Part shown: positions 1-64,000 of the stretch, in pieces
How positions within the stretch are numbered: the first letter of the stretch is position 1
Layout of the letters: each line of letters begins with the position of its first letter
From: Escherichia phage vB_EcoM_3HA11
Length of the DNA stretch: 64,000 nt
Sequence record: MN342150
Strand: one strand, 5' to 3'
Notes under the pieces: generated by a model
Databases searched by the model: none
What the model was told of the DNA's origin: nothing
The model's input: the letters and a program-made list of their open reading frames with translations, nothing else
Program-made: the position numbers and the translations under genes

Positions 1-196
1 TTTGTCGACATCAGCAGAAATATTGACTGGTATAGTTCTGATTTCAGGATCCCAAAGATCGGTGACAGAAATCACGGACGTGACAAAGATACGGCAGCTT
101 GTAAGTACAAGCACCATTATCATCGTCATGATCCATTTTCTGAATCCGCGTATCAGGAACACTAAAACGTTCTCCACAGCAAAGGTGCTAACATGA
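1..196 (+). CDS. 3' end of an upstream gene (partial; 5' end outside window)
   Basis: Open frame running in from the window edge; its stop overlaps the next start as ATGA (193-196), suggesting translational coupling. Product not recognisable; frame choice uncertain. Confidence 0.3.
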   Translation, partial: LSTSAEILTGIVLISGSQRSVTEITDVTKIRQLVSTSTIIIVMIHFLNPRIRNTKTFSTAKVLT

Positions 197-690
197 CAGG
201 TGTACAATTCAAAAACGAAAATCCTAATTTCGCGGCTTCCGATAAATGGCGCTTAACCATCGGAGACCTGGTGCTGCTAACCCGTTCGATACATGACTTC
301 AGTATCCCTGGCGTGTATTCCGAAGGTATCGAAGGCCCATCCCCTGGCGATGTCCTAAACTCTATACCTTCAGAACGTCTCACGTATGACCCCATCGTAT
401 TTACGTTCGTTATCGATGAGAGTTGGTACAACTGGGAACAGATTTACAATTGGATCGCTTCGAACGCGGGTTCAGATTTAGCCGTCAGTAGAGATATTAC
501 GATTGAACTTTTAGACAACATGAACCGTCCTGTTGGGCTTCAGTTGCTTCTAGAAGAAGGGCGACCAACAGCGCTAGACAACGTGTTGGTTGACGTGGAT
601 GCATCGGTTCCTCAGTTGGTCACAACGGTGACATTCAAATATCTGAAACTGACTCCGACCCGCGTAACCCGCGAAATTGATAAACAATAA
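193..690 (+). CDS. tail tube protein family (T4 gp19/gp48/gp54-like)
   Basis: 165 aa; segment FTFVIDESWYNWEQIYNWIASNAG resembles the gp19-family core (T4 gp19 ...WTVTVMNDEAHDARQKFVDWQSIAAG) as recalled from memory. Not verified by search. Confidence 0.4.
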   Translation: MTGVQFKNENPNFAASDKWRLTIGDLVLLTRSIHDFSIPGVYSEGIEGPSPGDVLNSIPSERLTYDPIVFTFVIDESWYNWEQIYNWIASNAGSDLAVSRDITIELLDNMNRPVGLQLLLEEGRPTALDNVLVDVDASVPQLVTTVTFKYLKLTPTRVTREIDKQ

Positions 691-728
691 GTTATAATAC
701 AGAGAGTTGAAACAGCAGGAAATAAATC

Positions 729-1184
729 ATGAGTGAAACAAAATTTGAAACAATGAAGACCGAAGATATAATCGCGGAATTAGATCCTCTTATTTCGGTG
801 AATCCTGAAGACATGAATTTAGACCAAATATCATTGAAAATTGGTCGTTCATGGATGGCTGTCCAGCGCCATTACATTCGTGAAGGGCGTTATCTAGAAT
901 TTTTGACAGGAAAATTCCGTCAAATCGATCTTTATTTACGTCGGTATTATGCAGGGGAATTACCACCCAATATTTATGTCGAACGTCCCCTGAAAGTTCG
1001 CCCCCTGAAATCTGATATAGACGTTTGGGTAAAGGCTGATGACGATTACATTGAGTTATCGAGCATGTTGCAAGAACAAAAAGCCAAAGTAAAATTAATC
1101 GAAAGTAGTTTAGAACGTTTGAATAAACTCGGCTATGAAGTGAAAAATGCGATTGATTGGCGAAAATATTTGGACGGTATGTGA
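729..1184 (+). CDS. UvsY-like recombination mediator (tentative)
   Basis: 151 aa; sits next to uvsW as in T4; weak pattern similarity to UvsY (YYAGE, C-terminal amphipathic helix). RBS-like GCAGGAAATAAATCATG upstream. Confidence 0.35.
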   Translation: MSETKFETMKTEDIIAELDPLISVNPEDMNLDQISLKIGRSWMAVQRHYIREGRYLEFLTGKFRQIDLYLRRYYAGELPPNIYVERPLKVRPLKSDIDVWVKADDDYIELSSMLQEQKAKVKLIESSLERLNKLGYEVKNAIDWRKYLDGM

Positions 1185-1930
1185 TGGTTTCCCTGCAGGC
1201 TTTGCGTAAACTCAATGATTTTGAGAACCGCCATTACACATTTCAGCAGTATGCCTTGCCCTTTAAGGAACTGACTTGTGTAACAACGGAAAACGGTCGC
1301 CATTATGTGTCTCCAACAGGCGTCAAACTCACATCTGTAACAACGATGTTGGGGCGTACCGGAGATCATACATGGTTAGAAGCCTGGCGGGACAAGTTGG
1401 GACACGAAGCCGCCGATATCGAAACAGAGCGTTGCGCAGACCGTGGGGAAAAACTTCATTTGGCCTGTGAATTATATCTCAAAAACAGGCCGATGAAGGA
1501 AGTGTTAGAAGCCGCAGGGGAATACGTGTTTATGTTTAAACAGGTCTTCCCCTACCTGAACAAAATGAGCAAGATATACGCACAGGAGATTCCGTTATAT
1601 AGCGAAGTCCTTGGTCTTGCTGGTCGTGTTGATCTCATCGGCGTTTACGAGGGAATCCCTAGCATTATCGATTTCAAAACATCCAACACCCTGAAAACTC
1701 GGAGCATGATAGAAGATTACAGCATTCAACTATGCCTGTACTCAGTCATGTTTCAACAGATGTTTAATGTTAAGATCGAACGTTTGGTCAATATTATATC
1801 TAACGAAAATTCTCTTGTCCCGACTATAATCGAATTTAATCGAAAAGACGTTATTTCTAAAATGTTTGATCGTGTTCGCCTGTATCATAAAATGGATAAA
1901 GAACAGAACGGGATCTGGGCGGATCGCTAA
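1184..1930 (+). CDS. PD-(D/E)XK family nuclease (RecB/Cas4-like exonuclease fold)
   Basis: ORF 1157..1930; the internal ATG at 1184 overlaps the upstream stop (TGATG). Motifs GRVDLIG ... IIDFKTS fit a D...(D/E)xK nuclease core. Confidence 0.5.
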   Translation: MVSLQALRKLNDFENRHYTFQQYALPFKELTCVTTENGRHYVSPTGVKLTSVTTMLGRTGDHTWLEAWRDKLGHEAADIETERCADRGEKLHLACELYLKNRPMKEVLEAAGEYVFMFKQVFPYLNKMSKIYAQEIPLYSEVLGLAGRVDLIGVYEGIPSIIDFKTSNTLKTRSMIEDYSIQLCLYSVMFQQMFNVKIERLVNIISNENSLVPTIIEFNRKDVISKMFDRVRLYHKMDKEQNGIWADR

Positions 1931-1958
1931 ATACTCCATAATATTGGGGGAATTAGTG

Positions 1959-3464
1959 ATGTCAGAAATTCAAATAATCAAAGTTAACGAAGTTAGAATG
2001 CGGATCCTTGCCGAGGACTATATCCGTGAAGAACTCAACGATTATTTCAAATTTGAAGATCCTAATTTCCAACCAAATCCATTCAGTAAATGGGACGGCG
2101 TGGTACGCTTGTTCACAAAGAGTTCTGGTCTTATAGACATCGGTCTGTTGTTTGAGGTGTTTAAGTTCTGTAAGATGAATGGTTACACCATCAAATTAGA
2201 TCCCGCCTTAAAATATATCCAAGATATACCAGACGAAGAGATACATACATTTATCAATTCCCTGAACGCTGTTTACCGTGATGAAAACAAGCAATACCAA
2301 ATCGCAACAGTGCGTGACTATCAATTCGACTCAGTGGCCACAGCAATACGCCAATCCAGATGCGTGCTAGAAGCGGCTACGAGCGCGGGTAAATCGTTTA
2401 TTTTGTACATCATGGCGCGTTACTACAGGCAACGCAGAGAGGCACTGGAAAGCAATCTCAAGACGTTGATCGTTGTACCTTCCATTCACTTGGTGACTCA
2501 GTTGTATGACAACTTTGAGGAATACAGCCACGGGACAGATTGGAATCCGATGATGAATGTCCAGATGATATGTGAAGGTGCAACAAAGGATATATTCAAG
2601 CCCATAGTGATTTCCACTTGGCAGGGAATTCAGGATCAGCCCAAAGAATGGTTCCATCAATTTGGGGATATTGTTGTCGACGAAGTACACACATCTAAAT
2701 CTGAAAAGCTATCTTATATCCTGAACAACTGCATTAATGCTGACCAAAGATTGGGTGTAACCGGAACCCTCGCGAATACAAAGGTTGCAGGGTTGCAGGT
2801 CGTTGCCCATTTTGGAGCATACCATAAAATTATTACAGCACGTGATTTAATAAATCTTGGTTATGCCGCAGATATCCATGTCAACATGATTGAAGTCATA
2901 CATCCCATGGCGGATTGTATAGAAATGCATGGTGCTGAGTACCAAAAGGAAATAGAATTCCTCATAGCGAATGAACGTCGAAACGAGTTAATAGCCAGAA
3001 TGGCATTGTCTTTGAAAGGTAACGTGGCCGTTATGTTCGAACGCATTGACGCCCATATGATGATTGTTTATGAAATGCTTTCAGCCGTTAAGAAAAACGT
3101 ATTTGTCATTAACGGCGAAGTTAAGACAGAAGTTCGTAAACAAATTCAGGCAGCGATGGAAGAGGGTGAAGATATAACACTGCTGGCATCTTATGGGACC
3201 ATGCAACAGGGAGTGTCGATCAAAAAACTTCATCATTTGATATTGGCACACCCGAGTAAATCCTATATCCGTGTCATACAGACTTTAGGGCGTCTCATGC
3301 GCCAGCACTCTTCAAAGGATGTCGCCAAGATCTGGGATTTAGTAGACAACTTGCGTTACAATGGATTCTCGTACAACCATGCTCTCAGACATTCGCATGA
3401 GAGATATAAATTTTATCTTATGGAGCGACACCCTGTACAAATGAAGAAAGTGTCGCTCCAGTAA
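1959..3464 (+). CDS. uvsW: UvsW RNA-DNA/DNA-DNA helicase (SF2)
   Basis: Start at internal ATG 1959 (MSEIQIIK) with GGGGGA RBS. Helicase motifs TSAGKS (Walker A), DEVH, TGT, and a C-terminus like T4 UvsW (LHHLILAHPSKS, VWDLVDN). Confidence 0.85.
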   Translation: MSEIQIIKVNEVRMRILAEDYIREELNDYFKFEDPNFQPNPFSKWDGVVRLFTKSSGLIDIGLLFEVFKFCKMNGYTIKLDPALKYIQDIPDEEIHTFINSLNAVYRDENKQYQIATVRDYQFDSVATAIRQSRCVLEAATSAGKSFILYIMARYYRQRREALESNLKTLIVVPSIHLVTQLYDNFEEYSHGTDWNPMMNVQMICEGATKDIFKPIVISTWQGIQDQPKEWFHQFGDIVVDEVHTSKSEKLSYILNNCINADQRLGVTGTLANTKVAGLQVVAHFGAYHKIITARDLINLGYAADIHVNMIEVIHPMADCIEMHGAEYQKEIEFLIANERRNELIARMALSLKGNVAVMFERIDAHMMIVYEMLSAVKKNVFVINGEVKTEVRKQIQAAMEEGEDITLLASYGTMQQGVSIKKLHHLILAHPSKSYIRVIQTLGRLMRQHSSKDVAKIWDLVDNLRYNGFSYNHALRHSHERYKFYLMERHPVQMKKVSLQ

Positions 3465-3465
3465 T

Positions 3466-3810
3466 TCATTTGTCTTGGTTCACATAGGCGGGGGTCGCCT
3501 CGCCTTCTTTGTCAGAACCGAATAAACAACCCATCGTGCTGATGCATTGTTGTAGAACTTCTGGATCCAGAATCTGGCACAACAGTTGTTCATTACATTC
3601 CAGCAATGGGACAACTTTCACTTCCCGCGCCTGTCCTTGTTGAATAATGCCGACATATAGACCTTTGGTGTCTGGCAGTAACGGGATCACCATCATTGGT
3701 GTCACAACAAACTTAGAAGTGCAATAGAGGCTGTGTAAGTAAACACCTTTCAATGCCGGACATGCTTCTTGTTCTTCCCCTACTGCATATAAACCCACGA
3801 ATTGTTTCAT
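3466..3810 (-). CDS. hypothetical protein
   Basis: 114-aa ORF on the minus strand between uvsW and gene 45; weak RBS; no recognisable domain. Confidence 0.35.
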   Translation of the reverse strand: MKQFVGLYAVGEEQEACPALKGVYLHSLYCTSKFVVTPMMVIPLLPDTKGLYVGIIQQGQAREVKVVPLLECNEQLLCQILDPEVLQQCISTMGCLFGSDKEGEATPAYVNQDK

Positions 3811-3901
3811 ATATTACTCTCTTGTTAGTAAACATGACTACATAATAATTTCATGCTGTGTTTAGACCAAATAAATTATTTTGCTAGTTGAATAAAAATC
3901 G

Positions 3902-3931
3902 CTTTCTTGTTGAACAAACCGTGCGTAATAT
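3902..3931 (+). promoter_or_regulatory. candidate sigma70-type early promoter (CTTTCT-N18-TAATAT)
   Basis: In the 335-bp gap upstream of gene 45; -35/-10-like hexamers at about 18-bp spacing. Confidence 0.3.
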
Positions 3932-4016
3932 ACGAGTTGTGAGCTTTGCGAGCAACGAGTATTATCACGAGCGAAGCGAGTAGACTAATAAAGAAAGGTT
4001 TATTAAAACAGAATAC

Positions 4017-4024
4017 TATAAATG
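4017..4024 (+). promoter_or_regulatory. late-promoter-like box TATAAATG
   Basis: One mismatch from the T4 late consensus TATAAATA, about 120 nt upstream of the gene 45 ATG. Confidence 0.25.
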
Positions 4025-4145
4025 CCGTCAGGCATTTATTTATCGCGCGTAGGGCATTTTAACACTTGTTCTATAACTGCAAACACGCGATACTAATTTG
4101 CGTCAAACATGACTTGAACCCCACTATATTTTGAGGATATAAACA

Positions 4146-4814
4146 ATGCAAGAGATCACTCTCTCCGAACGCACTTTACAACTGCTGGCTAACTTTGAAA
4201 CCATCTGCCCCTCTATCGTTCTGGCACCTGGTAAAAAGCTGCGCACCGTTAACGATTCCAGTACAGTTATCGCTATCGCTGATATCGACGAAGACTTCCC
4301 GTTCGAATTCCCGATTCTGGATCTCACCAAACTGCTGGCAATCCAGCGTCTTCCGAGTTTCAAAGGCGGTAAAATTGAAATGTCAGAAGACCACATTTTG
4401 CTGAAAGGTGAAAACTCCCAACTGCAATTCTGGCGTTCCGCTAAAGAATTGACGGTCGTTCCAGCAGACAGCATTGATCTCCCGTCCGTTGAATTCGAAG
4501 CGACGGTCACTCCTGAAAAAATGAAAGAGCTAACCCGCGCCTGTTCTACTCTGGGACACAAAACTGTTCGTCTGGTTGCCAGCGGCGGTAAAACCCGTCT
4601 GGTCGGTACGACTACGACTATCGATAATTCCAACGATTACACCGTTGAATTGGGTGAAACTGCTCTGGCTGATTTCGCTATGCCTGTCGACGTTGTTAAC
4701 CTGAAAATGATCGAAGGCAACTATGTGATCCGCGCCTGTGCTGAAATGCAGCTTGTTAACTTCCAGTCGGCTGACGGCACCATCAACTACTACGTTGGCA
4801 TGCAGCTGGATTAA
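4146..4814 (+). CDS. 45: sliding clamp (DNA polymerase processivity factor gp45)
   Basis: 222 aa; size, position upstream of gp44/gp62/regA, and overall similarity to T4 gp45. RBS GAGGA upstream. Confidence 0.85.
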   Translation: MQEITLSERTLQLLANFETICPSIVLAPGKKLRTVNDSSTVIAIADIDEDFPFEFPILDLTKLLAIQRLPSFKGGKIEMSEDHILLKGENSQLQFWRSAKELTVVPADSIDLPSVEFEATVTPEKMKELTRACSTLGHKTVRLVASGGKTRLVGTTTTIDNSNDYTVELGETALADFAMPVDVVNLKMIEGNYVIRACAEMQLVNFQSADGTINYYVGMQLD

Positions 4815-4844
4815 TCAATATCGCTTCGGCGCTTTATTATCGGT

Positions 4845-4868
4845 GGCGGGGTTATTATCCCGCCCTTT
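4845..4868 (+). terminator. hairpin after gene 45 (possible attenuator/terminator)
   Basis: GGCGGGGttattatCCCGCC followed by a T-containing tract. Confidence 0.35.
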
Positions 4869-4894
4869 GAAATGTTTTATCTAAAGAGGCTGCA

Positions 4895-5884
4895 ATGTCC
4901 AACATTACTATCGTTACAGACCAATACGCGTGGGAAAACAAATATCGTCCTGATAATTTAGATGAGATCGTTCTCCCCTCAGACGTCCGTGCCAAGATCC
5001 ATGGTTATGTTACCTCTGGCAACGGAAACATCCCCTCTATGCTGTTCTACTCCCCTCAGCCTGGTACGGGTAAAACTACTTCTGCTCTGGCCGTGTGCAA
5101 TGAAATCGGTTGTGTGAAACCTCTGATGATCAACGCATCGCTTGACAACAGCATTGATGTGATTCGCGATCGTGTCATTCAATATGCTACTGGCGTCAGC
5201 GTTTTCGGCGGTCGGAAAGTCGTCATCCTCGACGAAGTTGAGCGTCTTTCTATGGCGGCTCAGGAATCATTGAAAGGTATCGTGGAAAAGGTTTCCAAGA
5301 ACTGCTCGTTTATCCTGACCACCAACGCCAAACAGCGTGTCAATGAGCCTCTGCGTTCTCGTTGCCGTGAAATTGATTTCATCTGGTCCGAAAAAGAAGC
5401 CGACGAAGTTAAACTTCAATTTATGCGTCGTTGTGCCACTATCCTGACAGAAGAAGGCATTCCATACGAAGCTGGTGTTATTGCGTCGATTGTCAAGTCG
5501 TATTTCCCCGACAACCGTAAGATTATGGGCACCCTTCAGGATAATGCCACCACGTTTGGTAAAATCGATGAACGTGCTTTAGCTCAGGTGAAAGCGGGTG
5601 AATTCCAGGCGTTGGTCGATTTCTTAAAGGCCAATGATTGGGCTGGTATGAAGCAATGGGTGACCGACAACCAAAACTACATCACAGAGGACTTCTACTC
5701 TCGTTTCTTCCATTTCTGTGTTCCACAGAACAAAGAGAAGAATCCTTTGATCCAGAACGAATCTATCCCAGATTTGGTCTGTGTTTGTGGTCAGTCACAG
5801 ATTGAACATCGTTCAGTTGGAGACGTCTGGTTACACGGCGTTTACTTCCTGACCAACGTCATGCTCAACATCAAGTGGAAGTGA
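4895..5884 (+). CDS. 44: clamp loader large subunit gp44 (AAA+)
   Basis: 329 aa; Walker A PQPGTGKTT, DExx box ILDEVERL, SRC-like arginine finger; follows gene 45 as in T4. Confidence 0.9.
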   Translation: MSNITIVTDQYAWENKYRPDNLDEIVLPSDVRAKIHGYVTSGNGNIPSMLFYSPQPGTGKTTSALAVCNEIGCVKPLMINASLDNSIDVIRDRVIQYATGVSVFGGRKVVILDEVERLSMAAQESLKGIVEKVSKNCSFILTTNAKQRVNEPLRSRCREIDFIWSEKEADEVKLQFMRRCATILTEEGIPYEAGVIASIVKSYFPDNRKIMGTLQDNATTFGKIDERALAQVKAGEFQALVDFLKANDWAGMKQWVTDNQNYITEDFYSRFFHFCVPQNKEKNPLIQNESIPDLVCVCGQSQIEHRSVGDVWLHGVYFLTNVMLNIKWK

Positions 5885-5888
5885 TATT

Positions 5889-6311
5889 ATGGCCGCTCCG
5901 TCACTGTTCGATTACCTGGGTGCTCTGAACAGCACCAAAGAGAATCTGTTGTTGACCGAAGACCCCGAAATCAGAAAGGCTTTTGATCCTTTCATGACTC
6001 GGCGCGGCCTTGCTCAGAGTAAAGACACGTTGGTGGTTGCAGAACGAATGAACCGCTTCCATGCCATTACTCCTTGGATGCAATGGAACCTTGCGTTTCA
6101 TAGTATTCCAGCAAAACGCCGTTATGACAAATGGTCTAAGAAAGGAGCCATGGACCCTGATGTAAAATTGATTTCTGAGTATTACTACATCAGTCCTGAA
6201 AAGGCTTCTGAGTATGTTCGATTCCTGCCGAAAGAAGTCCTGGCTGAAATCAAGGCGAAGGTCGAACGTTCCAACAGCAACGAAAAAGCTAAACCGCGCA
6301 AGGCTAAGTAA
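5889..6311 (+). CDS. 62: clamp loader small subunit gp62
   Basis: 140 aa immediately after gp44 (4-nt gap); position and KRRYDKWSKK segment resemble T4 gp62. Confidence 0.65.
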   Translation: MAAPSLFDYLGALNSTKENLLLTEDPEIRKAFDPFMTRRGLAQSKDTLVVAERMNRFHAITPWMQWNLAFHSIPAKRRYDKWSKKGAMDPDVKLISEYYYISPEKASEYVRFLPKEVLAEIKAKVERSNSNEKAKPRKAK

Positions 6312-6340
6312 TTCAAATTATTGTTAAAGGGGTACGAGTC

Positions 6341-6805
6341 ATGGCGCGTAATACGCTGGACATCTTGAAACTTTCAGCTGTTAACGATGAGGCCAGCATC
6401 GTTGATTGTATGGTTGAAGTTCAATTGAACCAAGATAAACCAGGAATTTTCCTGGGTATCAAGGAAACGCTGAGCCGCATCGGGGTGAACACTCGTCAAG
6501 AGCCGAATACCCTGTACCAAACATGTCATATTCTGCATAAATTTGGCAGATATCACATCGTGCACTTCAAGCATCTTTTCATGCTGGATGGGCATTACAA
6601 CGGCTTTACGCGTGAAGATGTCCTGCGTATGAATCGGATTATTCGGCTTTTGGAGCAGTGGAATATGGTTAAAATACTGCATCCGGAACAGATTACCGAA
6701 GTTGCTGATATGTCTCGAATCAAAGTTGTAAAACATGACCAAGTTTCTGATTGGAAACTGGTTCCAAAATATACCATCCGCCCGAGTCGGGCGAAAAGCG
6801 AATAA
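6341..6805 (+). CDS. regA: RegA translational repressor
   Basis: TCHILHKFGRYHIVHFKHLFMLDG and C-terminal WKLVPKYTI match T4 RegA (SCHILQKKGLYYIVHFKEMLRMDG ... WKLVPKYTI). Confidence 0.85.
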   Translation: MARNTLDILKLSAVNDEASIVDCMVEVQLNQDKPGIFLGIKETLSRIGVNTRQEPNTLYQTCHILHKFGRYHIVHFKHLFMLDGHYNGFTREDVLRMNRIIRLLEQWNMVKILHPEQITEVADMSRIKVVKHDQVSDWKLVPKYTIRPSRAKSE

Positions 6806-6821
6806 CTGGAGTCGCTATATT

Positions 6822-7685
6822 ATGACAACTACATTTAATAAAAACGTGAGACTGAATCTGGCTTTTGGTAATGCTGCAGGGGACGTGACCGACCCCGACT
6901 TTAGCAAAATTCGCAATCAGGCAAAACTCGTGCTGGAAGAGACCCGCGAACTTCTGGAAGCGGCTTATTACGATCATCAAGTGGTTCTAACATTAGAATT
7001 GAATCCTCGAGAAAGCGAGACGCCGACCACTACCGAAGATCTGATGAAAGCCATCATGGACGCGCAGGGTGATATCACTACTGTTAACGACGGTGTGGCC
7101 CATATCGCGGGTTTCAATGGCGATGAGTGTTTACAGCGCGTGTTTGCTTCCAACATGAGCAAGTTTATCCGCTCTGAAGATGAAGTCGGTCCGGCTCTGG
7201 ACTATTACTATTCTCGCGGTTTCCCTGATGGGCAATTGCGTGTGGAAGGCGAATTCCCTCAGGCATGTATTAAAGTTAATGAAACTGTCGTTTGGAATGG
7301 TAAAGAATATCCTAAAGGGAAATTCCTTAAAAACATGGCCGTTTTCCAAGAGCCTGATTTTTCTGACATGCTGACCAAAACTCCTTCCCGCCAGATCAAC
7401 GATATCGTTGCCAGCATGGCGATTGAAGAAGGTCAGGTGTTTATCGATGATCTCAATGGCGTGGCGTTGGTATCCCCGAACACATTGGGTGTAATCCTTT
7501 CCATGGCTGTTGAAAAAACTTCTCAACCTGTAGAGATCGACGGGCAAATCGAAAGTTATGTGCCAGCGTTCATCGTGGATGACACCAATATGCCTAAGCT
7601 GTGTGGGGTGTGGGGTTCTAATGTTCGTGTTTATGCGAGCACTCCAGTGCAGAACACGGTAACACACCTCTCCCGTATCGATTAA
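6822..7685 (+). CDS. hypothetical protein, possible all-alpha NTP pyrophosphohydrolase (MazG/HisE-like) N-terminus
   Basis: Start at internal ATG 6822 with GGAG RBS. LVLEETRELLEAAYYD ... EDLMKAIMDAQGD resembles the EExxE...ExxD metal-binding helices of MazG-like enzymes; weak. Confidence 0.3.
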   Translation: MTTTFNKNVRLNLAFGNAAGDVTDPDFSKIRNQAKLVLEETRELLEAAYYDHQVVLTLELNPRESETPTTTEDLMKAIMDAQGDITTVNDGVAHIAGFNGDECLQRVFASNMSKFIRSEDEVGPALDYYYSRGFPDGQLRVEGEFPQACIKVNETVVWNGKEYPKGKFLKNMAVFQEPDFSDMLTKTPSRQINDIVASMAIEEGQVFIDDLNGVALVSPNTLGVILSMAVEKTSQPVEIDGQIESYVPAFIVDDTNMPKLCGVWGSNVRVYASTPVQNTVTHLSRID

Positions 7686-7708
7686 TATAAACCGTTATTC
7701 ATTAAACA

Positions 7709-7736
7709 ACAGAGGCTATAATGGCCTCTGTTTTTG
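7709..7736 (+). terminator. rho-independent terminator
   Basis: ACAGAGGCtataatGGCCTCTGTTTTTG directly after the 6822..7685 gene. Confidence 0.6.
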
Positions 7737-7751
7737 TATTGAGAGGATACC

Positions 7752-8975
7752 ATGAAAGATAAACCGTGTGACATTCCTTATTGCGGTGTTCGGGAAGCTA
7801 AAATTAAATCTGCACATCCCATGTTAAGCCCATTCCATAAACAACTCGCATACGAATGGATGAGCGAGCGCTATAAGATCCACGTGAGAAAGGACGTCCA
7901 GCGTCTTCCTGCTCCTTGGACGGATAATCCCATACTACGGCAGGTCAAGTTCTGTAACGTCCGGAGAGAGCACGACAGGCAGTCTCTTAACCTGATCAAT
8001 AATATTGTCAAGAACGATGCTCTGGGCATGGCAGACAAGATGTTCAACTGCGTGTTGTTCCGCATGTTCAACCTCTGGGATCCTATCAAGGCTATCGGCG
8101 GTGCTCGCACGATCAAAGAGTTCGCAAACATCGATCTTGATGTAACCCGCAATCAACTTCAGGAATTTGAGGCCAATGGTGGTAAAGTGTTCACCAATGC
8201 ATTCAACACAGGCGGTCTAAAACAATGTCTGGCGTTCCCTGAACTTGTTGTCAACCACAAGGAGCAGCGCTTCGGTGGGATGATGGTTAAGGTACACCGT
8301 GTTGGCCAGGGTGTCGTGGATGAATTGGATTACAAGGTCGCCAAGAAGCTGGTTGAAGAGAATCCTGGGGAGTACACGATTGAGGGTTGGGAGCCGTACA
8401 TGCCAATGCGTGTCATCCGCTCTTTGAAGGCATTCGTCAACAAGTACCCCGATTACTTCAATGATCTTTTACGTCTTGACTCTCCGCTGAAAGTTTACCA
8501 GCGCATGTATGACGACATTGAAGGGCTTGGGCCATTCCTGGCATATCAGATCTGGGTGGACTTCACATACATCCCTGAGTATCCATTCAGTGAGAATCAT
8601 TTCACTATTGCTGGTCCAGGTTGCCGTGCGGGTATTGACCTGATGTTCCTGGATAAGGACGGCATGACTCATGAAGAATGCATCTTCTGGATTCGAGATC
8701 ACCAGTATCAAATGTTTGCTCAGTATGGTTATGTCCGAGAGCAGTTCTGGTCAGCCGAAGCGCCGGAAGATCAGTGCATGAACGTCATGCAGCTGGAGAA
8801 CATGTTCTGTGAATTGAGCAAGTACACCCGCTGTGTTGAGGCCATCGAGAGAGGAGAAAAGCCACGCGGCAAGGTCGGTTATGATGGAGGCGGGGAATAC
8901 AAAAAGCGATGCGATGAAGTTGTCCTCAATCGCGGATCGGTCAATTTGTTAGATCGTTTGAAGAAACCTGAATAA
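7752..8975 (+). CDS. conserved hypothetical protein (407 aa); candidate DNA/nucleotide-modification enzyme
   Basis: Good RBS (GAGAGGA). No motif I can assign with confidence; its placement after regA, where T4 has DNA polymerase, is notable. Confidence 0.5.
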   Translation: MKDKPCDIPYCGVREAKIKSAHPMLSPFHKQLAYEWMSERYKIHVRKDVQRLPAPWTDNPILRQVKFCNVRREHDRQSLNLINNIVKNDALGMADKMFNCVLFRMFNLWDPIKAIGGARTIKEFANIDLDVTRNQLQEFEANGGKVFTNAFNTGGLKQCLAFPELVVNHKEQRFGGMMVKVHRVGQGVVDELDYKVAKKLVEENPGEYTIEGWEPYMPMRVIRSLKAFVNKYPDYFNDLLRLDSPLKVYQRMYDDIEGLGPFLAYQIWVDFTYIPEYPFSENHFTIAGPGCRAGIDLMFLDKDGMTHEECIFWIRDHQYQMFAQYGYVREQFWSAEAPEDQCMNVMQLENMFCELSKYTRCVEAIERGEKPRGKVGYDGGGEYKKRCDEVVLNRGSVNLLDRLKKPE

Positions 8976-9088
8976 AGAATCGCTTTACTTCGTTCTTCAA
9001 TAACCCCCTTTCAGCGTATATTGACCTCACTTTAACGACGCGCCCCGATAAGGGCGCTCACTTTGAACTGAAACAGGAAGACTATACC

Positions 9089-11110
9089 ATGGCAGAATTC
9101 AAACCCTTCGCAACAGCAGTTAATAACAACGTTCTGGCGATGTCCGCAACTGGTCTGTTCATGACCAATATCGATAAAGATGCTCTTTGGGATCTGTATC
9201 TGGCATCTTTCCCTGCTGGTACTAACCCGCTGTACCGCGAACGTACTGAACACGATTGCACCTGCTGTAAACAATTCATCCGTAACATCGGCGGTGTTGT
9301 CACCATCGATTCAGAACTGAACGTAATTTCTATCTGGGACAACATTGATCTGGGTAATGAATATGACGTGGTGGCTGCGGCTCTTTCCGCGTATGTTAAA
9401 CAACACGCAATCGTCGATGTTTATTTTAACGATTCTGCCAAAGTCGGCCTGTCTCACAATCACGAATCTGGTGAAGATGGCAAAATCCGTACTTACAATC
9501 ATTTCCATACCCAATTACTTGGTAGCTATGTTCTGCGTCCGGACGCAATCGCTTCGAAAAAAGGTGAAATCCGCCAGGCTATTGAATTGTTTGAACGCGG
9601 TCTGCGTGAAATTACTCTGGAATCAGCTGAAATCGTTCTGGAACTGATTGACCAGAATTCTCTGTATCGCGGCGCAGAACACAAAGCAGCAGTGAAGGGA
9701 TTCGTTGAAACCAAAAAGGCATATGAACAAATCCCCGAATCAGCCCGTTCTCTGTGGACATGGCATACTGGATACCGTTCAAACAATCATGTTCCACACG
9801 GCATCCGTAACACAGTTATCGGCACTCTGCTGACAGATATCAGCGAAGGCGTGGAACTGGAAAAGGCTGTTAAGTCGTTTGAATCCAAAGTTGCTCCGGC
9901 GAACTACAAACGTCCGACAGCGCTGGTTTCAAAATCCATGATCGAAAACGCTCAGAAAGAAGTTATTGCTCTGGGTTTGGAAGACTCACTGGCGCGTCGT
10001 TATGCGGTTTATGATGACCTGACGATCAACAACGTTTTGTTCGCAGATCTGGCCGCTCAGAAAGCGATGGATCCGTTTGCACAGCTGGCCGCAGAAGTGA
10101 AAACTCCGACTAAGTCCTTAGAAAAAGTTGAAGAGATCAGCGTTGATGATTTCCTGAGCAATGTTCTACCAAAAGCGCATTCAATGGAAGTGCTGGTAGA
10201 GAATTCTCATACCAGCAACCTGATGTCCCTGGTTGCTCCGGCGAACCCAGATGCACCTAACCTGTTCAAGTGGAACAACGGTTTCTCCTGGTCTTACAAC
10301 GGTGAAGTGACCGATTCCATTAAAGAACGTGTAAAAGCTGCTGGTGGTAAAGTTGACGGGTATCTGCGCGTTTCCTTGGCGTGGCACAATAACGACGACC
10401 TCGATCTGCATATGTTCTTTAACAATATGGAGCACGTTTACTTCCGTGATCGTCGCTCTATGACAGGTGCCCATCTGGATATCGATATGAACGGTATGGA
10501 TGGTATCGATCCAAACCGCGCTCCGGTGGAAAATATCATCTTTACAGATGAAAGCAAGCTGCGCGATGGTGAATACCGTTTCGAAATCCACAACTACAAT
10601 CAACGTGAAAAGATCGACGAAGGGTTTGAAGTCGAAGTAGAATACAAAGGCGCAACGCATCGTTTCAGCCATCCCGGCCTGAAAGATCAGGGGCGTATCA
10701 CTGCAGTCATCCTGACTGTTAAAGACAAACAAGTTGTTGGCATTAAGTCCGAACTGGCTAATGTTGATAAGTCTAAAGAAGTTTGGGGTATCAAGACTGC
10801 GACCTTCCAGAAAGTACAGCTGGTCCTGAATTCACCAAACCATTGGGATGGGGAGCAAACTGGTAACAAGCATGTGTTCTTCATTCTTGAAGGTTGTGCT
10901 AATCCTGAAGGTACTCGTGGTTTCTACAACGAATATCTGAAGCCAGAACTGGATAAACATCGTAAGGTTTTTGAAATGTTGGGTAGTAAAATGAAAGTCC
11001 AGCCGAATGAAAACCAACTGTCCGGTCTGGGATTCTCGACGACGCAACGCAACCACGTGTTCGTCAAAGTGTCCGGCGCGTTTAACCGTACTGTAAAAGT
11101 CATTTTCTAA
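9089..11110 (+). CDS. large conserved hypothetical protein (673 aa)
   Basis: Strong RBS AGGAAG. Contains HDCTCC cysteine cluster and a KVDGYLR segment reminiscent of the KxDG nucleotidyltransferase motif (speculative). No P-loop. Confidence 0.6.
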   Translation: MAEFKPFATAVNNNVLAMSATGLFMTNIDKDALWDLYLASFPAGTNPLYRERTEHDCTCCKQFIRNIGGVVTIDSELNVISIWDNIDLGNEYDVVAAALSAYVKQHAIVDVYFNDSAKVGLSHNHESGEDGKIRTYNHFHTQLLGSYVLRPDAIASKKGEIRQAIELFERGLREITLESAEIVLELIDQNSLYRGAEHKAAVKGFVETKKAYEQIPESARSLWTWHTGYRSNNHVPHGIRNTVIGTLLTDISEGVELEKAVKSFESKVAPANYKRPTALVSKSMIENAQKEVIALGLEDSLARRYAVYDDLTINNVLFADLAAQKAMDPFAQLAAEVKTPTKSLEKVEEISVDDFLSNVLPKAHSMEVLVENSHTSNLMSLVAPANPDAPNLFKWNNGFSWSYNGEVTDSIKERVKAAGGKVDGYLRVSLAWHNNDDLDLHMFFNNMEHVYFRDRRSMTGAHLDIDMNGMDGIDPNRAPVENIIFTDESKLRDGEYRFEIHNYNQREKIDEGFEVEVEYKGATHRFSHPGLKDQGRITAVILTVKDKQVVGIKSELANVDKSKEVWGIKTATFQKVQLVLNSPNHWDGEQTGNKHVFFILEGCANPEGTRGFYNEYLKPELDKHRKVFEMLGSKMKVQPNENQLSGLGFSTTQRNHVFVKVSGAFNRTVKVIF

Positions 11111-11147
11111 TTGATTTTACCACAAATTCGTAATAAGGAACAATGAA

Positions 11148-11519
11148 ATGTTTGATCAAGCAACCCGTTTAAAACTGCGTTTCAACTCTAACAAAGGTCT
11201 GCTGTCTGTTGAGCAGGTTTGGGATCTGAACCTGAATGCCCTAAACGAACTGGCGAAAGACCTCAGCCGTCAGGTGAAGGAAGCCGCCAGCGATGAAGAA
11301 GATTTCATCGGCGTGAAAAGCGCAGTCGACTCTCAGTTACAACTGCGTTTCGATATCGTGAAAGCGATCATCGGTGTTAAACTGAAAGAACGTGACGAAA
11401 GCGCAACCGCCGCCGAACGTAAAGCGAATAACCAGGCGATCATGGAACTGATCCAGCGTAAGAAACAGCAGGAACTGGAAGGCCTCTCTGTTGAAGAACT
11501 GGAAAAACTCCTGAAATAA
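11148..11519 (+). CDS. hypothetical protein (123 aa, coiled-coil rich)
   Basis: RBS AAGGAA; followed by a strong terminator. Confidence 0.55.
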   Translation: MFDQATRLKLRFNSNKGLLSVEQVWDLNLNALNELAKDLSRQVKEAASDEEDFIGVKSAVDSQLQLRFDIVKAIIGVKLKERDESATAAERKANNQAIMELIQRKKQQELEGLSVEELEKLLK

Positions 11520-11540
11520 TCTGTCGGCTCCGGCCTGAGC

Positions 11541-11569
11541 AACCCCGCTATGTGCGGGGTTTCTTTTGG
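11541..11569 (+). terminator. rho-independent terminator
   Basis: AACCCCGCtatgtGCGGGGTTTCTTTTGG. Confidence 0.65.
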
Positions 11570-11578
11570 AGAAATATT

Positions 11579-11815
11579 ATGAAACAAATTACTAAGACAG
11601 TACAAATCACCCAATATCAAACGGATGACGGCAGAGTGTTCGATACTCTTGGTCAGGCCGAACATTATGAGAAGATGAAGTCCGGTATTCGCAAGGTATG
11701 CTCTTCTTGTGATGGCAAAGGTCGCGACTCTCCGTCGGGCGACGGGCGTGATATGACGACTTGTCATTATTGTGGTGGTAAAGGCTGGGTAGAAAAGAAA
11801 GAGATATGGGGTTAA
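11579..11815 (+). CDS. small zinc-finger protein (DnaJ-type CxxCxGxG repeats)
   Basis: CSSCDGKG and CHYCGGKG motifs; RBS GGAG. Confidence 0.55.
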   Translation: MKQITKTVQITQYQTDDGRVFDTLGQAEHYEKMKSGIRKVCSSCDGKGRDSPSGDGRDMTTCHYCGGKGWVEKKEIWG

Positions 11816-12225
11816 TGAAACCTGTCATCTGTGATTACTGCGGTCAACCTGCCCAATACGTCGGGGGCGATGCTGTATACCCCCACCGCCCCGACCTCCG
11901 CAATCTGAAGTTCTGGGTATGCTCGCCATGCGACGCTCGTGTGGGTTGCCATACCCATGGGGATGGTAGACAACCTCTGGGAAGGATGGCGAATGCCGCT
12001 CTCCGTGCTGCTAAGCAGGAAGCTCATAGGTCGTTTGACCCTATCTGGAAAAGTGGGCAGAGGAGCAGGAGTGATGCTTACAGCTGGCTGGCTCATAATC
12101 TGGGGATCAAGAAGCGCGATTGCCATATCGGCTTGTTCGATATCGATATGTGCCGTAAAGTAGTCGCTGTGTGTAATCAACTAAAGGCACAAGATAATGT
12201 CAAAGGAAATACAAGAAGCATTTGA
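11815..12225 (+). CDS. zinc-finger protein (CxxC...CxxC, conserved phage family)
   Basis: Start overlaps the upstream stop (TAATG). CDYCG ... CSPCDARVGCH cysteine pattern. Confidence 0.5.
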   Translation: MKPVICDYCGQPAQYVGGDAVYPHRPDLRNLKFWVCSPCDARVGCHTHGDGRQPLGRMANAALRAAKQEAHRSFDPIWKSGQRSRSDAYSWLAHNLGIKKRDCHIGLFDIDMCRKVVAVCNQLKAQDNVKGNTRSI

Positions 12226-12448
12226 AAAATTATCTCAGGTAATGACCGACTGCAACCGCCGGAATTATTGTGATGAAGCGTATACCAAATTGAAAACTGC
12301 TGTTGAAACCGAGCTGGCAGGTCTTTCCGTTTTCAAAGATATTCAGACCGAAGTGCTATATCTGTCGGATGAAGATTTAAGGCGTTGCCCCCGCAAGATT
12401 TACCAATTACTGGATCGTTTGGTGAAAGTGGGGGTGAATAATGGGTAA
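12197..12448 (+). CDS. hypothetical protein (83 aa)
   Basis: ORF with overlapping neighbours; no recognisable domain. Confidence 0.4.
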   Translation: MSKEIQEAFEKLSQVMTDCNRRNYCDEAYTKLKTAVETELAGLSVFKDIQTEVLYLSDEDLRRCPRKIYQLLDRLVKVGVNNG

Positions 12449-13166
12449 TCGTGAAGGGATTAAACTCACACCAGAACTTCTGAAGTCACATATTGCTGAA
12501 GTGATTTATGAAGACCGTGAAGTTGGTGGTCACCGCGTCATTACATGCCATTTCAAGATGGACAATGGGTTCGTTGTGTGGGGTAAGAATAGTTCCACAT
12601 CGGTAGACCCTGCCAACTTCGATGAAGAAATAGGCAAGCAGCTGGCCTATGAAAAGACCCTTTCTCAACTGTGGGAACTGGAAGCATATCGCGCGATGGT
12701 AGAAAAGCAGATCATCGATGTGTCTGCCGAAGATGCTAAGATCAACATTGATGAATATGTGTCAGAAAGGGAAGCGATACATGAGATGGGTGGTTCTGAA
12801 TTTCTTAAGGGTAAAGGACAATCCATCGTGTTTCGTCATCCCAAAGATCCAAGTCGGGGATTTCGCGTTGAATTTGTTCGCACCGATAATGAACGTTATA
12901 ACGAACGACGCAATGGTGAGGCACGATCTTTGGTGGAAGCGTATCTTCGCTCGTTCATGACTTCTGAAGAACTAAATTCTGAACTTGTCTTGCGTTTGGC
13001 GAAAACGTGTAATGCTGCTTCAGGGGATTATCCGTGGTGTGACCTGTCAGAAGACAAACGCCAAGCAGCCTGTGATCGTGTTAAGAAATTCTTGTTAGAT
13101 CCGAAAGCCCAACCTGGTGATTCCGTAGGGGCACTGTATAGAGCCATTGTGGTGTCCTACTTGTAA
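12441..13166 (+). CDS. phage gp49/gp66-like domain protein with C-terminal extension
   Basis: N-terminal GHRVITCHFKMDNGFVVWGK ... VDPANFDEEIGKQLAYEKTLSQLWELEAY resembles the small Phage_gp49_66 family as recalled. Confidence 0.45.
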   Translation: MGNREGIKLTPELLKSHIAEVIYEDREVGGHRVITCHFKMDNGFVVWGKNSSTSVDPANFDEEIGKQLAYEKTLSQLWELEAYRAMVEKQIIDVSAEDAKINIDEYVSEREAIHEMGGSEFLKGKGQSIVFRHPKDPSRGFRVEFVRTDNERYNERRNGEARSLVEAYLRSFMTSEELNSELVLRLAKTCNAASGDYPWCDLSEDKRQAACDRVKKFLLDPKAQPGDSVGALYRAIVVSYL

Positions 13167-13433
13167 TTCTTCAAAAGTCTTTCAAAATCAATAACGTCCG
13201 GCAAAATGCTGGGCGTTTCAATTAATAAGCCAAGGTATAATGGCCCAACTGAAAACGCGGGGGAATTTCTTTGTCCAAGCCATTCATTCGTTCCGGAGTT
13301 GATTCTCTAGACTCCCAATTTAAGCCGAGCGAAGTTTTAATCCAACAAATTGAAACCAATCGTGAATTCATAGAACACATGTTGGCAAAGCCGGAAGGTG
13401 AAGCCGCTCAAACCACCAAAGAAGGTAATAACG

Positions 13434-15650
13434 ATGATTGAATCATTAACATTTAAAAATGCGGTAGCAACCGTCGCGCCGTCTAACCATGTAATCGTTG
13501 TGGATATCTCCGGTTCCATGTACCGTTCACTTCCTGAAGTTCGCAAGCATCTGAAGGAAAATCTCCCGTCTCTGGTTAAACCAGAAGATACCGTCAGCAT
13601 TCTTTACTTTTCATCCCGTGGTGATTTCGGTACGGTATTCGCTGGCCGTCAGATCAATAGCGCGACCGATCTCAGTGAAATCAATAAACTGATTGACCGC
13701 TTCCTGCAACCGTCCGGTTGTACGGGATTTGTAGAACCTCTGAAGTTGGCTGCTGAAACCGCGTTGAGCCTGAACAAACCTGGTTATGTCAATAACCTGG
13801 CGTTCATGACCGACGGCTATGACAACTGCTGGCGCTCTAATGAAATTCTGGCAGCAGCTGAAGTACTGCCCAAGGCGTTCGATAATATTACATTCATCGA
13901 ATATGGCTGGTACTGTAACCGCGAACTTCTGGCCCTGATGTCCGAGCGTTCTGGCGCGACTCACGTGTTTGCCGAAGGTCAGACTGAATATCAGACCGAA
14001 CTGGAAAACGTACTGAAATCATCTACGCCGAAAGTGGTTGTTGATGTTCCCCTGGTTTACACTCATGCCATCTACGTTGAAAACGGCGTGGCAACTGTGC
14101 TAGCCGTACAACCAGATGAAGAACACCCGATTGGCCACGTCAGCATCCCTGAAAGCGTTTCTCAGCTGTGGGTTGTAAACCCCGACATGATCGACCAGCT
14201 GGATAATCTGGCAGACACCCAGGCGGCATACGTGCTGGCATTCTATGGCGTGTACACCATGGACGCCGATCTGGTCTGGGCCGCGCTGAAGAAGACGGGT
14301 GACGTCCGCTTCATCAAACAATACAGCAACTGTTTCACCAAGCAGGACTATTCCAACATCAAAGTCGATCTGACCCAGGCTATCGTGGATGAAACTCTGC
14401 GCGGCGTAGATGGCATCGATTACAATATGGTTCCAGCTGAAGATGCAACAACCATTGTTGATGTCTTGACCTACCTGGCCGAAGCCGATGTCTCTGTTGT
14501 CACTAAGCATCCACTGTTCTCTTACAACAGTATTGGGCGCGGTACTGTACAGAAAGTTGACGACACCGAAGACAAATTGGCCGAAGAGATTGCGAATGCG
14601 ACTTCTAAAGAAGAGCGTAAAGCCCTGGCGCTCAAACTGGCCGAGCACGAAGATTGGACGCCGGAATTTACTCCGGTTGATGACAAAGGGATTGTCCCAA
14701 TTAGCAATCTGGTCTATAATTCAGAACGTCCTAACATCAGTGTACAAACAGTTCAACACGGAACGGTTGTTGTACCCGAGTTCGTACAGAAGAAATATGA
14801 ACTTCCTGAAGAGTTGGGAACCTGGCGTTATCGCAATTACACCATTGTCAAGGATGGTATCATCAACCTGAAAACAATGCCTATTACTGCGGATTCTCCG
14901 ATTGTTCGGGCTAAGGTGGCACAGGATTTGACTGCCATGGGTGTTCATGTGTTTGGTGGACCGGAAGTCTTCATTGTAAATCTGGAAAGTGTCCCAATGG
15001 TTAACCGCGCTATGACAAAGAATATCAGTGCTGCTGAATTCTTTGCAGACAATGTGCGCCGTGAAGCATTGAAGGCGAAACAAAAAGTTCTGAAATTCTA
15101 TCGTGATGAGCTGGTTGGTAAAGGCAATGCTGCTGGTTTGGCTTCAAAATATGGCAAAGAAGCGGCTGATTTCCTGTCAGCAAACGGCATTCGCGACTAT
15201 GGATTTTCACCGAAGACTTCTTCTGTAGAATCAACTGATGTCTATATGAGTCGTGAATTGAATGTGAAAATCAAAGGCGCATCTTCACTGCCGAGCATCG
15301 CGTCTGTTATCAAAAAACAGACGGACGGTAAAAAACTGAATGTCGCTGATCAGCTGATCGCTAATGCCCTGGCTGAATACAATGCATTCGTTAAATCACC
15401 GATGATCACCAGCGTACCGGAAGAGACTCAGAAAAAGCTGATCGAAAGTTGGATTGGTGATGCAGCAAAAGCAGCTATCAACGAAGTTCGCGCTCTGAAC
15501 AAAACGCTGTCCAAGGTAGTTTATGGGATTGTTGCAGGCCATGGTTGGTTTACCGACCTGGATTTGGAAGAATCCACTATGGATGTGGAAGTTGATGGGG
15601 TGAAATACACCGTCACTGCCGAACTGGCCGAAAAAGAAGTCAAAATCTAA
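13434..15650 (+). CDS. von Willebrand factor type A (vWA) domain protein (739 aa)
   Basis: Start at internal ATG 13434 with AGAAGG RBS. N-terminal MIDAS motif VIVVDISGSM plus downstream S/T and D residues typical of vWA. Confidence 0.7.
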   Translation: MIESLTFKNAVATVAPSNHVIVVDISGSMYRSLPEVRKHLKENLPSLVKPEDTVSILYFSSRGDFGTVFAGRQINSATDLSEINKLIDRFLQPSGCTGFVEPLKLAAETALSLNKPGYVNNLAFMTDGYDNCWRSNEILAAAEVLPKAFDNITFIEYGWYCNRELLALMSERSGATHVFAEGQTEYQTELENVLKSSTPKVVVDVPLVYTHAIYVENGVATVLAVQPDEEHPIGHVSIPESVSQLWVVNPDMIDQLDNLADTQAAYVLAFYGVYTMDADLVWAALKKTGDVRFIKQYSNCFTKQDYSNIKVDLTQAIVDETLRGVDGIDYNMVPAEDATTIVDVLTYLAEADVSVVTKHPLFSYNSIGRGTVQKVDDTEDKLAEEIANATSKEERKALALKLAEHEDWTPEFTPVDDKGIVPISNLVYNSERPNISVQTVQHGTVVVPEFVQKKYELPEELGTWRYRNYTIVKDGIINLKTMPITADSPIVRAKVAQDLTAMGVHVFGGPEVFIVNLESVPMVNRAMTKNISAAEFFADNVRREALKAKQKVLKFYRDELVGKGNAAGLASKYGKEAADFLSANGIRDYGFSPKTSSVESTDVYMSRELNVKIKGASSLPSIASVIKKQTDGKKLNVADQLIANALAEYNAFVKSPMITSVPEETQKKLIESWIGDAAKAAINEVRALNKTLSKVVYGIVAGHGWFTDLDLEESTMDVEVDGVKYTVTAELAEKEVKI

Positions 15651-15658
15651 ATTCATCT

Positions 15659-15687
15659 GGCGGGGAAACCCGCCTTCATTTTGAGAT
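15659..15687 (+). terminator. rho-independent terminator
   Basis: GGCGGGGaaaCCCGCCTTCATTTT after the vWA gene. Confidence 0.6.
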
Positions 15688-16005
15688 ATGCTTATGTCAA
15701 ACAAACCAACTTATGTTGAAGTAATGCGTGTTCTGGCTCAGTACGCTTGTGACAACCTGAACATGGAAACTTGGCGCGACGGTGACCATAAAGAAAAGTT
15801 CGATAATATCGACGACAACATCGATGCGTTGGCTCCTCTTCGGGCCAAGAGCGATCTCGGCGGTGATGATCTTGACATGATTGAACTCATCATGGAAGTT
15901 GAAGAACAATATGATGTTGAAATCAGTGATGAATGGGTAGGCAAACATGGTGATGATCCCACGCTCGGCGAATTAGCTGAATTGGTAGTTGCCCTCCGCA
16001 AATAG
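15688..16005 (+). CDS. acyl carrier protein-like protein (Ser to Asp at the phosphopantetheine site)
   Basis: DLGGDDLDMIELIMEVEEQYDVEISDE aligns with ACP helix II (E. coli AcpP [27 protein letters not shown]), but DSL is DDL. Alternative start 15694. Confidence 0.6.
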   Translation: MLMSNKPTYVEVMRVLAQYACDNLNMETWRDGDHKEKFDNIDDNIDALAPLRAKSDLGGDDLDMIELIMEVEEQYDVEISDEWVGKHGDDPTLGELAELVVALRK

Positions 16006-16009
16006 CAGA

Positions 16010-16044
16010 AGTCCCCAACGGTTTGTTGGGGATTTTTACTTTTA
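16010..16044 (+). terminator. rho-independent terminator
   Basis: CCCCAACggtttgTTGGGGATTTTTACTTTT. Confidence 0.55.
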
Positions 16045-16048
16045 GGGG

Positions 16049-16078
16049 GTTTACTTGAATAAACATTTGCCGTATTAT
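16049..16078 (+). promoter_or_regulatory. early sigma70-type promoter (GTTTAC-N18-TATTAT)
   Basis: T4-early-like -35 GTTTAC and -10 TATTAT, about 55 nt upstream of the 16132 ATG. Confidence 0.45.
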
Positions 16079-16131
16079 TCAATAACTGGCTAACGTGGGG
16101 TTGGTCAGACATTGAATAGGTTGGTTATAAC

Positions 16132-16371
16132 ATGTCAAATAAAAAAGTAGAAACGACAGTAGAAATTGATCGTAATTGGGGATTACTCCGCGCTAAAGGT
16201 TTTCGTCGTGTTTATATGACCAAGGAAGTTTATGTTCAGCGTCGCGACGTTATTATCAGCAAGAAAGGTAAAGAGTGGGTTGCTGAAGAAGTTGACATTG
16301 AAACGGGTGTCGTGGGCAAAGTAAAAGCGAAGGCGGCTATTTTGTTTGCTCTTCTGAAGCATATCAATTAA
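16132..16371 (+). CDS. hypothetical protein (79 aa)
   Basis: ORF downstream of a promoter/terminator cassette. Confidence 0.5.
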   Translation: MSNKKVETTVEIDRNWGLLRAKGFRRVYMTKEVYVQRRDVIISKKGKEWVAEEVDIETGVVGKVKAKAAILFALLKHIN

Positions 16372-16409
16372 TTCTATAATTTACGGCGGGGTAATCATAC
16401 CCCGCCTAT

Positions 16410-16431
16410 TTGAAATTGCAGGAACTATATC
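16410..16431 (+). promoter_or_regulatory. conserved 5' leader motif TTGAAATTGCAGGAACTATATC(ATG)
   Basis: Near-identical 21-22-nt leader, including the SD, recurs before three unrelated genes (16432, 32720, 45979). Confidence 0.5.
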
Positions 16432-16710
16432 ATGACAGATCAAAGAAGTATTGCTCGTTCGGAAATCAAAGATATTATACAGAGCAAGACCAACGAAACT
16501 CATGCTCAATCCAGAATGTTATCTCGATTTGTTGAAATTAAGTTTGACATTGAAGAGAATAACAATCAGAGAGCGCTGGAGGGGATGTTGGCAATTATCT
16601 TGCGCCATTTCACCGATTCAGCATATGACATGGATGATTTAACTCGTTTGTTGAACGCCCAGAATATCGTTGGGACTTCTGTTCGTGAATTGCTGTTTAA
16701 GTCTGAATGA
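16432..16710 (+). CDS. hypothetical protein (92 aa)
   Basis: ORF preceded by a hairpin and the conserved leader motif. Confidence 0.5.
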   Translation: MTDQRSIARSEIKDIIQSKTNETHAQSRMLSRFVEIKFDIEENNNQRALEGMLAIILRHFTDSAYDMDDLTRLLNAQNIVGTSVRELLFKSE

Positions 16711-16747
16711 ACTAACTAAGGGATAACCCTATATCCCGAGGTGTGTC

Positions 16748-17197
16748 ATGTTTCTTACATCCTTTATTGACTGGATGAATATCATAAATGGCCTGAGGAT
16801 TCCTGTTGGGAATCTCGGGCTTTCTCGTTCTTCTATGCCGCAAATCGATGCCGACAAACAAGAAGATTTTCACAAATATCTTGAAGACAACGGCGTGTCC
16901 ATAGATGCTGCGCAAGTGCCCATCAAAATGCTTCGTCTTACCCAGAACGAAATCAATAAAATGAAGGTCTGGAAGATCATGAAGCAAATCAGAAATAAGA
17001 AACCTATGGGTCGAGTTTGGGTGTCTTCTGACAATTACGTTGTTGACGGTTCTCACCGATTTGTCGCTGCGTTGAACATGGATGGTAAACAGCGCATGAA
17101 GGTCTACAAAGTTGATTTGCCTGCGATGGAATTCGTAAAACTCGCCAAACAATTTCAGGGTGTGCGGTACAGAACGGTCAGCGATACCCGTTTCTGA
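16748..17197 (+). CDS. ParB/Srx-fold (ParB-like nuclease domain) protein
   Basis: LRLTQNEINKMKV ... VWVSSDNYVVDGSHRFVAA fits the ParB N-terminal/sulfiredoxin motif (...DGhHR..A). Confidence 0.5.
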   Translation: MFLTSFIDWMNIINGLRIPVGNLGLSRSSMPQIDADKQEDFHKYLEDNGVSIDAAQVPIKMLRLTQNEINKMKVWKIMKQIRNKKPMGRVWVSSDNYVVDGSHRFVAALNMDGKQRMKVYKVDLPAMEFVKLAKQFQGVRYRTVSDTRF

Positions 17198-17276
17198 ATA
17201 CGATAGTTTATTGAAACCCTTTACTCAACATGGTGAGCCGACTATCATTTTATCCAATGAAATAAGGAGAATCACC

Positions 17277-17966
17277 ATGAAACGTTTAATCCTCGGGGTT
17301 GTGCTGGCAGGTCTGGCATTACCCGCCACCGCCAAGCTGAACTCCACAGGTGACAAACTGTGGTCTGATCTTTCCTACTGTGCTGGGTTCTCCCAGGCGG
17401 TCGCTATCGACAAGTCCGGTTCCATAGAGAATTTCGCTGAACTTTGGAACACGGGTAACGTCTCCACTGCTGTTGTTAATGCTGGGATTGAGTTCAACCG
17501 TTACAAACAGGGAGCCTACAACTTGAAAGGCTACCTGAATGACGATGAATTTAACCGAGGAGGCATGGAGGCTGGCGATCTCATCATGACTGGCCGTATG
17601 GGCACACAAGGCCGTATGACTGTAAGGCAATGCCGTTCTCTCCCCTCTCCGGCATTACAGAAGGGTGTGCAAATCGGGCGTCGACATTTGGATCTGATCA
17701 ATGATGGCAACCAATGCATCAAGGTGTTTGAATATAGTGCCGACCAAGAATCAGATCGACGTTTGAAAAAGGAATGGCGGACACGTGCCCTTGGATTGAG
17801 AGCATGGCTCGTAGAAAATGATTATTACTATGAGGATCGTGTTCAGAACGGATTGAAAGATCTTTCCACTAATTTGTCTGTCAATCTAGACGACCCAAGG
17901 CTTTCGCGTGAACTCAAGCAAACACGGATTGACTGCGACAATATGATGAAGGAGAACGAAAGATGA
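17277..17966 (+). CDS. secreted/periplasmic protein with signal peptide
   Basis: Start at internal ATG with strong RBS AAGGAG; N-terminus MKRLILGVVLAGLALPATA is a classic Sec signal peptide. Confidence 0.6.
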   Translation: MKRLILGVVLAGLALPATAKLNSTGDKLWSDLSYCAGFSQAVAIDKSGSIENFAELWNTGNVSTAVVNAGIEFNRYKQGAYNLKGYLNDDEFNRGGMEAGDLIMTGRMGTQGRMTVRQCRSLPSPALQKGVQIGRRHLDLINDGNQCIKVFEYSADQESDRRLKKEWRTRALGLRAWLVENDYYYEDRVQNGLKDLSTNLSVNLDDPRLSRELKQTRIDCDNMMKENER

Positions 17967-18283
17967 GAAACATAATATTCTTGTTATTCTTTTCTATGTT
18001 GGCATCATTCCAAGTTATGGCAACTCCGGCTAGCAAATTGAATATCTGTGCGGCCTGGTTGTCTACTTATCAACAATTTCACCCTGATGATAAAGATACA
18101 TCCATCCTTTTATCAGATTATGAAGGTGAGTTGAAACGCCTTGATCTCTACAGCGTGGATCAAATAGAGAATGCTTTGGATTTGCCAATGATGGAGTCCG
18201 CTGCCGACAATAGCAAACAGACGATCAAAGATCTGACTATGTGTCGGGAAATAGCGACTAATTTCGTTGGAAATCAAAGATAA
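17963..18283 (+). CDS. small secreted protein with signal peptide
   Basis: ATGA stop/start overlap; N-terminal hydrophobic signal MRNIIFLLFFSMLASFQVMA. Confidence 0.5.
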   Translation: MRNIIFLLFFSMLASFQVMATPASKLNICAAWLSTYQQFHPDDKDTSILLSDYEGELKRLDLYSVDQIENALDLPMMESAADNSKQTIKDLTMCREIATNFVGNQR

Positions 18284-18333
18284 TTTTCAGGTTAAAATTT
18301 AACTTCCATTGAACTGAAAGGAAATACTTCGTG

Positions 18334-19296
18334 ATGATTATTACTAAAAAGATCGCCGAGTCGATCGTTGAAAAGAATAAGATGTTCGCGCCCAACAAAG
18401 CAAAGGTCATTCTGATTCACGAAGACGGGCGCGTCATCTTCGCTGAGAAGTTTGAGCAGGGTTGTGCTTTCTGGTTCGCAGACACTATGCGCGAAAGCAA
18501 GCTGCAGGGCATCATCTATAAATTGACTCTGGTTGCCAAGCGCAATGATCAGGGTGATTGGGTTACGGTCTGCGATTTCAGCTCTAAGGTTGAAACTAAA
18601 CCCAAAACCCGCCAAGAAAGGATTTTAGAGGCTCAAGAAAAACTTCGAGTCGCTCGCACATCATCCACAGAGAAGCCGGAAATCAAACCAGCCGTTATGC
18701 CTGTCACCAAACTGCCTCCAGTGAGTGAAAAATCTGTTGAGCAGTACGCCGAGAAGCGCAAGGGTGACGGCATGTCTGTTTCAAAGATGTGTAAGATTGT
18801 TGAGCCTTTTAAGGGCGATTCTCCACATGAGCCGAATCCAGTATCTGAATCCCAGCGTTTGGTGAAACTGGAAGACGGCTATGTTGTGGAGAAGTCTGTT
18901 TCGACAGTAGAACCGTTCTGTCCAGATACAGCAAAAGTCAAATCGCTGGCTGAAAAAGTTCACGGTTCAGAATTCATCTCCCTGCGCGAACTCGAACCAC
19001 CTACCCGCCGCCGGATCGCAAATGAGTTATTTGTGTCCTTCAGACCTGACGGGAAGATCATCCTGTGTAAAGCCCTGCGGGATTCTCTACCTTGGACAAC
19101 CTTGAACATGGTAGTGACACGCGACTTCAATAGATTCGGTATCATGCAAGGCAAGGATTACAACGTTAACCAGAGCGGCACTTACGTCAATCGTGCCATG
19201 TGTTCCAAATTGGTCTTCCCTGAAGATACCGGAACCATACGTGTTCGTTTAGAATGGGATGAAACCCTGAACATGTATGTTGGTGATATAAAATAA
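18334..19296 (+). CDS. hypothetical protein (320 aa)
   Basis: RBS AAAGGAAA; no recognisable domain. Confidence 0.55.
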   Translation: MIITKKIAESIVEKNKMFAPNKAKVILIHEDGRVIFAEKFEQGCAFWFADTMRESKLQGIIYKLTLVAKRNDQGDWVTVCDFSSKVETKPKTRQERILEAQEKLRVARTSSTEKPEIKPAVMPVTKLPPVSEKSVEQYAEKRKGDGMSVSKMCKIVEPFKGDSPHEPNPVSESQRLVKLEDGYVVEKSVSTVEPFCPDTAKVKSLAEKVHGSEFISLRELEPPTRRRIANELFVSFRPDGKIILCKALRDSLPWTTLNMVVTRDFNRFGIMQGKDYNVNQSGTYVNRAMCSKLVFPEDTGTIRVRLEWDETLNMYVGDIK

Positions 19297-19309
19297 TTCA
19301 ATAACATTA

Positions 19310-19340
19310 GGGCGGTTATTATTAAACCGCCTTTTATTTG
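19310..19340 (+). terminator. rho-independent terminator
   Basis: GGGCGGTTattattaAACCGCCTTTTATTTG. Confidence 0.55.
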
Positions 19341-19353
19341 AGAGATCTATATT

Positions 19354-20022
19354 ATGAATAAGAAGAGTCGTATCATCATCGGCGCGGATCAGGGAAATCT
19401 GTATTTTGATACAACTGGTGCTATTGCCCACGCCATCCTTCCAACAGGTATTTCTGTTTATTGCGTCGAACATCCAGATCCAGCGATCAAACGACTTTGT
19501 TACATCCATCGTGAAAAGGGATTGATCGTATTACCGGAAGGCGCAATTATGCGCGCTCGTTCTTGGCCGATCGATTTTAATTCCATGAGCAATAGGGAGA
19601 TCGACGCCCGTTTCTTCGCATATAATATGAACCGGACTCTAAAAAATGAAACTCAGAGAGTTGTTAGTTTCGACAATGAAACTCATGGAGTGACGTTAGA
19701 ATTCAGAATTCGTGGTGAAGCTATTCAGGTGAAGAAATCAAGCTGGAAAACTGAAGGGATGTTCACATATGATTATGCGTTAACCGACAAATTGTGCAAT
19801 CAGTTTCGCATTAGTCTGACTGCCAACGACGATTTAGGTCAGTATGTTGTATGGACAGCCCGTTCACCACATATGAACGGTATCATGATGGAGAGTGAAA
19901 CTCGTAATCGCGCTGTGCTCCAACTGCTGCTGTTAGACGCGTATTCTCGCAATCCTCTGGAATATTTGTCTCGAGAGCAAATCGACAACGCTCTTTCCCA
20001 TTGCAATCGTCTGGAGGTGTAA
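19354..20022 (+). CDS. hypothetical protein (222 aa)
   Basis: ORF; no recognisable domain. Confidence 0.5.
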   Translation: MNKKSRIIIGADQGNLYFDTTGAIAHAILPTGISVYCVEHPDPAIKRLCYIHREKGLIVLPEGAIMRARSWPIDFNSMSNREIDARFFAYNMNRTLKNETQRVVSFDNETHGVTLEFRIRGEAIQVKKSSWKTEGMFTYDYALTDKLCNQFRISLTANDDLGQYVVWTARSPHMNGIMMESETRNRAVLQLLLLDAYSRNPLEYLSREQIDNALSHCNRLEV

Positions 20023-20023
20023 T

Positions 20024-20311
20024 ATGTCCGGCGTATGGTGTGATGTATTATTAGTGAGATTTTCAAACGGGATGGATAATCAGATCATTTCATTCTTTTA
20101 TCCTGTCCCTTTTTCTTCGATGGGCCTGACCGTCAAGCGCGTTCTTGACATAGAAGAAAAACTCAACGCCATGCCGTATATGGCGCGACCACACGTGCTG
20201 GGTTGTGAACTGTTAAACGAAATGATGATCGATGAGAATCTTGTTGAAACAATTATCACGCGTGAACAGATGAAAACCATACTGGCTCAGGGAGAACCCC
20301 ATGTCGAATAA
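20024..20311 (+). CDS. hypothetical protein (95 aa)
   Basis: RBS GGAGGTG. Confidence 0.5.
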   Translation: MSGVWCDVLLVRFSNGMDNQIISFFYPVPFSSMGLTVKRVLDIEEKLNAMPYMARPHVLGCELLNEMMIDENLVETIITREQMKTILAQGEPHVE

Positions 20312-20621
20312 ACCGTTTGAACTTAAATTTCGCGTTTGGCATATTCCCCAGGTTCCTGGGATCGCTTTTCATGTTGAGGTTCCAACATTTGAAGAAGCGC
20401 AGCGCCTGAAGAATGCTCTGGGCGATTATGATTTGTTCCAGTTCAACAACAATATCAAGCCGGATTATTGCAATGCTTCGGGCATTCAGATTTATCAACA
20501 TGATCTGACCGATGATGATCTTAATGATATGGGTCTGGATGATCGTTGGGTTGATATGGAAGATGTTGACGAACTTAACGATTATTTCGAGCATCTGCGC
20601 AGTACAGGGTGGGAAATATGA
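20301..20621 (+). CDS. small acidic protein (106 aa)
   Basis: RBS GGGAGAA; Asp/Glu-rich C-terminal half (DDDLNDMGLDDRWVDMEDVDELNDYFEHL). Confidence 0.5.
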   Translation: MSNKPFELKFRVWHIPQVPGIAFHVEVPTFEEAQRLKNALGDYDLFQFNNNIKPDYCNASGIQIYQHDLTDDDLNDMGLDDRWVDMEDVDELNDYFEHLRSTGWEI

Positions 20622-20926
20622 TTTCAAAATATATTGTAAAGCCTGGGGATACTCTGTCCAGCATCGCTCTAAAATTATATGGGGATGCCCAACAGTATAT
20701 CAAATTAGCCAGATTCAACAATATCCAAAACCCAGGCCATATCACGGTTGGTCAGGTTATTTGTTTACCCACACCTGTCGAAGACAAAGAACACATTATG
20801 ATTCCGGTTCAACCGACACAGAAGTGTTTGGATGCGATAGCTGGTTTATTTCGACCAGGTTTTTGTGATGGAACTATTGAACGTCACATTTATCAAGCGA
20901 TTGTGGAAAACGCAGGTGTAAAATGA
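20618..20926 (+). CDS. LysM domain protein
   Basis: YIVKPGDTLSSIALKLYGDAQQYIKLARFNNIQNPGHITVGQVICLP matches the LysM consensus. Confidence 0.65.
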   Translation: MISKYIVKPGDTLSSIALKLYGDAQQYIKLARFNNIQNPGHITVGQVICLPTPVEDKEHIMIPVQPTQKCLDAIAGLFRPGFCDGTIERHIYQAIVENAGVK

Positions 20927-21132
20927 ACGGATTAATTCGTTACCTGTTCATATTCGTAATTTCAACATTCATTTTATTTTTCTTTTTCAAATACTTGAAA
21001 GAGACTAAAATCTACCGAAGTAAACGTTGGCGCAAACGGGTGAGGGTAACTTTCCTGCTGCTGATTTCTTCGGTTACAATAACCGCACTCACATTGGGTG
21101 CATATATCTACATTTTTGAAGGGGTACATTGA
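20923..21132 (+). CDS. small membrane protein
   Basis: 69 aa with two hydrophobic helices; ATGA overlap with the LysM gene. Confidence 0.45.
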   Translation: MNGLIRYLFIFVISTFILFFFFKYLKETKIYRSKRWRKRVRVTFLLLISSVTITALTLGAYIYIFEGVH

Positions 21133-21923
21133 TGTTCAAGAAATTGGTGTTCGGTGCAATTATGGTTCTGGCTGCAAGTCTACTTTCTGGTTGTGGTGGC
21201 GTTATCGATGAAGGTAATGTCGGCGTTCGCACCCAATGGGGTGAAGTAGACATGAACCCTGTAACAGCGGGGATCTACACCAGCTTTGTTTCAAGCGTGG
21301 ATGTTTACACGACCAAAGAAGCCGTTGTGAGTCTGACTAAAATGACGCCAAAGGCCAAAGACAACCTGACTCTGGAAGACTTGGATGTGGATGTTTATTA
21401 CACACCCAATGTCGCAAAGGTTCCGTGGTTCCATACCAAATTTGCTGGCCAGAGCGCTGAACTCGATGATGGCACGATAGCGGTGGGTTTCAATCTAGTT
21501 AAAACTGCTGCAGCATCTTCTTCGATGGACGCCGTTTCTTCTCTTGATTCTATGACAATTCACACCCAACGTGCTGAATTAGAGAAGATGATTAAAGACC
21601 GCACTCAGCAACAATTAGAGACTGCTGCGCCTGGCATGTTCACAATCACACGCGTGTTGGTCAAAAAGGCGCTGACGGATCCTTCTATTGAGCAGTCTAT
21701 CCGTGATAATGTTATGGCGGACAAACGATTGGATACGGCAAGAAAGAACGTTGAAATTCGCGAGCAAGAAGCCCAAGCGAACCAGAAACTGACCACTTCG
21801 CTGACGCCTGAATATCTTCAACATGAATATAACATGGTATTACAATCATGTGCCAATAGTGGAAAATGTACTCTGATCGTTGACGGATCCGGCTCAGGTA
21901 AAATGCTGAACGTCGGCAAATAA
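21129..21923 (+). CDS. SPFH/Band-7 domain lipoprotein
   Basis: Lipobox LLSGC after a signal sequence; IDEGNVGVRTQWGEV and following region resemble the SPFH (HflC/prohibitin-like) domain. Confidence 0.55.
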   Translation: MMFKKLVFGAIMVLAASLLSGCGGVIDEGNVGVRTQWGEVDMNPVTAGIYTSFVSSVDVYTTKEAVVSLTKMTPKAKDNLTLEDLDVDVYYTPNVAKVPWFHTKFAGQSAELDDGTIAVGFNLVKTAAASSSMDAVSSLDSMTIHTQRAELEKMIKDRTQQQLETAAPGMFTITRVLVKKALTDPSIEQSIRDNVMADKRLDTARKNVEIREQEAQANQKLTTSLTPEYLQHEYNMVLQSCANSGKCTLIVDGSGSGKMLNVGK

Positions 21924-22006
21924 ACGCTTTATTCAATAATATTTGTTAGGTAAGCTGTAGTCCTCTTGTAGTGAAACATTGTAAACAACTAACTGGAGTA
22001 ATCCGA

Positions 22007-22285
22007 ATGAACCGTACTGATTTTATCGCTCACATCGCCCAGACTCAGGGTATGACCAAAGGCGAAGCAGAGAAGATCGTGGCATCTTTTATCAACGGCG
22101 TAAAAACTGCAGTCGCAGCTGGCCAATCTGTCCAATTCGTCGGCTTCGGCGCGTTTGAAGTTAAACATCAGGAAGCGCGCACTGGCCGCAACCCGCTGAA
22201 CGGGCAAGCGATTCAGATCGAAGCGAAAAATGTTGTTAAATTCAAAGTCGGCGAAGGTCTGAAAGCTGCCGCCAACGGCCAGTAA
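22007..22285 (+). CDS. HU/IHF-family DNA-binding protein
   Basis: MNRTDFIAHIAQTQGMTKGEAEKIV ... VQFVGFGAFEVKHQEARTGRNPLNGQAIQIEA closely follows the HU consensus. Confidence 0.85.
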   Translation: MNRTDFIAHIAQTQGMTKGEAEKIVASFINGVKTAVAAGQSVQFVGFGAFEVKHQEARTGRNPLNGQAIQIEAKNVVKFKVGEGLKAAANGQ

Positions 22286-22333
22286 TCACATTCAGAGCGG
22301 TCGTGCCTAGCACAGCGTGTTAGGCTAAAAGAG

Positions 22334-22362
22334 AAAGCCGAGGTTAATGCCTCGGCTTTTTC
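22334..22362 (+). terminator. rho-independent terminator
   Basis: AAAGCCGAGGttaatgCCTCGGCTTTTTCG after the HU gene. Confidence 0.7.
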
Positions 22363-22410
22363 GTTGTTGGAATTCGGGTAAACTATAACAGAACCCAAAG
22401 GAGGAACAAC

Positions 22411-24132
22411 GTGACAGCATTTAATCAATACCGAAAGGCAATTGACGCCATAGGCCGTAAGGTTCCTATAGAAGAAATACAAAGCCTTGCCAAAAACGAA
22501 TTTCCATATGACAAGGCGAACCAAGGCCAGATGGAATGTATCGTCGAAGCCGTTGATGCCTTGGTCAACAAAAAGGTCAAACACGTGATCATTGAAGCCC
22601 CAACTGGCGTGGGGAAATCTTTGATCGGGACAACAATTCATAAAGTGATTCGCCATTTGGTTTTACAGGCCGATCCTTATGGGCAATTCCGCACGTCTAT
22701 CAGTACGCCCACCAAAGGTCTACAAGATCAGTATGCTGCTGAAAAGGCGGTGGCGATAGACATCCTGAAAGGCAAGAAGAACTATCGTTGCCACGTACAC
22801 CCAGATGTGTATTACAACGCCGTGCAATGCCGTATAGCATGCCGTGACGGGCATTGTAGCAAACGCCGTTGTCCTTATGTACAGGCGCGCAATTTATGGA
22901 CTGATATTTCGTCATTGCGTTGCACTAATGCAGCTATGATGATTGAGATGTGCACCACCATCTGTATGAAGCCTGAAAACCGTTCCGATATGCTGATCTT
23001 AGACGAGTGTCATAAGATGCCCTCTACGCTCCTAGAGCACACGATAATGGAATACAATACAAAGGCTGTGGATGGGCTGCGAACTATCCCCGAAGGGAAG
23101 GAGATAGTCTCTATCATTGCCGATATCGTAGAACGCACCAAGGACTATGTCTTGGGCAAGTTGTATTCCTTGTCCGGTGAAATGCATTCGATGTTTGAAG
23201 ACCTCCATCTTAAAGTGGAGTCTTTGTTGGAAGTTCTTGAAGAATTGGTTGAAGATGACCGCCTGAGTGAAAGCCAGGTGATGAAACTCGCCGACATTAT
23301 CGATGTACTACACAATCTGAGTGATTATTGTGGTATTATGTCTCAGACAAAGGCCAGCACCTTTATCGTACAGGAAAAGGGAGATGACTTTATTCGGTTT
23401 AAACCCGTCATGCCTTCTGATGTAAGTGAATTTGGATTGTTCAGGAAAGCCGATTACCATGTTCATATGTCGGCAACAATCTGCGGAATCGATTCATATG
23501 CCCGTTCCTTGGGTATCCGCCAGGGGGATTATCATTCAATACAGATTGGAAATCCAATCCCAATTGAAAATCGGAAAGTCAACTATATGCCCATCGTTAA
23601 GATGACCAACAACATGGGCGATTATGAAATGAAAAGGCTGACGGAATACATTGATGAAATAATCGCATTCCATCCAGGGCAATCTGGCATCATACATACA
23701 GTGAGCTATGATCGCGCATTAGCAATACAAAAATTCAGCAAATACCAGAACTTTATCCATGTGCCACGCACTCGAAAGGCGTTGATGGATATTATGGAAA
23801 ATGCCTTCAGGACAAAAACACCTTGTGTTATTGCCAGTCCGGCCATGGAAGAAGGATATGACTTCAAAGGTGATTACAGCCGATTCCAAATACTGATCAA
23901 AGTTCCTTATGATTATTTGGGCGATCCATTGATCGCACATATCAATTCAGTGGATCCGTCTGCGTACTTCCGCAACGCAGTATTGCGCATTGTTCAGATG
24001 TGCGGACGTTCGGTCAGGGGTGTGGATGACTGGGCTGCAACATACATAATCGATTCTTCCTTTGAATCTCTTATGATGCGCAACCCAGAGTTCTTCCCAA
24101 CCTGGTTCACCGATGCAGTATTTGAAGTTTAA
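22411..24132 (+). CDS. DinG/Rad3 (XPD)-family ATP-dependent helicase with Fe-S cysteine cluster
   Basis: Walker A APTGVGKSL, DEAH-like box ILDECH, and a 4-Cys insert (CHVHPDVYYNAVQCRIACRDGHCSKRRC) typical of XPD/DinG. Confidence 0.7.
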   Translation: MTAFNQYRKAIDAIGRKVPIEEIQSLAKNEFPYDKANQGQMECIVEAVDALVNKKVKHVIIEAPTGVGKSLIGTTIHKVIRHLVLQADPYGQFRTSISTPTKGLQDQYAAEKAVAIDILKGKKNYRCHVHPDVYYNAVQCRIACRDGHCSKRRCPYVQARNLWTDISSLRCTNAAMMIEMCTTICMKPENRSDMLILDECHKMPSTLLEHTIMEYNTKAVDGLRTIPEGKEIVSIIADIVERTKDYVLGKLYSLSGEMHSMFEDLHLKVESLLEVLEELVEDDRLSESQVMKLADIIDVLHNLSDYCGIMSQTKASTFIVQEKGDDFIRFKPVMPSDVSEFGLFRKADYHVHMSATICGIDSYARSLGIRQGDYHSIQIGNPIPIENRKVNYMPIVKMTNNMGDYEMKRLTEYIDEIIAFHPGQSGIIHTVSYDRALAIQKFSKYQNFIHVPRTRKALMDIMENAFRTKTPCVIASPAMEEGYDFKGDYSRFQILIKVPYDYLGDPLIAHINSVDPSAYFRNAVLRIVQMCGRSVRGVDDWAATYIIDSSFESLMMRNPEFFPTWFTDAVFEV

Positions 24133-24896
24133 TAACCTGCAATAAACGATAAATGGCACTTGATATTTGGTTCAAGTGTCGTTATCGTGATGATCATATT
24201 ATCCACATCTTGGCTGAAAGATATATTTGCGATCGGTTTGGTCTGAACGTGGTTGTACAGGCTGTATATCAAATCTTCACCACGGTATCCGACTTTACCA
24301 TCAGTATCCTGCCAATGGCCTAACGTGGATTCATGAGCATGTACTCGGAATTCTATCATATGGAACAATGCTTTTGGGATTGTTTTCAGTATGCTGGTTC
24401 CGACAACAGGGATATCAATAGAAGAGTCGTTGGAGTTTCCTTCATAAACTGACGCCCAACCAAATGTTGGATCTCCTCCCGCTACTGGAGTTCTCTTCCA
24501 ATATTGGAATTCCGGATTTCCAGCAGCATTCTTTTGTAGAAGGATAACTTCACCGCCTTCAAAATTAGAAGTGTCTATATCATCACGTGCTAATAAATCA
24601 GCTGGAGAACCAATAAATTTCCAGGTTTCGCGATCTAAAATAGACTTATAATAATCGGTGAATACGTTGCTGTCGTTAGCTGCATTGATTGCGTCTTTAA
24701 GACCTTCACCTGTGACCATCTCATTGAGTTTTAGCCACATGTTTTTGACAGCTGACGCAGCTGCGACCTGACCTTCAGTCCCACCCGCCGTGTAGTCATA
24801 TACGATGTCCAGCTTTTGGATGGAGTCGTTTATGGACAAGAGCAAACGCTCAATTTCTGGGGCGGTCAGACTGAAACGATATGCGCGTTCTGACAT
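24129..24896 (-). CDS. hypothetical protein (255 aa), probable late gene
   Basis: RBS GAGGAA; TATAAGTA (one mismatch to the late consensus) about 33 nt upstream on the minus strand. Stop overlaps the DinG stop convergently. Confidence 0.5.
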   Translation of the reverse strand: MSERAYRFSLTAPEIERLLLSINDSIQKLDIVYDYTAGGTEGQVAAASAVKNMWLKLNEMVTGEGLKDAINAANDSNVFTDYYKSILDRETWKFIGSPADLLARDDIDTSNFEGGEVILLQKNAAGNPEFQYWKRTPVAGGDPTFGWASVYEGNSNDSSIDIPVVGTSILKTIPKALFHMIEFRVHAHESTLGHWQDTDGKVGYRGEDLIYSLYNHVQTKPIANISFSQDVDNMIITITTLEPNIKCHLSFIAGY

Positions 24897-24929
24897 GATT
24901 CGTTCCTCATCGATAAAACCAGTTTGGGA

Positions 24930-24937
24930 TACTTATA
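24930..24937 (-). promoter_or_regulatory. late-promoter-like box TATAAGTA
   Basis: Minus-strand match upstream of the 24896 start. Confidence 0.3.
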
Positions 24938-24938
24938 C

Positions 24939-25466
24939 ATGATTGAAATATACACTGACGGGGCATCTTCCCCGCAGAAGACACAAGCCGCAGGTTGGGC
25001 ATTTGCTATCAGTCCAATCACTGGAGAGCAATGGAAAGTGTTTTATGGGTATTTACCCCCACCGTCAACGAATAATATCGCTGAGTTGCTTGGGGTTATA
25101 AACGCCTTGAAGATTCTATGGAAATTCTCTAATTGCGGGGAACGCTGTATTCCCTCAGCCCGTATTATATCCGACAGCCAATATGTTATCAATAGTGTTT
25201 TGGAGTGGCGTAGAAAATGGGAATATGAAGGGATGCCGCCTAAGAACACAGAACTTCTGCTCGAGTTGTTCGATTATTATGACAAAGTTTGTTCAATTTG
25301 TGAACTTGAATTAAAATGGGTGAAAGGTCATGCGGGGAATATCGGCAACGAAATCGCAGATCAGTGGAGCGTCAGAGCCAAAGAAAATAGCTCGATGGTT
25401 CTTGAAAATAATCGTTTTCTGGTCAGAAAGGTTGTTGGTTCTTTCAATGAATTCATTGGTATTTGA
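24939..25466 (+). CDS. ribonuclease HI (cellular type)
   Basis: IYTDGAS ... NNIAELLGVINAL ... ISDSQYVIN ... WVKGHAGNIGNEIADQWS covers the RNase H catalytic motifs (D, E, D, H..D). Confidence 0.8.
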   Translation: MIEIYTDGASSPQKTQAAGWAFAISPITGEQWKVFYGYLPPPSTNNIAELLGVINALKILWKFSNCGERCIPSARIISDSQYVINSVLEWRRKWEYEGMPPKNTELLLELFDYYDKVCSICELELKWVKGHAGNIGNEIADQWSVRAKENSSMVLENNRFLVRKVVGSFNEFIGI

Positions 25467-25477
25467 GGATTATCACA

Positions 25478-26248
25478 ATGGGTATGAATTTTGTAGACAG
25501 AGGTGATAACGTCACCAAATATTTCACAGACGAAGATAACGATCGAGTTGTGGGGATATTGCGTGATTGGATCCCTGCTCGTAAAAAGGCATTAGCCGAA
25601 GGAACACCCCTACCAAGAATCCCCAATTATGTGGCCATGAATGTTCAGATGATTATTAAGAACATGAGTATGCGCTACAACTATCGTGATTATCCATACC
25701 GCGAAGACATGGTCAGTGAGGCCGTTGTCAACATCCTTCGTTACCTCCATACATTTGATGTCAGTCATATTGGCAAGAAAGGAAAAATCAATTTTTTCTC
25801 TTGGGTAACGATGTGCGCCGACCGTTCATTCGCCAAGAAACTCACCAGTGAAGAAGAACACAATTATATCAAGTTGCGTTCCTTTGAAGAAGCAGGTGGG
25901 TTCGCTGCATTATCGGATGACCCAGACTTCCAACAACAAACCTTCGTTGATAGCACTGGGATAACGATGGACTTTCGTGAGCGTATCGGAAATTTTGAAA
26001 CTAAGAAAGAAGCCCAGCGCGAAAAGGAACGCCAAAAGCAAATCGCCATCAAAGAAGAGGAAAAGAATAAGAAAATTCCTCGCGGTATACTTCAATGTCT
26101 CACAAAGAGTGAAAATACCATTACCGCCGACGCCGAAGATAATTCAGACCATGACTTCGGCTCTACTCAATTTAGTCTTGAAGATATAATGGACAGCCCC
26201 ACATTGTTAGCCGAATCAGTTGGAGAAAAGAATAATGGCGATTGCTAA
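25478..26248 (+). CDS. 55: late-transcription sigma factor gp55
   Basis: Start at ATG 25478 with GAGGA RBS. Architecture and segments (ILRDWIP, RYNYRDYPY, FFSWVTMCADRSFAKKL) parallel T4 gp55 as recalled. Confidence 0.6.
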   Translation: MGMNFVDRGDNVTKYFTDEDNDRVVGILRDWIPARKKALAEGTPLPRIPNYVAMNVQMIIKNMSMRYNYRDYPYREDMVSEAVVNILRYLHTFDVSHIGKKGKINFFSWVTMCADRSFAKKLTSEEEHNYIKLRSFEEAGGFAALSDDPDFQQQTFVDSTGITMDFRERIGNFETKKEAQREKERQKQIAIKEEEKNKKIPRGILQCLTKSENTITADAEDNSDHDFGSTQFSLEDIMDSPTLLAESVGEKNNGDC

Positions 26249-27864
26249 AATTGGCGATTTACACATCGGGAGCCGCAATGGTTCCCGTTACGTTCGTGAA
26301 TTCATAAAGAATTATCTCATCAACTATTTTATTCCCGAATTGGTAGATGCAGACATTAAAGAAGTTTGGCAATTCGGCGACACATTTGATGTTCGTAAAT
26401 TTATGTACGGGCGCGACAAAGATTGGTTGAAAGATGAACTGACGCCAGCCCTGAGAAAGGCGGGTATCAAATGGAATGGCATCGTTGGAAACCATGATAT
26501 CACCTTAGAAGAATCTAACCGTATCAACTGGCCATCCTATCTGAATGAATTAGCGCCAGACGTCTATCATTATTACAGTGAACCCACTGAAGTTTCGATT
26601 GAAGGCGAAAAGGTATTGCTTCTCCCATGGATCAATAAAGAGAATTATGATGCATCTGTTAAAGCGATACAAGATACAGACGCCAAGTACTGTTTTGCGC
26701 ATCTGGAGTTGGCAGGGTTCAAAATGTACCAGTCCTCTGTATGTGATAAAGGTCAGATCGACGTGGCGCTCCTTTCCAAGTTCGAACGCGTGGATACCGG
26801 ACATTTCCATACCCGTTCGATGGAAGGTAACATTCAGTATATTGGGACTCCTTATCACCTTACCTGGGAAGACCATAAAGACGGGACGAACCGAGGATTC
26901 TATGTAGACGATATGAAAGGTGGGGAATTGTTTATTCCCAACAGCGAGCAACAAACGTTGTTCCGATTCATAGAATACGATTACACCCAAATGTCTTCCG
27001 AGAAACCATGATATCACCTTAGAAGAATCTAACCGTATCAACTGGCCATCCTATCTGAATGAATTAGCGCCAGACGTCTATCATTATTACAGTGAACCCA
27101 CTGAAGTTTCGATTGAAGGCGAAAAGGTATTGCTTCTCCCATGGATCAATAAAGAGAATTATGATGCATCTGTTAAAGCGATACAAGATACAGACGCCAA
27201 GTACTGTTTTGCGCATCTGGAGTTGGCAGGGTTCAAAATGTACCAGTCCTCTGTATGTGATAAAGGTCAGATCGACGTGGCGCTCCTTTCCAAGTTCGAA
27301 CGCGTGGATACCGGACATTTCCATACCCGTTCGATGGAAGGTAACATTCAGTATATTGGGACTCCTTATCACCTTACCTGGGAAGACCATAAAGACGGGA
27401 CGAACCGAGGATTCTATGTAGACGATATGAAAGGTGGGGAATTGTTTATTCCCAACAGCGAGCAACAAACGTTGTTCCGATTCATAGAATACGATTACAC
27501 CCAAATGTCTTCCGACACCGAAGGAAATTGGATAGACCCAGATTGGTTAAACAATGATTTGGGTATTGAAGGACAAATCGTTAAGGTGATTGTACAGAAC
27601 CGTGATAATGCTAAGCATTATGAAAAGTTCTGCGACGCGCTGAAGCGTTGTAAATGCATCGATTATAACTTTATAGACCGGACTATCACAGTTGCGTCTG
27701 AGAAGGTAGAAGTCACTGAAGAGATGGTGGCGACTGATGCTGTGGAAGTCCTGAAGAAAGATATCCGCGCCGCCAATAATATCCAGCGCCCTGAAAATGT
27801 TTGCAAATTAGCAGAACAATTCTATAATGCTGCCCAACAACGCCTGAACACATTGGATGCATAA
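26235..27864 (+). pseudogene. 47: recombination nuclease gp47 (Mre11/SbcD-like), frameshifted by a 514-bp tandem duplication
   Basis: Phosphoesterase motifs GDLHIG, GDTFD, GNHD, GHFH. The N-terminal frame stops at 27011 just inside copy 2; a second frame (27130..27864) repeats residues LLPWINKEN..YDYTQMSS and continues to the C-terminus. Confidence 0.8.
26488..27515 (+). repeat. perfect direct tandem duplication, 2 x 514 bp
   Basis: Copies at about 26488..27001 and 27002..27515; ORF-track pairs 26578..26907/27092..27421 (+) are identical and 26550..27041/27064..27504 (-) share an identical 146-aa stretch. 514 is not a multiple of 3. Confidence 0.9.
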
Positions 27865-27866
27865 TA

Positions 27867-30200
27867 ATGAGCAATGTAGATCTATTATCAAAATTTGGTT
27901 CGCTGTTGAAAGAAGCGGACACCCCTGTTACTGTTGAAGCTCCATTTGAGATCCGTGGGGATATTACTCACAAACTGACTTTCCATCGTGGTCGCGCTAA
28001 GAACTTTCGTTCTATCGGTAATGAATTCATGGAAATTGATTACCAACGCAATTCGGCAACCTTGGTTACATCCGATGACAATGGCGCTGGTAAATCTACC
28101 ATGCTTGTCTGGCTGCTGTTCTTCGTGCTGTACAACGACACATACAGCAAGAAAGAAAAGAAAGCCGGATTGGTTAACTCTCAAAACAAAAAGGAATGCG
28201 TGGGTGAAGTTGAGTTCTCCACTCGCGGAAGTGAATGGAAAGTCCGTCGTGGTATCAAACCTGATTTCGTAGAAGTCTATCAGATGGTAGACGGTGAGTG
28301 GAAGCAGGTCGTGAATGATGCGGCCAAAGCCGACATGAACAAATATATTGTGAATCTCATCGGCGTGGACCAGAAGATGTTCGAGAACTCTTTGGTTCTG
28401 GGCAAGGAGAAGTTTATTCCTTTCACAGAGATGTATACTGCTGACCGCCGCGCCATGGTTGAAACAATTTGGGACTTGGGTTTCTTCAGCCTGATGAATG
28501 AGGATGTTAAAGCATCTATCAAGGCGGTAACGAACGAACTCACGACGGTCACCAATGATTACGCCTTTCATGATGTGAATCTAAAAGGCCAGCAAGCGCA
28601 GTTGGAACAGATCAATAATTCCAATGCGATGATCCAGCAACAATCTGCGGATATCCTTGTCCAAGAGAAGGACCGTCTGAATAGCCTGAATTCAGATATC
28701 GGCGCAGTGCAGGAACAACTGACAGAGTCCCGTGCTCAAGACTCTAAATTGGAATCAGAATTATCAGAAGTCCGTAATCGCCTGAACGCTGAAATGAAGG
28801 TGGATATCGATTCCATCAATGACGAGTATTTTGCCAAAATTCAAGCGGTTCAGGATGAGGCTGATACCAAGGCTGAAGACTATGAACGTATCGAGGTGTC
28901 TGATGGCGAACGTTCATTACAAGAAATTCGGGAGAGAATGGCGGTAGTCGCGGAACGTAAAAATGATCTGGTCAGCCAACGGAATGCTAACCTGGATGAA
29001 CTGAACAAAGCATTAGCGCGGCGTCAGCAGGGTGAGAACTTCCGTATCAAATTCGTAACAGAAATGGAAGGACATGAATCTGCCATCAAACGTTTCCACG
29101 ATATGGGCACTTGCCCTACGTGTACGCAATTAGTGTCGGACGATACCAAATCACGCATTGAAAGTCAATATTATCCACAAATCAGTGAACTGACTGACAA
29201 GATTCTTCAGGTTGATACAGCCCTAGAAGAAGTGAATTCCCTGATTGAGAATTACAATGTCAGAGATTCAGAATTATCTTCTCAGATTTCGGTTATTGAC
29301 AAAGAACTGGATGCTTTGCGCAATGAAATCCGAGAAGCGGAATCAGCGATCGCTGCATTAAAACGCGACATCCAAGGATTCTATGATGTCGCTGCTGTTG
29401 AGAAAACATCTTTACAGCGGGAACAACAGTCCAAAATTAACGACGTCCTCAAGGCCGTAGACACCCGTTACGAAGATATCACGACGTCAATCCGTCAAGC
29501 GCGTGAGCAGCTCTCTAAGAGCATCAACGACACGGCTGATAAACTCACCAGCCTGAAATCACGCCGTGCCCCTCTGGAGGCATCCATTGCCGATTTAGAG
29601 CGTAAATTGGCGGTTAAGCCGACACCAACTGACGCCCTGGAAGAAGAGATCGCTCGCATCACGGCATTAATGGAAGATCTGAATGCGCGGCGCGTAAAGT
29701 TGGATGAGAAATTGCAAGACCTGAACCATCTTCTGTTCTTCCTAAAAGATGATCAGACCAAGGCTCGAATTATCAGCCTGTATTTGCCTTTCCTCAATAG
29801 TAAAATAAACGAGTATCTTGAAGCACTCAATATGTTCTTGGATATTGCTGTTGATGATACATTTGAAATCACCATGAGCGCTGCAGGTCGTAAAGGGCAA
29901 AGCATCTTCTCGTTATCTACTGGTCAGCGTAGTCGCCTGAACCTGGCTGTGACATTAGCTTTACGAGATGTTGCAAACCTCAAGGCGTCGGTGCAATGTA
30001 ACCTGTTTGTGTTAGATGAAATCCTTGAGAACATGAGCGAGCGCGGCGTACAAGAATCGGTTGAGATGCTGAAGCATAAATTTGGCGGGAACAATCTGTT
30101 CGTTATCAGTCAACGCGAGCAGGAATTCCAAGAGTATTTCCAACACAACATCCGTTATGGTCTGCGTAATGGCATGACTGAAGTGATTAAGAAGGATTGA
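27867..30200 (+). CDS. 46: recombination ATPase gp46 (Rad50/SbcC-like)
   Basis: N-terminal Walker A DDNGAGKST, long coiled-coil middle, zinc-hook CPTC, C-terminal signature/Walker B region (LFVLDE). Confidence 0.85.
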   Translation: MSNVDLLSKFGSLLKEADTPVTVEAPFEIRGDITHKLTFHRGRAKNFRSIGNEFMEIDYQRNSATLVTSDDNGAGKSTMLVWLLFFVLYNDTYSKKEKKAGLVNSQNKKECVGEVEFSTRGSEWKVRRGIKPDFVEVYQMVDGEWKQVVNDAAKADMNKYIVNLIGVDQKMFENSLVLGKEKFIPFTEMYTADRRAMVETIWDLGFFSLMNEDVKASIKAVTNELTTVTNDYAFHDVNLKGQQAQLEQINNSNAMIQQQSADILVQEKDRLNSLNSDIGAVQEQLTESRAQDSKLESELSEVRNRLNAEMKVDIDSINDEYFAKIQAVQDEADTKAEDYERIEVSDGERSLQEIRERMAVVAERKNDLVSQRNANLDELNKALARRQQGENFRIKFVTEMEGHESAIKRFHDMGTCPTCTQLVSDDTKSRIESQYYPQISELTDKILQVDTALEEVNSLIENYNVRDSELSSQISVIDKELDALRNEIREAESAIAALKRDIQGFYDVAAVEKTSLQREQQSKINDVLKAVDTRYEDITTSIRQAREQLSKSINDTADKLTSLKSRRAPLEASIADLERKLAVKPTPTDALEEEIARITALMEDLNARRVKLDEKLQDLNHLLFFLKDDQTKARIISLYLPFLNSKINEYLEALNMFLDIAVDDTFEITMSAAGRKGQSIFSLSTGQRSRLNLAVTLALRDVANLKASVQCNLFVLDEILENMSERGVQESVEMLKHKFGGNNLFVISQREQEFQEYFQHNIRYGLRNGMTEVIKKD

Positions 30201-30511
30201 TCATGGGAAGTCTGATTCGTGTATCAAAGAAATCCAAGGGCGCTGAAAAGCGCCTGTACAAAGCCGTTCGCCTGATGATCCTCTACAAGTACAAAGCGGA
30301 GAATCAATGCTGGCGCAAGAAGACACGCGCCCGATATCAGTTGGCTCAGTACAATATGAGGCGTCATGTCGTCCGGCTAGCATTGAAGATCGCAGGGAAT
30401 TACAGTTATTGGACATGTGAGGCTGTGGGCAGTCGCAAGGCAATTGATCTTGTCGAAGACCGGAATCTGTCCTTCCTGATCAATCTATCTAATTATGAGG
30501 ATATGTCATGA
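30197..30511 (+). CDS. small basic hypothetical protein (104 aa)
   Basis: ATGA overlap with gene 46; Lys/Arg-rich. Confidence 0.45.
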   Translation: MIMGSLIRVSKKSKGAEKRLYKAVRLMILYKYKAENQCWRKKTRARYQLAQYNMRRHVVRLALKIAGNYSYWTCEAVGSRKAIDLVEDRNLSFLINLSNYEDMS

Positions 30512-30672
30512 TACCTGAACCATACAAAACAGCAATTTTGATATTTGCCACCATATTGGATGTCGTATTGTTTAACCGCCATATATGTGAAAAGAATTGG
30601 GGTAATGCCTCAATATATTTGGGGTTGGCGTTATTTTTCTGTTATCTCCTGGCAGAAAAAATTATCGCATGA
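30508..30672 (+). CDS. small hydrophobic protein (54 aa)
   Basis: Not in the ORF track (below 60 aa). ATGA overlaps at both ends; predicted MIPEPYKTAILIFATILDVVLF... has two hydrophobic segments. Confidence 0.35.
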   Translation: MIPEPYKTAILIFATILDVVLFNRHICEKNWGNASIYLGLALFFCYLLAEKIIA

Positions 30673-30998
30673 AAGTCGTCCACTTCAAGAAGGAGCCATA
30701 CGACGTCTACATTGGGCGGCCTGGCAAATGGGGTAATGACTTCGAAGTCAAAGACCATGGGCGCGGCGTTTGTATCGAGTTGTTTGAAGACGACTTGTAT
30801 GTGCGTCTAATTGAAGGGGCAATCACCGAGGATGAACTCCTTGAACTGGACGGGAAGATTCTAGGGTGCTGGTGTAAACCACGCCCCTGCCACGGGGATG
30901 TTTACGTCAAAGTGATCGGTCGTATTAAACTATTCCGTAAGTTGGGTAAATCTTTTACTGAATATTTGAGACAAACATATGTCAGAAGAGAAAGATGA
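30669..30998 (+). CDS. DUF4326-like protein
   Basis: MKVVHFKKEPYDVYIGRPGKWGN ... GCWCKPRPCHGDV matches the conserved pattern of this phage/bacterial family as recalled. Confidence 0.5.
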   Translation: MKVVHFKKEPYDVYIGRPGKWGNDFEVKDHGRGVCIELFEDDLYVRLIEGAITEDELLELDGKILGCWCKPRPCHGDVYVKVIGRIKLFRKLGKSFTEYLRQTYVRRER

Positions 30999-31263
30999 AA
31001 TACAGATTGCTTGTGATATCGCTGTGGAATTATGGAATCAGCGAAATAAACATCATCAGGTAGCATTGACACCAAAACGTTACCTAGAGCAAGGTGGGTT
31101 GATCGTTGTTGACGCCGTCTTGGGTTTCAACAAGTACACAGATATGCAAATCCTCCAAGGGGATTTCATAGTGGCATCAAAATCAGCATGGGACGATCCT
31201 ATGGAGTTTGTCTACGGCTGGTTAGAGTGCATTGAGGAATCATACCATCTGATCTACGAATAA
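30979..31263 (+). CDS. hypothetical protein (94 aa)
   Basis: ORF overlapping the upstream gene end; followed by a terminator. Confidence 0.45.
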   Translation: MSEEKDEIQIACDIAVELWNQRNKHHQVALTPKRYLEQGGLIVVDAVLGFNKYTDMQILQGDFIVASKSAWDDPMEFVYGWLECIEESYHLIYE

Positions 31264-31267
31264 GGTG

Positions 31268-31301
31268 AAGGGCACTAAATATCAAGTGCCCTTTATCTTT
31301 T
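31268..31301 (+). terminator. rho-independent terminator
   Basis: AGGGCACTaaatatcaAGTGCCCTTTATCTTTT. Confidence 0.65.
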
Positions 31302-31359
31302 AACCCTGTCAGGAGGCTCAATCGAGCTGCAAGTCGACAAACACATAAGGAACGCCATC

Positions 31360-31977
31360 ATGACGATGACAACGTTGAAGGCCATGGCCTTGTCCGTGAC
31401 CTTTACCATTGCCAGCGGGAGTGTGCACGCTTCCCAAAGTACCACCCAATGTGATTACGAATTTTCTGATCAGCAACTTTCAACTATGGCCACTGCCTAT
31501 CACATAGGCAAACAGCAAGACCTTGGTTTCACCCTCGCCGCAATATCATGGAGGGAAAGCCGCGCCGGAGAAGATGTTGTATCCATGCGGAATAACCTGA
31601 AATCGGCTAATATGGGGGCATTTCAAAATCGCGTCCAAACCGTCGGGAAACGGGAGGGATGCAAAACACAGAAGTGTTACGCCAATGTCGCGATCAAATT
31701 ACTGGTCAATCAAGAATATGCTGCCAATGCTGCCCTTGATGAAATGAATTTCTGGCTAGAATATCATAACCAAAACATCCGCAAATCGCTCTCCTCTTAC
31801 AATGCCGGTTTCAGTCGTAACCAAAAATCCAATTCATACGCTGCTGATGTCGTGAAGAAGGCTAAATATCTTCAACGATGTGTGTCTTTCAAAGGCATGG
31901 CAATAAACCCAAAGGTCGACCCAGGAGTGATCGCCATGAATAAGCGCACGATTGAGAAACTCAAGAGGACCCGATAA
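31360..31977 (+). CDS. secreted protein with signal peptide (205 aa)
   Basis: RBS AAGGAA; N-terminus MTMTTLKAMALSVTFTIASGSVHA. Confidence 0.55.
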   Translation: MTMTTLKAMALSVTFTIASGSVHASQSTTQCDYEFSDQQLSTMATAYHIGKQQDLGFTLAAISWRESRAGEDVVSMRNNLKSANMGAFQNRVQTVGKREGCKTQKCYANVAIKLLVNQEYAANAALDEMNFWLEYHNQNIRKSLSSYNAGFSRNQKSNSYAADVVKKAKYLQRCVSFKGMAINPKVDPGVIAMNKRTIEKLKRTR

Positions 31978-32615
31978 TGAATATCACTCCATCTCAGACC
32001 GGATATGAACACTTAATGGTGTTTATTGCGATTCAGGGGGCAAAAGAAGGCATCATCAGTTCTGAATATTCTGGAACGATGCGCCTGGCTGATTATGTTG
32101 CTCCCGAAGCGTTTATCAAGAAATGTATCGACGCATGGTGCCTTTATGCTATCGGCACGTATCCTACTCCTCCGGCAGGTGAGATACTGTTTACCGTTCC
32201 GACCCCAGCCGCTGGCGACACAGACGCGATCTTTGCTGATATGTTGGCCAAAGGTTATCTGGCATATGATAGTGCTCACAATGTCTATGACTTCTCGGCG
32301 TTGAATCGTATCTTCGGATACACCATAACATCCGAAGCCAATATTCCCGACTATGGAATTCTGGCATGGGGTATTGACGGTCTCGGCGCAACATATGCGT
32401 CTTCTGATGTTGGTCCTGTATTGATTGACACAGGTGTGACAATGGAGCAATACATGTCACAATTCCCTCAGCATAATGTTACCGGAAGCGACATCATTAT
32501 TGTCTATCCTGGTTCTAATGCGTTGTCCCGCCTGGTGGACGGCTGGAAGCCTCAGCTGAAGGACATCGTTGCTGGAATCAGATTTCACATCCCTGTCGTC
32601 AATCCCACACCTTAA
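31977..32615 (+). CDS. hypothetical protein (212 aa)
   Basis: TAATG overlap with the upstream gene; no recognisable domain. Confidence 0.5.
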   Translation: MNITPSQTGYEHLMVFIAIQGAKEGIISSEYSGTMRLADYVAPEAFIKKCIDAWCLYAIGTYPTPPAGEILFTVPTPAAGDTDAIFADMLAKGYLAYDSAHNVYDFSALNRIFGYTITSEANIPDYGILAWGIDGLGATYASSDVGPVLIDTGVTMEQYMSQFPQHNVTGSDIIIVYPGSNALSRLVDGWKPQLKDIVAGIRFHIPVVNPTP

Positions 32616-32627
32616 ATTATTCAATAA

Positions 32628-32648
32628 AAGGGGCGTTTGCCCCTTTAC
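32628..32648 (+). terminator. stem-loop/terminator (part of a PeSL-like cassette)
   Basis: AAAGGGGCgtttGCCCCTTTAC, fused to the -35 of the adjacent early promoter. Confidence 0.5.
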
Positions 32649-32671
32649 TTCTTCAATAACCCACGTATAAT
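32643..32671 (+). promoter_or_regulatory. early sigma70-type promoter (CTTTAC-N17-TATAAT)
   Basis: Consensus -10 TATAAT with T4-early-like -35; about 50 nt upstream of the 32720 ATG. Confidence 0.55.
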
Positions 32672-32698
32672 TCTAAACATAAGCAGTACGACACCAAC

Positions 32699-32719
32699 TT
32701 GAAAAGCAGGAACTACATT
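32699..32719 (+). promoter_or_regulatory. conserved 5' leader motif TTGAAAAGCAGGAACTACATT(ATG)
   Basis: Second copy of the leader motif seen at 16410 and 45958. Confidence 0.5.
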
Positions 32720-32995
32720 ATGAAAATCATCCTCGACGCATATATCCGTTACGGCAGCAAATGTCTCATGGCCAAGGTTTATAACGGCGAAGAATTAGTA
32801 CACGCTCAAACTGCTCCTTCTGAACAATTACGTGAAATTATGGCACGTGATTTCCCTGGCGTTGAAATTGTTGAACCCGCCAACCAAGCCGAAGTTGACA
32901 AAGAATGGGAACGCGAATGGAGTCCAGCGGCGCTTACCCAGGCTGAAAAGAATTGGTCTAACCGCGAAAACGCCAACCGTCCTTTCCGTCGTTAA
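32720..32995 (+). CDS. hypothetical protein (91 aa)
   Basis: ORF with SD AGGAA inside the conserved leader. Confidence 0.5.
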   Translation: MKIILDAYIRYGSKCLMAKVYNGEELVHAQTAPSEQLREIMARDFPGVEIVEPANQAEVDKEWEREWSPAALTQAEKNWSNRENANRPFRR

Positions 32996-33073
32996 GACCC
33001 TGGGGCATATAACGCCCCTTTCTTTTCGCTAATTAAGGGAAACCGCACCGATTTTATAATCAGGAGAATTACA

Positions 33074-35461
33074 ATGGCCATCCCATCTTTCTTGAACTTT
33101 CTTGAAGAGTCTAAACAATTAGACGAAGCGTTTAACTCATCCCCGTATGAATTGACTTTCGGCAAGAAGAACGCTGGCGACATTTTCTTCACATTTGTTG
33201 ATGAAGACGAAAAAGAATTCCGTATTCAATTCTATACCCCACAAGGTCTAGGCAAGAATGTTCGCCAAGTCTTTATCGGTCAGAAGCGTGGTTCAACCTA
33301 TCCAGACGCAATCGGTCGTTTCAAAAACCCAATGCGTGTCATCGCATCCATGATCGAAGCGACTAAACAATTCATGGCGACACCGCTGGGTAAAACCATT
33401 GATGGGTTTGCGATTAACTTCTCCAAGAAAGCTCTAGAACGCGGAACGACGTTACTCCCAAAAATTATTCGTCAATCTGGTCTGAAGCAGAAACTCAACG
33501 TCATGGATCTGACTTATACCCCAATCCCTGACCGCGCCTTCGTATGGGTTGTGCGTAAAGGCAAGGATCCTGCTCAGGTATTTGATGGTCCGAAAATGAA
33601 AGGTGTCACATGGGATGATCCGGACAAAGTCGGTGACGTTCCTGACCAGGCTGCTCGTGACGCCGCACTACAAGGTGACATGGATGATTTGAGCCAAGCC
33701 GTAAATGCCGATTCTCGCTGGATTCTGACCAAAGCTGATCATACTCAGCCTATGCTTGTCTGGTCTGGTAAAGAACGTGGGCGGACTATTACCGCCAATA
33801 TCGCACCTCACGCGAATGAACCTGGTGTGTATGCTGGTAGTATCATGAACGAGAAACGGATCCGCGCTCAATCCCCAGACGCTATTGTACGCCAACTGGG
33901 ATTACCGCAGATCCCTCTGAATATTCTGAATGATTTCACCAAGCAGTCGTCCATCTTCTGGAAAGAGATGACGGGGGATTCTGGAAAAATAGACATGCAG
34001 ACTCTTCCAAAAACCGGTTCTATGGATGATCTGCGCAACCAGGGTTATATCGCCCGCATCTTGGGCATCGTTGATACATATGCTCCTCAGCAAGTCGGCA
34101 TGTATGCTGGTGAAAAATTGGCTCGGGTTGGTGCTGGCAAATATCGAACTTCTGGCGGGTTGGATATTCAAGTCTATTTTTGGGGGATTGTCAACAGCAA
34201 ACTCTCTGTAGAAGTGGTTTCTGATTTATCTGGCAATGAACAGCTGATGCTGGAAGGCGACGTGAAAAACGCGGCTTTTGAAATCGTCAGTGCGATATCC
34301 CGTGCTGCTGATTCTCAGTTCAACGGTGAAGTGGAATGTCGTGTTGTTCCGATCAACGGTGCCCCATACCCGATTCAAAAGATTTCCCGTTCCCAGGGTT
34401 ATTCTTATGTCGATTGTATTTCGTTTACTTTGAAGATCGCCGATGCATTGTTAAATCGATTTACTCTGGGTAAGGCAGTCAAACTCGATCTGATAAAAGA
34501 GTTCCCTCGAACGACGTTTATTGTTCGTTATGACTGGCGCGGCAAAGATACTCTGATGGTCCAGTCTTCTGATGGGAAGACTATCTTCGGCGAAATCAAC
34601 ACAAATTCCAGTGATAACGCTGTCATCACTGCGAACCTGAAAGCCCCAAGCAATGCGAAGATATTTGGTGAAACCGTTCATGGGTTCTCTGTGGCTTGGG
34701 ACTTCCAGTTCCCTGCGGGTAGCCAGCTGCAAGCCGCACGGTTCGTTACGAACGTGACTTACGACTTCGATCGTAATAAGGCCAACATCACGACCATGCT
34801 GACAGAAAATGGCCGAAATGTAGTCAATAGCCGCGGATATGACATTCAGTTATCTGTCAAGTCTGTGCAAGATGCTTTGAATGAGACTTCACAACGCCTG
34901 AAAGACGCTGCGGCTCAATTGAGCCATCTCAGTTCATCAAACTATAACCCGAACAATCTGTTCCTGAATGATATCACCGTCAGTAAGTTTGGTGCAATTA
35001 TGTTCCAAGACAAAGATCTGGCACAGTCCAGAAACCGCACGGTAGTCATTGATGCTTTGGCTCGGGCGAAAGATCAGGTCGCTGGTGGTAAGAATGCAGG
35101 TGACCTGGCCACCTATGCCGGATCCATTCGTGACAGCGCTCCTAATGGACGAGATCTGGATTGGCAGGTATACACAGCCAGTAATGGTACAGTTCTGAAT
35201 GTTGCTTGGGATATCACTTTCCGTCGCAACACAACCGAAGGCGCATATCGTGAATTCAAAGATCAGATCAACCGTGCCAACCAATACCTGCAAACGGTAT
35301 ACAACGACGCGAAATCTAAAGGCTATAATCCCACCGAGCCAAATCTCATGACTATTGAACGCGCTCGTCAATCCGACGAATGGGCTATGAGTAATGGTGA
35401 TAGTGCATACAGTGAATATGAACAATCGCTGGGTGGTAATCTCCAGATCCGTCTGAAATAA
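33074..35461 (+). CDS. large virion internal protein candidate (795 aa) with capsid-targeting-like N-terminus
   Basis: RBS CAGGAGAA; N-terminus MAIPSFLNFLEES shares the F-L-x-F-L-E-E pattern with the three downstream internal-protein candidates. Body unassigned. Confidence 0.6.
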   Translation: MAIPSFLNFLEESKQLDEAFNSSPYELTFGKKNAGDIFFTFVDEDEKEFRIQFYTPQGLGKNVRQVFIGQKRGSTYPDAIGRFKNPMRVIASMIEATKQFMATPLGKTIDGFAINFSKKALERGTTLLPKIIRQSGLKQKLNVMDLTYTPIPDRAFVWVVRKGKDPAQVFDGPKMKGVTWDDPDKVGDVPDQAARDAALQGDMDDLSQAVNADSRWILTKADHTQPMLVWSGKERGRTITANIAPHANEPGVYAGSIMNEKRIRAQSPDAIVRQLGLPQIPLNILNDFTKQSSIFWKEMTGDSGKIDMQTLPKTGSMDDLRNQGYIARILGIVDTYAPQQVGMYAGEKLARVGAGKYRTSGGLDIQVYFWGIVNSKLSVEVVSDLSGNEQLMLEGDVKNAAFEIVSAISRAADSQFNGEVECRVVPINGAPYPIQKISRSQGYSYVDCISFTLKIADALLNRFTLGKAVKLDLIKEFPRTTFIVRYDWRGKDTLMVQSSDGKTIFGEINTNSSDNAVITANLKAPSNAKIFGETVHGFSVAWDFQFPAGSQLQAARFVTNVTYDFDRNKANITTMLTENGRNVVNSRGYDIQLSVKSVQDALNETSQRLKDAAAQLSHLSSSNYNPNNLFLNDITVSKFGAIMFQDKDLAQSRNRTVVIDALARAKDQVAGGKNAGDLATYAGSIRDSAPNGRDLDWQVYTASNGTVLNVAWDITFRRNTTEGAYREFKDQINRANQYLQTVYNDAKSKGYNPTEPNLMTIERARQSDEWAMSNGDSAYSEYEQSLGGNLQIRLK

Positions 35462-35511
35462 ACCATAGCCCCTTCGGGGGCTAAATACATCAAAATCCTT
35501 AGGAGATCATG

Positions 35512-36081
35512 ATGAAACCGTTTATCGAATATTTTAAAGAACAAGCCCAGCAGCCGCAAACTCATGGCGGTATACAAGGCAAAAGTGTAACCATCACTAA
35601 ACAAGCCGATGGAACACAATGGTGCTCCGGCGCTACCGTGACCCAGATCACTCCTGACAATCAGGCCGATGTCTATAACCTGGAATTGACTAATGGCAAC
35701 ACCACTAAAGTGAAACTGACGCCGGACCAGGTTCATGCGGTTTCTGTGGGCAAAGATGTTGTTGCCGTTCATGACGGATACGAATTCTTCTTTGGTAAAG
35801 ACGCCAGCAAAGGTCAGGTCACAGAATCCTATGCTCAAGAACTAGCGAATATGGATAAGATGATCGGTAAAGCGCTGGGCGTTGGCAAATCTCGTAAAAG
35901 CGGTCGTACAGAGTTTGAATATTCCGGTATTCCTGGTATTGGAAAACCTGTCGCAATCGACTTCGGCGGCGAAGACGATCCGTATGTGATCGTCACAGTC
36001 GCTGGTAAACAGCATGACATCAGTAAGGGAAAAACCCTAGCTGTGGACATTGCCAAATATATCGGCGTGAAACCTGTCTAA
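35512..36081 (+). CDS. internal head protein candidate (CTS-bearing)
   Basis: RBS TAGGAGA; N-terminus MKPFIEYFKEQA resembles the T4 internal-protein capsid targeting sequence MKTYQEFIAEA. Confidence 0.55.
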   Translation: MKPFIEYFKEQAQQPQTHGGIQGKSVTITKQADGTQWCSGATVTQITPDNQADVYNLELTNGNTTKVKLTPDQVHAVSVGKDVVAVHDGYEFFFGKDASKGQVTESYAQELANMDKMIGKALGVGKSRKSGRTEFEYSGIPGIGKPVAIDFGGEDDPYVIVTVAGKQHDISKGKTLAVDIAKYIGVKPV

Positions 36082-36090
36082 GGAGGTTGT

Positions 36091-36330
36091 ATGAAAGGGT
36101 TCCCGGATTTCCTGAAAGAGGCGAAGGTTGACCATCGCCGCCTTGGACAACAAGGTATGTACGACATCACTGATGTTGGCCGCCCCGAAAAAGGCGAACT
36201 GATCGACTACTATGATCGTAACGGGGACAAACATCAGGGGAAAGTGAAGTCTGTGAACGCACAGAATATCATGACTCTGACAAACACCAGCACTGGTGAA
36301 ACAGTCAAACTGACTCTGATTAAGCCATAA
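36091..36330 (+). CDS. internal head protein candidate (CTS-bearing)
   Basis: RBS AAGGAGG; N-terminus MKGFPDFLKEAK. Confidence 0.55.
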   Translation: MKGFPDFLKEAKVDHRRLGQQGMYDITDVGRPEKGELIDYYDRNGDKHQGKVKSVNAQNIMTLTNTSTGETVKLTLIKP

Positions 36331-36360
36331 AAGAAACCCCGCTTCGGCGGGGTTTTTGTT
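36331..36360. terminator. bidirectional rho-independent terminator
   Basis: AAAGAAACCCCGCttcgGCGGGGTTTTTGTT between convergent genes (ends at 36330 and 36359). Confidence 0.7.
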
Positions 36361-36964
36361 ACTTCACGTACATACAGACCTGGACCTTCTTGCCTTTGTC
36401 GTTCTTGACTTCTACTAATTTAGAAGCGCCATTCAGCTTGACGACAGTCCCCTTTTCCTTCCCACCACTTGGCAATTCATATTCAATCTCTTCACCAGGA
36501 GAAGGCATGCCAGCGCTTGGCCCCATAACAGCAGAGATCTTGTAACGTGCCATACCAGGGCGACCACCTTTGAAGGCATACCAGCCACCTTCTTGCATGT
36601 CTTTCCACTGTTTGTTACCGTCAACAACAATGGATGGATTACCGAAACCGGCCTTGATACCCAGCAAGTCAATTGTCTTTCCCGACTTGTTGTATTTTAC
36701 GGCAGTGTCACCATCAAACTTGTCCAGCATCTGAGTACTGGCGAACTGCCCGTCTTTGATACCAGAAGCAGCGATAACGTCCTTGGCGTTTGTCAGGACA
36801 ATCTTGCGCCCGTCTGGGGTTTCGAAAGTCACCTTATCACCAGAAACATCGGCGTGGAGGAACGTACCCGCAACGTCTTCTGTTGATTTACCGATCTTGT
36901 CAGACTTGATATGTGCAGACATCGGCGGCGCGGCTTCGGTCAAAAAGTCTTGAAAAGTTTTCAT
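36359..36964 (-). CDS. internal head protein candidate (CTS-bearing)
   Basis: RBS TGGAGAA; N-terminus MKTFQDFLTEA is nearly identical to the T4 IPI/IPII/IPIII CTS (MKTYQEFIAEA), with a Glu-Ala processing-site-like junction. Confidence 0.65.
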   Translation of the reverse strand: MKTFQDFLTEAAPPMSAHIKSDKIGKSTEDVAGTFLHADVSGDKVTFETPDGRKIVLTNAKDVIAASGIKDGQFASTQMLDKFDGDTAVKYNKSGKTIDLLGIKAGFGNPSIVVDGNKQWKDMQEGGWYAFKGGRPGMARYKISAVMGPSAGMPSPGEEIEYELPSGGKEKGTVVKLNGASKLVEVKNDKGKKVQVCMYVK

Positions 36965-37051
36965 TTCGTTCTCCAGTTATATTATTCTATATAGTACCTC
37001 ATAGACCCCATTAACACTAAATACTAGACAGTTCAACAATAGGAAACAATC

Positions 37052-37405
37052 ATGGTAAGCGCGAGTATATTCATCAACCGTGGACTGCTTGCTATAGCCC
37101 ACTCTCATGCCCTCCACTTCGTTACAACTTCCTATGCCAAGCACAAGGCACTCGGGGAGTTCTACGGGGAACTGGAGGACTTGCTGGATACCTTTACAGA
37201 GGCATATATCGGCGCGGGTGGTGTATATGTCCCAGGGTTTGAGAATATTAAACTGTACAACCCAGATCCTATATCGTATGTCAACAGCGTTGTTATCGAC
37301 GTAAACGGAATTTATGGTCAATGTGACAGCCATCTTCAAAATACGCTCGATGAAATCAAAACTTTGTGCTATCAGACCATCTACAAACTGAAGCAATTGT
37401 CTTAA
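37052..37405 (+). CDS. hypothetical protein (117 aa)
   Basis: RBS AGGAAA; preferred over the overlapping minus ORF 36977..37396 on strand context and RBS. Confidence 0.45.
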   Translation: MVSASIFINRGLLAIAHSHALHFVTTSYAKHKALGEFYGELEDLLDTFTEAYIGAGGVYVPGFENIKLYNPDPISYVNSVVIDVNGIYGQCDSHLQNTLDEIKTLCYQTIYKLKQLS

Positions 37406-37467
37406 CTCAATAGAACATCCTTCAGGTTATAATTTGCCCATTCGTCATCAATAGGATACAGATAACA

Positions 37468-38085
37468 ATGGGCAAAATCTTTATACCTTCTCATTCGGAA
37501 GGTTGTCAAATCGCTGCAAAATTTCTACACAAACAAATGAATTGTGGTGCTGTGTTCGTAGAACCAAATTCATTCGATAATCGTGAATCCCCTGACGCCA
37601 TCGGGTTCAGACCTGGGGGTTGTTCTATATTAATGGAAGTGAAAGTTTCTCGTTCTGATTTCCTAACCGATAAAAAGAAACCACACAGAATGGATCCTTC
37701 AACAGGAATGGGGGCATACCGATTTTATGTTTGTCCTGCTGATGTGATCAAAGTTGAAGATCTCCCACCAAAGTGGGGATTATTATATTTCACTCCTCGG
37801 AAATCATTGAAGCCCGTTCACGTTCCGAATATGCAATATTCTTCGTTATCTTCTCCGGAACATTATGCAAAATATTTGTCCACAGCATTAGGCAAAAAGC
37901 GGTCGACAGATATTCCTCCTTACCTGTTAGGATATAAGCAGATGTTGGAAGAATTCGCCCACTTTGAACGAAATCAAGTCGCAGAGCAGAATATTCTATA
38001 TGGTGCATGGAGACAGCTTTGCATAGCTCAAAGTCGCGGTGTAAATTATAATGTGACAGAAGTATTCCAAAGGCCAAATATCTGA
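37468..38085 (+). CDS. hypothetical protein, possible PD-(D/E)XK nuclease fold
   Basis: PDAIGFRPGGCSILMEVKVSRSDF contains a D ... E-V-K arrangement; weak. Confidence 0.4.
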   Translation: MGKIFIPSHSEGCQIAAKFLHKQMNCGAVFVEPNSFDNRESPDAIGFRPGGCSILMEVKVSRSDFLTDKKKPHRMDPSTGMGAYRFYVCPADVIKVEDLPPKWGLLYFTPRKSLKPVHVPNMQYSSLSSPEHYAKYLSTALGKKRSTDIPPYLLGYKQMLEEFAHFERNQVAEQNILYGAWRQLCIAQSRGVNYNVTEVFQRPNI

Positions 38086-39149
38086 TGAAATTCTTAGACG
38101 AACAATACATCAATTTCCTCGCCCCTCGGCTTGACAAGTTCAGCTGGGAACGCGTAGGCGCTGTCGCCAAGTTCCGTTGCCCTCTATGCGGGGACTCTAA
38201 GAAGAGTGCCAACAAACGTCGTGGTCACTTCTTTTATGATCGCGATGAAGATGTGTTTCGTTTTAAGTGTCACAACTGCAACGAGATGAGTGGTTGGTCG
38301 TTTGAGTTTTGGTTGAAGAAGTTTGATGAAAGATTGTACAACGAATATAATCTTGAAAAATTCAGAATCATGGGGGACACCAATTCACGCCCCCTACAAA
38401 AACTCAAGCCATTACAGCGCCTCACCCAAACAGCGCGTATCGGCTCCCAAGTTGCCAAAAGAGATGAAGAGCATCTCGGCAACATGATACGATTAGATTT
38501 ACTTGATCGTGACCATATTGCTCGTCGTTACGTGGAAGGCAGGGGAATGCCGGAGAGCGCGTTATCTCTTTTGTATTACAGCAAGAACTTCCGCAAGGAT
38601 CTTTTGAATTTTGAAACAGACGTTGAAAAACAGAAGAAGATCCCTGAAGATGAACGGTTGGTTATCCCATTCTGGACTCAAGACGGTCGCATGAAGATCG
38701 TTCAGGGGCGCGCATTCGGTGATAACCTTCCTGATAATGTGTTGCGGTACGCCACTGTCAAGCCCAAAAACGAGGATACTAAAATCTATGGGGAAGAGCG
38801 CATCATATGGAATAAGACCAAATTGGTCGTTGAAGGTCCAATTGATAGCCTGTTCCTCCCGAATTGTTTAGCAACTGCGGATGCTGACCTTCTGAGCGCC
38901 AAGGGGGATATCTATATCCCTGACAACCAATATCGAAACAAACAAGTTTGTGATGGTATACAGAAAATGATAGACAGCGGAGTCAAAGTCGTTCTGTTCC
39001 CGCCAGAAATTCCATGGAAGGATATCAACGATATGGTTCGCCCCGACAAGGGAAATATCCCGATACGTGATCTGCTTCAGATCATAGCCAAGAACGTATA
39101 TCAGGGGATGTCGGCGTCCTTACGATTTTCTGACTTGAGGAAGATATGA
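38085..39149 (+). CDS. 61: DNA primase gp61 (zinc ribbon + Toprim)
   Basis: KFRCPLCGDSKKSANKRRGHF ... CHNCN zinc ribbon; Toprim motifs LVVEGPIDSLF and DNQ; C-terminal region like T4 gp61. Confidence 0.85.
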   Translation: MKFLDEQYINFLAPRLDKFSWERVGAVAKFRCPLCGDSKKSANKRRGHFFYDRDEDVFRFKCHNCNEMSGWSFEFWLKKFDERLYNEYNLEKFRIMGDTNSRPLQKLKPLQRLTQTARIGSQVAKRDEEHLGNMIRLDLLDRDHIARRYVEGRGMPESALSLLYYSKNFRKDLLNFETDVEKQKKIPEDERLVIPFWTQDGRMKIVQGRAFGDNLPDNVLRYATVKPKNEDTKIYGEERIIWNKTKLVVEGPIDSLFLPNCLATADADLLSAKGDIYIPDNQYRNKQVCDGIQKMIDSGVKVVLFPPEIPWKDINDMVRPDKGNIPIRDLLQIIAKNVYQGMSASLRFSDLRKI

Positions 39150-39355
39150 TGGATTTGAAAGAACTGAATAGTATGGACGATGAAGAGATTCTTCGTGGGT
39201 ATATGCAAGCCCGTGAAGGATATGTCCTATCTGGCTTAGAATCTAAGAGTTTCATCCATGGTTGGAGGAACGGAATGGTGGACTTCGGTGGTTGTCCTAT
39301 CACTGAAGAACAAATGAATTTGGCTCGCCAGTATTTGAAAAAGAAGCCGACCTAA
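39146..39355 (+). CDS. hypothetical protein (69 aa)
   Basis: ATGA overlap with the primase gene. Confidence 0.45.
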   Translation: MMDLKELNSMDDEEILRGYMQAREGYVLSGLESKSFIHGWRNGMVDFGGCPITEEQMNLARQYLKKKPT

Positions 39356-39383
39356 AACTTTTTAACTCAAAAACCTTCTCTCT

Positions 39384-39413
39384 AGGCCTCATTCTACGAG
39401 GCCTTTTAAAATA
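39384..39413 (+). terminator. rho-independent terminator
   Basis: AGGCCTCattctacGAGGCCTTTTAAAA. Confidence 0.6.
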
Positions 39414-39447
39414 CTTCAAAAATAATTTAAAAATTTATTGAAAAAGA

Positions 39448-39477
39448 CTTTACTCTTCAATAATCATGCACTATTAT
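39448..39477 (+). promoter_or_regulatory. early sigma70-type promoter (CTTTAC-N18-TATTAT)
   Basis: Same -35 context (CTTTACTCTTCAATAA) as the promoter at 32643. Confidence 0.5.
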
Positions 39478-39554
39478 AGTTCACATAGGGCGGTACACAA
39501 CACCCCGCCGAATGAAAAGTGAAACGACCCAACTACATTATGAGGAATTACATC

Positions 39555-40043
39555 ATGGCTACTACCAAAACTCTGATCACCAACGGCACCATCTCTTTTG
39601 AACTGAACACCGAAGTTGCAAAAGTTGAAATGTTCCGCATCGCGCAGGCAGCTGGCTTCACTGGTGGCAAAACTTCCTTCATGAATCTGCTGAACGGCAA
39701 AGTGAAAGCAACCAACGGTTTCACCCTGGTAGAGCAGGTTGTCGTAGACAAAGCCGTGGTTGCCAAGACTGCTGACAAGGTTGGCATGCTGAAAGGCCTG
39801 GGTCATGATATCCACGTCGTTGAAGCCAACACAGAGACCTACGGCACAATCGTAACAGAAAAAGGCCGTGTGCAACTGAACCCTCTTAACAACGGCACCT
39901 TCTCGGTAATGGTCTTCCCTAAAAAGGGCTATGCCAACGACGACATCGTCAAGGCGGCGGGCGGCGAAGCGAAGTCCCAGTATGTCAAGATGGGCAAGCT
40001 GAGCGCCGACGCAGTAGAAACTCTGGTGAACAAACTGGCTTAA
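39555..40043 (+). CDS. hypothetical protein (163 aa), monocistronic early gene
   Basis: SD GAGGA; lies between its own promoter and terminator; Ala/Val/Lys-rich. Alternative start 39540. Confidence 0.55.
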   Translation: MATTKTLITNGTISFELNTEVAKVEMFRIAQAAGFTGGKTSFMNLLNGKVKATNGFTLVEQVVVDKAVVAKTADKVGMLKGLGHDIHVVEANTETYGTIVTEKGRVQLNPLNNGTFSVMVFPKKGYANDDIVKAAGGEAKSQYVKMGKLSADAVETLVNKLA

Positions 40044-40047
40044 TTGA

Positions 40048-40074
40048 AAGGGGGAGGTTTCTCCCCTCTTTTTC
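40048..40074 (+). terminator. rho-independent terminator
   Basis: AGGGGGAGgtttCTCCCCTCTTTTTC. Confidence 0.65.
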
Positions 40075-40098
40075 AAAGTTTTGGTGGGAGAATGATAC

Positions 40099-40287
40099 AT
40101 GAGTAGAGCAATTATCCAAGCCTCTCCTGGCGCTCTATGGGTTGCCGACCGAATTCCCAACGCGCACTTTCCTCAGTTCCAGGAGGAACTGGAACAAGCA
40201 ATGTTGAAAATATTTGAAAAATATGGGTATGATTCCGAAGTTAGGATTTCCTTCAAAGAAATCATGCCTGTCGTCGTAGTCAGATAA
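40099..40287 (+). CDS. small hypothetical protein (62 aa)
   Basis: RBS GGGAGAA. Confidence 0.4.
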   Translation: MSRAIIQASPGALWVADRIPNAHFPQFQEELEQAMLKIFEKYGYDSEVRISFKEIMPVVVVR

Positions 40288-40318
40288 TCGACACTAAATC
40301 CTCAAGTTCGACTTTCAC

Positions 40319-40326
40319 TTTAAATA
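40319..40326 (+). promoter_or_regulatory. late-promoter-like box TTTAAATA
   Basis: One mismatch from TATAAATA, about 30 nt upstream of the endolysin ATG. Confidence 0.3.
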
Positions 40327-40356
40327 CCTTCGCATACATTGCGGAGGTATTTTCTT

Positions 40357-41151
40357 ATGGCCATTCTAAAACTTGGCAACCGAGGTTCTGAAGTCAAAGC
40401 GCTTCAACAAAGCCTCAACAAAATCGGTTTCTCCCTTACAGCCGATGGCATATTTGGTAAAGCAACAGAGAATGCTGTCAAATCCGTTCAGGCAGGTGCT
40501 GGATTGGTTATTGATGGTATTGCTGGGCCAAAGACCTTCTATGCTATCCGCAACTCTGGAGACGCTCATCAGGAACATCTGACCGAAGCGGACTTGGTTG
40601 ACGCAGCACGTGAACTTGGTGTTGAGCTGGCCAGTATGAAAGCTGTGAATCAGGTAGAATCCCGTGGCACGGGTTTTACCAAAACCGGCAAGATCAAAAC
40701 TCTGTTTGAGCGCCACATCATGTACAAAAAGGTGACGGCCAAATTCGGACAAGCAAGAGCCAATGCTCTGTACCAACTCTACCCAACATTGGTTAACCCC
40801 AATTCTGGCGGGTATATCGGCGGAGACGCGGAGTTGGAACGCCTTCAGGGTGCAATCGCCCTTGACGAGGACTGCGCTTACGAGAGTGCTTCCTACGGCC
40901 TATTCCAGATCATGGGGTTCAACTGCCAAATCTGTGGATATCCAAATGCCAAAGAGATGTTCACTGATTTCCTGACTGGTGAACGCGCTCATCTTCTGGC
41001 ATTTGTCAAGTTCATCAAGGCTGATGCCAATATGTGGAAAGCCCTGAAGAACAAGAATTGGGCCGAGTTTGCTCGTCGGTACAATGGTCCGGCATATGCG
41101 AAAAACCAGTATGATACTAAACTGGCGGCAGCATACAAGAGTTTCTGTTAA
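40357..41151 (+). CDS. endolysin: peptidoglycan-binding domain + N-acetylmuramidase-like catalytic domain
   Basis: RBS GGAGG. N-terminal LKLGNRGSEVKALQQSLNKIGF ... DGIFGKATENAVKSVQ is a PG_binding_1 repeat; C-terminal region (LFQIMGFN, YNGPAYAKNQYDTKL) resembles the muramidase family. Confidence 0.7.
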   Translation: MAILKLGNRGSEVKALQQSLNKIGFSLTADGIFGKATENAVKSVQAGAGLVIDGIAGPKTFYAIRNSGDAHQEHLTEADLVDAARELGVELASMKAVNQVESRGTGFTKTGKIKTLFERHIMYKKVTAKFGQARANALYQLYPTLVNPNSGGYIGGDAELERLQGAIALDEDCAYESASYGLFQIMGFNCQICGYPNAKEMFTDFLTGERAHLLAFVKFIKADANMWKALKNKNWAEFARRYNGPAYAKNQYDTKLAAAYKSFC

Positions 41152-41152
41152 C

Positions 41153-41180
41153 AAAAGGCCGGAAACGGCCTTTTTCTTTA
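41153..41180 (+). terminator. rho-independent terminator
   Basis: AAAGGCCGgaaaCGGCCTTTTTCTTT. Confidence 0.65.
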
Positions 41181-41256
41181 TCTAACATACAGGTATGCTG
41201 GGCACGTCGCTTAATTAAAGGTGTCGACAACCCCTGTAGATATAGGAAGGTTCAAC

Positions 41257-42096
41257 ATGCAATCTGCGTCTAAAGTTGTATCCATGAAGCCAGCGAAGAC
41301 AAAATCTGCTCGTAAGAAAGACACCATCCAGAAGGAAGAAGACTGGATGAAGTTTTCCAAAGGCGATTTCAAAATTGCTCCGTTCAATGGCCTCTCAGAA
41401 AATCAGAACCTCGCATATCAATCCGCATTAAACGAACACCTCACTATCGCTATCGGTCCGGCAGGTACAGGCAAATCCTATTGTGGTGCGTCCGCTGCTG
41501 CCAAGCATCTGATTGACAAAACCATCAACAAGATTATCATCACGCGTTCTCCTTTACCGACCGGAACCACAGCGGGGTTCCGGCCTGGTGACACATATGA
41601 AAAGCTGATGCCTTATTTGATGCCGCTCATACAGACATTCAAAAAGGTTCTCAAAACAGATACGGGTTCCGACGGTTTCTTCAACTATCTGTGGGAGAAA
41701 CGGATCATAGAAATTCAAGACCTTGAAACTGTAAAGGGAATGACCTTCGATGATTGTTTTCTGATTATCGAAGAGGCGCAGGAATGCGATATGGAGCAGC
41801 TGAAGAACTTACTGACCCGTGCTTCAGATTCTTCGTACATCTTCGTGAATGGAGATATCAAACAGTCTAACAAGCGACTGCGTGATAGTGCGTTACAGAC
41901 GTATGTGGATTCCTTTAAAGACTTCAACAACAAGCTGGAAACATATTCCTTGCAAATTGACGGTGTAGAAATCGGAGATGAATATCCAGAGTGGGTTCAA
42001 CCATTCAGCATCATCGAATTCGATAAGTCTGATCGTAATGGACGCGGTAACTTCACCCGCCTGATGTTAGAAATTAACGACCTGTACAACATTTAA
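41257..42096 (+). CDS. phoH: PhoH-like ATPase
   Basis: RBS AGGAAGG; Walker A GPAGTGKS and Walker B-like FLIIEEAQ in PhoH-type arrangement. Confidence 0.7.
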   Translation: MQSASKVVSMKPAKTKSARKKDTIQKEEDWMKFSKGDFKIAPFNGLSENQNLAYQSALNEHLTIAIGPAGTGKSYCGASAAAKHLIDKTINKIIITRSPLPTGTTAGFRPGDTYEKLMPYLMPLIQTFKKVLKTDTGSDGFFNYLWEKRIIEIQDLETVKGMTFDDCFLIIEEAQECDMEQLKNLLTRASDSSYIFVNGDIKQSNKRLRDSALQTYVDSFKDFNNKLETYSLQIDGVEIGDEYPEWVQPFSIIEFDKSDRNGRGNFTRLMLEINDLYNI

Positions 42097-42181
42097 ATAC
42101 CACACGAACTTCCCCGTCGCCTTCAATCCATGGAGGCGACGTATAATAACAGCCTGCATTAACACAAACCAAGGAACCGTT

Positions 42182-44464
42182 ATGATTAACATCATTAAAC
42201 GGGACGGATCTTCTGTCCCCTTTGACATTGAAAAACTCCACACTGTTCTTGAACGTGCCTGTGAAGGATTAGAAGGAGTTTCGGTGTCTGAGGTGGAAGC
42301 AGCATCGAAGATTCAGTTCACAGACAATATGAAAACCGAACGCATTCAGGATATTATCATCCAAGCGGCGGCTACATTGATTTCTGTAGAAAAACCCAAC
42401 TACCAATATGTTGCTGCCCGTCTGAAATCGTATGACCTGCGAAAAGTCGTCTATGGGCGATACAAGCCACCTCACTTGCTTGATATATTCGCTAAAAACA
42501 TCAAGCAGGGCGTTTATGATCGTGAATTCCTCGAACTCTATACGAAAGAAGAATTTGAAGAACTGAACACGGTCATCAATCACAAACGCGACAAGAATTT
42601 TACTTGGGCGGCTATGGGCCAGCTCACGCAAAAATATCTTTTGCGCGATCGCTCAGCAGACAGCAAAGTGTATTACGAAACGCCTCAAGTCATGTATATG
42701 GCGATAGCGATGGCTCTGTTCTCTGCATGGGATAAAGAAACCCGCCTGACGATGGTGAAGAAATTTTATGAATACGCCAGTACAGGTAAATTCAGTCTTC
42801 CAACACCCATCATGTCCGGCGTTCGTACCCCAACCCGCCAATTCAGTTCTTGTGTTCTTATCAAAACCGGTGACACTTTGGACTCAATCAATGCTACAGC
42901 CAAAAGTATTGTTGATTATGTATCCAAACGCGCTGGGATCGGATTTGATGTCGGAGCAATTCGCGGCATCGGTAGCCCTATCCGAAAAGGCGAAATGGTG
43001 CACACAGGCCTGGTTCCTTTCATCAAATATCTGACTGGGGCATTAAAGTCTTGCTCTCAAGGCGGTATTCGTGGCGGATCAGCAACTTGCTATATCCCTA
43101 TCTGGCATTATCAATTTGATGATGTTGTGGTCCTGAAGAATAACCGTGGTCTTGAAGAGAACCGTGAACGCCGTATCGACTATGGTATTCAGATCAACCG
43201 CGTCATGTTCGAACGTCTGGTGAACAAACAACCCCTGTATTTGTTCGATCCGAAAGACAACCGCGATATGTACGAAGCGTTTTTCGCAGATGTCGATAAG
43301 TTCCGTACCCTGTACGACAACATGGTCAAAGCTGCTGATGCTGGTTTGGTTCGTGCCAAGAAGATGAATGCGGAAGAAGTATTCCAGATGTTGTTGGATC
43401 AGCGTTCAGATACAGGCCGCATCTACATCGCGTTTGTCGACCACATGAACCAGTACAGTCCATTCAATCTAGACACAATCTATAGTTCTAATCTGTGTCT
43501 GGAGATTGCGCTTCCTACTCGTGAATTCCAACAGTACGACGATGAAGAAGGTCGGATCGCTCTGTGTACTTTGGCCTCTTTTAACCTGACGGCGTTTGAA
43601 GACCCGACAGAAATGGAAGACGTTGCATATGTCTTGGTTTCGGCTTTGGATATGCTGCTGGAATACCAAGATTATCCAGCACGTCAAGCCCGTCTGGCTG
43701 TGGAAGAATATCGTCCTCTGGGTATCGGTGTCGTCAACGTTGCACATTTCTTCGCCAAGAACTTCACGGGGTATGGATCTCCTGTTGGGTTAGAACTCCT
43801 GGACAAGTGGATGGCGCACCTGCATTTCTATCTGGTAAAGGCTTCGAATCGTCTGGCCATGAAGTTTGGGGCATGTAAGAAGGAAACCATTCATCGTTCT
43901 GGTAAGATAACAGCCGACCTTCAACCGTTGCCGCTGGATATCCTCCCCAATGGTAAAAAGCCGGAAGGTATGGCATACGGCCTTGACTGGGACGGTTTGA
44001 AAGACTCTCTGCGTTGCCATGGTATCCGCAATGCTACTCTCTTGGCGATAGCACCAACTGAAAGCTCCTCTCAGGTGCTGAACGCCACGAATGGTATAGA
44101 GCCACCCAAAGGCCTCATCAGTATCAAAGGCAGCAAGGATGGCGTTTACAAGCAGATCGTTCCGGACGTTGAAACCCTTGGTCCTCTATATGACCTGAAA
44201 TGGAATCTGTCTTGTATCGACTATTTGAAAACAGCGGCGGTCGCCCAGCGTTGGGTAGACCAATCCATCAGCGTTAATACACATTATGATCCAGAGAAAT
44301 TCCCAGACGGGAAGATCCCGCGCTCTCTCATGATGCAGGATATTCTGTCTTTCTACATGTGGGGTGGTAAAACTCTGTATTACAACACCAACAAAGACTC
44401 TAAGGAAGATGAAGAGTTGAAACAAATTGAAGATCCGAATCACTGTGACACCTGTGTTGTCTGA
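42182..44464 (+). CDS. nrdA: ribonucleotide reductase class Ia large subunit
   Basis: 760 aa; N-terminal ATP-cone-like region, active-site NLCLEI, C-terminal cysteine pair (CDTC). Confidence 0.9.
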   Translation: MINIIKRDGSSVPFDIEKLHTVLERACEGLEGVSVSEVEAASKIQFTDNMKTERIQDIIIQAAATLISVEKPNYQYVAARLKSYDLRKVVYGRYKPPHLLDIFAKNIKQGVYDREFLELYTKEEFEELNTVINHKRDKNFTWAAMGQLTQKYLLRDRSADSKVYYETPQVMYMAIAMALFSAWDKETRLTMVKKFYEYASTGKFSLPTPIMSGVRTPTRQFSSCVLIKTGDTLDSINATAKSIVDYVSKRAGIGFDVGAIRGIGSPIRKGEMVHTGLVPFIKYLTGALKSCSQGGIRGGSATCYIPIWHYQFDDVVVLKNNRGLEENRERRIDYGIQINRVMFERLVNKQPLYLFDPKDNRDMYEAFFADVDKFRTLYDNMVKAADAGLVRAKKMNAEEVFQMLLDQRSDTGRIYIAFVDHMNQYSPFNLDTIYSSNLCLEIALPTREFQQYDDEEGRIALCTLASFNLTAFEDPTEMEDVAYVLVSALDMLLEYQDYPARQARLAVEEYRPLGIGVVNVAHFFAKNFTGYGSPVGLELLDKWMAHLHFYLVKASNRLAMKFGACKKETIHRSGKITADLQPLPLDILPNGKKPEGMAYGLDWDGLKDSLRCHGIRNATLLAIAPTESSSQVLNATNGIEPPKGLISIKGSKDGVYKQIVPDVETLGPLYDLKWNLSCIDYLKTAAVAQRWVDQSISVNTHYDPEKFPDGKIPRSLMMQDILSFYMWGGKTLYYNTNKDSKEDEELKQIEDPNHCDTCVV

Positions 44465-44534
44465 TTAGGTCTATACCACACAATCGTTTAATATCAGGGG
44501 TGATTCGTCACCCCTTATTCATCAGGAAAGAAAC

Positions 44535-45638
44535 ATGAACGAACAAAAGCAATTCTCAGTATTCGATCCATCTTCAAATAATACAGGACTGCCATTCTTT
44601 GGCGACCCTGTAAGTATCCAGCGTTATGACAAAGTGGCTTGGCCTTTTGTTCAAAAATGGTATGAAAAAGGCCTCAGCCAATTCTGGCGTCCGGAAGAAG
44701 TGGATGTCACCAAAGACAAAGCGGACTTTGCCACGCTCTCCGCAGCAGAACAACACATCTACTTCAGCAACCTGAAACGCCAAACCATGCTGGACTCTAT
44801 TCAGGGCGCTGCTCCGTTCGAAGCGTTTGGCCCGTGGGCATCAACACCAGAAGCGCAATTTGCTATTCTGGAATGGACGCGCCAAGAAGCCATCCACTCA
44901 CTATCTTACACGCATATCCTTCGTAACACAGTGAATGATCCTGGTATCGTTTTTGACCATGTTCTGGACGTTCAGGAGATCGTAGATTGCGCCGGACAGA
45001 TCAGCGTATACTACGACGACATGGTGCGTTACAGCGGGATGCGTATGGCTGGACGCGCGTTCACCCGTGAAGACATCATGAACGCCAAGCGTGCATTCTG
45101 GCGTGCTCTGTTTGCTGCCAACTCCCTCGAAGGCGTCCGTTTCTATGTTTCATTTGCGTGTTCTTGGGCATTCATGCAATTCCTCAACAAAATGGAAGGC
45201 AATGCCAAGATTATTCGCCAGATCGCTCGTGACGAGCAAGATCACCTCATTCTGACACAGACTTTCCTGAATCGTCTTCCGTTGTTAGACCCTGATTTTG
45301 GTATCATCCGTGAAGAACTGCGTGGCGAAATGACCCAGATGTATGTGGATGTGGTCAACCAAGAGAAAGAGTGGGCGAACTATCTGTTCAAAGACGGATC
45401 CATGCTGGGTCTGAACGCAAATATCTTACACCAAATGGTTGATTGGCTAGCAACACATCGTATGGGCGCGATTGGCCACCCGTACCCTGGGCAAGCCCGT
45501 AAAGACAATCCGGTTCCATGGATAAATGAGTGGCTAGATAATAAAACAATGCAATACGCATTACAGGAAGCGGAAGCCCCTGATTATCTGACTGGTGTCC
45601 TTACTGGATCAGTCTCCGACGGTCTGAAATTTGTTTAA
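44535..45638 (+). CDS. nrdB: ribonucleotide reductase class Ia small subunit
   Basis: 367 aa directly downstream of nrdA; di-iron/tyrosyl-radical protein signature residues (E/H ligands). Confidence 0.85.
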   Translation: MNEQKQFSVFDPSSNNTGLPFFGDPVSIQRYDKVAWPFVQKWYEKGLSQFWRPEEVDVTKDKADFATLSAAEQHIYFSNLKRQTMLDSIQGAAPFEAFGPWASTPEAQFAILEWTRQEAIHSLSYTHILRNTVNDPGIVFDHVLDVQEIVDCAGQISVYYDDMVRYSGMRMAGRAFTREDIMNAKRAFWRALFAANSLEGVRFYVSFACSWAFMQFLNKMEGNAKIIRQIARDEQDHLILTQTFLNRLPLLDPDFGIIREELRGEMTQMYVDVVNQEKEWANYLFKDGSMLGLNANILHQMVDWLATHRMGAIGHPYPGQARKDNPVPWINEWLDNKTMQYALQEAEAPDYLTGVLTGSVSDGLKFV

Positions 45639-45647
45639 AGGTGAGAA

Positions 45648-45872
45648 ATGATTACGATCTATTCCAAACAAGGTTGTGCGCAGTGTTTACAAGCCGAAAA
45701 CATCTGCCGCATTCGCGGTATTGAACACCAAATTCTGAAGCTAGACAAAGACTACAAGCTGGAAGAATTACAGAAAATCACTGGTAAGCAACGCATGTCT
45801 ATGCCCGTGATTGTTCTGGCTGACCAAACCGTGACCGACGTTACTGGACTCGCCGCAAGTTTGAAACGCTGA
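45648..45872 (+). CDS. glutaredoxin-like redoxin (NrdH/NrdC-like)
   Basis: 74 aa with CAQC active-site motif immediately after nrdB. Confidence 0.7.
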   Translation: MITIYSKQGCAQCLQAENICRIRGIEHQILKLDKDYKLEELQKITGKQRMSMPVIVLADQTVTDVTGLAASLKR

Positions 45873-45880
45873 TCTTTCAA

Positions 45881-45908
45881 AGCCCCTGATCTAGGGGCTT
45901 TACTTTTG
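45881..45908 (+). terminator. stem-loop/terminator (part of a PeSL-like cassette)
   Basis: AGCCCCTGatctaGGGGCTTTACTTTTG, overlapping the -35 of the next promoter. Confidence 0.55.
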
Positions 45909-45927
45909 AAACCTTTCCGCCTATACT
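45898..45927 (+). promoter_or_regulatory. early sigma70-type promoter (CTTTAC-N18-TATACT)
   Basis: T4-early-like -35 with a -10-like hexamer, about 50 nt upstream of the 45979 ATG. Confidence 0.45.
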
Positions 45928-45957
45928 TCCCAGTAATTCATTGGCAAACGCCACAAA

Positions 45958-45978
45958 TTGAATAGCAGGAACTATATC
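45958..45978 (+). promoter_or_regulatory. conserved 5' leader motif TTGAATAGCAGGAACTATATC(ATG)
   Basis: Third copy of the leader motif. Confidence 0.5.
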
Positions 45979-46212
45979 ATGACCAACTCTGAAATATATC
46001 ATGCTTCTATGCATTATCACGACCTACGCGCCCGTCCAGGACACGCCAAACAAAAAGCATTCTGGGTGGCAGAACTCAGATTACGCCGTGCTGTCGTTAA
46101 CCACCAAATAATCATGAATCGGAAAAACGACAAATCACCGTTGTTGGCAGATTCTTATCTTGAACTCCGCACAGCCTATGAACAAGCCAAACAGCACGTA
46201 ATAGGAGCATAA
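45979..46212 (+). CDS. hypothetical protein (77 aa)
   Basis: ORF with SD AGGAA inside the conserved leader. Confidence 0.5.
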   Translation: MTNSEIYHASMHYHDLRARPGHAKQKAFWVAELRLRRAVVNHQIIMNRKNDKSPLLADSYLELRTAYEQAKQHVIGA

Positions 46213-46213
46213 T

Positions 46214-46675
46214 ATGTCCAACAAATTACTCACCAACCCCCGCCACAACTTTGGTTATATCCAATTACCAGAAGTGATAGACACGTTGTTTGCTGAAGAC
46301 AAGGAAGAAGTTTGTTGGGCACCAGCGACCCTTATTGAACGCGAAATTTTCAAATCTGAAGTAGACGTGATGTTCCGCATCGGTTCATCCGGAGACCTTC
46401 ATTATTTGGGGAAAGTGACCGAGTTAAAGACCTGCCATGCTCAAAGATTTTTGCGCATTGACACCACTCAATGTGAAGACATTTCATTTAGCATTCTGCG
46501 TGAATATGTTCAGGTCAACCGTCCTGTGTATCAGCACCGTCCTTATTTGACGTCGATGCACATAGACAATTATATTTCCGACATTCATTTACGTGCATCA
46601 ACTATCCATGAAGAAGATTCTGGTATCGCGGTTGATACAGTACTCAATATGATCGTCATTACTTTGGTGCCGTGA
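46214..46675 (+). CDS. hypothetical protein (153 aa)
   Basis: Tightly packed ORF; no recognisable domain. Confidence 0.5.
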   Translation: MSNKLLTNPRHNFGYIQLPEVIDTLFAEDKEEVCWAPATLIEREIFKSEVDVMFRIGSSGDLHYLGKVTELKTCHAQRFLRIDTTQCEDISFSILREYVQVNRPVYQHRPYLTSMHIDNYISDIHLRASTIHEEDSGIAVDTVLNMIVITLVP

Positions 46676-46676
46676 T

Positions 46677-47015
46677 ATGTACAAATTCCCGATATTCGAA
46701 ACAGTGTACTCTGTTCACAAAAAGGAAGGTCCATTATTTGAAAATTTGGATATTCTGTTAAAGGAAAAAGTCCGTATCCCTCTGGTTCTAAAGGGAAAGC
46801 AAATAGGATATAGCCATGACTGCCAAATAATGCGTTCTGAAGGCACCGACGTCTTACGCATCCGTCTAACATTTGTGTTGACGGGGAGACTAGATGGTGT
46901 GGTGGTTAACCTAAAGCCAACCACCATAGTCCACAGAACGGGTGGGAAAATATTATATCGTTTATTAACTCATTTTGAGTTGGTGACAAAATGCTCTGCC
47001 ACGGACGTTCTTTAA
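46677..47015 (+). CDS. hypothetical protein (112 aa)
   Basis: ORF; no recognisable domain. Confidence 0.45.
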   Translation: MYKFPIFETVYSVHKKEGPLFENLDILLKEKVRIPLVLKGKQIGYSHDCQIMRSEGTDVLRIRLTFVLTGRLDGVVVNLKPTTIVHRTGGKILYRLLTHFELVTKCSATDVL

Positions 47016-47396
47016 TCAATTTGTCCGTTTCAACCATATCGTGTCTGTTATCGGCTCTGGGTTGTTGACCACATAGAACGTGATGGTTACGCCCAGAGAA
47101 TGATAATCGTCAGACAATGACACATCAACTGATTGTATCTCCGCTCTCGGTTCAAATAAAGCAATCGCGTCTTCAACTTTGTTTTTAACATCAACCTGAA
47201 TTGTGGGATTCGTATTTTCCCCCAGCATGGTATACAGCCCAGCCCCGATACTTGGGTATGTCGGCCAATCCCCAACTGTTGTCATCACGATATTTCGTAC
47301 GGATTGCAACACGGCATAGACACCTGTTTTCTTTGTGACATCTTTGGTGACCGGATGCATGCCAAACTTCAGGTCAATGTCCTTGTACTCTTTCAT
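47016..47396 (-). CDS. 25: baseplate wedge protein gp25-like (GPW/gp25 family)
   Basis: ATG 47396 with SD AAGGGG (the track start at 47429 is GTG). YKDIDLKF ... VRNIVMTTVGDWPTYPSIGAGL ... EPRAEIQSVDV ... ITFYVVNNPEP parallels T4 gp25. Confidence 0.75.
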   Translation of the reverse strand: MKEYKDIDLKFGMHPVTKDVTKKTGVYAVLQSVRNIVMTTVGDWPTYPSIGAGLYTMLGENTNPTIQVDVKNKVEDAIALFEPRAEIQSVDVSLSDDYHSLGVTITFYVVNNPEPITDTIWLKRTN

Positions 47397-47460
47397 GTTA
47401 ATCCCCTTTGGATATTGCCTCTCCGGCACGAGAGGGCATTATCTACCCTCGCCAGTGTAA

Positions 47461-49086
47461 TCATGCGTCTTTACCACCAAAGTTGCCGCCATTATCCTCC
47501 AGTTCCGGTTTTATATCAATTGGACCAGGACCAGAAGTAGATACTGGAGTTGCCCCAGCGCGTGATGCAGCACGACCAGCACCTTCAGCATATTTGATGT
47601 TGCCTTCAATAGTCTGCGCCACCGACAACTTATCACAAACTATTTCACTAGCCAGTATTTTAGGCACTTTTAAAGTATTGGAAACTTCCAACATCTCACA
47701 GATGATACGCATCACGTTTTGCGCTTGAATTTCGGCCAGCTGTGAAAATTTCATCAACGCCGTGCCAGCAACCACATTGGAGTAGTTCGATGAATGTAGA
47801 TGATAGACCTCACCTGTCTTGCGCTGAACTTCAGTCCCACCAATGGTCAGGTTGTGATCACGACCAACATAGTAACGTTTGTCAAACATCGTCAGATCAT
47901 AATGATCTTTGACTGATTTATTGACCACGTCCCCGTCAGGAAGCATCTGCTTATAAGACCCCGAGGAGTGCATCCAATGGAGACGTTCCCCGCCTGGTGT
48001 GTCATCAACCTCCATAATATGCCCCGACCGAGATGCCATGACATTGTTGTAAGGATAACGAGACCCGCCAGCAGAAGGAACCGACACCTCTCCTGTGTTA
48101 TCAATATCTTGAACACGCCCAGAAGGAGGCGGAGTTTCCTGAACTTTTGGTGTACGATCAGGGATTGGCTCAGACCATTTACCATTTTGTTGCGCAGGAG
48201 CCGCCGATGCTGTCGTAGCAGGACCAGGCCAACGATAACCCAACACAGATGAGCGGCTGAAGCGACTCACCTTCACAGAATCTGATTGGTTGCCTCCAAT
48301 ACACCAAACATAATTGGCATCGAATTTCTGCACGAACGCAACGTGTCCGAATGTTGGGTTGTTGCCACGCCGGAATACAACAACAGCGCCGTAACGGGGT
48401 TCTGACAAAGGGGAACCCCATTGCAAATATGAACGAGCCAAAGCCGAGCGCGTTGAAGTGTATCCTGCTTGGATCAACACCCATCCCACAAATGAAGCGC
48501 ACCAGCTGACTTCATCTTCCGAAGCGCCCAAAGATGTTGTCTTGTGATATTCCAAAATCCTTGGGTTATTATTGAATTTGCCAGAATATTCTTTGACACC
48601 TAATTCACCACGAGCCACTGTCATCCATTTCTCGGGATCATAACCGTCCACAGGCGGTTGAGGTTCTGGTTGTGGGTCGTCTTCAATCTTGACAGGAACA
48701 TTTTCAACGGCGTTATATTTCTGTCTTTCTATAGATTGAACAACCTGGCCCAGCGCCAACGGGTTTGTGTCTGAACCATCCGTTGGTGTCGCCGCTGGCC
48801 AAACCCAGGCGATACGAATATTTTGGTATGCTTCATCCAAAGCAAATCCCATAACATCCGACCCGACTGTAATACCCGTTGGAGACCAGCCTAAACCTGC
48901 CGAGGAGGCGTTAGATGCTGGCATGAGCATTTTACCCCAAGGCAATAATTCGGTAGGTAAGAGAGTGGTATCTTCCGTGTGTACACCATAGATGCGCACA
49001 GCGACGCGCCCGTTCTGGTCGGGATCATTCACGTCTTCAACGCGCCCGTAAAACCAACGCATGTTGTCTAACATATTGAAACCCAT
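47461..49086 (-). CDS. 5: baseplate hub/cell-puncturing protein gp5-like with CHAP peptidase domain
   Basis: N-terminal OB-fold WFYGRVEDVNDPDQNGRVAVRIYGVH typical of gp5/VgrG; central Cys/His region (SWCASFVGWVLIQAGY ... GHVAFV) fits a CHAP domain rather than T4-type lysozyme. Confidence 0.7.
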   Translation of the reverse strand: MGFNMLDNMRWFYGRVEDVNDPDQNGRVAVRIYGVHTEDTTLLPTELLPWGKMLMPASNASSAGLGWSPTGITVGSDVMGFALDEAYQNIRIAWVWPAATPTDGSDTNPLALGQVVQSIERQKYNAVENVPVKIEDDPQPEPQPPVDGYDPEKWMTVARGELGVKEYSGKFNNNPRILEYHKTTSLGASEDEVSWCASFVGWVLIQAGYTSTRSALARSYLQWGSPLSEPRYGAVVVFRRGNNPTFGHVAFVQKFDANYVWCIGGNQSDSVKVSRFSRSSVLGYRWPGPATTASAAPAQQNGKWSEPIPDRTPKVQETPPPSGRVQDIDNTGEVSVPSAGGSRYPYNNVMASRSGHIMEVDDTPGGERLHWMHSSGSYKQMLPDGDVVNKSVKDHYDLTMFDKRYYVGRDHNLTIGGTEVQRKTGEVYHLHSSNYSNVVAGTALMKFSQLAEIQAQNVMRIICEMLEVSNTLKVPKILASEIVCDKLSVAQTIEGNIKYAEGAGRAASRAGATPVSTSGPGPIDIKPELEDNGGNFGGKDA

Positions 49087-49089
49087 TAG

Positions 49090-49097
49090 TCAATTAG
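49090..49097 (-). promoter_or_regulatory. late-promoter-like box CATAAATA upstream of gene 5
   Basis: Minus-strand ...CGCCATAAATAACCC... about 25 nt upstream of the 49086 start; coordinates approximate. Confidence 0.3.
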
Positions 49098-49422
49098 AAT
49101 CATGGGTTATTTATGGCGGGGATTTGAAATCTGTCGAATAGTAATATTATAGGAAGCTCTGCTTCCGTTCAACTTTATTCTTTTCGTTTCTACTCGCTGA
49201 AGCTCGTAACACCGCCTTGACAGGCAGTCCCATTCCAATGCCATGGAGGCATAAAGGCGAGGAAAATACTGTACACCTCAGAACATGCGTAGAAAAGGAT
49301 TATTTTTGCTTCAAAACAAATTCAAACCCCAATTCACACAACACTTACTTCAGCAACAACGGTGTTATAGCAATTTAAGGTTAAATGTTCCTGTCTTAAC
49401 CTATAAAACAGGTAAGCAAAGA

Positions 49423-49450
49423 AAACCCCACATTACGTGGGGTTGGAAGA
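49423..49450 (-). terminator. rho-independent terminator (minus strand)
   Basis: AACCCCACGTAATGTGGGGTTTTCTTTG on the minus strand, downstream of the 50397..49594 gene. Confidence 0.55.
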
Positions 49451-49593
49451 TTTCTTGGACAAACGTATCTTTAGTGTCTCTGTTAGCAAATCAAGATGCC
49501 AAGGCATCGACTCGCTTATTTCAAATATGCTATAGCCATGTGCCTTTAATTCGTCACACATCACAAAGTAGGAGAGTAAATCAATTTCAAAAA

Positions 49594-50397
49594 TTAAATG
49601 AAAATTTCAGTGACACTGTTAAATTTGACTTCATGTTCTTTCCCACACGAAGGACATTTAATTTTCGTCGCGTAACGGATACGAGGAATCTTTTTAAAGA
49701 AATCGTCGGATATATCTTGAACAATCTCAGATTCAATATTTTCCCCCACCCATTTAACAAATTCATCTTTGACACGTTGACGTTCTTTAGCAACATCAGG
49801 TGCTATGCCAGGCTCTGCCGGATTCTCTACTTTCCAAACCTGACCATCATCGTCATACAAACAATCAATAAATGTCGCGATCATTTGCTCCACAGATGAT
49901 GCTTCGTTGAGCACTGAGGCGTCCGAGAAGGACGGTTGACGCATCTTGATGTGATAGCCACCAGGGAGGTCAAATGTTTCCCTGAAGCCTTCTGGGGACA
50001 CGCATTTCACTTGGTTGAGGGGGATCGGTAAAACAAGTTCTTGACCACATTCTTTAAGGCCAGAAACTGGTTCTTCACCTTCATTTGTGTCGGATGGAAC
50101 TTTGTTGTTACATTTGTATCGTATCTTCATGACCTCGCCGATAGATATACAGCGCATCTTTAAAAATACTTCTTCAGTAACACCGATTGGCAGTTTACTA
50201 AAGGGAACCCCAGCGTCAACACAACTATCAAACAGTTGCTCCAGCGTCGCTACACGTTCACTCATAGGAGTGTTCGGATCAGCAACCTGAAGTAGCATGG
50301 TCTGTTGCCCAGCTGTGAAAGCGCGGTATTTAATCACCGTCGGCCAGAAATCACTTTTGTGTGTTCTCTCAGTTTTGGGCAATGATGGTAAATTCAT
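49594..50397 (-). CDS. late structural protein, probably baseplate/tail-associated, with C-terminal zinc ribbon
   Basis: Start at internal ATG 50397 with SD GGAG and a perfect late promoter TATAAATA about 29 nt upstream; C-terminal CPSCGKEHEV. Upstream of gene 5 where T4 has baseplate genes. Confidence 0.55.
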   Translation of the reverse strand: MNLPSLPKTERTHKSDFWPTVIKYRAFTAGQQTMLLQVADPNTPMSERVATLEQLFDSCVDAGVPFSKLPIGVTEEVFLKMRCISIGEVMKIRYKCNNKVPSDTNEGEEPVSGLKECGQELVLPIPLNQVKCVSPEGFRETFDLPGGYHIKMRQPSFSDASVLNEASSVEQMIATFIDCLYDDDGQVWKVENPAEPGIAPDVAKERQRVKDEFVKWVGENIESEIVQDISDDFFKKIPRIRYATKIKCPSCGKEHEVKFNSVTEIFI

Positions 50398-50425
50398 AAT
50401 GTATCTCCACGGTATATTGTAACCA

Positions 50426-50433
50426 TATTTATA
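50426..50433 (-). promoter_or_regulatory. T4-type late promoter TATAAATA
   Basis: Perfect consensus on the minus strand, correctly spaced to the SD and ATG at 50397. Confidence 0.6.
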
Positions 50434-50446
50434 ATGAGGACCGAAA

Positions 50447-50971
50447 ATGCACGCGTTCTGTTTCAGTAAAGTTGGAGAACAACTTACCATTAATTATCCG
50501 GATACAAATACGGATTTCTTTGTATTGCTAACGGATTTCGCAAATAAATTGGGGATCAAGAATATCGCCATGACTGTGGACGATATGAAATTTGGTCGTC
50601 TGGGTGTAAAAGATTTATTGAATTACGGATTCAACGTAATCATCGTCGATCAGACATACAGCCCAATTGACGAGGAAGATGTTATTCCAGTTTGGGTTCA
50701 ACGAGACATAAACACTCTGGATAAGCATTATCCCGATTGTGTCATCATTGGCGAATTAATACCATATTTTCATAAACGTCGTCGGCTTGAATCAATTAAA
50801 AGTTATTTTCAAGATAGCGATGACGGATATAAAATGGATGTCCTTACGAGCGGTTGGGTTGTGAAGAATACCACAGGCAATGCCGACCGAATTACTTCCC
50901 GTCTTTATGAATATGTTAAAGAACGGGATTATGAACTGGAGAACAATAATGCCAAACGTAGAACGCGCTGA
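50447..50971 (+). CDS. hypothetical protein (174 aa)
   Basis: SD GAGGA; divergent from the late gene. Confidence 0.5.
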   Translation: MHAFCFSKVGEQLTINYPDTNTDFFVLLTDFANKLGIKNIAMTVDDMKFGRLGVKDLLNYGFNVIIVDQTYSPIDEEDVIPVWVQRDINTLDKHYPDCVIIGELIPYFHKRRRLESIKSYFQDSDDGYKMDVLTSGWVVKNTTGNADRITSRLYEYVKERDYELENNNAKRRTR

Positions 50972-51434
50972 TATTCAGCAGGTACAAGACGTCATCCTTC
51001 AACGCCTCCGCGCCGTGATCACAAATGAAAAGGGAGAAATTGCGCCAGGGTTTGAAGGCGCATTCGACGGTTTCGTTGCCGATGATCAGGGGAACCCCGT
51101 TGTACAAACGATCGCTGGCATGATTATGCTGAATAGCGAATTTATGGCTGATGGTAAAATCCATTATTCTCCCAATCTCAGTGTTGACGGAGAATCTTTG
51201 GCTTCCGAAGTGGTTGATTTAACGGTTGCCGTTGGTGAGTTGGGTTATGTTTTGATGGTTTGCACCGCGCATTATGTGGACGCCAACGGCCATGTGTCAT
51301 ATGGTGATGAAGCGCGGGGAATCAAACGTCATGTAGATACTGCGGCGGTTCTGCAGCAGATCCGTCAGATGCAAGACAATATGGATTCCAAACCCCGCCT
51401 GATTTTGCCAGATAGTAAAATCGTGACAAGATAA
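50949..51434 (+). CDS. hypothetical protein (161 aa)
   Basis: Internal ATG with SD GGAG; overlaps the upstream gene end. Confidence 0.5.
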   Translation: MPNVERADIQQVQDVILQRLRAVITNEKGEIAPGFEGAFDGFVADDQGNPVVQTIAGMIMLNSEFMADGKIHYSPNLSVDGESLASEVVDLTVAVGELGYVLMVCTAHYVDANGHVSYGDEARGIKRHVDTAAVLQQIRQMQDNMDSKPRLILPDSKIVTR

Positions 51435-51483
51435 TCCGGTCTAAATACCCATAACACAATGAAACTTCGTTATGGGTATTTTT

Positions 51484-52083
51484 ATGAAATTTTGCGGAAT
51501 CGACTATTCTTATGGCTGTCCTGCCATGTGCTTCTGGGATGATAAAGATCCTTTGGATTTTGACCATCTTCATTTCTATGCGCATCATACTGTAGAAAAA
51601 CATTGTCGTCAGGTACGGCATAACATCCTCATTTTACGCCAGCCGAAATATGAATCCCCAGAAGAACGCTTCTACAATATCTCCAAATGGGCCGAAGCTG
51701 TTCTTCTAACCGAGAAGCCTGATTTCATCACCCTTGAGGGGTACGCAATGGGCAACTCGAAGAATTCCAATAACATATGCCAGACTGCTGAAAATACATC
51801 TTTATTGAAGCAAGCAATGCGCCGGAATAATATGGAATTCCAGATCGTCACTCCTTCTTTCGTTAAAAAGCATTTCTGTGGTAAAGGAAACGCCGATAAA
51901 TTGGTAATGATCGATCATTTCGAGAAGCTGTTCAACGTTAAGATGCGTGGTATAATGGACATGTTGGACGTGAAGGATCCAAAGCCTATCGATGATCTTG
52001 TAGACTCATTCGCAAACATGGTGTCTGGACCTTACTTCATAGAAAATTATCCCGATTTCAATAGAGGTGTAAGAAATGATTAA
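51484..52083 (+). CDS. RuvC/YqgF-like Holliday junction resolvase fold protein (tentative)
   Basis: N-terminal KFCGIDYSYG (GID.G motif) and later ITLEGYAMGN resemble the first two acidic motifs of RNase H-fold resolvases. Confidence 0.4.
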   Translation: MKFCGIDYSYGCPAMCFWDDKDPLDFDHLHFYAHHTVEKHCRQVRHNILILRQPKYESPEERFYNISKWAEAVLLTEKPDFITLEGYAMGNSKNSNNICQTAENTSLLKQAMRRNNMEFQIVTPSFVKKHFCGKGNADKLVMIDHFEKLFNVKMRGIMDMLDVKDPKPIDDLVDSFANMVSGPYFIENYPDFNRGVRND

Positions 52084-52372
52084 TTACTGGCTGTTGGCAG
52101 ACATACTGCTTTTCGCCTTGCTGTTGATAACGGCATTTATTTGGGTTAAGGGATTTCTGACATTCCTACACTCGTTGAGTGCCATGATATCTTTCTATGC
52201 TGTGTCCCCCCATAGTGACGTCAATGTACGAGCGGCAAATCAATCTGACATGTTGGCTGAATACGTCATGATGCGTGATAAAGCATCCAGGATCGTCCTG
52301 TTTTCTACACTGGCGGGGGCGGTTATTATATTCATACAACACGTCTTGGAGGCAACTCATGCCGTTTTATGA
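52076..52372 (+). CDS. small membrane protein
   Basis: Hydrophobic N-terminal helix (WLLADILLFALLLITAFIWV). Confidence 0.4.
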   Translation: MINYWLLADILLFALLLITAFIWVKGFLTFLHSLSAMISFYAVSPHSDVNVRAANQSDMLAEYVMMRDKASRIVLFSTLAGAVIIFIQHVLEATHAVL

Positions 52373-52604
52373 TTATGCCTGTACAGGTTGTGGTAATTCT
52401 TTCAGTACCAGAAGGTCTTGTGCTGAACGCCATACGCCTGAATTAGATCCATGCGCTGAATGTGGCGGTGAAATCAAAATGGTCATTGGAGCACCAAAGA
52501 TCGTATCTGGTGTCCGTGGCCCACAATCCGCACCTGATGGCTTCAAAGACGTATTGCGTCATATTAAGAAGCAGTCTGGTAAGGGGAATACAATCGATGT
52601 CTGA
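52359..52604 (+). CDS. FmdB-family zinc-ribbon protein
   Basis: MPFYDYACTGCGNSF ... CAECGG is the CxxC...CxxC zinc-ribbon pattern of this family. Confidence 0.55.
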   Translation: MPFYDYACTGCGNSFSTRRSCAERHTPELDPCAECGGEIKMVIGAPKIVSGVRGPQSAPDGFKDVLRHIKKQSGKGNTIDV

Positions 52605-52839
52605 CCAACAAATAGCACAAGTCCTCACACCTGATTCATTCTCAGAATTGGTGTTGATGCGAGCGAGCCAACGCAAGGAATCAATCCTTGAAACAATGGC
52701 CAGTGTTTGTGAAGAGTATGACATCGAAGAAGCAAAGGTCAAAAAATTGATCACGCCCCCTCTTCTGTCAAGGCTAACAGCTGAATGTTCTGATGCTCGG
52801 TTGTTGAAGGGTGAATTGAAATCTAAAAAACTCATTTAA
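52597..52839 (+). CDS. hypothetical protein (80 aa)
   Basis: Internal ATG with SD AAGGGG. Confidence 0.45.
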   Translation: MSDQQIAQVLTPDSFSELVLMRASQRKESILETMASVCEEYDIEEAKVKKLITPPLLSRLTAECSDARLLKGELKSKKLI

Positions 52840-52848
52840 GGTTGTAAC

Positions 52849-53088
52849 ATGAGCAAAGAGCAAATTTATAAATTGTTGAAGGCGCAAGAGTATCTGCCAG
52901 GTTCTATCCGCTGGCGTCACGGTAGCCTCAATGAACATGCTGATGATATGGATCGCGTTCGTTTCACAACGCCGGAAGGTAAATCCTATGTCATTGAGTA
53001 CCATACATTCTTGGAAGGTCATAAAACCTTCTCGGATGTGTACGACATTATTGAAATAAACCCAGCAAAACAAATGATTGCAGGTTAA
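52849..53088 (+). CDS. hypothetical protein (79 aa)
   Basis: ORF; no recognisable domain. Confidence 0.45.
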   Translation: MSKEQIYKLLKAQEYLPGSIRWRHGSLNEHADDMDRVRFTTPEGKSYVIEYHTFLEGHKTFSDVYDIIEINPAKQMIAG

Positions 53089-53184
53089 CTCAATAGCAAA
53101 ACGCAGTATAATTACACCGTCGGAATAATTGACAAATACATTTACAGAATAGCCCGAAGGGGCGGATTATAGAGGAATATTAAA

Positions 53185-54222
53185 ATGGGTAATTTATTTG
53201 ATCGTCTTAAACAATCTCGTGGCCAACAAGCCGAAGCTATGCAACAGCGACTCGCTCAGCAAGGCCAGCGTGTTGGTGGCGGTCGTGACCCACGCATCTG
53301 GAAGTGGACCTGGAATGAAAAGGGTACTTCCGAAAACATCATTCGTTTCCTGCCGATCCCTTTAGTGGACATGAAGGCTCAAGAAGAAGGCACCATCCCT
53401 GAAGATGCTGTGTTAACTCCGTGTGCCATGATCATGAAACACGCATTCCAGGGTGCTGGTGGTTGGTATATCGAAAACTCACCTCAGACTTTCGGTAACG
53501 ATGATCCGGTTCGTGACCACGATCGTCCTCTGTGGGCACAACAGAAAGAAACGAACGATGAAAAACTGAAGACAGTCTTGAAAAAACGTCTGCCGGACAC
53601 CAAATACTACGCCAATATCCTGGTGATCAAAGATGGCAATAATCCGGAAAATAACGGCAAGGTCTTCTTGCTGGAATTCGGTAATGCCGTCAAGAAAATC
53701 CTGGATTCGGCTCAGAATCCTAAGTTCTCAACCGACCCGAAATTCGACCCGTTCGATATGTGGGAAGGTGCGAATCTGATTCTGAACCTGTTTGGTGAAG
53801 AGAAAGAGTTCGGAAACTGGAAAGGCCTGGTTGCCAACTTCACCAACGTGAAGTGGGATAGTCCGGCACCGCTGGGAACCGACGAATACATTGAAGAGAT
53901 CTGGGAAAAAGAGCACAGCTTGTTTGAGTTCTTTAATCCGGCCAACTTCAAATCGTACGAAGATCTGGAAAAACGTTTGCGCAAAGTTCTGTCCATCCCT
54001 GATAATCAGCCTCTGGTTGAAGGTGGTGCTTCTACTATGGCACATGCGCCTACCCAGTCTCAGGAACCCCAGCGCCCGACAGCGCAGGAAAGTCTGAACC
54101 AACAACAATCTCAGCCTTCTAATGCACAGCAATCTGTTCCAGCCAATAATGGTGGTGCGGGTGCCGATGCGAAACAGACGGCTTCCATTGATGAGTTCGA
54201 GCAGTTCCTGAAGCAAGACTAA
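53185..54222 (+). CDS. 32: single-stranded DNA-binding protein gp32
   Basis: IIRFLPIP, YYANILVIKDGNNPENNGKVFLLEFG, MWEGANLILN parallel T4 gp32 (VIRFLPS, YWANILVVKD..ENEGKVF, WEGANF); Gln/acidic C-terminal tail. Confidence 0.85.
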   Translation: MGNLFDRLKQSRGQQAEAMQQRLAQQGQRVGGGRDPRIWKWTWNEKGTSENIIRFLPIPLVDMKAQEEGTIPEDAVLTPCAMIMKHAFQGAGGWYIENSPQTFGNDDPVRDHDRPLWAQQKETNDEKLKTVLKKRLPDTKYYANILVIKDGNNPENNGKVFLLEFGNAVKKILDSAQNPKFSTDPKFDPFDMWEGANLILNLFGEEKEFGNWKGLVANFTNVKWDSPAPLGTDEYIEEIWEKEHSLFEFFNPANFKSYEDLEKRLRKVLSIPDNQPLVEGGASTMAHAPTQSQEPQRPTAQESLNQQQSQPSNAQQSVPANNGGAGADAKQTASIDEFEQFLKQD

Positions 54223-54228
54223 TTTCAC

Positions 54229-54258
54229 TAAAGCCCCTTCGGGGGCTTTTTAGTTTTT
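54229..54258. terminator. rho-independent terminator (between convergent genes)
   Basis: AAAGCCCCttcgGGGGCTTTTTAGTTTTT. Confidence 0.7.
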
Positions 54259-55194
54259 AACGACGTCCTGTAACAATCCGAGTAAACTACTCTTCTCAGA
54301 CGCCGTCAGGTTATCATTGCCTAATATATCCCTCTGGATGCCGATAGAGATCCTTTCGAAGTCTGCCAGGCTGATACCCGCCAAATTATTTACAAGCTGA
54401 TCGAGTTGCTTGTAGGCCAGTAGGGCTTCACCTGTAAAGTTTCCTTCCTTAATCTTTTTATACAGCTGTCCGGCTTTTGACGCTGCGGTTTCCCAATCTC
54501 CGGAAGCAAGAGCATCAGCAATGCCCAAAGGAAGAAAATCGCTGGCGAGGCTGCGCGTTTCATATTCAGTCTCCGATAATACTTTATTGTAAGAGAACGA
54601 TATATTGTACTGGTTAAATTGGTCGGCGGCACTTTTGTCGAGGTCGATGGAACTGAAGTTAATAGGATGAGCCTCAGTCACATAAACGCGATGAACAACC
54701 TGATCTTCCGTATCCATCTGCTCTATACAAATGTCTGTAACGAAGTCTTCATAATAACCCATCTTGGTTGTGTATGGGTCGAATATCAGGTTCTTCCATT
54801 TGTCCATGACCGACTTTTCATAATAATCGTTGGCGAGGAGGAACGACAACTCCAGATCAACGTTCGTCTTGTTATTTGGCATTTTAATGTGGTTGCCGTT
54901 GTTGGTCATGGGAGTAGTGTCAATCCCTGTACCAGGTAAAGATGCGACCATACACATCATTTGTAAGGAACGAGACGTCTGGTTTGTCCCTCCAAAGAAA
55001 GCGTTTACAATACGGGCGCTTTGTTTGAACAGATCCCCAAATGATGAAGATGAAGGATATGCGTTGCCGTCATTGGATAGAGTCGCATTAGAATCGAAAA
55101 TACCAGGCGGCAACGGGATTGTAACACGAAATCTGTTCTTGCGGGAAATCCCCCGCTGAAGCAATTGCGTTAGAAAATTGCGATAGTCTTCCAC
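54250..55194 (-). CDS. tail tube/baseplate tube initiator family protein (gp19/gp48/gp54-like), late gene
   Basis: Proposed GTG start 55194 with SD GGAG 8 nt upstream and a perfect TATAAATA about 35 nt upstream. Core (CMVASLPG ... VDLELSFLLANDYYEKSVMDKW) resembles the gp19 family; 54960 is an alternative start. Confidence 0.5.
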   Translation of the reverse strand: MEDYRNFLTQLLQRGISRKNRFRVTIPLPPGIFDSNATLSNDGNAYPSSSSFGDLFKQSARIVNAFFGGTNQTSRSLQMMCMVASLPGTGIDTTPMTNNGNHIKMPNNKTNVDLELSFLLANDYYEKSVMDKWKNLIFDPYTTKMGYYEDFVTDICIEQMDTEDQVVHRVYVTEAHPINFSSIDLDKSAADQFNQYNISFSYNKVLSETEYETRSLASDFLPLGIADALASGDWETAASKAGQLYKKIKEGNFTGEALLAYKQLDQLVNNLAGISLADFERISIGIQRDILGNDNLTASEKSSLLGLLQDVVKN

Positions 55195-55228
55195 GATGAG
55201 GACTCCATTTAAATAATATATCTGCTGA

Positions 55229-55236
55229 TATTTATA
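55229..55236 (-). promoter_or_regulatory. T4-type late promoter TATAAATA
   Basis: Perfect consensus on the minus strand upstream of the 55194 start; overlaps the RBS region of the divergent + gene. Confidence 0.5.
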
Positions 55237-55248
55237 AGGAGTTGACAA

Positions 55249-55953
55249 ATGGCCAAGAACGCTATGGGTGAAGAAGACCCGTTGTTGCTTCCTGCCGAGA
55301 TGGACGCCCCAGAATTGGTCAAGCGTTACATCCGCAAATATCGTCAACATTTTGGACCAGAAGCGAAACGTAATATCCGTCGGTCTCACGTGTGGTTTAT
55401 GGAACGCGTATCGAAAGATGCCAATTTATCCCCCAACCACATGATGAAGGCGTTTGCTGAAAATAAACGTCCTGTTCAGGGTGTGCGCTATATTGTTGGT
55501 CGCATGTACTATTTCAAATATGATGCGCTGACCAAAGATGAACTCCCGTATTGGGATATGTATCCTCTTGTATTCTTCTTCAATTTTGTGAAGGGTGACG
55601 GGGTAAAATTTGGGGAACGTGGTGTGACCTATCTTTATGGTCTCAACCTTCATTATTTGCCACCAAAGCTCAGATTATTAGTGTTTGAAGATCTTATCAA
55701 GTTGAGGAACGAAAGAGCGTATCGTTCTAAAACTCGTTTGAGACTTACTTGGGATGCCCTGAAACGGTTCGCCAATCACCCTCTATACAACCATTGTGTG
55801 AAACTGTACCGCGCTGATCAATTTCGTTCACAGCTTTATGAGATTGAGCCTCAATACTGGGAAGTTGTTTTGTTTATGCGCACTGCTCGATTCCAGAAAC
55901 AGAGCCAGATGTCTGTTTGGAAAGACGCTCGTCGTAAACACAAAAATGGTTAG
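55249..55953 (+). CDS. conserved hypothetical protein (234 aa)
   Basis: Strong RBS AAGGAG 8 nt upstream; no domain assigned. Confidence 0.6.
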   Translation: MAKNAMGEEDPLLLPAEMDAPELVKRYIRKYRQHFGPEAKRNIRRSHVWFMERVSKDANLSPNHMMKAFAENKRPVQGVRYIVGRMYYFKYDALTKDELPYWDMYPLVFFFNFVKGDGVKFGERGVTYLYGLNLHYLPPKLRLLVFEDLIKLRNERAYRSKTRLRLTWDALKRFANHPLYNHCVKLYRADQFRSQLYEIEPQYWEVVLFMRTARFQKQSQMSVWKDARRKHKNG

Positions 55954-55957
55954 TTCT

Positions 55958-55995
55958 AAAAGCCGTTCTATGGGATAATTCGCGAACGGCTTTCT
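55958..55995 (+). terminator. hairpin/terminator
   Basis: AGCCGTTCtatgggataattcgcGAACGGCTTTC. Confidence 0.4.
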
Positions 55996-56015
55996 ATAAA
56001 CATGAGGTTCCATAT

Positions 56016-56747
56016 ATGTCATATCTACACAGAATTTTTGGTATTGAATTCGGTTCCAACAGCGTTCGTTATGACCGCACTCACAAAGACTCCGGCGGCA
56101 AGACTGGTTACGAACTTGGATCTCGTTTGGGGTATACTGAAGAGCGCCGCCTGAGTGAACAAACTCTTTTCACAGCTATGGGTATTGAATTTGAATCCGA
56201 GGCTGCTTTAGATCTGGGGGATGAGGTTCGTTTTGGTAAGCCTGAAGTCTTAGAATTTGTTGAAGACTTCGTGACAGGTTATACCCATGCCGCTAACAAT
56301 CGTCGCGCCGCCAATGATGCTGTTGGTAAATTTCATTTTGCTGTGAAATACCTTGCCGACAAGCGTATTCAAATGGAAGCCGAATTCAGTGAAGAAAACT
56401 TGAAAGCAGTTTTCGGAGAGACTGGCGATTTCCTATTGACAGAAGAATCCGGCACTTCTTCCGCTCGTCATTTCTTTAGTCAACCGTTTATCGTGAAGGG
56501 ATGTAAAATTCTGATTGATGAAGAACATGTTTTTGGTATTCATCCGGATGTTGTATACGATGAAGAGACGTGTCTGATCATTTCCAGATTGTTTAACAGC
56601 CTGGCGTACACTTCATATTCATTGATCGAACGCTGTATGGAAGAAGAGCATCGCCAAGTTGTTGTCAACAAAATTCGCTTACATGTTGAGCAGAATTTTA
56701 ATGGATTCCATTGCGCGTCTGGTGAGATTCCAAACTTCTACATGTAA
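56016..56747 (+). CDS. hypothetical protein (243 aa)
   Basis: ORF; no recognisable domain. Confidence 0.5.
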   Translation: MSYLHRIFGIEFGSNSVRYDRTHKDSGGKTGYELGSRLGYTEERRLSEQTLFTAMGIEFESEAALDLGDEVRFGKPEVLEFVEDFVTGYTHAANNRRAANDAVGKFHFAVKYLADKRIQMEAEFSEENLKAVFGETGDFLLTEESGTSSARHFFSQPFIVKGCKILIDEEHVFGIHPDVVYDEETCLIISRLFNSLAYTSYSLIERCMEEEHRQVVVNKIRLHVEQNFNGFHCASGEIPNFYM

Positions 56748-56764
56748 AGATATCAGGGGGCTGT

Positions 56765-57052
56765 ATGAAGAAATATGTTCGTCTGAACACTGTACTTGAA
56801 TCAGTTATAGAATATTTCATAATGCAGCACCTCAGAGCAGAAAATGATCATGTGAGCGATGCTTTGACTTATGACCACAGGATAGTGGTTCATTCCGTCG
56901 AAATAGTGGATGACGAATTGTTGATTGCCAATGTTGAGCATGCTCTCTGGGATGAAGTGTTAGATCAGTATGTTCAACCGAAGTTCACACAGATCGAGTT
57001 ATCTGCCATGTGGCCACCTGAAACAGTTTTCAATATTGATATACAAAGTTAA
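56765..57052 (+). CDS. hypothetical protein (95 aa)
   Basis: ORF; no recognisable domain. Confidence 0.45.
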   Translation: MKKYVRLNTVLESVIEYFIMQHLRAENDHVSDALTYDHRIVVHSVEIVDDELLIANVEHALWDEVLDQYVQPKFTQIELSAMWPPETVFNIDIQS

Positions 57053-57129
57053 TATTCACGTCAGTCCGCGCTGTTCCAGCGTTCCGTTGTCTAACACAGA
57101 AGTGTTAACCAACTTTTCAATAAAAAGTG

Positions 57130-57158
57130 GTTTACATCTTCTAAAAAGGCAGTATATT
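57130..57158 (+). promoter_or_regulatory. early sigma70-type promoter (GTTTAC-N17-TATATT)
   Basis: T4-early consensus -35 GTTTAC; about 70 nt upstream of the 57226 ATG. Confidence 0.5.
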
Positions 57159-57225
57159 AATGTTCCAGACGCACAGTTGAACATTAAACTGCCAAAGAAG
57201 GTTACTACACAAAAGGGTTTTTATT

Positions 57226-58185
57226 ATGTCCTATATTCTTCATATCGAGTCCGGCCTGAAATTTGAAATTGATGGTAAAACCGCTGCTGATCTTCAAGCA
57301 GAAATCAAAGGTGCAGACCTTATCATCGGCAACGTCACGTTACGCCGTATGATGGAAGGCGTCCTCCAGTCAGCCAACGGCTTTGAACTCATTGAAGGTC
57401 TGAGCCAGGAAGAGAAAGAAGAGACTCTCGAAGCTCTTGACCGCGCTGAAGCCGAAAAAGTTAAACCGACCGAAGATGCGGGGGTTAAACAGGGCGACGG
57501 TGAATCAAATCCGGTGATTGACGCTGAAGAAACGGTTGGGCAACCTGCCGGTGATCAAAATTCCCAGACCGTCGAAGACGGTTCTCTTGAAGTCAACAAA
57601 GACGGTTCCATTTCCCTGGTAGTTGAAGGCGAAGAAGTTCTTGACGAAGAAGCGCAAGCCCGTGCTGAAGAAGTTCGCCGTCGTATGCTGGGCACAACCG
57701 TTGCTGAAGCAATCGCCGACGTTGAAAATCCGAAGGATGATCAGGCTTTAGCGAACGCGAAGGCGGTTCTGGCCAAGAAATCTTCTGAAATGCGTCCTGC
57801 GTCTTCTACTGAAGAACGCAAGCGTCGTCATAACAAACGTGAAGAAATGGTTGACGCCGCTCGTGCTTCTAACTATGGTCCAATCCTGGCGGCGGTTGAA
57901 GCAGGGGTTACTCCTGAAGTATATTTGAGTTATGTGAACCCTGATATGCGCTGGTTCCAGTTCCCTGTCACTGAATTGGCAGACGAAGCCAATCCGCATG
58001 CCCGCACCAACACCTATGTTGATCTGGCACCTATCGTTTCCGGCGGCTGGGGTTTCAGTCTGTATGTGAATGGTAAGTCATTCACCAAGCGTCAGAAAAT
58101 CAAAGAAACTGACGCTGAATCTCTGGTAAAGGCTATCAACGAATGGTTGCCTCAGGCGTTGGCCGAAGCGAAAGCTGCTGCGTAA
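57226..58185 (+). CDS. acidic hypothetical protein (319 aa)
   Basis: Glu/Asp-rich central region; no domain assigned. Confidence 0.5.
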   Translation: MSYILHIESGLKFEIDGKTAADLQAEIKGADLIIGNVTLRRMMEGVLQSANGFELIEGLSQEEKEETLEALDRAEAEKVKPTEDAGVKQGDGESNPVIDAEETVGQPAGDQNSQTVEDGSLEVNKDGSISLVVEGEEVLDEEAQARAEEVRRRMLGTTVAEAIADVENPKDDQALANAKAVLAKKSSEMRPASSTEERKRRHNKREEMVDAARASNYGPILAAVEAGVTPEVYLSYVNPDMRWFQFPVTELADEANPHARTNTYVDLAPIVSGGWGFSLYVNGKSFTKRQKIKETDAESLVKAINEWLPQALAEAKAAA

Positions 58186-58257
58186 TTTAACTCAGAAGCA
58201 TTCAATAGATGAAGGGGTTGCTATAATAGCAGCTCCTTTTGTTTATTGGAGCATGTC

Positions 58258-58920
58258 ATGTCTTATTCGCTCAAAGGGCTGTTGAAGCGCCCTGTGCATT
58301 TGTTTGTCAAACCACCTGCTGTAGAAGGGGAATATTCGGCACGAGGAGAGTTGTATTACATTAAAGGCTCCAATGGTAGTGGTAAGTCTACTGTGCCCTC
58401 TTATTTGGCGGAGAATGATCCTCAGGCGTATGTCGTAACCCATAACAGTAAGATCATGCTCACGGTTTGTCCATCTTACAATATTGTCTGTGTCGGTAAA
58501 TATGACAAGTCTAAGTCCAAAGGGGTTGATTCTCTGAAGGATACTGAGCAGATGTTGTTCGCGTTGTCTATTTCTGACCAACCAGAATACCTGAAATATG
58601 ATGTGATTTTCGAAGGCATCATTCCGTCTACATTATTGAGTTCTTGGATCCCCCGCCTGACACGCCCACCACGTGAATTGGTCGTCCTCTTTATGGATAC
58701 CCCTCTTGAAACCTGTATTGCCCGTGTTAAATCGCGTAACGGTGGCGCAGACTTCAATGAAAGTCTGGTGGTCGAGAAGTGGGAGCGCGTTCACAACCAT
58801 CGGGGGCGGCATAAAGAGTTGTTCCCTACCGTGTGTGCGGGTATGATGAAGTCTCACGGTCTAACTGTAGACCAAGCTGTAATGGCGTTCCTCCTCCGTG
58901 ACTTTGGGAGCATTGACTAA
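58258..58920 (+). CDS. P-loop kinase (AAA_33/polynucleotide-kinase-like); candidate DNA or nucleotide kinase
   Basis: ATG 58258 with SD GGAG (track start 58246 is TTG). Walker A GSNGSGKST, Walker B-like VIFEGI, lid-like ARVKSRNGG. Confidence 0.6.
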   Translation: MSYSLKGLLKRPVHLFVKPPAVEGEYSARGELYYIKGSNGSGKSTVPSYLAENDPQAYVVTHNSKIMLTVCPSYNIVCVGKYDKSKSKGVDSLKDTEQMLFALSISDQPEYLKYDVIFEGIIPSTLLSSWIPRLTRPPRELVVLFMDTPLETCIARVKSRNGGADFNESLVVEKWERVHNHRGRHKELFPTVCAGMMKSHGLTVDQAVMAFLLRDFGSID

Positions 58921-59966
58921 TGGAAATTAAAGCTATCAATAACAACGACATGCTGAAACAGGCTGTCTTGGCTATCCGTGAATACGGGATTGAATCTGAT
59001 CCTGGCAACGCGGAGATCAACACTGACGGCACCCGCTTTCTTGATGGTGTGACTATCACCGTCAGTGATATCCGTGACCGCTGGTTATCCGTTGAAGGTC
59101 GCAACTCATCGGCCATCGCAGCTATCGGTGAGACTTTCTGGGTGCTGGCTGGGCGCAATGACCTGAAGTTCCTGTCACGTGTCCTGCCCCGCGCTGCCAA
59201 CTTCTCCGACGATGGCCTAACATGGCGAGCCGCTTATGGGCCGCGCCTGTACGCCCATGGTCAGTTACAGAGCGTCATCAACCGTCTCCGCAAAAACATC
59301 AACACCCGTCAGGCGTATCTCACCATCTATGATCCGTCTCTGGACTCTGATGTTGGTCTGGCCAAGCACAACGGCTCAAACGAAGCGAAGACCAAAGACA
59401 TGGTGTGTAACCTGGCTCTGTTATTTGCTGTCGTTGAAGGTCGTCTGAACCTGACGGTCATCAACCGCTCACAAGATGTCCTGTGGGGTATGAGTTCAAT
59501 CAACTTCATTGAGTTCTCTATCCTTCAGGAAGTGATCGCGCAGGTGCTGGATGTAGACGTCGGCCAGTACAAGCTGTTCTCTAACAATCTTCATTACTAC
59601 AACAATGAAGTCAGCCAGAAGCAGCTGGGTAAGATCACGAAGGACACCAAAGTAGAAGCTGGGTTCATCAACTCCATGATTCACTTCACGAACGTGACCA
59701 ACCAGAACCATATCCGCAATCTGTTCACTGGTGTGCTTCATCACTGTGATATCGGTAGCCCGTGGGAAACTGTGGTCGCCCACCTGAAGGAGTACGATGC
59801 TGATCGCGGCCTGATCGTACAGATGGCATACTGCCTGTACTGCAAGCTGAACGACAAGCTCATCAACATGAACCTGATTCAGGATCATGGCCTGAACATT
59901 GCACTCACTCACTCTCCGGTTGACCGCAAGATCGTTGATCCAAAGTTCCTGGAAGGTGCGTTATGA
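58920..59966 (+). CDS. thymidylate-synthase-family deoxypyrimidine hydroxymethylase (dUMP- or dCMP-hydroxymethylase-like)
   Basis: TS-fold core C-N-x18-RSQD-VLWG (catalytic Cys, RSxD 19 residues later, conserved Gly). Cys is followed by Asn not His; the base-specificity position after the Gly is I/N, not the Asp of T4 dCMP hydroxymethylase. 348 aa. Confidence 0.6.
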   Translation: MEIKAINNNDMLKQAVLAIREYGIESDPGNAEINTDGTRFLDGVTITVSDIRDRWLSVEGRNSSAIAAIGETFWVLAGRNDLKFLSRVLPRAANFSDDGLTWRAAYGPRLYAHGQLQSVINRLRKNINTRQAYLTIYDPSLDSDVGLAKHNGSNEAKTKDMVCNLALLFAVVEGRLNLTVINRSQDVLWGMSSINFIEFSILQEVIAQVLDVDVGQYKLFSNNLHYYNNEVSQKQLGKITKDTKVEAGFINSMIHFTNVTNQNHIRNLFTGVLHHCDIGSPWETVVAHLKEYDADRGLIVQMAYCLYCKLNDKLINMNLIQDHGLNIALTHSPVDRKIVDPKFLEGAL

Positions 59967-60532
59967 TGTATCCAAACCTTGAATTCTTTACGGGGCGTAA
60001 GCGCTCCGGCAAGGACTTCTGTTTGGAGTCCCTGATCAGCTACCACCATCTACAGGGAGACAAGGACATTCAACGCCTGTCTTTCTCGGATGAGCTGCGC
60101 CGTGTTGCCAACTACATCTACCCGTGGCTGCCTGAGGAGGTGGAGGATGCTGTGAAGGACGTTTCATTCATACACCCCGATAACCCCAAGGGCTTAACTC
60201 CACGGCAGATCTGGCTTCATCTCGGCAGCGATACGGGCTTGCGTTACGTACAGCCTGATCTGTTCCTGGCGTTCTTCAAGCGCTTCCAGCTTCCTCTGGT
60301 AGAGCAGAACCCTCACGTCCATTATATCGTGAGCGACCTGCGCACCCCCCAGGAATATGAATGGGCGCTGAGTACGAAATGTCCTATCACCCGCATTTCA
60401 AAGGCCGACCGCGCTGGTATCATAGAGGACGATATAGAGGCTTTCATTGATAAGATGGAAGTTGATTATGAATTTGTCAATCCGTTTGAAGGTTGGCAAC
60501 CGTTCGTCAAATTTTATAGGGATCGGAAATGA
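59963..60532 (+). CDS. deoxynucleoside monophosphate kinase (T4 gp1-like)
   Basis: N-terminal P-loop FTGRKRSGKD matches T4 gp1 (LSGVKRSGKD); ATGA overlap with the upstream gene. Confidence 0.65.
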   Translation: MMYPNLEFFTGRKRSGKDFCLESLISYHHLQGDKDIQRLSFSDELRRVANYIYPWLPEEVEDAVKDVSFIHPDNPKGLTPRQIWLHLGSDTGLRYVQPDLFLAFFKRFQLPLVEQNPHVHYIVSDLRTPQEYEWALSTKCPITRISKADRAGIIEDDIEAFIDKMEVDYEFVNPFEGWQPFVKFYRDRK

Positions 60533-61077
60533 TCACAACAGAGCATATTAAAAGTCTGCTCGAACTTCAAAAGGCCACCAACGTGGCCTATTTTGGGGAA
60601 GAGTGGAAGAATGTATGGAGTCAGAACGCGATCATCAACTCCATCTATCGCGAGTGGGCGGAGTTCCTTGACGAAACCACCCGCGACTGGAAGGTCTATG
60701 GTAACGACATCGGGTTTCACCATGCGAACGCAGTCTATGAACTGGTGGACGTGGTTCACTTCATGCTGTGTTTCATCCTCGTCGATCGCACCAAAGGAGA
60801 GATTGAAGAAGAAATGGAGAATCTTGGCCGACGGCTCGTCCCAGGGACGAGTTCAGTAGGGCATCGCAATGTTACGTATCGCCTTGGGCAGTTCATGAAC
60901 GATCCTTGCGTCGAGACTCTCATGGTCTTCCTATCGACTGTGTGTTCTTACATGGAGATCGACATTGAGACCTACATGCTGGCACACAAGCGCAAAAACG
61001 ATCGCAATCGGCTGCGTGCTGCTGGCGGCGCGAATTACGATAAGTCCGCAGAAACCCCTCTGACCCTGGAGTTCTAA
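60529..61077 (+). CDS. MazG-like dNTP pyrophosphatase (gp56 dCTPase/dUTPase-like)
   Basis: All-alpha protein with acidic helix motifs (REWAEFLDE, ELVDVVHFML); positioned in the nucleotide-metabolism block. Confidence 0.45.
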   Translation: MITTEHIKSLLELQKATNVAYFGEEWKNVWSQNAIINSIYREWAEFLDETTRDWKVYGNDIGFHHANAVYELVDVVHFMLCFILVDRTKGEIEEEMENLGRRLVPGTSSVGHRNVTYRLGQFMNDPCVETLMVFLSTVCSYMEIDIETYMLAHKRKNDRNRLRAAGGANYDKSAETPLTLEF

Positions 61078-61607
61078 TGTTTACAGTTGTCGTATCATAT
61101 TATGCGGAACATGCCCCGCAAATGGCAGAGAACTTTGCTGAGTTTATTAAACCTGGCAGACATGTCGTTATCGCGACCAAATTCAACAAAGAACCAGATG
61201 GTGCGGCTACTGTAACGCAACATATTACAACTCCAGAGCCGGAAACCCTTTTCAAACGTATTGAAGATTTTGCTTTTGGCGGGGAAGAAATTCCAGAGTC
61301 ATTACAGCATATCTATTTTGAAGATGCGATATATTATGTTCATGCTATTCCAAAGGATGTTACAACTGAACAAATGATGTATATCCTGAATATCGCATTG
61401 AATGTTTCTTGTGTCAACAGGGCACAGCACAATCGTCTGCGTAATATGTATTTAACAGAACGCGGGGGTTCCGAAATTAACGATGAAAAACTCCCGTCAA
61501 TAATGGCGATTCACGAAGCAATCAATATATTGTCCAAGAAAGTCTTGGGCACCGATTTATTAATTACGATCAACAAGCAAGAGGAAACGAAATGGCCGAT
61601 TCATTGA
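61077..61607 (+). CDS. hypothetical protein (176 aa)
   Basis: ORF; no recognisable domain. Confidence 0.45.
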   Translation: MFTVVVSYYAEHAPQMAENFAEFIKPGRHVVIATKFNKEPDGAATVTQHITTPEPETLFKRIEDFAFGGEEIPESLQHIYFEDAIYYVHAIPKDVTTEQMMYILNIALNVSCVNRAQHNRLRNMYLTERGGSEINDEKLPSIMAIHEAINILSKKVLGTDLLITINKQEETKWPIH

Positions 61608-62677
61608 TGGCTCGCATGCTCAAGACAGCAAAGAAACTGGACCCGAATGCCGAAGTGCTGTCAAAGACCGATGCGCTGAAGCCTGACATTATTTGCAGTA
61701 CGGGTATTCCTATTCTGAATTTGGCCTGGTCCGGTCGTATTGATGGTGGTCTGATATCAGGCATCAAACAGTTGGTGGGGGATTCTCGTACATTCAAAAC
61801 CATGTTTGGGCTGGTAGATGTTAAGGCTTACATGGATAAGTTTCCTGATGCAATTTGTATCTTCGCGGATTCCGAAGGCGGTGCGAATGAAAACTACTGG
61901 ACATCTATGGGTATTGACATGGACCGTGTCTTGTATCTGCCGATTGAAAACGTTGAAAAGACGAAGATCAAGCTGACACAGCTTCTGAATGATGCTCAGA
62001 AAGGTGACAAGATCATCGTATTCATCGACTCAATCAGCCAGTTGCCGTCTACCAAAGAAGTTGATGATGCTATCGCGGGCAAAGACACACAAGATATGAC
62101 TCGCGCTCGCGCTCTCAATAGTTTTTGGCGTGTTATCACTCCGTTGGTCACTGAAAAGAAATTCGTTTTGGTATGGATCAACTCGTACTATGATGAAATC
62201 GGGAACCAATACGCCGAGCCGAACATCAAAGGCGGTAAACAGGGGTTCCTGTCTTCTAACCAATTGTGGTTCATCACGCGTTCTCAAGTAAAAGAAGACA
62301 AAGACCTTTTGGGATGGCAGTTTACAGTCAACATCATGAAAGGTCGCTTTGTCCGTGAAAAATCCAAGTTCCCTGTCACTGTGTTGTATGAAGGCGGTAT
62401 TGACCGTTGGTCCGGTATGTTAGAAATTGCGCGCATGCTGGGGTATGTGGATTTGGTGAGTGGTTCTTGGTATCAACGTACTGCCAAAGGCGGGTTTGAT
62501 CCAGAAAAAGAAAAGAAATATCGTAAGGCAGAGCTGGGGGATGACTTCTGGTATCCGTTGCTGGAAAACCCAGACTTTGTTGACGATGTGAACAACATGT
62601 TCGGTATCTCTCAGAGTTCGGTTATGCCTGCAGATATGCTGGAGCGCCTCGATAATGTCATCAAAACAACCGAGTAA
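61592..62677 (+). CDS. uvsX: UvsX recombinase (RecA/Rad51 family)
   Basis: Near-colinear with T4 UvsX: GIPILNLAWSGRIDGGL, VFIDSISQL, DMTRARALNSFWRVITP, LLGWQFTVNIMKGRFVREKSKF, GGIDRWSGMLEIARMLGYV. Confidence 0.9.
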   Translation: MADSLMARMLKTAKKLDPNAEVLSKTDALKPDIICSTGIPILNLAWSGRIDGGLISGIKQLVGDSRTFKTMFGLVDVKAYMDKFPDAICIFADSEGGANENYWTSMGIDMDRVLYLPIENVEKTKIKLTQLLNDAQKGDKIIVFIDSISQLPSTKEVDDAIAGKDTQDMTRARALNSFWRVITPLVTEKKFVLVWINSYYDEIGNQYAEPNIKGGKQGFLSSNQLWFITRSQVKEDKDLLGWQFTVNIMKGRFVREKSKFPVTVLYEGGIDRWSGMLEIARMLGYVDLVSGSWYQRTAKGGFDPEKEKKYRKAELGDDFWYPLLENPDFVDDVNNMFGISQSSVMPADMLERLDNVIKTTE

Positions 62678-62984
62678 TATTGCAGGGGGAGGAGACTCCC
62701 CCGTTAATTACAAAATCATCGACCCTGGTTCTGATCAGTTAGCTATTATCGAAATAACGGAAGGCAAGTTCCGCGGTGTTCAATTTCGTATAGGAAAAGT
62801 GGGTGTCCATGTAGACAATGGAGAACCTCGGTTATCCTTTACGACGGATATATTGAAGAAACCATGGCGTTTGTTATTTGTTAATTTGAAAGAAAATGAC
62901 TTGTTCACTGTGGTGTCTGGGGATATCTTAGTTGATCTGATACAGCAAAATGCTCAGGATTACAACAAAATTTTGGTGGGGTAG
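62655..62984 (+). CDS. hypothetical protein (109 aa) between uvsX and gene 41
   Basis: Occupies the position of gene 40 in T4; homology not established. Confidence 0.4.
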   Translation: MSSKQPSNIAGGGDSPVNYKIIDPGSDQLAIIEITEGKFRGVQFRIGKVGVHVDNGEPRLSFTTDILKKPWRLLFVNLKENDLFTVVSGDILVDLIQQNAQDYNKILVG

Positions 62985-62990
62985 TTGCCA

Positions 62991-64000
62991 ATGTTACTCG
63001 AATCTGTCGTGCTTTCCCAATTAATCTACAATGAAGAATATCAAAGAAAGATCCAGCCGTATTTGAAAGCCGATTATTTCGATAACGAAGGCGAGAAGAT
63101 TATATTTGGTCTTATAGACCATTACACTTGCGAATATAATGCTCGTCCTTCGGTTGAAGCGCTGTCTATTATGCTGGAAAAGACTTCGCTCAATGAACAC
63201 GTATTTGATCAGGCCATTTCTGCTCTTGAAAATATTAATGACAATACTTTTCATCAGGACTGGTTAGTAAAAGAAACAGAAAGTTGGGCGCGTCAGAAAG
63301 CTGTTCATAACGCAATTAGACAAGCCGTTAACATATACGGCGATGAGAAACGCAAAGATGAGATGAACAACATCCCTACTTTGCTGCAAGAAGCCCTGGC
63401 GATTCAGTTTGATTCATATCTCGGTCACATCTATTGGGAAATGGCTGAGCAACAATACGACCACATGAACTCTAATGAAGCGAAGATCCCTTTCGCCGTA
63501 GAGATATTCAACAAAGCAACTCGTGGTGGTGTTGGCAAGAAGACATTGAACATCGTTACAGGCGCAATCAACGCAGGTAAGACAACAACTCTGATTGATT
63601 TGGCTGCTGGTTATGCCGAGCAGGGGTTGAATGTGTTCGTATTCACCCTCGAAGTGGCCGAGAACGTCTGGCGACACCGCCTTGATGCCCGTATGATGCG
63701 CAGGGACTTCGAGTCCTTAGAGAAGCTCTCACGGCACGAGTATATTGCCACCATACAAAAACTGAGAACCCGTCAAGACGGTTCCATGAAGGGTGATATT
63801 GTTATCAAGGAATATCCTTCGGGCGCGGGGCATACAGGTTTGTATCGTCGTGATATTCTTGATTATGCGACTGTAACAGGAATTACACCCGATGTCATCA
63901 TTATTGACTACTTGGGGGAATCTGCGTCTTCTCGCCTTCCCGCTCACTTGATGCAAAACACCAACGTGTATTATACATCCGTGGCGCGAGAATTCCGTGC
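62991..64000 (+). CDS. 41: replicative DNA helicase gp41 (DnaB-like), partial; continues beyond the window
   Basis: Not in the ORF track (no stop in window). N-terminus MLLESVVLSQLIYNEEYQRKIQPYL parallels T4 gp41 (MVEIILSHLIFDQAYFSKVWPYM); Walker A GAINAGKTT. Confidence 0.8.
   Translation, partial: MLLESVVLSQLIYNEEYQRKIQPYLKADYFDNEGEKIIFGLIDHYTCEYNARPSVEALSIMLEKTSLNEHVFDQAISALENINDNTFHQDWLVKETESWARQKAVHNAIRQAVNIYGDEKRKDEMNNIPTLLQEALAIQFDSYLGHIYWEMAEQQYDHMNSNEAKIPFAVEIFNKATRGGVGKKTLNIVTGAINAGKTTTLIDLAAGYAEQGLNVFVFTLEVAENVWRHRLDARMMRRDFESLEKLSRHEYIATIQKLRTRQDGSMKGDIVIKEYPSGAGHTGLYRRDILDYATVTGITPDVIIIDYLGESASSRLPAHLMQNTNVYYTSVAREFR

Follow-up and report, generated by a model that had tools for sequence, protein, structure and literature searches.

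The acyl carrier protein (ACP) AcpP of type II fatty-acid synthesis (PF00550) bears its 4′-phosphopantetheine on a conserved serine, Ser36, located in a D-S-L motif at the N-terminus of helix II. Its cofactor-less form, apo-AcpP, is a transient biosynthetic intermediate of the host; the original work on apo-AcpP as a growth inhibitor of E. coli is reportedly that of Keating, Carey and Cronan, dating from 1995. Apo-ACP inhibits glycerol-3-phosphate acyltransferase more strongly than holo-ACP does, and growth stops (reviewed in PMC3896788). According to the same review, SpoT fails to bind the apo form, and it is therefore less probable as a target for a cofactor-less ACP. Orphan ACPs are also encoded by phages, e.g., the Vibrio phages helene 12B3 and 1.187.O and the Brevundimonas phage Bajun (PHROG 5934); they are small, stand-alone products of early or accessory genes with no surrounding pathway, and they keep the DSLD motif, so that they could be loaded by host AcpS. 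For Bajun, a contact between the phage ACP and FabZ has been predicted (FlashPPI preprint). We set this prediction aside as direct support for the protein described below, since the Bajun ACP has a normal DSLD motif and belongs to a different family. Finally, ACP-fold subunits of organelles (ACPM/NDUFAB1 of complex I, Euglena NDUEG11, Trypanosoma mt-SAF32, Tetrahymena ATPTT11 and the ACP-like subunit of cytochrome oxidase) are built stably into large eukaryotic complexes. The canonical organellar ACP subunits bind LYR proteins via the acyl-phosphopantetheine.

The ACP-like protein analysed here, encoded by phages of the family Ackermannviridae, differs from all of these. Compared with AcpP, it has Asp or Glu in place of Ser36, and hence no attachment site, an insertion of about 25–30 residues in loop I, and a 3-residue insertion together with a W/GDDPT motif before helix IV, and it is encoded by a genome without annotated pathway partners (as judged from the annotation of phage KE30). 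It resembles apo-AcpP, which provides the functional model for a role as a decoy, in being cofactor-less and in having a docking helix; unlike this host intermediate, it is viral, dedicated, genetically fixed and non-modifiable and carries extra sequence elements, and inhibition would be by analogy only. The orphan phage ACPs keep their serine, whereas every member of the Ackermannviridae family has Asp or Glu, and the organellar subunits are stable components of large complexes, which the phage protein is not known to be.

The window, i.e., the whole stretch of 64 kb of DNA that was analysed, belongs to the genome of a Kuttervirus (Ackermannviridae), and the region shares 92–94% DNA identity with many Salmonella phages of this genus (ViI-like). 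It contains a single ACP-like ORF, which lies in a long replication-phase block of genes on the same strand, including those for the sliding clamp, the clamp loader, RegA, a protein with a von Willebrand factor A (vWA) domain, the ACP-like protein, spanins, a helicase, RNase H and the late sigma factor. The features around the start of the gene are as follows:

13434..15650, + strand: vWA gene, 738 aa, with an N-terminal vWA domain (PHROG 2426); probable source of read-through transcription
15688..15693, + strand: in-frame upstream ATG-CTT, taken as the start in the sequence-only reading; probably not the start codon
15694..16005, + strand: ACP-like coding sequence, 103 aa followed by a TAG stop; product 100% identical to orf00123 of Salmonella phage ISTP3

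The ORF from which the sequence-only reading started does exist, since an ORF check of the window returns 15688..16005 (+) as an open frame of 105 aa. Its proposed start is probably wrong: translation most likely begins at the second ATG, position 15694 (103 aa), because the more distant homologues all begin at the equivalent of Met3 of the 105-aa ORF, the ISTP3 annotation begins at this second ATG, and one relative has AAG where the window has the first one. Residue numbers given below for the ACP-like protein follow the 105-aa frame. The ISTP3 orf00123 entry is labelled "acyl carrier protein" in the database. The protein is strongly acidic (pI 4.16, with 26 acidic versus 10 basic residues; the pI of AcpP is 4.05).

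The similarity of the C-terminal part to ACPs, which had been noticed from the sequence alone, turns out to be well beyond chance. Residues 55–100 score 30.1 bits with the Pfam PP-binding model PF00550, whose gathering threshold is 20.8 (E 5.9e-7), residues 3–105 match the PHROG 4154 "acyl carrier protein" profile over its full length (positions 1–108 of 108, E 8.5e-56), phmmer finds ACPs of the PDB at E 2e-7, and an hhalign comparison of the family with canonical serine-bearing ACPs aligns residues 46–104 with residues 22–77 of AcpP at 99.2% probability (E 1.2e-19). The scores against the NCBIfam ACP equivalog models are far under the cut-off (34 versus 70 bits). Identity to E. coli AcpP reaches 55% over residues 32–62, and in phmmer the ACPs of B. 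subtilis and of mitochondria outscore enterobacterial AcpP. The protein is thus not especially close to enterobacterial AcpP and shows no sign of fine-tuned host mimicry beyond the universal helix II, an observation that counts against mimicry.

The position of the attachment serine falls on a single codon:

15868..15870, + strand: GAT codon of Asp61, which aligns with Ser36, the residue of AcpP that bears the phosphopantetheine

Every alignment agrees on this assignment, and the replacement of DSL by DDL in the phosphopantetheine motif, as first read from the sequence, is thereby upheld. The motif and helix II read DLGGD-D-LDMIELIME, and DLGADSLD of the B. subtilis ACP is aligned with DLGGDDLD; where the conserved serine of D-S-L is expected at the N-terminus of helix II, Asp61 is found instead. 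Across 32 sequences of the family this site is Glu in 23, Asp in nine and Ser in none, so that no related phage of the family retains the serine and phosphopantetheinylation at the canonical site is impossible, as had been proposed. All of the database homologues (19/19, at 58–95% identity) have Asp or Glu (20/20 in that alignment), and so do all of the approximately ten clusters (at 50% identity) that match over the full length in a profile search of 1.84 billion representatives.

The sequence-only reading had further taken the acidic residue as a mimic of phosphoserine. The acidic character of the site is clear from the counts given above; the mimicry is only one explanation for it. Acidic residues are favoured at the N-termini of helices, and Asp61 and its Glu counterparts may do no more than stabilise the start of helix II, or they may resemble the prosthetic-group phosphate. 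Among unrelated serine-less ACP-like domains recovered by a profile search, 49 of the 60 non-Ser sites have Asp or Glu (gaps set aside, and with a profile that itself favours these two residues); that Asp/Glu may reflect no more than this preference of helix N-termini counts against the reading of the protein as an AcpP mimic (below). Serine-less ACP folds also occur in unrelated phages, one of them a jumbo phage of 436 kb. By fold and homology, the protein is a member of the ACP superfamily and of PHROG 4154; since it lacks the defining serine of a functional carrier, its classification as an acyl carrier protein should be avoided.

A four-helix ACP fold is predicted by AlphaFold2 from a 20-sequence alignment (pLDDT 78, pTM 0.70; the five models vary considerably in confidence because the alignment is shallow), with helices at residues 9–23, 26–29, 34–39, 41–48, 64–75, 81–87 and 93–103, and the ViI homologue, modelled independently in BFVD, superposes with a TM of 0.90. 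Neither outcome named beforehand as refuting the sequence-only reading, a fold other than the four-helix one or a homologue with Ser in a related phage, was obtained. The predicted elements map to the window as follows:

15712..15756, + strand: helix I (residues 9–23), predicted; 76% identity between the two allele types
15757..15846, + strand: enlarged helix I–II loop (residues 24–53) with short helices at 26–29, 34–39 and 41–48; variable and rich in indels
15853..15912, + strand: DLGGD-D-LD motif and helix II, the "recognition helix" (residues 56–75)
15934..15963, + strand: family-specific motif W-x-G-x-x-G-D-D-P-T (residues 83–92); the stretch between helices III and IV is 3 residues longer here than in ACP

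The N-terminal part had been described as a 50-residue extension appended to an ACP. In the light of the predicted structure, this description should be replaced: residues 9–23 correspond best to helix I of an ACP, and residues 24–53 to an enlarged helix I–II loop. Structural alignments spanning almost the entire 80-residue ACP need helix I, which supports this reading, whereas in the comparison of sequence profiles (hhalign) the first 45 residues find no counterpart in helix I of ACPs. The loop insertion (residues 24–53) is missing from a shorter form of 90 aa found in Serratia phages.

The surface of helix II onto which ACP-client proteins dock is retained in the 32 family sequences. D56, D60, L62, I65, E66, M69 and E72, corresponding to D31, D35, L37, V40, E41, M44 and E47 of AcpP, are invariant (32/32), as is the equivalent of AcpP D56; D63 (AcpP D38) is present in 31 of the 32 sequences, and the equivalent of AcpP E48 is Glu or Asp in 29. 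D35, E41 and E47/E48 of ACP are described as forming ion pairs with AcpS (bioRxiv 10.1101/2025.01.28.635281). A family-specific tryptophan (W83) is found in 30 of the 32 sequences. Serines elsewhere around the site are not conserved; in most relatives Lys takes the place of S55 of the window protein. Taken together, the alignments and predicted models show a complete ACP-fold protein, apparently descended from real carriers, in which the attachment serine has been lost and the docking residues of helix II have been kept.

The gene is under strong purifying selection: the median dN/dS is 0.04 for comparisons inside the Asp-type allele, at a dS of 0.69, and 0.15 for those inside the Glu-type alleles, at a dS of 0.92. 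Forty-four positions of the protein alignment are invariant across genera, and none of 20 loci has a stop codon interrupting the gene. It is also the gene that diverges fastest in its block: two alleles that share only 62% identity are found in phages infecting the same host, and the gene is exchanged between phages as a cassette whose left and right boundaries are marked by the flanking hairpins described below. Only one segment of the protein evolves fast, the loop-I insertion, with 46% identity between allele types versus 64–76% elsewhere. The fast divergence and the 62%-identical alleles would be unexpected for a mimic if its targets were near-invariant host enzymes.

The ACP-like gene is a core gene of Ackermannviridae, since it is present in about as many phage records (about 270) as a vWA gene of the family type (269, at a threshold of at least 60% identity). 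The full-length form is confined to Ackermannviridae-type genomes; a scan for related loci was built on full-length members, and because its pattern demanded Asp or Glu at the site, its hits carry no information on frequency. The 90-aa form of the Serratia phages 3M, phiMAM1 and 2050H1 has the motif DLWFD-E-LD, and its nearest relatives outside the family are ACPs of Vibrio phages that have kept the serine (DLWMD-S-LD); the two groups are 42% identical and have DLW-x-D-x-LD in common. As these nearest outside relatives have DSLD, the ancestor of the lineage was most likely a genuine phage ACP with the serine, and the site was lost afterwards. Bacterial ACP-like proteins of the D/E type, also retrieved by the profile search, are exported lipoproteins encoded beside ArgJ genes and are uninformative for the phage protein.

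The sequence-only reading had described the gene as monocistronic and bracketed by terminators. Three features bear on its transcription:

15659..15682, + strand: hairpin resembling an intrinsic terminator, GGCGGG GAAA CCCGCC followed by the run UUCAUUUU, between the vWA and ACP-like genes; left cassette boundary
16007..16043, + strand: predicted intrinsic terminator, stem TCCCCAAC/GTTGGGGA followed by UUUUUACUUUU, 3′ of the ACP-like gene; right cassette boundary
16050..16078, + strand: match to a sigma-70-like promoter, TTTACT-17-TATTAT, for the next gene (16132..16371); sequence conserved

The bracketing is borne out, as both hairpins fold far better than shuffled controls (15659–15674 and its U-run, −17.6 kcal/mol, z −3.3, also found by a consensus scan; 16007–16037 and its U-run, −19.0 kcal/mol, z −3.5) and both are kept across genera. 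The description as monocistronic, on the other hand, is not supported: the upstream U-run stops 11 nt short of the ATG at 15694, which leaves no room for a promoter, and transcripts must therefore read through from the upstream vWA gene. The promoter match for the next gene shows that the ACP-like gene is the last of its transcription unit. No T4-type late promoter (TATAAATA) was detected near the ACP-like gene, and this motif is not enriched in the window.

We searched the surroundings of the gene for enzymes that use a carrier. In KE30, a close relative, no phosphopantetheinyl transferase (PPTase), acyl-ACP synthetase, ketosynthase or acyltransferase is listed among 241 annotated features; most of its genes are labelled "hypothetical", which makes this absence a weak argument. 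Searches with Pfam, NCBIfam and PHROG likewise detect no carrier-using enzyme, adenylating ligases included, among the neighbours, which have no known function, and PADLOC returned nothing meaningful, either for the ACP-like protein or for the products of the genes around it. Considering the lost serine, the retained docking surface, the selection on the gene and the lack of an annotated carrier pathway, we infer that the protein does not carry acyl groups and works by protein–protein binding.

Our main reading, to which we assign a probability of about 0.4, is that the protein is a non-modifiable mimic of AcpP that would bind ACP-client proteins of the host, in the way that apo-ACP inhibits the glycerol-3-phosphate acyltransferase PlsB. 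The idea of a decoy is consistent with the invariant docking residues, with the lack of an annotated carrier pathway and with the precedent of apo-ACP. According to this reading, the protein would be made during phage replication from transcripts that continue past the vWA gene and, being cofactor-less, would occupy the ACP-docking sites of host ACP-client proteins in competition with AcpP; host synthesis of lipids or LPS, or another ACP-dependent process, would be damped as a result. PlsB would be the first candidate target, with acyltransferases and enzymes of fatty-acid synthesis as further candidates, and the loop-I insertion and the W-x-G-x-x-GDDPT motif probably tune specificity. Host AcpP is extremely abundant, and a competitor would need either high expression or higher affinity, a point against mimicry.

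If binding is what the protein does, its partner could also be encoded by the phage itself. The protein would then be an adaptor or structural subunit in which the ACP fold serves as a small acidic binding module, as in mitochondrial complexes, and in a specific version of this explanation the exposed Asp/Glu at the tip of helix II would be a metal-coordinating ligand for the MIDAS site of the vWA protein. MIDAS sites bind acidic ligand residues, and this affinity, together with the adjacency of the two genes, suggests a possible partnership. The vWA gene lies upstream of the ACP-like gene throughout Ackermannviridae, about 40 nt away in every full-length relative, the two are probably co-transcribed, and the vWA protein has an intact DxSxS MIDAS motif (DISGS, 13503–13517); a sequence search of the PDB with the vWA protein gave no match. 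Trp83 and GDDPT, which are particular to the family, point to a partner outside the usual set of ACP clients, and mass spectrometry of Sajous1 virions detected one peptide each for the ACP-like and vWA proteins in the same preparation, which for the ACP-like protein is also a trace of evidence for expression. Against this, the whole region is syntenic across the family, so that adjacency tells little by itself, and the Serratia phages have three small ORFs between the vWA and ACP-like genes. The vWA protein is moreover widespread (503 phage records, including Bacillus and Rhizobium phages), and about 230 Slopekvirus-type (T4-like) and other phages encode a homologue with 48% full-length identity without an adjoining ACP-like gene; in KP27, for instance, no ACP-like ORF lies beside the vWA gene. 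Nearly identical vWA proteins (98%) pair with either ACP-like allele, that of the window or one just 62% identical to it. This wide occurrence and indifferent pairing weaken the case for the vWA protein as an obligate partner, and an obligate vWA/ACP-like partnership is unlikely; we regard an adaptor for some phage-encoded partner as a somewhat doubtful explanation in general. The low pI and the excess of acidic over basic residues could point instead to an acidic mimic with another target, either a nucleic-acid mimic or anti-defence protein that would neutralise a nuclease or a defence sensor of the host, or an inhibitor of an ACP-binding protein unrelated to lipid metabolism (MukB, IscS or SpoT). 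Such a role would suit the fastest-evolving gene of its block, exchanged as a cassette, as is typical of genes in an arms race. In relatives, genes for host takeover lie nearby, among them denV and that for an RNA polymerase ADP-ribosylase, and ACP is a known partner of MukB and IscS, complexes of which in the PDB are among the Foldseek matches. It is nonetheless improbable, considering that canonical AcpP is just as acidic, that conservation is specific to the ACP docking helix rather than to a DNA-like array of charges, that neither PADLOC nor the literature search yielded a link, and that SpoT does not bind apo-ACP (PMC3896788).

Two further explanations appear to us very improbable. The loss of the defining serine and the lack of annotated pathway partners would fit a decayed, functionless remnant of a phage ACP gene. 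A remnant would hardly show dN/dS values of 0.04–0.15 at dS values of 0.7–0.9, 44 positions invariant across genera, an uninterrupted frame in all 20 loci and a presence in essentially every Ackermannviridae genome, and the selection analysis has already effectively refuted this explanation. Alternatively, the protein could still be a carrier loaded in a non-canonical manner, either directly on the Asp/Glu or elsewhere in the chain; it has kept its fold and helix II, and the enzyme in question could hide, unannotated, among the hypothetical proteins. This supposition has against it that no other serine is conserved near the site and that no PPTase-like or ligase-like gene is annotated. To our knowledge, moreover, PPTases modify only the hydroxyl of serine.

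Returning to the AcpP mimic as the preferred reading, a broader and rather unlikely extension of it, proposed here tentatively, is that a dedicated "dead" ACP acts as a decoy for the ACP hub of the host and would shut down or redirect the synthesis of membrane lipids or LPS (or MukBEF or Fe-S assembly) during infection, serine-less ACP folds being a recurrent, unrecognised strategy of host takeover.

Although the gene itself was already known and annotated, the non-modifiable nature of the lineage across a whole phage family appears to be unreported; our literature search returned no work on phage ACPs that lack the serine, on a part of phage ACPs in host takeover, on pseudo-ACPs or on transcriptomes of Ackermannviridae. 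The loss of the serine is a solid observation; the mechanism is an inference. Biocontrol and phage therapy make wide use of phages of Kuttervirus and related Ackermannviridae (ViI, CBA120 and many phages of Salmonella, E. coli and Klebsiella). The gene is present in about 270 genomes, and where the record gives it a name, the label is "acyl carrier protein", which implies a metabolic function that the protein cannot perform. If it is indeed an ACP mimic, it would represent a new kind of host-takeover protein of phages, aimed at a highly connected bacterial protein, and a natural, evolution-optimised binder of ACP-docking sites that may provide a lead for inhibitors of lipid synthesis. If this lineage dispenses with the cofactor, the role of the unexplained orphan ACPs of other phages may likewise be binding rather than carrying.

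The serine-less ACP-like gene, with its two flanking hairpins, was compared between the window (15659-16043) and two corresponding loci in related genomes (L019:7866-8460 and L009:7866-8460). L019, from a maane-like Kuttervirus, has the same sequence as the window across the 3′ end of the upstream vWA gene and the upstream hairpin, and similarity resumes at the downstream terminator and continues beyond it. Between both hairpins, L019 carries a divergent Glu-type allele encoding a protein of 107 aa, with 62% amino-acid identity to that of the window. The ACP-like gene acts as an exchangeable cassette, and the apparent recombination breakpoints between the window and L019 fall at the two conserved hairpins.

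The vWA gene directly upstream of the ACP-like gene is the following:

13434-15650, + strand, vWA protein of 738 aa with an intact MIDAS motif (DISGS), PHROG 2426

This protein is widespread among phages, being present in 503 phage records from very different lineages, which include Ackermannviridae, about 230 T4-like Slopekvirus-type phages (48% identity) and phages of Bacillus and Rhizobium. A sequence search of the PDB with the vWA protein returned no relative.

Downstream of the ACP-like gene, window positions 16372-16747, like the corresponding part of related genomes, form a variable accessory region. Here, the 92 aa ORF at 16432..16710 shows 33-53% identity, or is missing, in otherwise near-identical relatives, and in other Kutterviruses the region holds an endonuclease V of the denV type or an RNA polymerase ADP-ribosylase. 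It is followed by a highly conserved ORF:

16748-17197, + strand, ORF of 149 aa, 83-100% conserved across genera

The product of this ORF, for which Pfam and NCBIfam searches gave no match, aligns with no more than positions 316-467 of PHROG 2859, a profile 740 positions long, and looks like the internal domain of some larger phage protein occurring on its own.

Unrelated viral contigs likewise code for small ACP-like proteins in which Asp occupies the serine site (the position of Ser36 of AcpP):

L023:7890-8183, small ACP-like ORF, viral contig
L025:7875-8159, small ACP-like ORF, 436 kb viral contig
L026:7878-8141, small ACP-like ORF, viral contig
L024:1234-1470, small ACP-like ORF, viral contig

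Their serine-site motifs are GADDLD, YDDLD, FDDLD and TDDLS; one of the four ORFs adjoins radical-SAM-like and methyltransferase-like ORFs, and one lies on a jumbo-phage contig. Since the scan pattern demanded D/E at the serine site, these matches give no measure of the frequency of Asp-type viral ACP-like proteins.

Several metagenomic proteins of 200-425 aa recovered by profile search (P0039, P0057, P0063, P0067, P0071, P0077, P0086, P0099 and P0112) contain two tandem ACP-like domains, with one or both attachment sites non-serine (D, E, G, P, F, W or T). In one family of bacterial proteins, 137-160 aa long, an ACP-like domain is joined to a lipoprotein signal peptide (...AAGC):

L031:6001-6420, lipoprotein-type ACP-like protein, 0.78 Mb contig
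L032:6001-6483, lipoprotein-type ACP-like protein, 1.17 Mb contig

Glu takes the place of the serine in this ACP-like domain (DLGADELDLVEVVMELEE), and ArgJ-family genes lie directly 5′ of both genes. These bacterial proteins are exported ACP folds without the serine.

Follow-up and report, generated by a model that had tools for sequence, protein, structure and literature searches.

A leader motif of 21 to 22 nt that precedes three unrelated small genes in this 64,000-nt stretch of Escherichia phage vB_EcoM_3HA11 (MN342150; the whole stretch is referred to here as the window) is likely to be the ribosome-binding module of PeSL-like (promoter-early stem-loop) cassettes that lie at three accessory-gene exchange slots in the Ackermannviridae. 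This interpretation draws on direct observations: the anatomy and conservation of the cassettes, allelic replacement of the ORFs behind them, breakpoints that fall at the ATG, and repeat footprints left at junctions. It is envisioned that each cassette would be kept by selection and would give transcription and translation signals to the small ORF behind it, that this ORF is repeatedly replaced, inserted, or deleted between related phages, and that the short identical blocks (the leader, the terminator, and the -35 region) would provide homology patches for the phage recombination system, as in the PeSL model; that is, the cassettes probably also act as recombination patches. No description of the motif in the Ackermannviridae was found in the literature searched, which covered PeSLs and Kuttervirus promoters and transcriptomes.

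The window is 96 to 98% identical to Kuttervirus phages, for example, Salmonella phages SJ2 and Vi01 (Ackermannviridae); coordinates refer to its plus strand unless stated otherwise. Direct reading of the sequence bore out the first-pass annotation, which had placed the motif directly 5' of the ATGs at 16432, 32720, and 45979. At these three loci it takes the form TTGAA(N2-3)GCAGGAACTAYATY and then ATG, and it can be divided into an A/U-rich TTGAA block, the Shine-Dalgarno (SD) sequence AGGA(A), the spacer CTAYAYC, and the ATG, with AC often next. Leaders were scored with a PWM built from 27 leader variants (cutoff, >=12 bits). Copy 1 (16410 to 16431; TTGAAATTGCAGGAACTATATC; 29.8 bits) has the SD AGGA and the spacer CTATATC and abuts the ATG at 16432; copy 2 (32699 to 32719; TTGAAAAGCAGGAACTACATT; 26.0 bits) abuts the ATG at 32720, and copy 3 (45958 to 45978; TTGAATAGCAGGAACTATATC; 30.3 bits) abuts the ATG at 45979. 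The exact 17-mer GCAGGAACTAYATYATG occurs three times in the window. When up to three mismatches were allowed, five matches were found there versus 0.48 expected, and 0 of 100 dinucleotide shuffles reached five. The two additional matches are a diverged fourth copy at 707 to 728 (TTGAAACAGCAGGAAATAAATC; 20.6 bits), which precedes a uvsY homologue (ATG at 729) at the locus corresponding to Vi01_139c, and a weaker, loose look-alike at 39541 to 39554 (TGAGGAATTACATC; 17.4 bits) before the ATG at 39555. The three strict copies precede ORFs of 92 amino acids (16432 to 16710; phrog_4458), 91 amino acids (32720 to 32995; phrog_5704), and 77 amino acids (45979 to 46212; phrog_5206), which fall into three different PHROGs, all of unknown function; the best pairwise blastp E value was 0.46, in agreement with the earlier statement that the encoded proteins show no similarity.

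In all three cassettes, the 3' end consists of the SD and the start codon, the leader running up to the ATG. The order of elements is the same at sites 2 and 3: the end of the upstream gene, a GC-rich hairpin, a T-tail that runs into TTTACT, a putative promoter, about 30 nt of spacer, and the leader. By sequence match, the promoters are of the T4-early, sigma-70-like type (TTTACT-N16/17-TATAMT). At site 2, the predicted terminator hairpin (32627 to 32646; AAAGGGGC-gttt-GCCCCTTT) has a T-tail that enters the -35 element of the putative promoter at 32644 to 32671 (TTTACT-N16-TATAAT; 10/12 matches); among relatives, its stem is invariant (identity of 1.0) and its loop is variable (0.38). At site 3, the candidate terminator hairpin that follows grx (45879 to 45901; AAAGCCCCT-gatct-AGGGGCTTT) shows compensatory stem changes in relatives (AGCCCCT/AGGGGCT versus AGCCCCC/GGGGGCT), and the putative promoter lies at 45899 to 45927 (TTTACT-N17-TATACT; 9/12 matches).

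The cassette at site 1 consists of a hairpin and the leader only. The GC-rich hairpin (16385 to 16406; GGCGGGGT-aatcat-ACCCCGCC) is immediately 5' of the leader, its stems have pairwise identities of 0.89 to 0.96 in relatives, and it is probably a terminator or attenuator for the 79-amino-acid ORF at 16132 to 16371. The promoter scan found no sigma-70-like promoter between this hairpin and the upstream gene, and relatives do not conserve the TATAAT at 16374; transcription of site 1 probably reads through from a putative promoter at 16050. The latter is one of two further TTTACT promoters, the other being at 39449, and both precede loose leader look-alikes. The authors of the CBA120 genome paper state that they could not identify early promoters (PMC3184105).

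Two side observations concern these hairpins. The site 1 hairpin, with its loop AATCAT, is the exact reverse complement of the version found in most relatives (loop, ATGATT); the stem being a perfect palindrome, only the loop is flipped, and blastn reports a reversed 22-nt match. The region at 39449 to 39557, which is only 83% identical to Vi01, comprises a putative TTTACT-N17-TATTAT promoter (39449 to 39477), a GC-rich 5' untranslated region hairpin (GGGCGGT-acacaac-ACCCCGCC) whose sequence resembles that of the site 1 hairpin, the loose leader, and the ATG at 39555.

The genes behind the leaders were compared at loci of relatives taken from IMG/VR, 15 to 20 per site, each set anchored on the conserved upstream gene: the 79-amino-acid ORF for site 1 (L092 to L108), a 212-amino-acid DUF7270 protein for site 2 (L077 to L091), and grx for site 3 (L053 to L072). 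The comparison covers Kuttervirus, Taipeivirus, and Limestonevirus. All of the collected relatives keep the cassette, including the leader, and differ in the first gene behind it. Altogether, 13 unrelated protein families were found directly behind the leaders. Four occupy slot 1: the 92-amino-acid family of the window (MTDQRS), denV (MTRINV), a 168-amino-acid family (MTDQQIQ), and a signal-peptide protein (MKKLIL). Five occupy slot 2: the 91-amino-acid family of the window (MKIILDAY) and families of 122 (MTKTELNN), 123 (MNAIKTDF), 111 (MTQLKNFT), and 77 (MTTVTGFY) amino acids. Four occupy slot 3: the 77-amino-acid family of the window (MTNSEIY), a family of about 150 amino acids whose member in the window is the next gene (46214), and families of 121 (MYLNTPAV) and 67 (MSKQLLPH) amino acids. 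In at least two relatives, Vi01 and bering, the 92-amino-acid ORF of slot 1 is the second gene, after an alternative first gene. The 77-amino-acid ORF of slot 3 is absent from Taipeivirus and Limestonevirus, where the leader precedes a homologue of the next gene (46214 to 46675; about 150 amino acids). The alternative slot ORFs are missing from the window and, apart from denV, from Vi01 as well; none was found relocated. Since none of the 13 families was found at more than one slot, the movement between slots that leader similarity might suggest was not observed. Seven of the 13 families start with ATGAC (Met-Thr), compared with 6 of 63 window genes (hand-calculated binomial probability, about 1e-4), an excess which suggests that the shared block extends into codon 2.

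Breakpoints were located by blastn of the window against the relatives' loci. Upstream homology ends about 1 to 9 nt past the first base of each ATG. At site 1, it ends at 16435 to 16443 and resumes at 16703 to 16712. At site 2, it ends at 32723/32724 and resumes at 33014 to 33026 (33116 in L089), a resumption that falls in or just after the predicted terminator at 33002 to 33018. At site 3, it ends at 45981/45987 and resumes at 46214 to 46234, where the next gene aligns, except that in L063, L065, and L072 homology is back only near 47012 to 47041; in Klebsiella, Serratia, and Dickeya phages, which belong to distant genera, the blastn alignment runs from nrdB through grx and the cassette only up to 45987. 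The earlier suggestion that the motif might be the 3' edge of a mobile regulatory cassette is thus well supported: the leader is the last part of hairpin/promoter/leader cassettes, and homology to relatives is lost at the ATG, beyond which the genes have been exchanged.

Several junctions carry repeat footprints. For example, denV lies behind the site 1 leader in Vi01 and is absent from the window, where the junction of this indel is the 12-bp repeat CTATATCATGAC; the 3' end of Vi01 denV reads ...caatttTGAagaggCTATATCATGAC, a shortened leader in which TGA serves as the denV stop codon. In phage bering (L049/L095), the 168-amino-acid ORF lies between two copies of about 60 nt of hairpin and leader, 559 nt apart. 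Likewise, an extra ORF in L063 lies between duplicated terminator hairpins, and an HNH ORF in L061 is flanked by duplicated TTTACTTT. In L093, the leader is kept and is followed by an 8-codon remnant ORF. The HNH-type endonuclease ORF of L061 sits between the grx terminator and the site 3 promoter (locus positions of about 1760 to 2576), and Dickeya phages have the homing endonuclease F-LimI annotated at the same place. In a separate observation, a single IMG/VR contig (3300045988_107072; L090 and L070) has at site 2 the leader TTGAATAGCAGGAACTATATC, which is the usual site 3 leader, and at its own site 3 the leader TTGAAAGCGGGAACTATATC; this pattern may reflect exchange between sites.

Crossovers in PeSLs have been mapped between the -10 element and the SD/ATG and in AT-rich or stem-loop parts (PMC2839356). 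We infer that the precise breakpoints in the present case would arise by recombination inside the leader and not by selection acting on random junctions; breakpoints at ORF borders could also be explained by selection filtering random illegitimate events.

The cassettes most closely recall the PeSLs of the T4-like phages RB49/phi1, T4/PST, and nt-1/KVP40 (PMC2839356, PMC4122927). PeSLs have a stem-loop, an early promoter, and an SD and start codon at the 3' end (PMC2839356, PMC4122927), a layout comparable to the stem-loop, putative sigma-70-like early promoter (sites 2 and 3 only), and SD/start codon assembled in the window, and the putative site 2 promoter fits the T4/PST PeSL promoter consensus, TTTACW-N17-TAYWAT (PMC4122927). 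In both systems, several copies per genome border small ORFs without known function, which vary among close relatives by insertion, deletion, or replacement; the junctions lie inside cassette subelements, and duplicated cassette sequence is found on both sides of some of the inserted ORFs. Unlike the PeSL phages, which belong to the Straboviridae, the window comes from the Ackermannviridae, and it represents a system with three strict copies and about a dozen loose leaders, whereas RB49 has dozens. Furthermore, the block most similar between copies is here the leader and not the promoter or stem-loop, site 1 has no recognizable promoter and is therefore not a full PeSL, and slots 1 and 2 share a stop-rich patch on the right-hand side. 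Promoter and terminator activity and minicircles have been demonstrated for RB49; here, the promoters and terminators are predicted from sequence, and the leader would act in translation. As far as sequence comparison can tell, the cassettes have most of the hallmarks of PeSLs that it can test, the exceptions being the site 1 promoter and the low copy number.

Mean pairwise identities were calculated over 11 to 17 distinct relatives. The leader has values of 0.84 to 0.89 (0.84 at site 1, over 16 distinct relatives; 0.87 at site 2; 0.89 at site 3), versus 0.59 to 0.65 for the third-codon positions of the adjacent upstream gene and 0.38 to 0.70 for the hairpin loops (sites 2 and 3) and the spacer between the -35 and -10 elements. 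Values for the -10 element (0.93 to 0.98; 0.98 at site 3) and the stem/-35 blocks (0.95 to 0.98; 0.95 at site 3) are higher. Because its identity exceeds that of the third-codon positions, the leader is judged to be under constraint, to a lesser extent than the putative promoter and terminator cores. In relatives, TTGAA and CTAYAYC-ATG persist where the SD core changes, as in the variants TTGAAACCAAGAGACTATATC, TTGAAGAGACTATATC, and TTGAAAGCGGGTACTACATC.

These values bear on a different explanation, in which the motif has no function beyond an ordinary SD and its copies resemble each other through common descent or through gene conversion between a few intergenic regions, the breakpoints being due purely to selection for intact ORFs. 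There are, after all, only three or four strict copies, the three leaders differ more from each other in other genomes than they do here, and the presence of a site 3-type leader at site 2 in L090 is consistent with conversion. In addition, accessibility of the start region is not special: its predicted unpaired probability (-15 to +5) places the three sites at the 42nd, 89th, and 20th percentiles of 64 window genes, and with values so unremarkable the idea that the leader is an optimized open ribosome-binding site was dropped. However, across three genera the leader is conserved well above both third-codon positions and neighboring spacers, its TTGAA and CTATATC parts outlast changes to the SD core, and the repeat footprints at the junctions point to homology-driven events. 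We regard this explanation as rather unlikely.

The right-hand boundary of the slots invites a bolder version of the cassette model. Slot 1 is bounded by a patch at 16712 to 16727 (CTAACTAAGGGATAAC) that, with the following bases, places TAA in all three frames; it is followed by a conserved small hairpin (GGGATA-loop-TATCCC) and then by the next gene. Slot 2 is closed by a predicted terminator hairpin at 33002 to 33018 (GGGGC-atataac-GCCCC, then TTTCTTTT), the stem sequence of which varies with the ORF allele, and by a patch at 33029 to 33044 (CTAATTAAGGGAAACC) that matches the slot 1 patch at 13 of 16 bases. The downstream edges of slots 1 and 2 thus have the stop-rich patch CTAAYTAAGGGAWAMC in common. 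TAAYTAAGG occurs in the window only at these two boundaries and in Vi01 only at the same two and at 20252, and several alternative slot 1 ORFs of relatives stop on the TAAs of the patch. As a post hoc observation, the patch is of uncertain significance. It can be imagined that the leader and the right-hand stop-rich CTAAYTAAGGGA form integron-like "expression slots" of the Ackermannviridae, in which a specific mechanism acting on short sequences would capture incoming ORFs, placing them after a constant start signal (SD, ATG, and often AC) and before stops in all three frames, with or without coregulation via the leader by one RNA-binding factor such as RegA, or that such coregulation alone is at work; we consider these proposals unlikely.

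A regulatory role was also considered in which the leader is an RNA operator for RegA or another phage RNA-binding protein that competes with the 30S subunit and silences the accessory genes together. The RegA homologue that the first-pass annotation had assigned to 6341 to 6805 was confirmed (Pfam PF01818; E value, 6e-35), and the position of the motif is suitable: like the RegA operators of T4 and RB69, it abuts the AUG and has no consistent structure. In T4, the approximately 30 RegA targets have poorly conserved, unstructured sites that either overlap the AUG or lie just upstream of it (PMC3014915). A protein-binding site would likewise be in keeping with the conservation of TTGAA and CTAYAYC outside the SD core. 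However, the motif bears no resemblance to the T4 RegA SELEX consensus, aaAAUUGUUAUGUAA (PMC3014915), matching it by eye at four of nine positions upstream of the AUG, although the divergent RegA of the window may differ in specificity, and AAAUUG is present only at site 1, 16 nt from the AUG. The motif is also absent from the listed start regions of homologues of classic T4 RegA targets at 4146 (gene 45), 4895 (gene 44), and 6341 (regA); the gene 62 start at 5889 falls outside this list, as the start picker took 5994. The genes that do carry it are dispensable accessory ORFs, and tolerated leader variants, such as TTGAAGAGACTATATC and TTGAAAGCGGGTACTACATC, change the block substantially. Moreover, RegA control leaves unexplained why the motif is placed with promoter/terminator cassettes at indel junctions. 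Nothing links the RegA of the window to the motif, and the operator alternative that was proposed along with the gene assignment found no positive support; we consider operator function of this kind decidedly unlikely.

Genome-wide counts were made on the complete Vi01 genome (157 kb, about 208 genes). The strict 17-mer occurs there only at the three orthologous loci. The PWM scan gave 17 hits, versus 1.9 in shuffles, and 15 of the 17 end on annotated start codons, so that about 15 of 208 genes (about 7%) have a graded version of the motif, with (T/C)TGA(A), a purine-rich SD, CTAYAYC, and ATG; these comprise three strict copies, one diverged copy, and about 11 loose leaders. The reading of the motif as nothing other than the generic ribosome-binding context of the phage draws on word counts before Vi01 genes, in which AGGAA ranks first among SD pentamers (30 of 210 starts) and CTATAT first among spacer hexamers (8 of 210 starts). 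The strict form, however, precedes only 3 of about 208 genes and even the loose form only about 15, and SD contexts at the 89 predicted starts of the window are varied. The generic-context reading, which had been named at the outset as the one that would overturn the motif, is thus highly improbable and has already been refuted by the genome-wide scans: the strict motif joins the commonest SD and spacer words of the phage family, and a minority of genes use it. Exact matches to the motif in unrelated IMG/VR contigs were taken as chance matches; none had cassette context, and the ORFs behind them were mostly of 1 to 23 codons, with a few longer ones of up to 348.

It is scarcely credible that the leader is a structured cis-regulatory RNA (riboswitch, thermosensor, or small-RNA target) or a promoter starting at TTGAAA, although the promoter scan did find TTGAAA-N17-GAAAAT at 32699 to 32727 (9/12 matches). 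The whole window gave no hits to Rfam families, and the leader has no shared pairing partner because the sequence 5' of it differs at each site. As a -35 element, TTGAAA was rejected: the match at site 2 is weak, its -10 element would fall in variable coding sequence, and sites 1 and 3 have no equivalent.

Two further known systems resemble the cassettes in part. The morons of lambdoid phages are likewise small, variably present accessory genes with their own promoter and terminator; however, a moron is inserted as a complete unit together with its signals, whereas here the cassette is fixed and the ORF changes. Sites of the T4 endoribonuclease RegB (GG*AGRAYARAA, in the SDs of early mRNAs) are comparable in that the motif, too, is conserved and has GGA within the SD of transcripts presumed to be early. 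The sequence GGAACUAUAUC departs from the GGAG/RAYARAA consensus (PMC3014915), and the motif was rejected as a RegB site; for ViI-like phages, a RegB homologue has yet to be reported (PMC3184105).

Little is known about the regulatory signals of ViI-like (Ackermannviridae) phages, and the PeSL-like cassette model provides three concrete, conserved candidate hairpin/promoter/leader units. If the model holds, the promoter/stem-loop type of gene shuffling known from T4-like phages extends to a second family of large myoviruses. The results also pinpoint three places at which therapeutic Kuttervirus phages differ in accessory genes, for example, in the presence or absence of denV, and foreign genes might be inserted and expressed at the three slots.

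Other differences between the window and Vi01 were noted. The window contains a perfect 514-bp tandem duplication, in which 26488 to 27001 is identical to 27002 to 27515 at 514 of 514 bases, as determined by repeat search and direct comparison. It lies inside the SbcD/gp47 homologue, which is split into two ORFs (26220 to 27011 and 27130 to 27864), both assigned to phrog_100, and the segment is present in a single copy in Vi01. An assembly or circularization artifact is as likely as a real duplication, given the perfect identity and a unit length (514) that is not divisible by 3. A segment of about 970 nt at 36075 to 37040 is absent from Vi01 and could represent a gene interrupted by an inserted element; it contains a plus-strand ORF of 79 amino acids (36091 to 36330), which matches only positions 271 to 348 of the 676-position profile phrog_5709, and a minus-strand ORF of 200 amino acids (36359 to 36964) with no PHROG hit. 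Further small-ORF indels were seen at 11593 to 11814, 30512 to 30669, 39148 to 39340, 16104/16132, 40277/40305, and 44527/44534. The window has additional ORFs of 54 amino acids (30508 to 30672) and 69 amino acids (39146 to 39355); Vi01_121c, Vi01_087c, and Vi01_083c are absent from it. At 16104 to 16131, it is the leader itself that differs between the window and Vi01.

Follow-up and report, generated by a model that had tools for sequence, protein, structure and literature searches.

The ParB/sulfiredoxin (ParB/Srx) fold is known from several groups of proteins. [quoted passage not shown] In Srx-ATP structures, the phosphates are held by Lys61, His100 and Arg101. Among phage proteins, the fold is represented by the DdrB-like ParB domain (PF18763) of P1 DdrB, which undergoes processing and is carried in the phage head (Iyer et al. 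2017, PMC5512222). Virion-carried proteins are prime candidates for first-line counter-defence because they are active before any phage gene is expressed, and the T4 internal proteins and the P1 Dar proteins are precedents for this; the T4 internal proteins are injected with the DNA and disarm defences (PMC12373910). Our literature search returned nothing specific on a characterised phage ParB/Srx anti-defence protein or on an injected ParB-like protein.

The protein described here is encoded by Escherichia phage vB_EcoM_3HA11 (record MN342150), within a stretch of 64,000 nucleotides that was analysed as a whole and is called the window below. The initial annotation had placed a 149-aa open reading frame at 16748..17197 on the plus strand, and the gene is real: the ORF call is exact (ATG start, 149 codons), a Shine-Dalgarno-like GAGG can be read off the sequence at 16738..16741 (+), 6 bases 5' of the ATG, and the gene is conserved well above chance. 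The product, an orthologue of Vi01_117c, has a calculated mass of 17.3 kDa and a calculated pI of 9.9. The window belongs to a Kuttervirus, Vi01-like and of the family Ackermannviridae: a region of 4.5 kb around the gene shares 96% identity with Salmonella phage Vi01, and megablast found it in 248 phage records. With the protein as a tblastn query, 417 phage records were matched, 388 of them with at least 80% query coverage and 280 with at least 60% identity, and they include Ackermannviridae of Salmonella, Escherichia, Klebsiella, Shigella, Dickeya and Erwinia. In the Vibrio member of the family, Campanilevirus GR28A, the tblastn-detected orthologue is 41% identical, and the protein was found in every Ackermannviridae genus sampled. 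The orthologue in phage Sajous1 (gp192) is 100% identical and that in LIMEstone1 (ORF101) is 83% identical. Phages of this family are widely proposed for biocontrol of Salmonella, E. coli O157, Klebsiella and Dickeya.

The family extends far beyond these orthologues. A search of 5.8 billion proteins gave 40 clusters for the protein itself, and an alignment of 21 orthologues (A1), which reaches down to 39% identity, has 27 invariant columns. The orthologue profile, used in an exhaustive HMM search, matched 4,870 representatives (clusters at 50% identity) at E ≤ 1e-3, of which 2,280 reached E ≤ 1e-10. Members outside Ackermannviridae include those of Aeromonas phage CC2 and Ralstonia phage RPZH6. 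PHROG 2859 (phrog_2859) matches residues 2–147 of the 149-aa protein at E 3.2e-45, through positions 316–467 of a 740-position profile. What the analysis adds is a very large and sharply conserved family around the protein, one for which Pfam and NCBIfam have no curated model; the fold label, in UniProt and in GenBank-derived names, and the published virion detection were already public.

The AF2 model of the 149-aa protein is composed of an N-terminal extension, a core and a single C-terminal helix. The alpha/beta core has the ParB/Srx arrangement, with strand 1, helix 1, a beta-hairpin and a helix that begins at the GxxR motif, and ahead of this canonical core lies a family-specific beta-alpha-beta extension that holds the segment R-x2-MPQ (R-S-S-M-P-Q, residues 27–32, 16826..16843 (+)), which is invariant in alignment A1. 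The two motifs on which the initial annotation relied are both present. The first, L62-R-L-T-Q66-N-E68 (LRLTQNE, residues 62–68), lies within residues 62–74, LRLTQNEINKMKV (16931..16969 (+)), at the first core strand and the start of helix alpha1; the second, D100-G-S-H-R104, closes residues 93–104, SSDNYVVDGSHR (17024..17059 (+)), which correspond to the GxxR-type motif of the superfamily.

In two independent fold searches with the model, all top matches fell within the ParB/Srx superfamily, sulfiredoxin, SerK and SbnI among them, and in one of the searches the next match scored only 3.8. Foldseek against the PDB also returned Noc and the ParB CTPases of Myxococcus, Bacillus and Caulobacter, and against predicted viral structures it returned relatives labelled "ParB/Sulfiredoxin domain-containing protein" in UniProt, a name that several members of the orthologue cluster also carry in their source records. 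The profile search that had been proposed as a check gave a divided answer. As a single sequence, the protein had no match in Pfam at E ≤ 10, none in NCBIfam and no meaningful match among PDB sequences (a PADLOC search also gave none), whereas profiles built at the family level pointed to the superfamily; the support for the fold therefore comes from structure prediction and from these family-level profiles. Three "ParB-like" PHROGs matched the protein weakly (E 0.0016–0.016). When Pfam was searched with 40 family domains, the only recurrent models were ParBc_2 (12/40), DUF1015 (5/40) and ddrB-ParB (2/40), all of them sub-threshold and all of them members of the ParB clan.

A broader family profile built from 40 diverse domains (A3) aligned with human sulfiredoxin over 73 columns (E 3.4e-4, 38% probability) and kept GxHR in register: K73 was paired with Lys61, S102 with the catalytic Cys99, and H103-R104 with His100-Arg101. 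Against PDB sequences, the best match of A3 was the DGHHRW motif of the free serine kinase (E 0.04), so that D100-G-S-H-R104 aligns both with the GCHR of sulfiredoxin and with the DGHHR of SerK. On the predicted structure and these profiles, we regard a ParB/Srx fold as nearly certain, and the fold was correctly recognised at the outset. Matches of the A1 profile to von Willebrand factor A1 domains among PDB sequences (E ~0.3) were discarded as spurious, since they come from a coincidental "DGSH".

How does the protein compare with each of the described groups? With the canonical ParB clamps it has the N-domain fold in common, and the conserved Gln of its first strand may match the Gln that is linked to hydrolysis in the ParB QPR box (Q52 in M. 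xanthus ParB, the residue mutated in PDB 7bnr). Unlike canonical ParB, it has neither the GERRxR box II nor an ENLQR-like box III (only one Arg is found in its DGSHRF), and no HTH or C-terminal dimerisation domain was detectable by Pfam in its 149 aa. A ParA gene is also missing. No ParA-type ATPase was found by Pfam in the ten neighbouring ORFs between 9.1 and 20 kb, nor is one annotated in the syntenic 12-kb region of phage rabagast, which bears out the earlier description of a stand-alone protein with no partition partner. A role as a plasmid- or prophage-type partition ParB has nothing but the common fold in its favour. Against it are the small size without those domains and box, the absence of a ParA gene within ~6 kb, and the nature of the relatives, which are Ackermannviridae myoviruses and lytic according to the literature; we consider this reading effectively refuted already.

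[quoted passage not shown] Both it and the family described here have the ParB/Srx fold, occur solo or embedded in giant phage polyvalent proteins, have no ParA, are linked to the virion and are predicted to have an NTP-regulated function. However, our family is separate from it: PF18763 matched P1 DdrB at 2.1e-39 and did not match the 149-aa protein, the two matches among the 40 family domains were sub-threshold with E 0.012 or weaker, and hhalign of A1 against DdrB gave a probability of 0.15%. The family also has its own R-x2-MPQ N-terminal extension and a TQxExN motif, which set it apart from DdrB-like ParB. Membership in the DdrB-like ParB family was accordingly rejected. Matches of the family to ParBc_2 (PF08857, "putative ParB-like nuclease") and DUF1015, a group that includes Atu1540 (PDB 2hwj), all lie below the gathering score, and the 149-aa protein itself gives none.

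Sulfiredoxin and SerK differ from the protein at the motif itself. The catalytic Cys99 of sulfiredoxin, in GGCHR, aligns with Ser102 here and with His in most of the family, and the peroxiredoxin context is absent; because Ser stands in place of the catalytic Cys, the protein is not a sulfiredoxin. SerK has a SerK_C domain that the 149-aa protein lacks, and the first His of its DGHHRW is Ser in the 149-aa protein, whereas the motif is common to both at the family level. In a manual, by-eye sequence alignment (MKPHE of SerK against LKPTQ), the catalytic Glu30 of SerK appears to be matched by the invariant Gln66.

The conservation of individual residues was counted over 163 aligned, very divergent domain instances. 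In the extension, R27 is present in all 147 instances that have the N-terminal segment, and M30, P31 and Q32 are found in 145, 148 and 146 aligned instances, respectively. Around the first strand, Q66 is kept in 161/163, position 68 is E or D in 146, position 70 is N or D in 137, and K73 is kept in 139. In the second motif, S93 is present in 150/163, D95 in 157/163, D100 in 162/163, R104 in 148/163, and G101 and H103 in every instance. Position 102 is more variable, with His in 127/163 and Ser in 21; across the family it is His, Ser, Asn or Thr and never Cys. The clade of the 149-aa protein has Ser where most relatives have His, and for this reason its chemistry may differ from theirs.

Eleven polar residues are thus near-invariant, an almost fixed signature that looks like an active site. 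Because they surround the nucleotide pocket known for this fold, they speak for an enzyme and against a scaffold, and catalytic use of a nucleotide by the 149-aa protein is somewhat favoured over its absence. An NTP would be expected in a pocket formed by K73, H103 and R104, with Q66, E68, N70, D95 and D100 expected to take part in hydrolysis or phosphoryl transfer. The opposite reading, in which the ParB/Srx core is only the scaffold of a non-catalytic protein associated with the virion or the DNA, for example an internal DNA-binding or DNA-condensing protein, would suit a small, basic protein found in virions whose clade has exchanged His102 for Ser. But conservation of eleven polar residues over 163 instances is typical of an active site, and H103 and R104 are both retained in the 149-aa protein, so that we think a non-catalytic role improbable.

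The relatives place the domain in a wider setting. Among the best 150 of the 4,870 representatives, 68 are no longer than 200 aa and thus stand-alone, and 82 are longer than 200 aa (48 of 201–500 aa and 34 of more than 500 aa, 10 of these exceeding 1000 aa). Two copies of the domain occur in one polypeptide in 13 of the 150 (P0051, P0054, P0058, P0062, P0070, P0072, P0074, P0076, P0077, P0117, P0129, P0146 and P0151); the R-x2-MPQ segment is missing from both copies in 6 of these and from the second copy only in 4 others. Such tandem copies suggest, at the level of sequence, that the functional unit is a dimer, as in the ParB clamps.

Fusion partners were counted in 68 multi-domain members, all of which (68/68) also match PHROG 2859. 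The most frequent were Zeta_toxin (9), AAA_33 and related P-loop kinases (5) and cytidylyltransferase-like domains (4), followed by PolyA_pol nucleotidyltransferase, HINT/intein and GNAT domains (2 each) and by a Mu-type portal, ADP-ribosyltransferases, Acb1 and RelA/SpoT (one each). Among the PHROGs matched by these multi-domain relatives are those for minor head protein, head maturation protease, portal and head morphogenesis. In P0151, a Mu portal is followed by a GNAT domain, two copies of the ParB/Srx-like domain and a zeta toxin, and in Ralstonia phage RPZH6 the domain lies at the C-terminal end of a 1,232-residue protein that has an SLT transglycosylase at its N-terminus, is labelled "DarB-like" and adjoins genes annotated as virion-associated proteins. 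Virion-delivered "polyvalent proteins" of such multi-domain architecture have been described (Iyer et al. 2017, PMC5512222). The family is therefore a polyvalent-protein module, met repeatedly and often as tandem copies in proteins that also contain portal, zeta-toxin or SLT modules. This association is new here, and the 149-aa protein is the solo form of the module. The partners in a polyvalent protein need not act in the same pathway as the ParB/Srx-like domain. Once the substrate of the 149-aa protein is defined, a large part of phage "dark matter" could be annotated along with this recurrent module.

A fusion-derived name appears to have travelled in one record. In Klebsiella phage phi1_146041 (PP889490.1, 33420..33866), a 93%-identical orthologue is labelled "cytidyltransferase". 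The "cytidyltransferase" profile phrog_3041 matches the ParB/Srx-like domain only through its C-terminal positions 570–637 of 678, and the 149-aa protein has no cytidylyltransferase domain; the label looks like an annotation transfer from fused proteins.

Evidence that the stand-alone protein is itself carried in virions comes from the literature. In mass spectrometry of purified Sajous1 virions, gp192, the identical protein, was represented by 11 spectra. In LIMEstone1, a 17.31-kDa "unknown structural protein" was detected in virions with 5 unique peptides and 35.6% coverage, and all 12 unknown structural proteins of that phage have structural counterparts in the ViI proteome (PMC3296691). 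The LIMEstone1 orthologue at HE600015.1 73878..74327 (GenBank ORF101, 149 aa, "confirmed structural protein") has a calculated mass of 17.30 kDa, which fits the detected protein, and Vi01_117c is annotated as "phage associated protein". The numbering of LIMEstone1 is one off between sources: ORF 102 in Table 2 of PMC3296691 is GenBank ORF101, and GenBank ORF102 is an 80-aa hypothetical protein.

We judge it probable that the 149-aa protein is a true virion component. The main competing explanation is that it acts inside the cell as a ParB-type nicking nuclease or NTPase in replication, recombination or breakdown of host DNA, and that it was only carried over into the particle preparations. Non-virion proteins are present in the Sajous1 virion data as well, namely RegB (31 spectra), a single-strand DNA-binding protein and other non-structural ones, and hence a DNA-binding protein of pI 9.9 could likewise co-purify with the particles; the gene, moreover, is set among non-structural genes and apparently co-transcribed with them, and there are reports of ParB-like domains with non-specific nickase or NTPase activity (see the review PMC5512222). 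Carry-over accords less well with detection in independent virion proteomes (Sajous1 and LIMEstone1, and ViI according to PMC3296691 and as implied by the Vi01 annotation), with a coverage in LIMEstone1 that exceeds that of many bona fide structural proteins there, and with the covalent fusion of relatives to portal, head-morphogenesis, prohead-protease and SLT modules. On balance, we find the intracellular explanation unlikely, though it has the largest share among the alternatives.

The capsid-targeting leader of the T4 internal proteins is N-terminal and ends in a (L/I)xE site for the prohead protease. Such a leader is absent here: residues 1–25, MFLTSFIDWMNIINGLRIPVGNLGL, contain no Glu and so can hold no (L/I)xE cleavage site. 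Ip1–Ip3 are only functional analogues, small and basic and carried in a T4-related virion like the 149-aa protein but unrelated to it in sequence and fold. A helix is predicted at residues 2–15 (FIDWMNIINGL; 16751..16792 (+)) in the AF2 secondary structure with a pLDDT of 65–75. According to the alignments, it is kept in close stand-alone relatives and is variable or absent elsewhere in the family; its use in virion targeting is only a guess, and the idea of a common packaging signal was dropped because the helix is missing from many relatives.

Taken with the fold, virion detection leads us to picture a small, basic, single-domain enzyme, made of the R-x2-MPQ beta-alpha-beta extension and the canonical core, that would be made by a virulent Vi01-like myovirus and incorporated in the virion, and would most likely enter the cell alongside the DNA. 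It would probably work as a nucleotide-dependent dimer, and its target, from the moment infection begins, would be the incoming or host DNA or else a nucleotide pool or signal. For this picture as a whole, a packaged nucleotide-using enzyme that enters with the DNA and acts at once, we see the chances as about even; for its steps of ejection and an early role taken separately, which we infer as we do nucleotide use, dimerisation and the target, our confidence falls just below that. A bolder generalisation, that the PHROG 2859 family is an unrecognised class of virion-delivered, nucleotide-dependent ParB/Srx phosphotransferases or NTPases active in the first moments of infection, strikes us as rather unlikely. 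If true, large myoviruses would carry the solo form while in other phages the domain, often as a tandem, is joined to portals, zeta-toxin kinases and anti-signalling domains; a nucleotide signal of host defence, or the end of the incoming DNA, could be the substrate.

Two further roles relate to the modified DNA of these phages. Type IV restriction enzymes that attack hypermodified DNA have ParB-like (DUF262/GmrS-type) NTPase domains, and a delivered protein could pair with these as a decoy or poison subunit; the 149-aa protein would then be the Ackermannviridae counterpart of the T4 internal proteins, but we give this idea very little weight. Slightly less weight still goes to a part in 5-NeOmdU thymidine hypermodification, for example as a kinase of the ParB/Srx type with DNA as its substrate. 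The DNA of the phage is indeed hypermodified, and sulfiredoxin, SerK and SbnI show that the fold can be a phosphotransferase; against this, ViI gp67, gp160, gp226, gp243 and gp247 were sufficient to reconstitute 5-NeOmdU in E. coli lysates, in a study that does not mention a ParB-like protein (PMC5889632), and the family is widespread outside Ackermannviridae, as in Aeromonas CC2 and Ralstonia RPZH6. Because those five other genes sufficed in lysates, the 149-aa protein is not needed for hypermodification of Vi01 thymidine, and the DNA-modification context proposed in the initial annotation is not supported.

The preferred reading of a packaged enzyme has to be set beside the position of its gene, which lies outside the head and tail modules among genes for an acyl carrier protein, spanins, an HU-like protein and a helicase. 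A check of neighbours in related phages, suggested at the outset, could be carried out, but the stand-alone form turned out to have no conserved neighbour. The gene adjoins spanin genes in Kuttervirus and Limestonevirus, is close to the gene of the gp2 DNA-end protector in a Vibrio phage of the Ackermannviridae, stands between hoc and tk in Aeromonas CC2, and in Stenotrophomonas Moby adjoins a baseplate hub gene, near a cytidylyltransferase. In the window, the genes directly downstream, 17277..17966 and 17963..18283 (+), form a pair with a 4-nt overlap that in relatives is labelled as an i-spanin and a lipoprotein (o-spanin-like); a Pfam search gave no match in either ORF. The ParB-like gene and these spanin-type lysis genes appear to form one transcription unit. 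The T4-type late promoter consensus TATAAATA has no site near the gene, and over both strands of the 64-kb window it occurs twice (50426 and 55229, both minus) against ~1.7 expected; Vi01-like phages encode a gp55-like late sigma factor, and their late promoter consensus may therefore differ from that of T4. Scans for sigma-70 promoters and terminators were uninformative.

Upstream of the gene, 13398..15650 (+) encodes a 750-aa VWA-domain protein (Pfam VWA, E 8e-7) and is followed by the acyl carrier protein gene at 15688..16005. The VWA orthologue was also found in virions, with 6 peptides in LIMEstone1 (ORF108) and 1 spectrum in Sajous1 (gp185). In Vi01, rabagast, Sajous1 and LIMEstone1, denV (a pyrimidine-dimer DNA glycosylase gene of 456 nt) lies between ORFs of 240 and 279 nt; it is absent from the window at 16371..16432, where the flanking small ORFs are only 60 bases apart, and the megablast match to Vi01 in three pieces would fit a denV indel. 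Downstream of the lysis pair, 18331..19296 (+) is one ORF of 321 aa, as in Vi01 (Vi01_114c, 963 nt), and the gene models for this region are inconsistent among relatives, with two genes (453 and 363 nt) in rabagast and one gene of 807 nt in Sajous1.

Follow-up and report, generated by a model that had tools for sequence, protein, structure and literature searches.

Do the LysM protein, the small two-helix membrane protein and the SPFH/Band-7 lipoprotein encoded side by side in Escherichia phage vB_EcoM_3HA11 form one envelope cassette, as a sequence-only reading had proposed, and what might they do in the infected cell? The stretch of DNA analyzed here (64,000 nucleotides from record MN342150, hereafter the window) belongs to a Vi01-like Kuttervirus (Ackermannviridae).

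Organization of the locus

The three genes close a six-gene string (orf222, DUF7425, gp17-like, LysM, hairpin and SPFH, in this order), which follows a terminator-like hairpin at positions 19309..19333 (plus strand; 9-bp stem with 5 GC pairs and a T-run, a consensus match only). The last four genes, all on the plus strand, encode a gp17-like protein (20301..20621; PF17420, Pfam E-value 6e-52), the LysM protein (20618..20926; 102 aa, Vi01_110c), a 69-aa protein with two transmembrane (TM) segments, hereafter the hairpin protein (20923..21132; Vi01_109c, orf127A in CBA120), and the SPFH lipoprotein (21132..21923; 263 aa from its ATG, Vi01_108c, orf126 in CBA120). The overlapping stops and starts reported earlier are indeed present, as the gp17-like stop overlaps the LysM start as ATGA, the LysM stop overlaps the hairpin gene start in the same way, and the hairpin gene stop and the SPFH start share TGATG. 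The identities given to the three products, including the lipobox, likewise hold according to Pfam, PHROG and hydropathy. Nevertheless, because orf222, DUF7425 and the gp17-like gene are equally tightly packed (1-nt spacer, 11-nt overlap and ATGA), the packing of the last three genes is not special.

The gp17-like gene is labelled 'superinfection exclusion gp17', and its P22 namesake counteracts an exclusion system of a Fels prophage (PMC6486243). The 'superinfection exclusion' label in GenBank belongs to this PF17420 neighbour, an anti-exclusion homologue, and not to the hairpin and SPFH genes. PADLOC models of defence and exclusion systems match none of six proteins submitted to them, and Rfam yields no match in the whole window. 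A scan for the T4-type late promoter TATAAATA returned two chance-level matches, far from the locus, counts in a sigma-70 promoter scan did not exceed those of shuffled sequences, and the element at 19309..19333 was the only plausible hit of the terminator scan. A literature search on Ackermannviridae transcriptomes returned nothing usable.

The LysM gene as a mobile neighbour

The LysM protein matches PF01476 (E-value 1e-11; 45 bits against a cutoff of 20.9) over a domain spanning aa 5-51, which is modelled by AF2 as E-H-H-E with pLDDT values of 81-87. It is followed by a nearly invariant two-helix module of ~40 aa (aa ~62-95), modelled with pLDDT values of 45-56. Sequence and model both suggest a genuine LysM fold, hence a putative peptidoglycan binder. 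GenBank and PHROG label the gene as an endolysin. We reject this label, as the 102-aa protein has no catalytic domain and the real endolysin, which combines PG_binding_1 and Muramidase PF11860 (Pfam E-value 3e-58), is encoded at 40357-41151; the sequence-only reading was right to place the endolysin elsewhere.

If LysM, hairpin and SPFH genes formed one envelope cassette, the LysM protein could tether the complex to peptidoglycan, with a function in exclusion or lysis timing. The translational coupling of the three genes in the window and the peptidoglycan-binding type of the LysM fold are both in line with such a cassette, whereas the distribution of the LysM gene is not. Within Kuttervirus, this gene is a gene-sized indel carried by ~49 of ~170 records, and it is missing from the CBA120 clade, where the stop of the gp17-like gene directly overlaps the start of the hairpin gene. 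Conversely, Klebsiella phages of the genus Taipeivirus carry LysM without the hairpin and SPFH genes, and LysM is missing from all 24 further lineages that possess this pair. In addition, neither a signal peptide nor a hydrophobic segment was found in the LysM protein, and in Agtrevirus its C-terminal module is fused to a cytoplasmic DUF7425 protein, which ties LysM to the upstream genes rather than to the envelope pair. Among 5.8 billion proteins, only three clusters of this protein (at 90% identity) were detected. The LysM gene is thus an independently mobile neighbour, linked to the upstream DUF7425 and gp17-like genes. Its distribution largely refutes the single functional cassette put forward in the sequence-only reading, which we now consider very improbable.

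A two-gene hairpin-SPFH module

Lineages were defined as clusters at 80% identity or more. In 25 of the 27 lipoprotein-type lineages, the SPFH gene is immediately preceded by an ORF of 55-73 aa with two TM segments, which ends -4 to +41 nt from the SPFH start (+205 nt in one case), against a background of 0.013 such ORFs per 300 nt. All lipoprotein-type lineages, down to ~35% identity, are found in phage or prophage context. Carriers of the pair include Erwinia phage phiEa2809 (54% identity), ~110-kb uncultured phages, and a T4-like contig in which the pair is placed after rIIA-rIIB, beside T4-type genes. In contrast, the upstream hairpin is found in none of the four TM-anchored lineages (three bacterial chromosomal contigs and one IMG/VR viral contig, L048). 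Hairpin and SPFH proteins also co-diverge (Mantel r 0.43, p 2e-4), and no third partner gene is conserved over the 25 lineages beyond lineage-specific synteny. The hairpin and the SPFH lipoprotein are therefore a module of two genes, not three. The synteny with rIIA-rIIB was rejected as a functional clue, as it concerns one lineage only. In the group of ~110-kb phages, an RNase T-like gene accompanies the pair, another case of lineage-specific synteny.

The hairpin protein matches phrog_11680 (E-value 6e-46) and no Pfam family at E ≤ 0.01, and NCBIfam returns nothing for either member of the pair. Hydropathy delineates two hydrophobic segments (~aa 1-27 and 40-65), separated by a strongly basic loop (KYLKETKIYRSKRWRKRVR) and followed by a short acidic C-tail of 4 residues (EGVH). 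The same bias is observed over the 25 hairpins, in which K+R outnumber D+E in the loops (121 versus 37) while the reverse holds for the net acidic C-tails of 0-5 residues (6 versus 19). Because of this charge bias, the loop is predicted to be cytoplasmic and both ends periplasmic, that is, an N-out/C-out topology. As so few residues are exposed at the membrane surface, any contact with the SPFH protein must occur there. The protein is present in 156 Kuttervirus records at 97% amino acid identity or more, and tblastn matches are restricted to Kutterviruses. Across lineages, hairpins share ~19% mean identity, while size, the two TM segments, the basic loop and the acidic C-tail are retained. Between-lineage identities of 8-22% are close to noise, so that common ancestry rests on position and architecture. 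The hairpin gene is frequently left uncalled in annotations.

Anchoring and fold of the SPFH lipoprotein

The SPFH lipoprotein matches Band_7 (PF01145; E-value 3e-13, 50.6 bits against a cutoff of 23.6) over aa 24-216, as well as phrog_200 'lipoprotein' (E-value 1e-58). Its N-terminus, MFKKLVFGAIMVLAASLLSG followed by CGG, reads as a classic signal peptide and lipobox (21132..21194, plus strand); the signal peptide is laid out as MFKK-LVFGAIMVLAAS-LLSG before the Cys and fits the lipobox [LVI][ASTVI][GAS]C. The codon of this Cys21 occupies positions 21192-21194, and the residue is invariant in 12 aligned homologues (alignment A2). Lipoboxes are present in the 27 lineage clusters and, among 93 full-length representatives of the family, in 73. 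The first SPFH strand begins only 2-4 residues after the predicted lipidation site. In Enterobacteria, an Asp at position +2 of a lipoprotein ensures retention in the inner membrane, and other residues lead to outer-membrane sorting. The +2 residue of the SPFH lipoprotein is a Gly instead of the retention signal, and among the 73 lipobox representatives G (22), T (22) and S (12) prevail, D being found once. This rule predicts outer-membrane sorting, away from the inner-membrane hairpin, and it is from the partnership with the hairpin only that we infer an inner-membrane placement.

The +2 Gly would suit an outer-membrane exclusion lipoprotein of the T5 Llp or phi80 Cor kind, which would block a receptor or periplasmic passage and use the hairpin as an assembly or export helper. 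Exclusion lipoproteins of virulent phages provide a precedent, but Llp and Cor are small monomeric proteins without SPFH fold. In addition, the SPFH lipoprotein is strictly co-conserved with the hairpin, an inner-membrane protein that exposes next to nothing to the periplasm. A possible parallel in favour is an HflK/C-like protein from a Pasteurella multocida prophage island, which is reported in outer-membrane vesicles (PMC9872710). Kutterviruses, however, use capsule or O-antigen via their tailspikes (PMC6486243), so that no protein receptor is known that could be masked. On balance, we give this outer-membrane function little credence.

Two cysteines (Cys240 and Cys246) are invariant in A2, an alignment of close lipoprotein-type homologues, whereas the TM-anchored relatives that were aligned lack them. 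This C-terminal pair fits an oxidising periplasm, although we downgraded it as a general periplasmic marker since only 13 of the 73 lipoprotein-type representatives possess it. Mass spectrometry of a Sajous1 virion preparation detected three peptides of the SPFH lipoprotein (PMC10892097).

In an AF2 single-chain model (pLDDT 84), the lipoprotein is predicted to consist of an SPFH domain, a long helix (aa 184-223) and a further helix (aa 226-242), that is, an SPFH1-SPFH2 fold extended by a long coiled-coil helix and capped by a C-terminal segment. The low confidence of the tail (aa 253-263) would agree with folding that depends on oligomerisation, but is no proof of it. Foldseek aligns the model over its full length with prohibitin, erlin, HflK/C, stomatin and QmcA cages (E-values 1e-13 to 1e-8), including HflK/C-FtsH and QmcA-YbbJ (PDB 8z5g) structures. 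When the PDB was searched with the SPFH family profile, no significant match was obtained, as HflK and HflC were reached at E-values of 0.35-0.93, as weak as those of unrelated proteins. The likeness to solved SPFH proteins is thus structural only.

These results bear on the possibility that the phage protein mimics HflK/C, its ring capturing or shielding FtsH of the host, or some other protease or channel of the inner membrane, and thereby altering the turnover of phage or host proteins. Like HflK/C, the phage protein is predicted to face the periplasm on the inner membrane, as judged from its lipoprotein signal and the N-in TM anchors of its bacterial relatives. Its fold matches the HflK/C-FtsH structures, coiled-coil wall included, and some sources annotate it as 'regulator of protease activity HflC'. 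However, prohibitin and erlin rank equally in Foldseek, the family profile lacks significant similarity to HflK or HflC, each locus carries a single SPFH gene rather than two paralogues, anchoring would rely on a lipid and on a hairpin with its own gene where HflK and HflC have an N-terminal TM helix, and an FtsH-related neighbour was found in no locus. An HflK/C mimic therefore appears improbable to us.

Natural deletions and the case against a lysis function

In eight natural isolates belonging to the GG32 lineage, a 749-bp in-frame deletion has removed the hairpin-SPFH pair and left LysM intact; deletion and intact phages can be compared at 99% flank identity. GG32, STP07 and kage have the deletion, whereas SeSz-1, STP-4 and SP1 retain the pair. 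As the eight isolates are viable, the pair is dispensable for propagation and thus accessory. Such tolerated loss also speaks against an essential part in lysis.

A lysis function could take two forms: the hairpin could be a class II holin or antiholin, or hairpin and lipoprotein could make up a non-canonical two-component spanin. Holin and spanins have not been reliably identified in this type of phage (PMC6486243). The hairpin is small with two TM segments, an inner-membrane protein gene beside a lipoprotein gene recalls Rz/Rz1, and the +2 Gly suggests an outer-membrane lipoprotein. Furthermore, spanin defects are mild under laboratory conditions, and natural deletions are hence compatible with a spanin. 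On the other side, the eight isolates propagate without both genes, the hairpin has neither a charged cytoplasmic C-tail nor a periplasmic domain, and the lipoprotein is a 263-aa SPFH protein rather than a short proline-rich o-spanin. Genomic context points in the same direction, as 19 kb separate the pair from the endolysin gene, its neighbours are the gp17-like gene of the same string and HU and helicase genes, and the T4-like carrier holds the pair on top of its T4-type genes. We thus rejected the hairpin as the missing Kuttervirus holin on the basis of natural deletions and tail features, its two TM segments alone fitting class II. The pair was not retained as a two-component spanin either, since the hairpin has no periplasmic coiled-coil and the lipoprotein is an SPFH protein of 263 aa. 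Overall, we regard a function in lysis as quite improbable.

A possible SPFH fence in the infected cell

The reading we favour, with slightly better than even chances, is that the pair is an accessory envelope module in which an SPFH ring sits on the inner membrane, facing the periplasm, and the hairpin acts as its membrane-spanning subunit. According to its signal peptide and lipobox, the SPFH protein would be exported by Sec and lipidated at Cys21. It would then reside on the inner membrane, on its periplasmic side, and, given the full-length fold match, may oligomerise as a ring or dome of the HflK/C, prohibitin or QmcA type. The hairpin, co-produced through the TGATG stop-start overlap, would cross the inner membrane twice, its charge bias predicting a cytoplasmic basic loop and periplasmic termini. 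It would thereby provide the membrane-spanning part which is supplied in cis by an N-terminal TM segment in chromosomal relatives, and by NfeD in canonical SPFH operons. Together, the two proteins could close off an area of the inner membrane in the infected cell.

Most likely, the pair conditions the envelope of the infected cell. The role we tentatively rank first is protection of the inner membrane, which would stay intact and energised in the face of premature lysis or of abortive defences that act on membranes; a block on genome entry by superinfecting phages is slightly less likely and comes second. A bolder proposal is that the virus-made periplasmic cage encloses or sequesters a specific machine of the host membrane, for instance FtsH, a defence effector acting on membranes or the channel through which DNA enters. 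We deem it unlikely, but if true, the cage would be a virus-made membrane compartment and a new exclusion or counter-defence device, spread from Ackermannviridae to T4-like and uncultured phages.

Relatives, analogues and implications

By analogy, the pair resembles a stripped-down version of SPFH-NfeD operons (QmcA/YbbK-YbbJ and YqiJ-YqiK in E. coli, YuaF-FloT in B. subtilis), in which an SPFH gene is likewise tightly co-directional with the gene of a small membrane partner. The QmcA-YbbJ cage is built from 26 heterodimers (PMC13086221), and translational coupling of the hairpin and SPFH genes fits 1:1 production. However, the pair is phage-encoded, and the phage partner, with 55-73 aa and two TM segments, leaves no room for the OB-fold domain of NfeD. 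As predicted from its N-terminus, the phage SPFH protein would also be held in the periplasm by a lipid, in contrast to QmcA, which faces the cytoplasm. TM-anchored bacterial relatives (for example P0047, P0051, P0054 and P0058) are closer in sequence (33-39% identity over the SPFH and coiled-coil region) and share the predicted orientation, but they are stand-alone chromosomal genes with an N-terminal TM segment in cis, without upstream hairpin gene or C-terminal Cys pair.

Small envelope proteins are also known from other virulent phages, namely T4 Imm and Sp and T5 Llp, of which Imm is a small protein with two TM segments in the inner membrane, and Llp is a lipoprotein. The hairpin has no similarity to them detectable by tblastn, and we know of no SPFH fold in Imm, Sp or Llp.

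SPFH cages (HflK/C, prohibitin, erlin, stomatin and flotillin) have been resolved only recently, and their clients are poorly understood. With its split-off hairpin of 60 aa and its lipid-anchored scaffold, the compact and dispensable phage module offers a tractable system to study the effect of an SPFH fence on a membrane. Kutterviruses serve in the biocontrol of Salmonella and E. coli O157, and for these phages the module is also a well-delimited candidate for exclusion or protection at the level of the envelope. Three recurring annotations are corrected by our analysis: the LysM 'endolysin', the uncalled hairpin gene and the 'superinfection exclusion' label.

Phage SPFH genes have been noted since 2006, no mechanism being proposed. 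They are reported in the T4-like phages RB43, 44RR and Aeh1 (PMC1524935), in Schitoviridae phage GIB1 (PMC13239085) and in Burkholderia phage CSP3 (PMC10269572). The literature we found on virus-encoded SPFH proteins does not mention an upstream hairpin partner. Matches in BFVD further include SPFH proteins of giant viruses.

Organization of the locus

Three genes lie at exactly the coordinates, and with the overlaps, that the sequence-only reading had claimed: a LysM gene (20618-20926; Pfam LysM, E = 1e-11), a hairpin gene (20923-21132; ATGA overlap with the LysM gene) and an SPFH gene (21132-21923; Pfam Band_7, E = 3e-13; TGATG overlap with the hairpin gene). Both Pfam matches exceed the curated cutoffs, the 69-aa hairpin protein has the two hydrophobic segments expected of a two-helix membrane peptide, and the N-terminus of the SPFH protein (MFKKLVFGAIMVLAASLLSG followed by CGG) indicates a signal peptide with the announced lipobox. 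The endolysin placed at 40357 is likewise correct, as the protein encoded there combines PG_binding_1 and muramidase domains. While these gene calls hold, the grouping of the three genes into one envelope cassette does not.

The 2-kb region has 175 matching records, nearly all from Kuttervirus (Ackermannviridae), and shares 99.5% identity with Salmonella phages Vi01 and SJ2. Vi01 carries a gp17-like gene (Vi01_111c, labelled 'superinfection exclusion') and the LysM (Vi01_110c, 'endolysin'), hairpin (Vi01_109c, uncharacterised) and SPFH (Vi01_108c, 'lipoprotein') genes, with HU and a helicase downstream of the latter. Two of these labels deserve comment. The LysM protein is ruled out as an endolysin by the absence of a catalytic domain. 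The 'superinfection exclusion gp17' label on the PF17420 homologue immediately upstream (20301-20621) is misleading, because P22 gp17 counteracts a Fels prophage exclusion system (PMC6486243); several GenBank records place the same label on adjoining genes.

Genes are packed just as tightly upstream, where a terminator-like hairpin (19309-19333) precedes orf222, DUF7425 and gp17-like, so overlap is not specific to the LysM, hairpin and SPFH genes. Sigma-70-like promoter matches in the region do not exceed those in shuffled sequences; the best one (TTGATA-18-TATAAT, 11/12, 20674-20703) is on the minus strand, antisense within the LysM gene.

The LysM gene is a separate neighbour

Distribution, a junction indel and a domain fusion separate the LysM gene from the other two. 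In tblastn searches, the hairpin matches 156 records and the SPFH protein 169, but only 49 have the LysM protein at ≥95% identity. Phage CBA120 has its gp17-like orf127 coupled straight to the hairpin gene (orf127A), followed by the SPFH gene (orf126), and in the junction alignment the LysM gene is a clean gene-sized indel flanked by two ...AAATGA... stop-start junctions. Klebsiella Taipeivirus phages carry a gp17-like gene and then a LysM gene (58% identity), with neither hairpin nor SPFH gene. Among 25 pair-carrying lineages, only Vi01-clade Kutterviruses have a LysM homologue within 4 kb of the pair, and the LysM protein forms just three 90%-identity clusters among 5.8 billion proteins.

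The LysM domain is variable, while the C-terminal 40 residues (IPVxPTQKCLDAIAGLF..GFCDG.IER.IY) are near-invariant; the module at aa ~62-95 (20801-20905) is nearly unchanged between Kuttervirus and Klebsiella phages. In the Agtrevirus phages EspM4VN and ZQ1, this module is joined to the C-terminus of DUF7425 (loci L015 2225-2674 and L016 2249-2689), a cytoplasmic protein whose gene lies two upstream of the LysM gene in the window. Sequence and hydropathy reveal neither a signal peptide nor a hydrophobic segment in the LysM protein. The fusion and the missing export signal tie it to the upstream genes instead of the envelope pair, and the conservation and fusion of the module suggest that the LysM protein docks on DUF7425 in the cytoplasm.

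The hairpin and SPFH genes travel together

The pair extends beyond Kuttervirus. Erwinia phage phiEa2809, from another Ackermannviridae genus, encodes a 54% identical SPFH protein, preceded by an unannotated 64-aa two-TM ORF that ends exactly at the SPFH start; LysM is absent. From metagenomes, IMG/VR and genomes, we sampled loci with homologues that are 33-80% identical, and scored two features by script: the N-terminus of the SPFH protein and the ORF preceding its gene. In 25 of 27 lipobox lineage clusters, the SPFH gene is preceded by a two-TM ORF of 55-73 aa, which ends -4 to +41 nt relative to the start of the SPFH gene (one exception, at +205, has a small ORF between); the frequency of hairpin-like ORFs in the remainder of these loci is 0.013 per 300 nt. 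All 25 hairpin-bearing lineages have a phage or prophage context, including a T4-like contig (pair after rIIA-rIIB) and a ~110-kb uncultured phage group, while the two lipobox lineages without hairpin are bacterial MAG contigs. No hairpin accompanies the four lineages in which an N-terminal TM helix replaces the lipobox (three bacterial chromosomal contigs and the IMG/VR viral contig L048). Pairwise distances among the hairpins correlate with those among the SPFH genes (Mantel r = 0.43, p = 2e-4), and no third gene is conserved with the pair among its neighbours across pair-carrying lineages. Hairpin and SPFH lipoprotein thus form a conserved two-gene module.

More distant or lineage-specific arrangements also exist. 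Synechococcus phage B3, a cyanophage relative (23% identity), has a 54-aa two-TM ORF (L006 2776-2940; start MLAR) immediately upstream of a TM-anchored SPFH gene, and Acinetobacter phage Ab15 (~23% identity) has a ~55-aa two-TM ORF (L005 4357-4524) two genes downstream of its lipoprotein SPFH gene. In the ~110-kb phages, the hairpin gene is preceded by, and translationally coupled to, the gene of a soluble 65-73 aa protein without Pfam family (MRT..VLxPGDxIREKLTG...; L007 5602-5799; L008 5575-5796). In the T4-like contig, the SPFH gene is followed by that of a 242-aa protein (L009 5889-6617; phrog_27316) that has TM segments at its N-terminus and a long helical stretch and was not seen beside the pair in other lineages.

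Protein architecture and proposed assembly

With a mean identity of only ~19%, the hairpins share one design: a short N-tail with a final Arg/Lys, TM1, a basic loop, TM2 and a 0-5 residue tail. Over 25 sequences, the loop contains 121 K+R versus 37 D+E, and the C-tail is net acidic (6 versus 19), often E/D-x-x or DH-I-F. As basic segments lie on the cytoplasmic side under the positive-inside rule, the loop is predicted to be cytoplasmic and both ends periplasmic, in which case the hairpin would expose almost nothing beyond the bilayer.

In the SPFH model (pLDDT 84), the SPFH domain is accompanied by two helices, one of 40 residues (184-223) and one at 226-242, and by a disordered tail. Foldseek matches to subunits of the prohibitin, erlin, HflK/C, stomatin and QmcA-YbbJ cages (14-18% identity) span the full length of the model; this is a divergent SPFH subfamily, since the family profile matches no solved structure significantly. 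Searched against a 1.84-billion-protein library, the profile recovers 1058 representatives (E <= 1e-3), of which 106 reach E <= 1e-30. Merely 2-4 residues separate the lipobox Cys from the first SPFH strand. The close lipoprotein subgroup invariably has the Cys pair C240/C246, which aligned TM-anchored relatives lack; family-wide, only 13 of 73 representatives of the lipoprotein type have it. Basic residues ahead of the TM helix of TM-anchored relatives predict an N-in orientation with the SPFH domain outside, as in HflK/C.

In the assembly we propose, the SPFH lipoprotein would be exported, lipidated and arranged as a ring on the periplasmic side of the inner membrane, and the hairpin, made in step with it through the overlapping stop and start, would form the membrane-spanning ring. 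We infer the inner membrane because a partner without periplasmic domain could meet the SPFH protein only at the surface of its own membrane. The main counter-argument is the +2 residue after the lipobox Cys, which is Gly here, Gly, Thr or Ser in most of the family and Asp once: in Enterobacteria, such a +2 residue normally sends lipoproteins to the outer membrane.

Chromosomal relatives carry the membrane-spanning part in cis, whereas the pair has a separate hairpin. In QmcA-YbbJ, an assembly of 26 heterodimers (PMC13086221), this part is supplied by NfeD, as we propose for the hairpin. The bacterial SPFH-NfeD operon is the closest analogy, but the pair lacks the defining NfeD OB-fold domain and is not a member; neither does it belong to HflK/C, from which it differs in subunit composition and sequence similarity. 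The most fitting description is a phage-specific variant of an SPFH membrane scaffold, lipid-anchored and split.

Natural deletions and expression

Eight independent isolates (GG32, STP07, kage, Liang dang 541, SeHz-1, SF02, STP55 and BRM 13314) carry the same 749-bp in-frame deletion, which leaves the LysM gene intact and creates an 83-aa chimera that joins aa 1-17 of the hairpin to aa ~198-263 of the SPFH protein (STP07: L004 3450-3701). The pair is thus accessory. It is intact in the close relatives SeSz-1, STP-4 and SP1, and intact relatives are 99-99.6% identical in the flanks, so that these phages form a ready-made natural knockout set. In Salmonella phage bering (L023 4001-4174), a frameshift splits the SPFH gene into two annotated fragments, through either an error in sequencing or another independent inactivation.

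Three SPFH peptides recovered from a Sajous1 virion preparation (PMC10892097) show that this protein is expressed; LysM is not mentioned in the text or tables of that paper. Kuttervirus sequence (97-98% protein identity) also occurs inside OR844945.1 (Enterococcus phage Efm 3-10) and MN871475.1 (Pseudomonas phage Pa-sanjiao), probably through contamination or mislabelling.

Candidate roles

SPFH genes in phages have only been noted (PMC3220722, PMC1524935), and their presence is described as unexplained (PMC13239085). We rank membrane protection or lysis-timing support first, DNA-entry exclusion second and an FtsH-directed mimic of HflK/C third, although nothing discriminates firmly among the candidates. 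Lysis itself, with the pair acting as holin or spanin, comes last: holin and spanins have not been reliably identified in this phage type (Mooltan announcement, PMC6486243), which leaves room for such a role, but the hairpin has neither holin nor i-spanin features and isolates with the pair deleted are viable.

Elsewhere in the window, two envelope-directed genes (17274-17966 and 17963-18283) overlap by 4 nt, and both products begin with signal peptides that look cleavable. The second product has no TM anchor, although it matches phrog_3843 'Rz-like spanin'. Secreted homologues are encoded upstream of the pair in phiEa2809.
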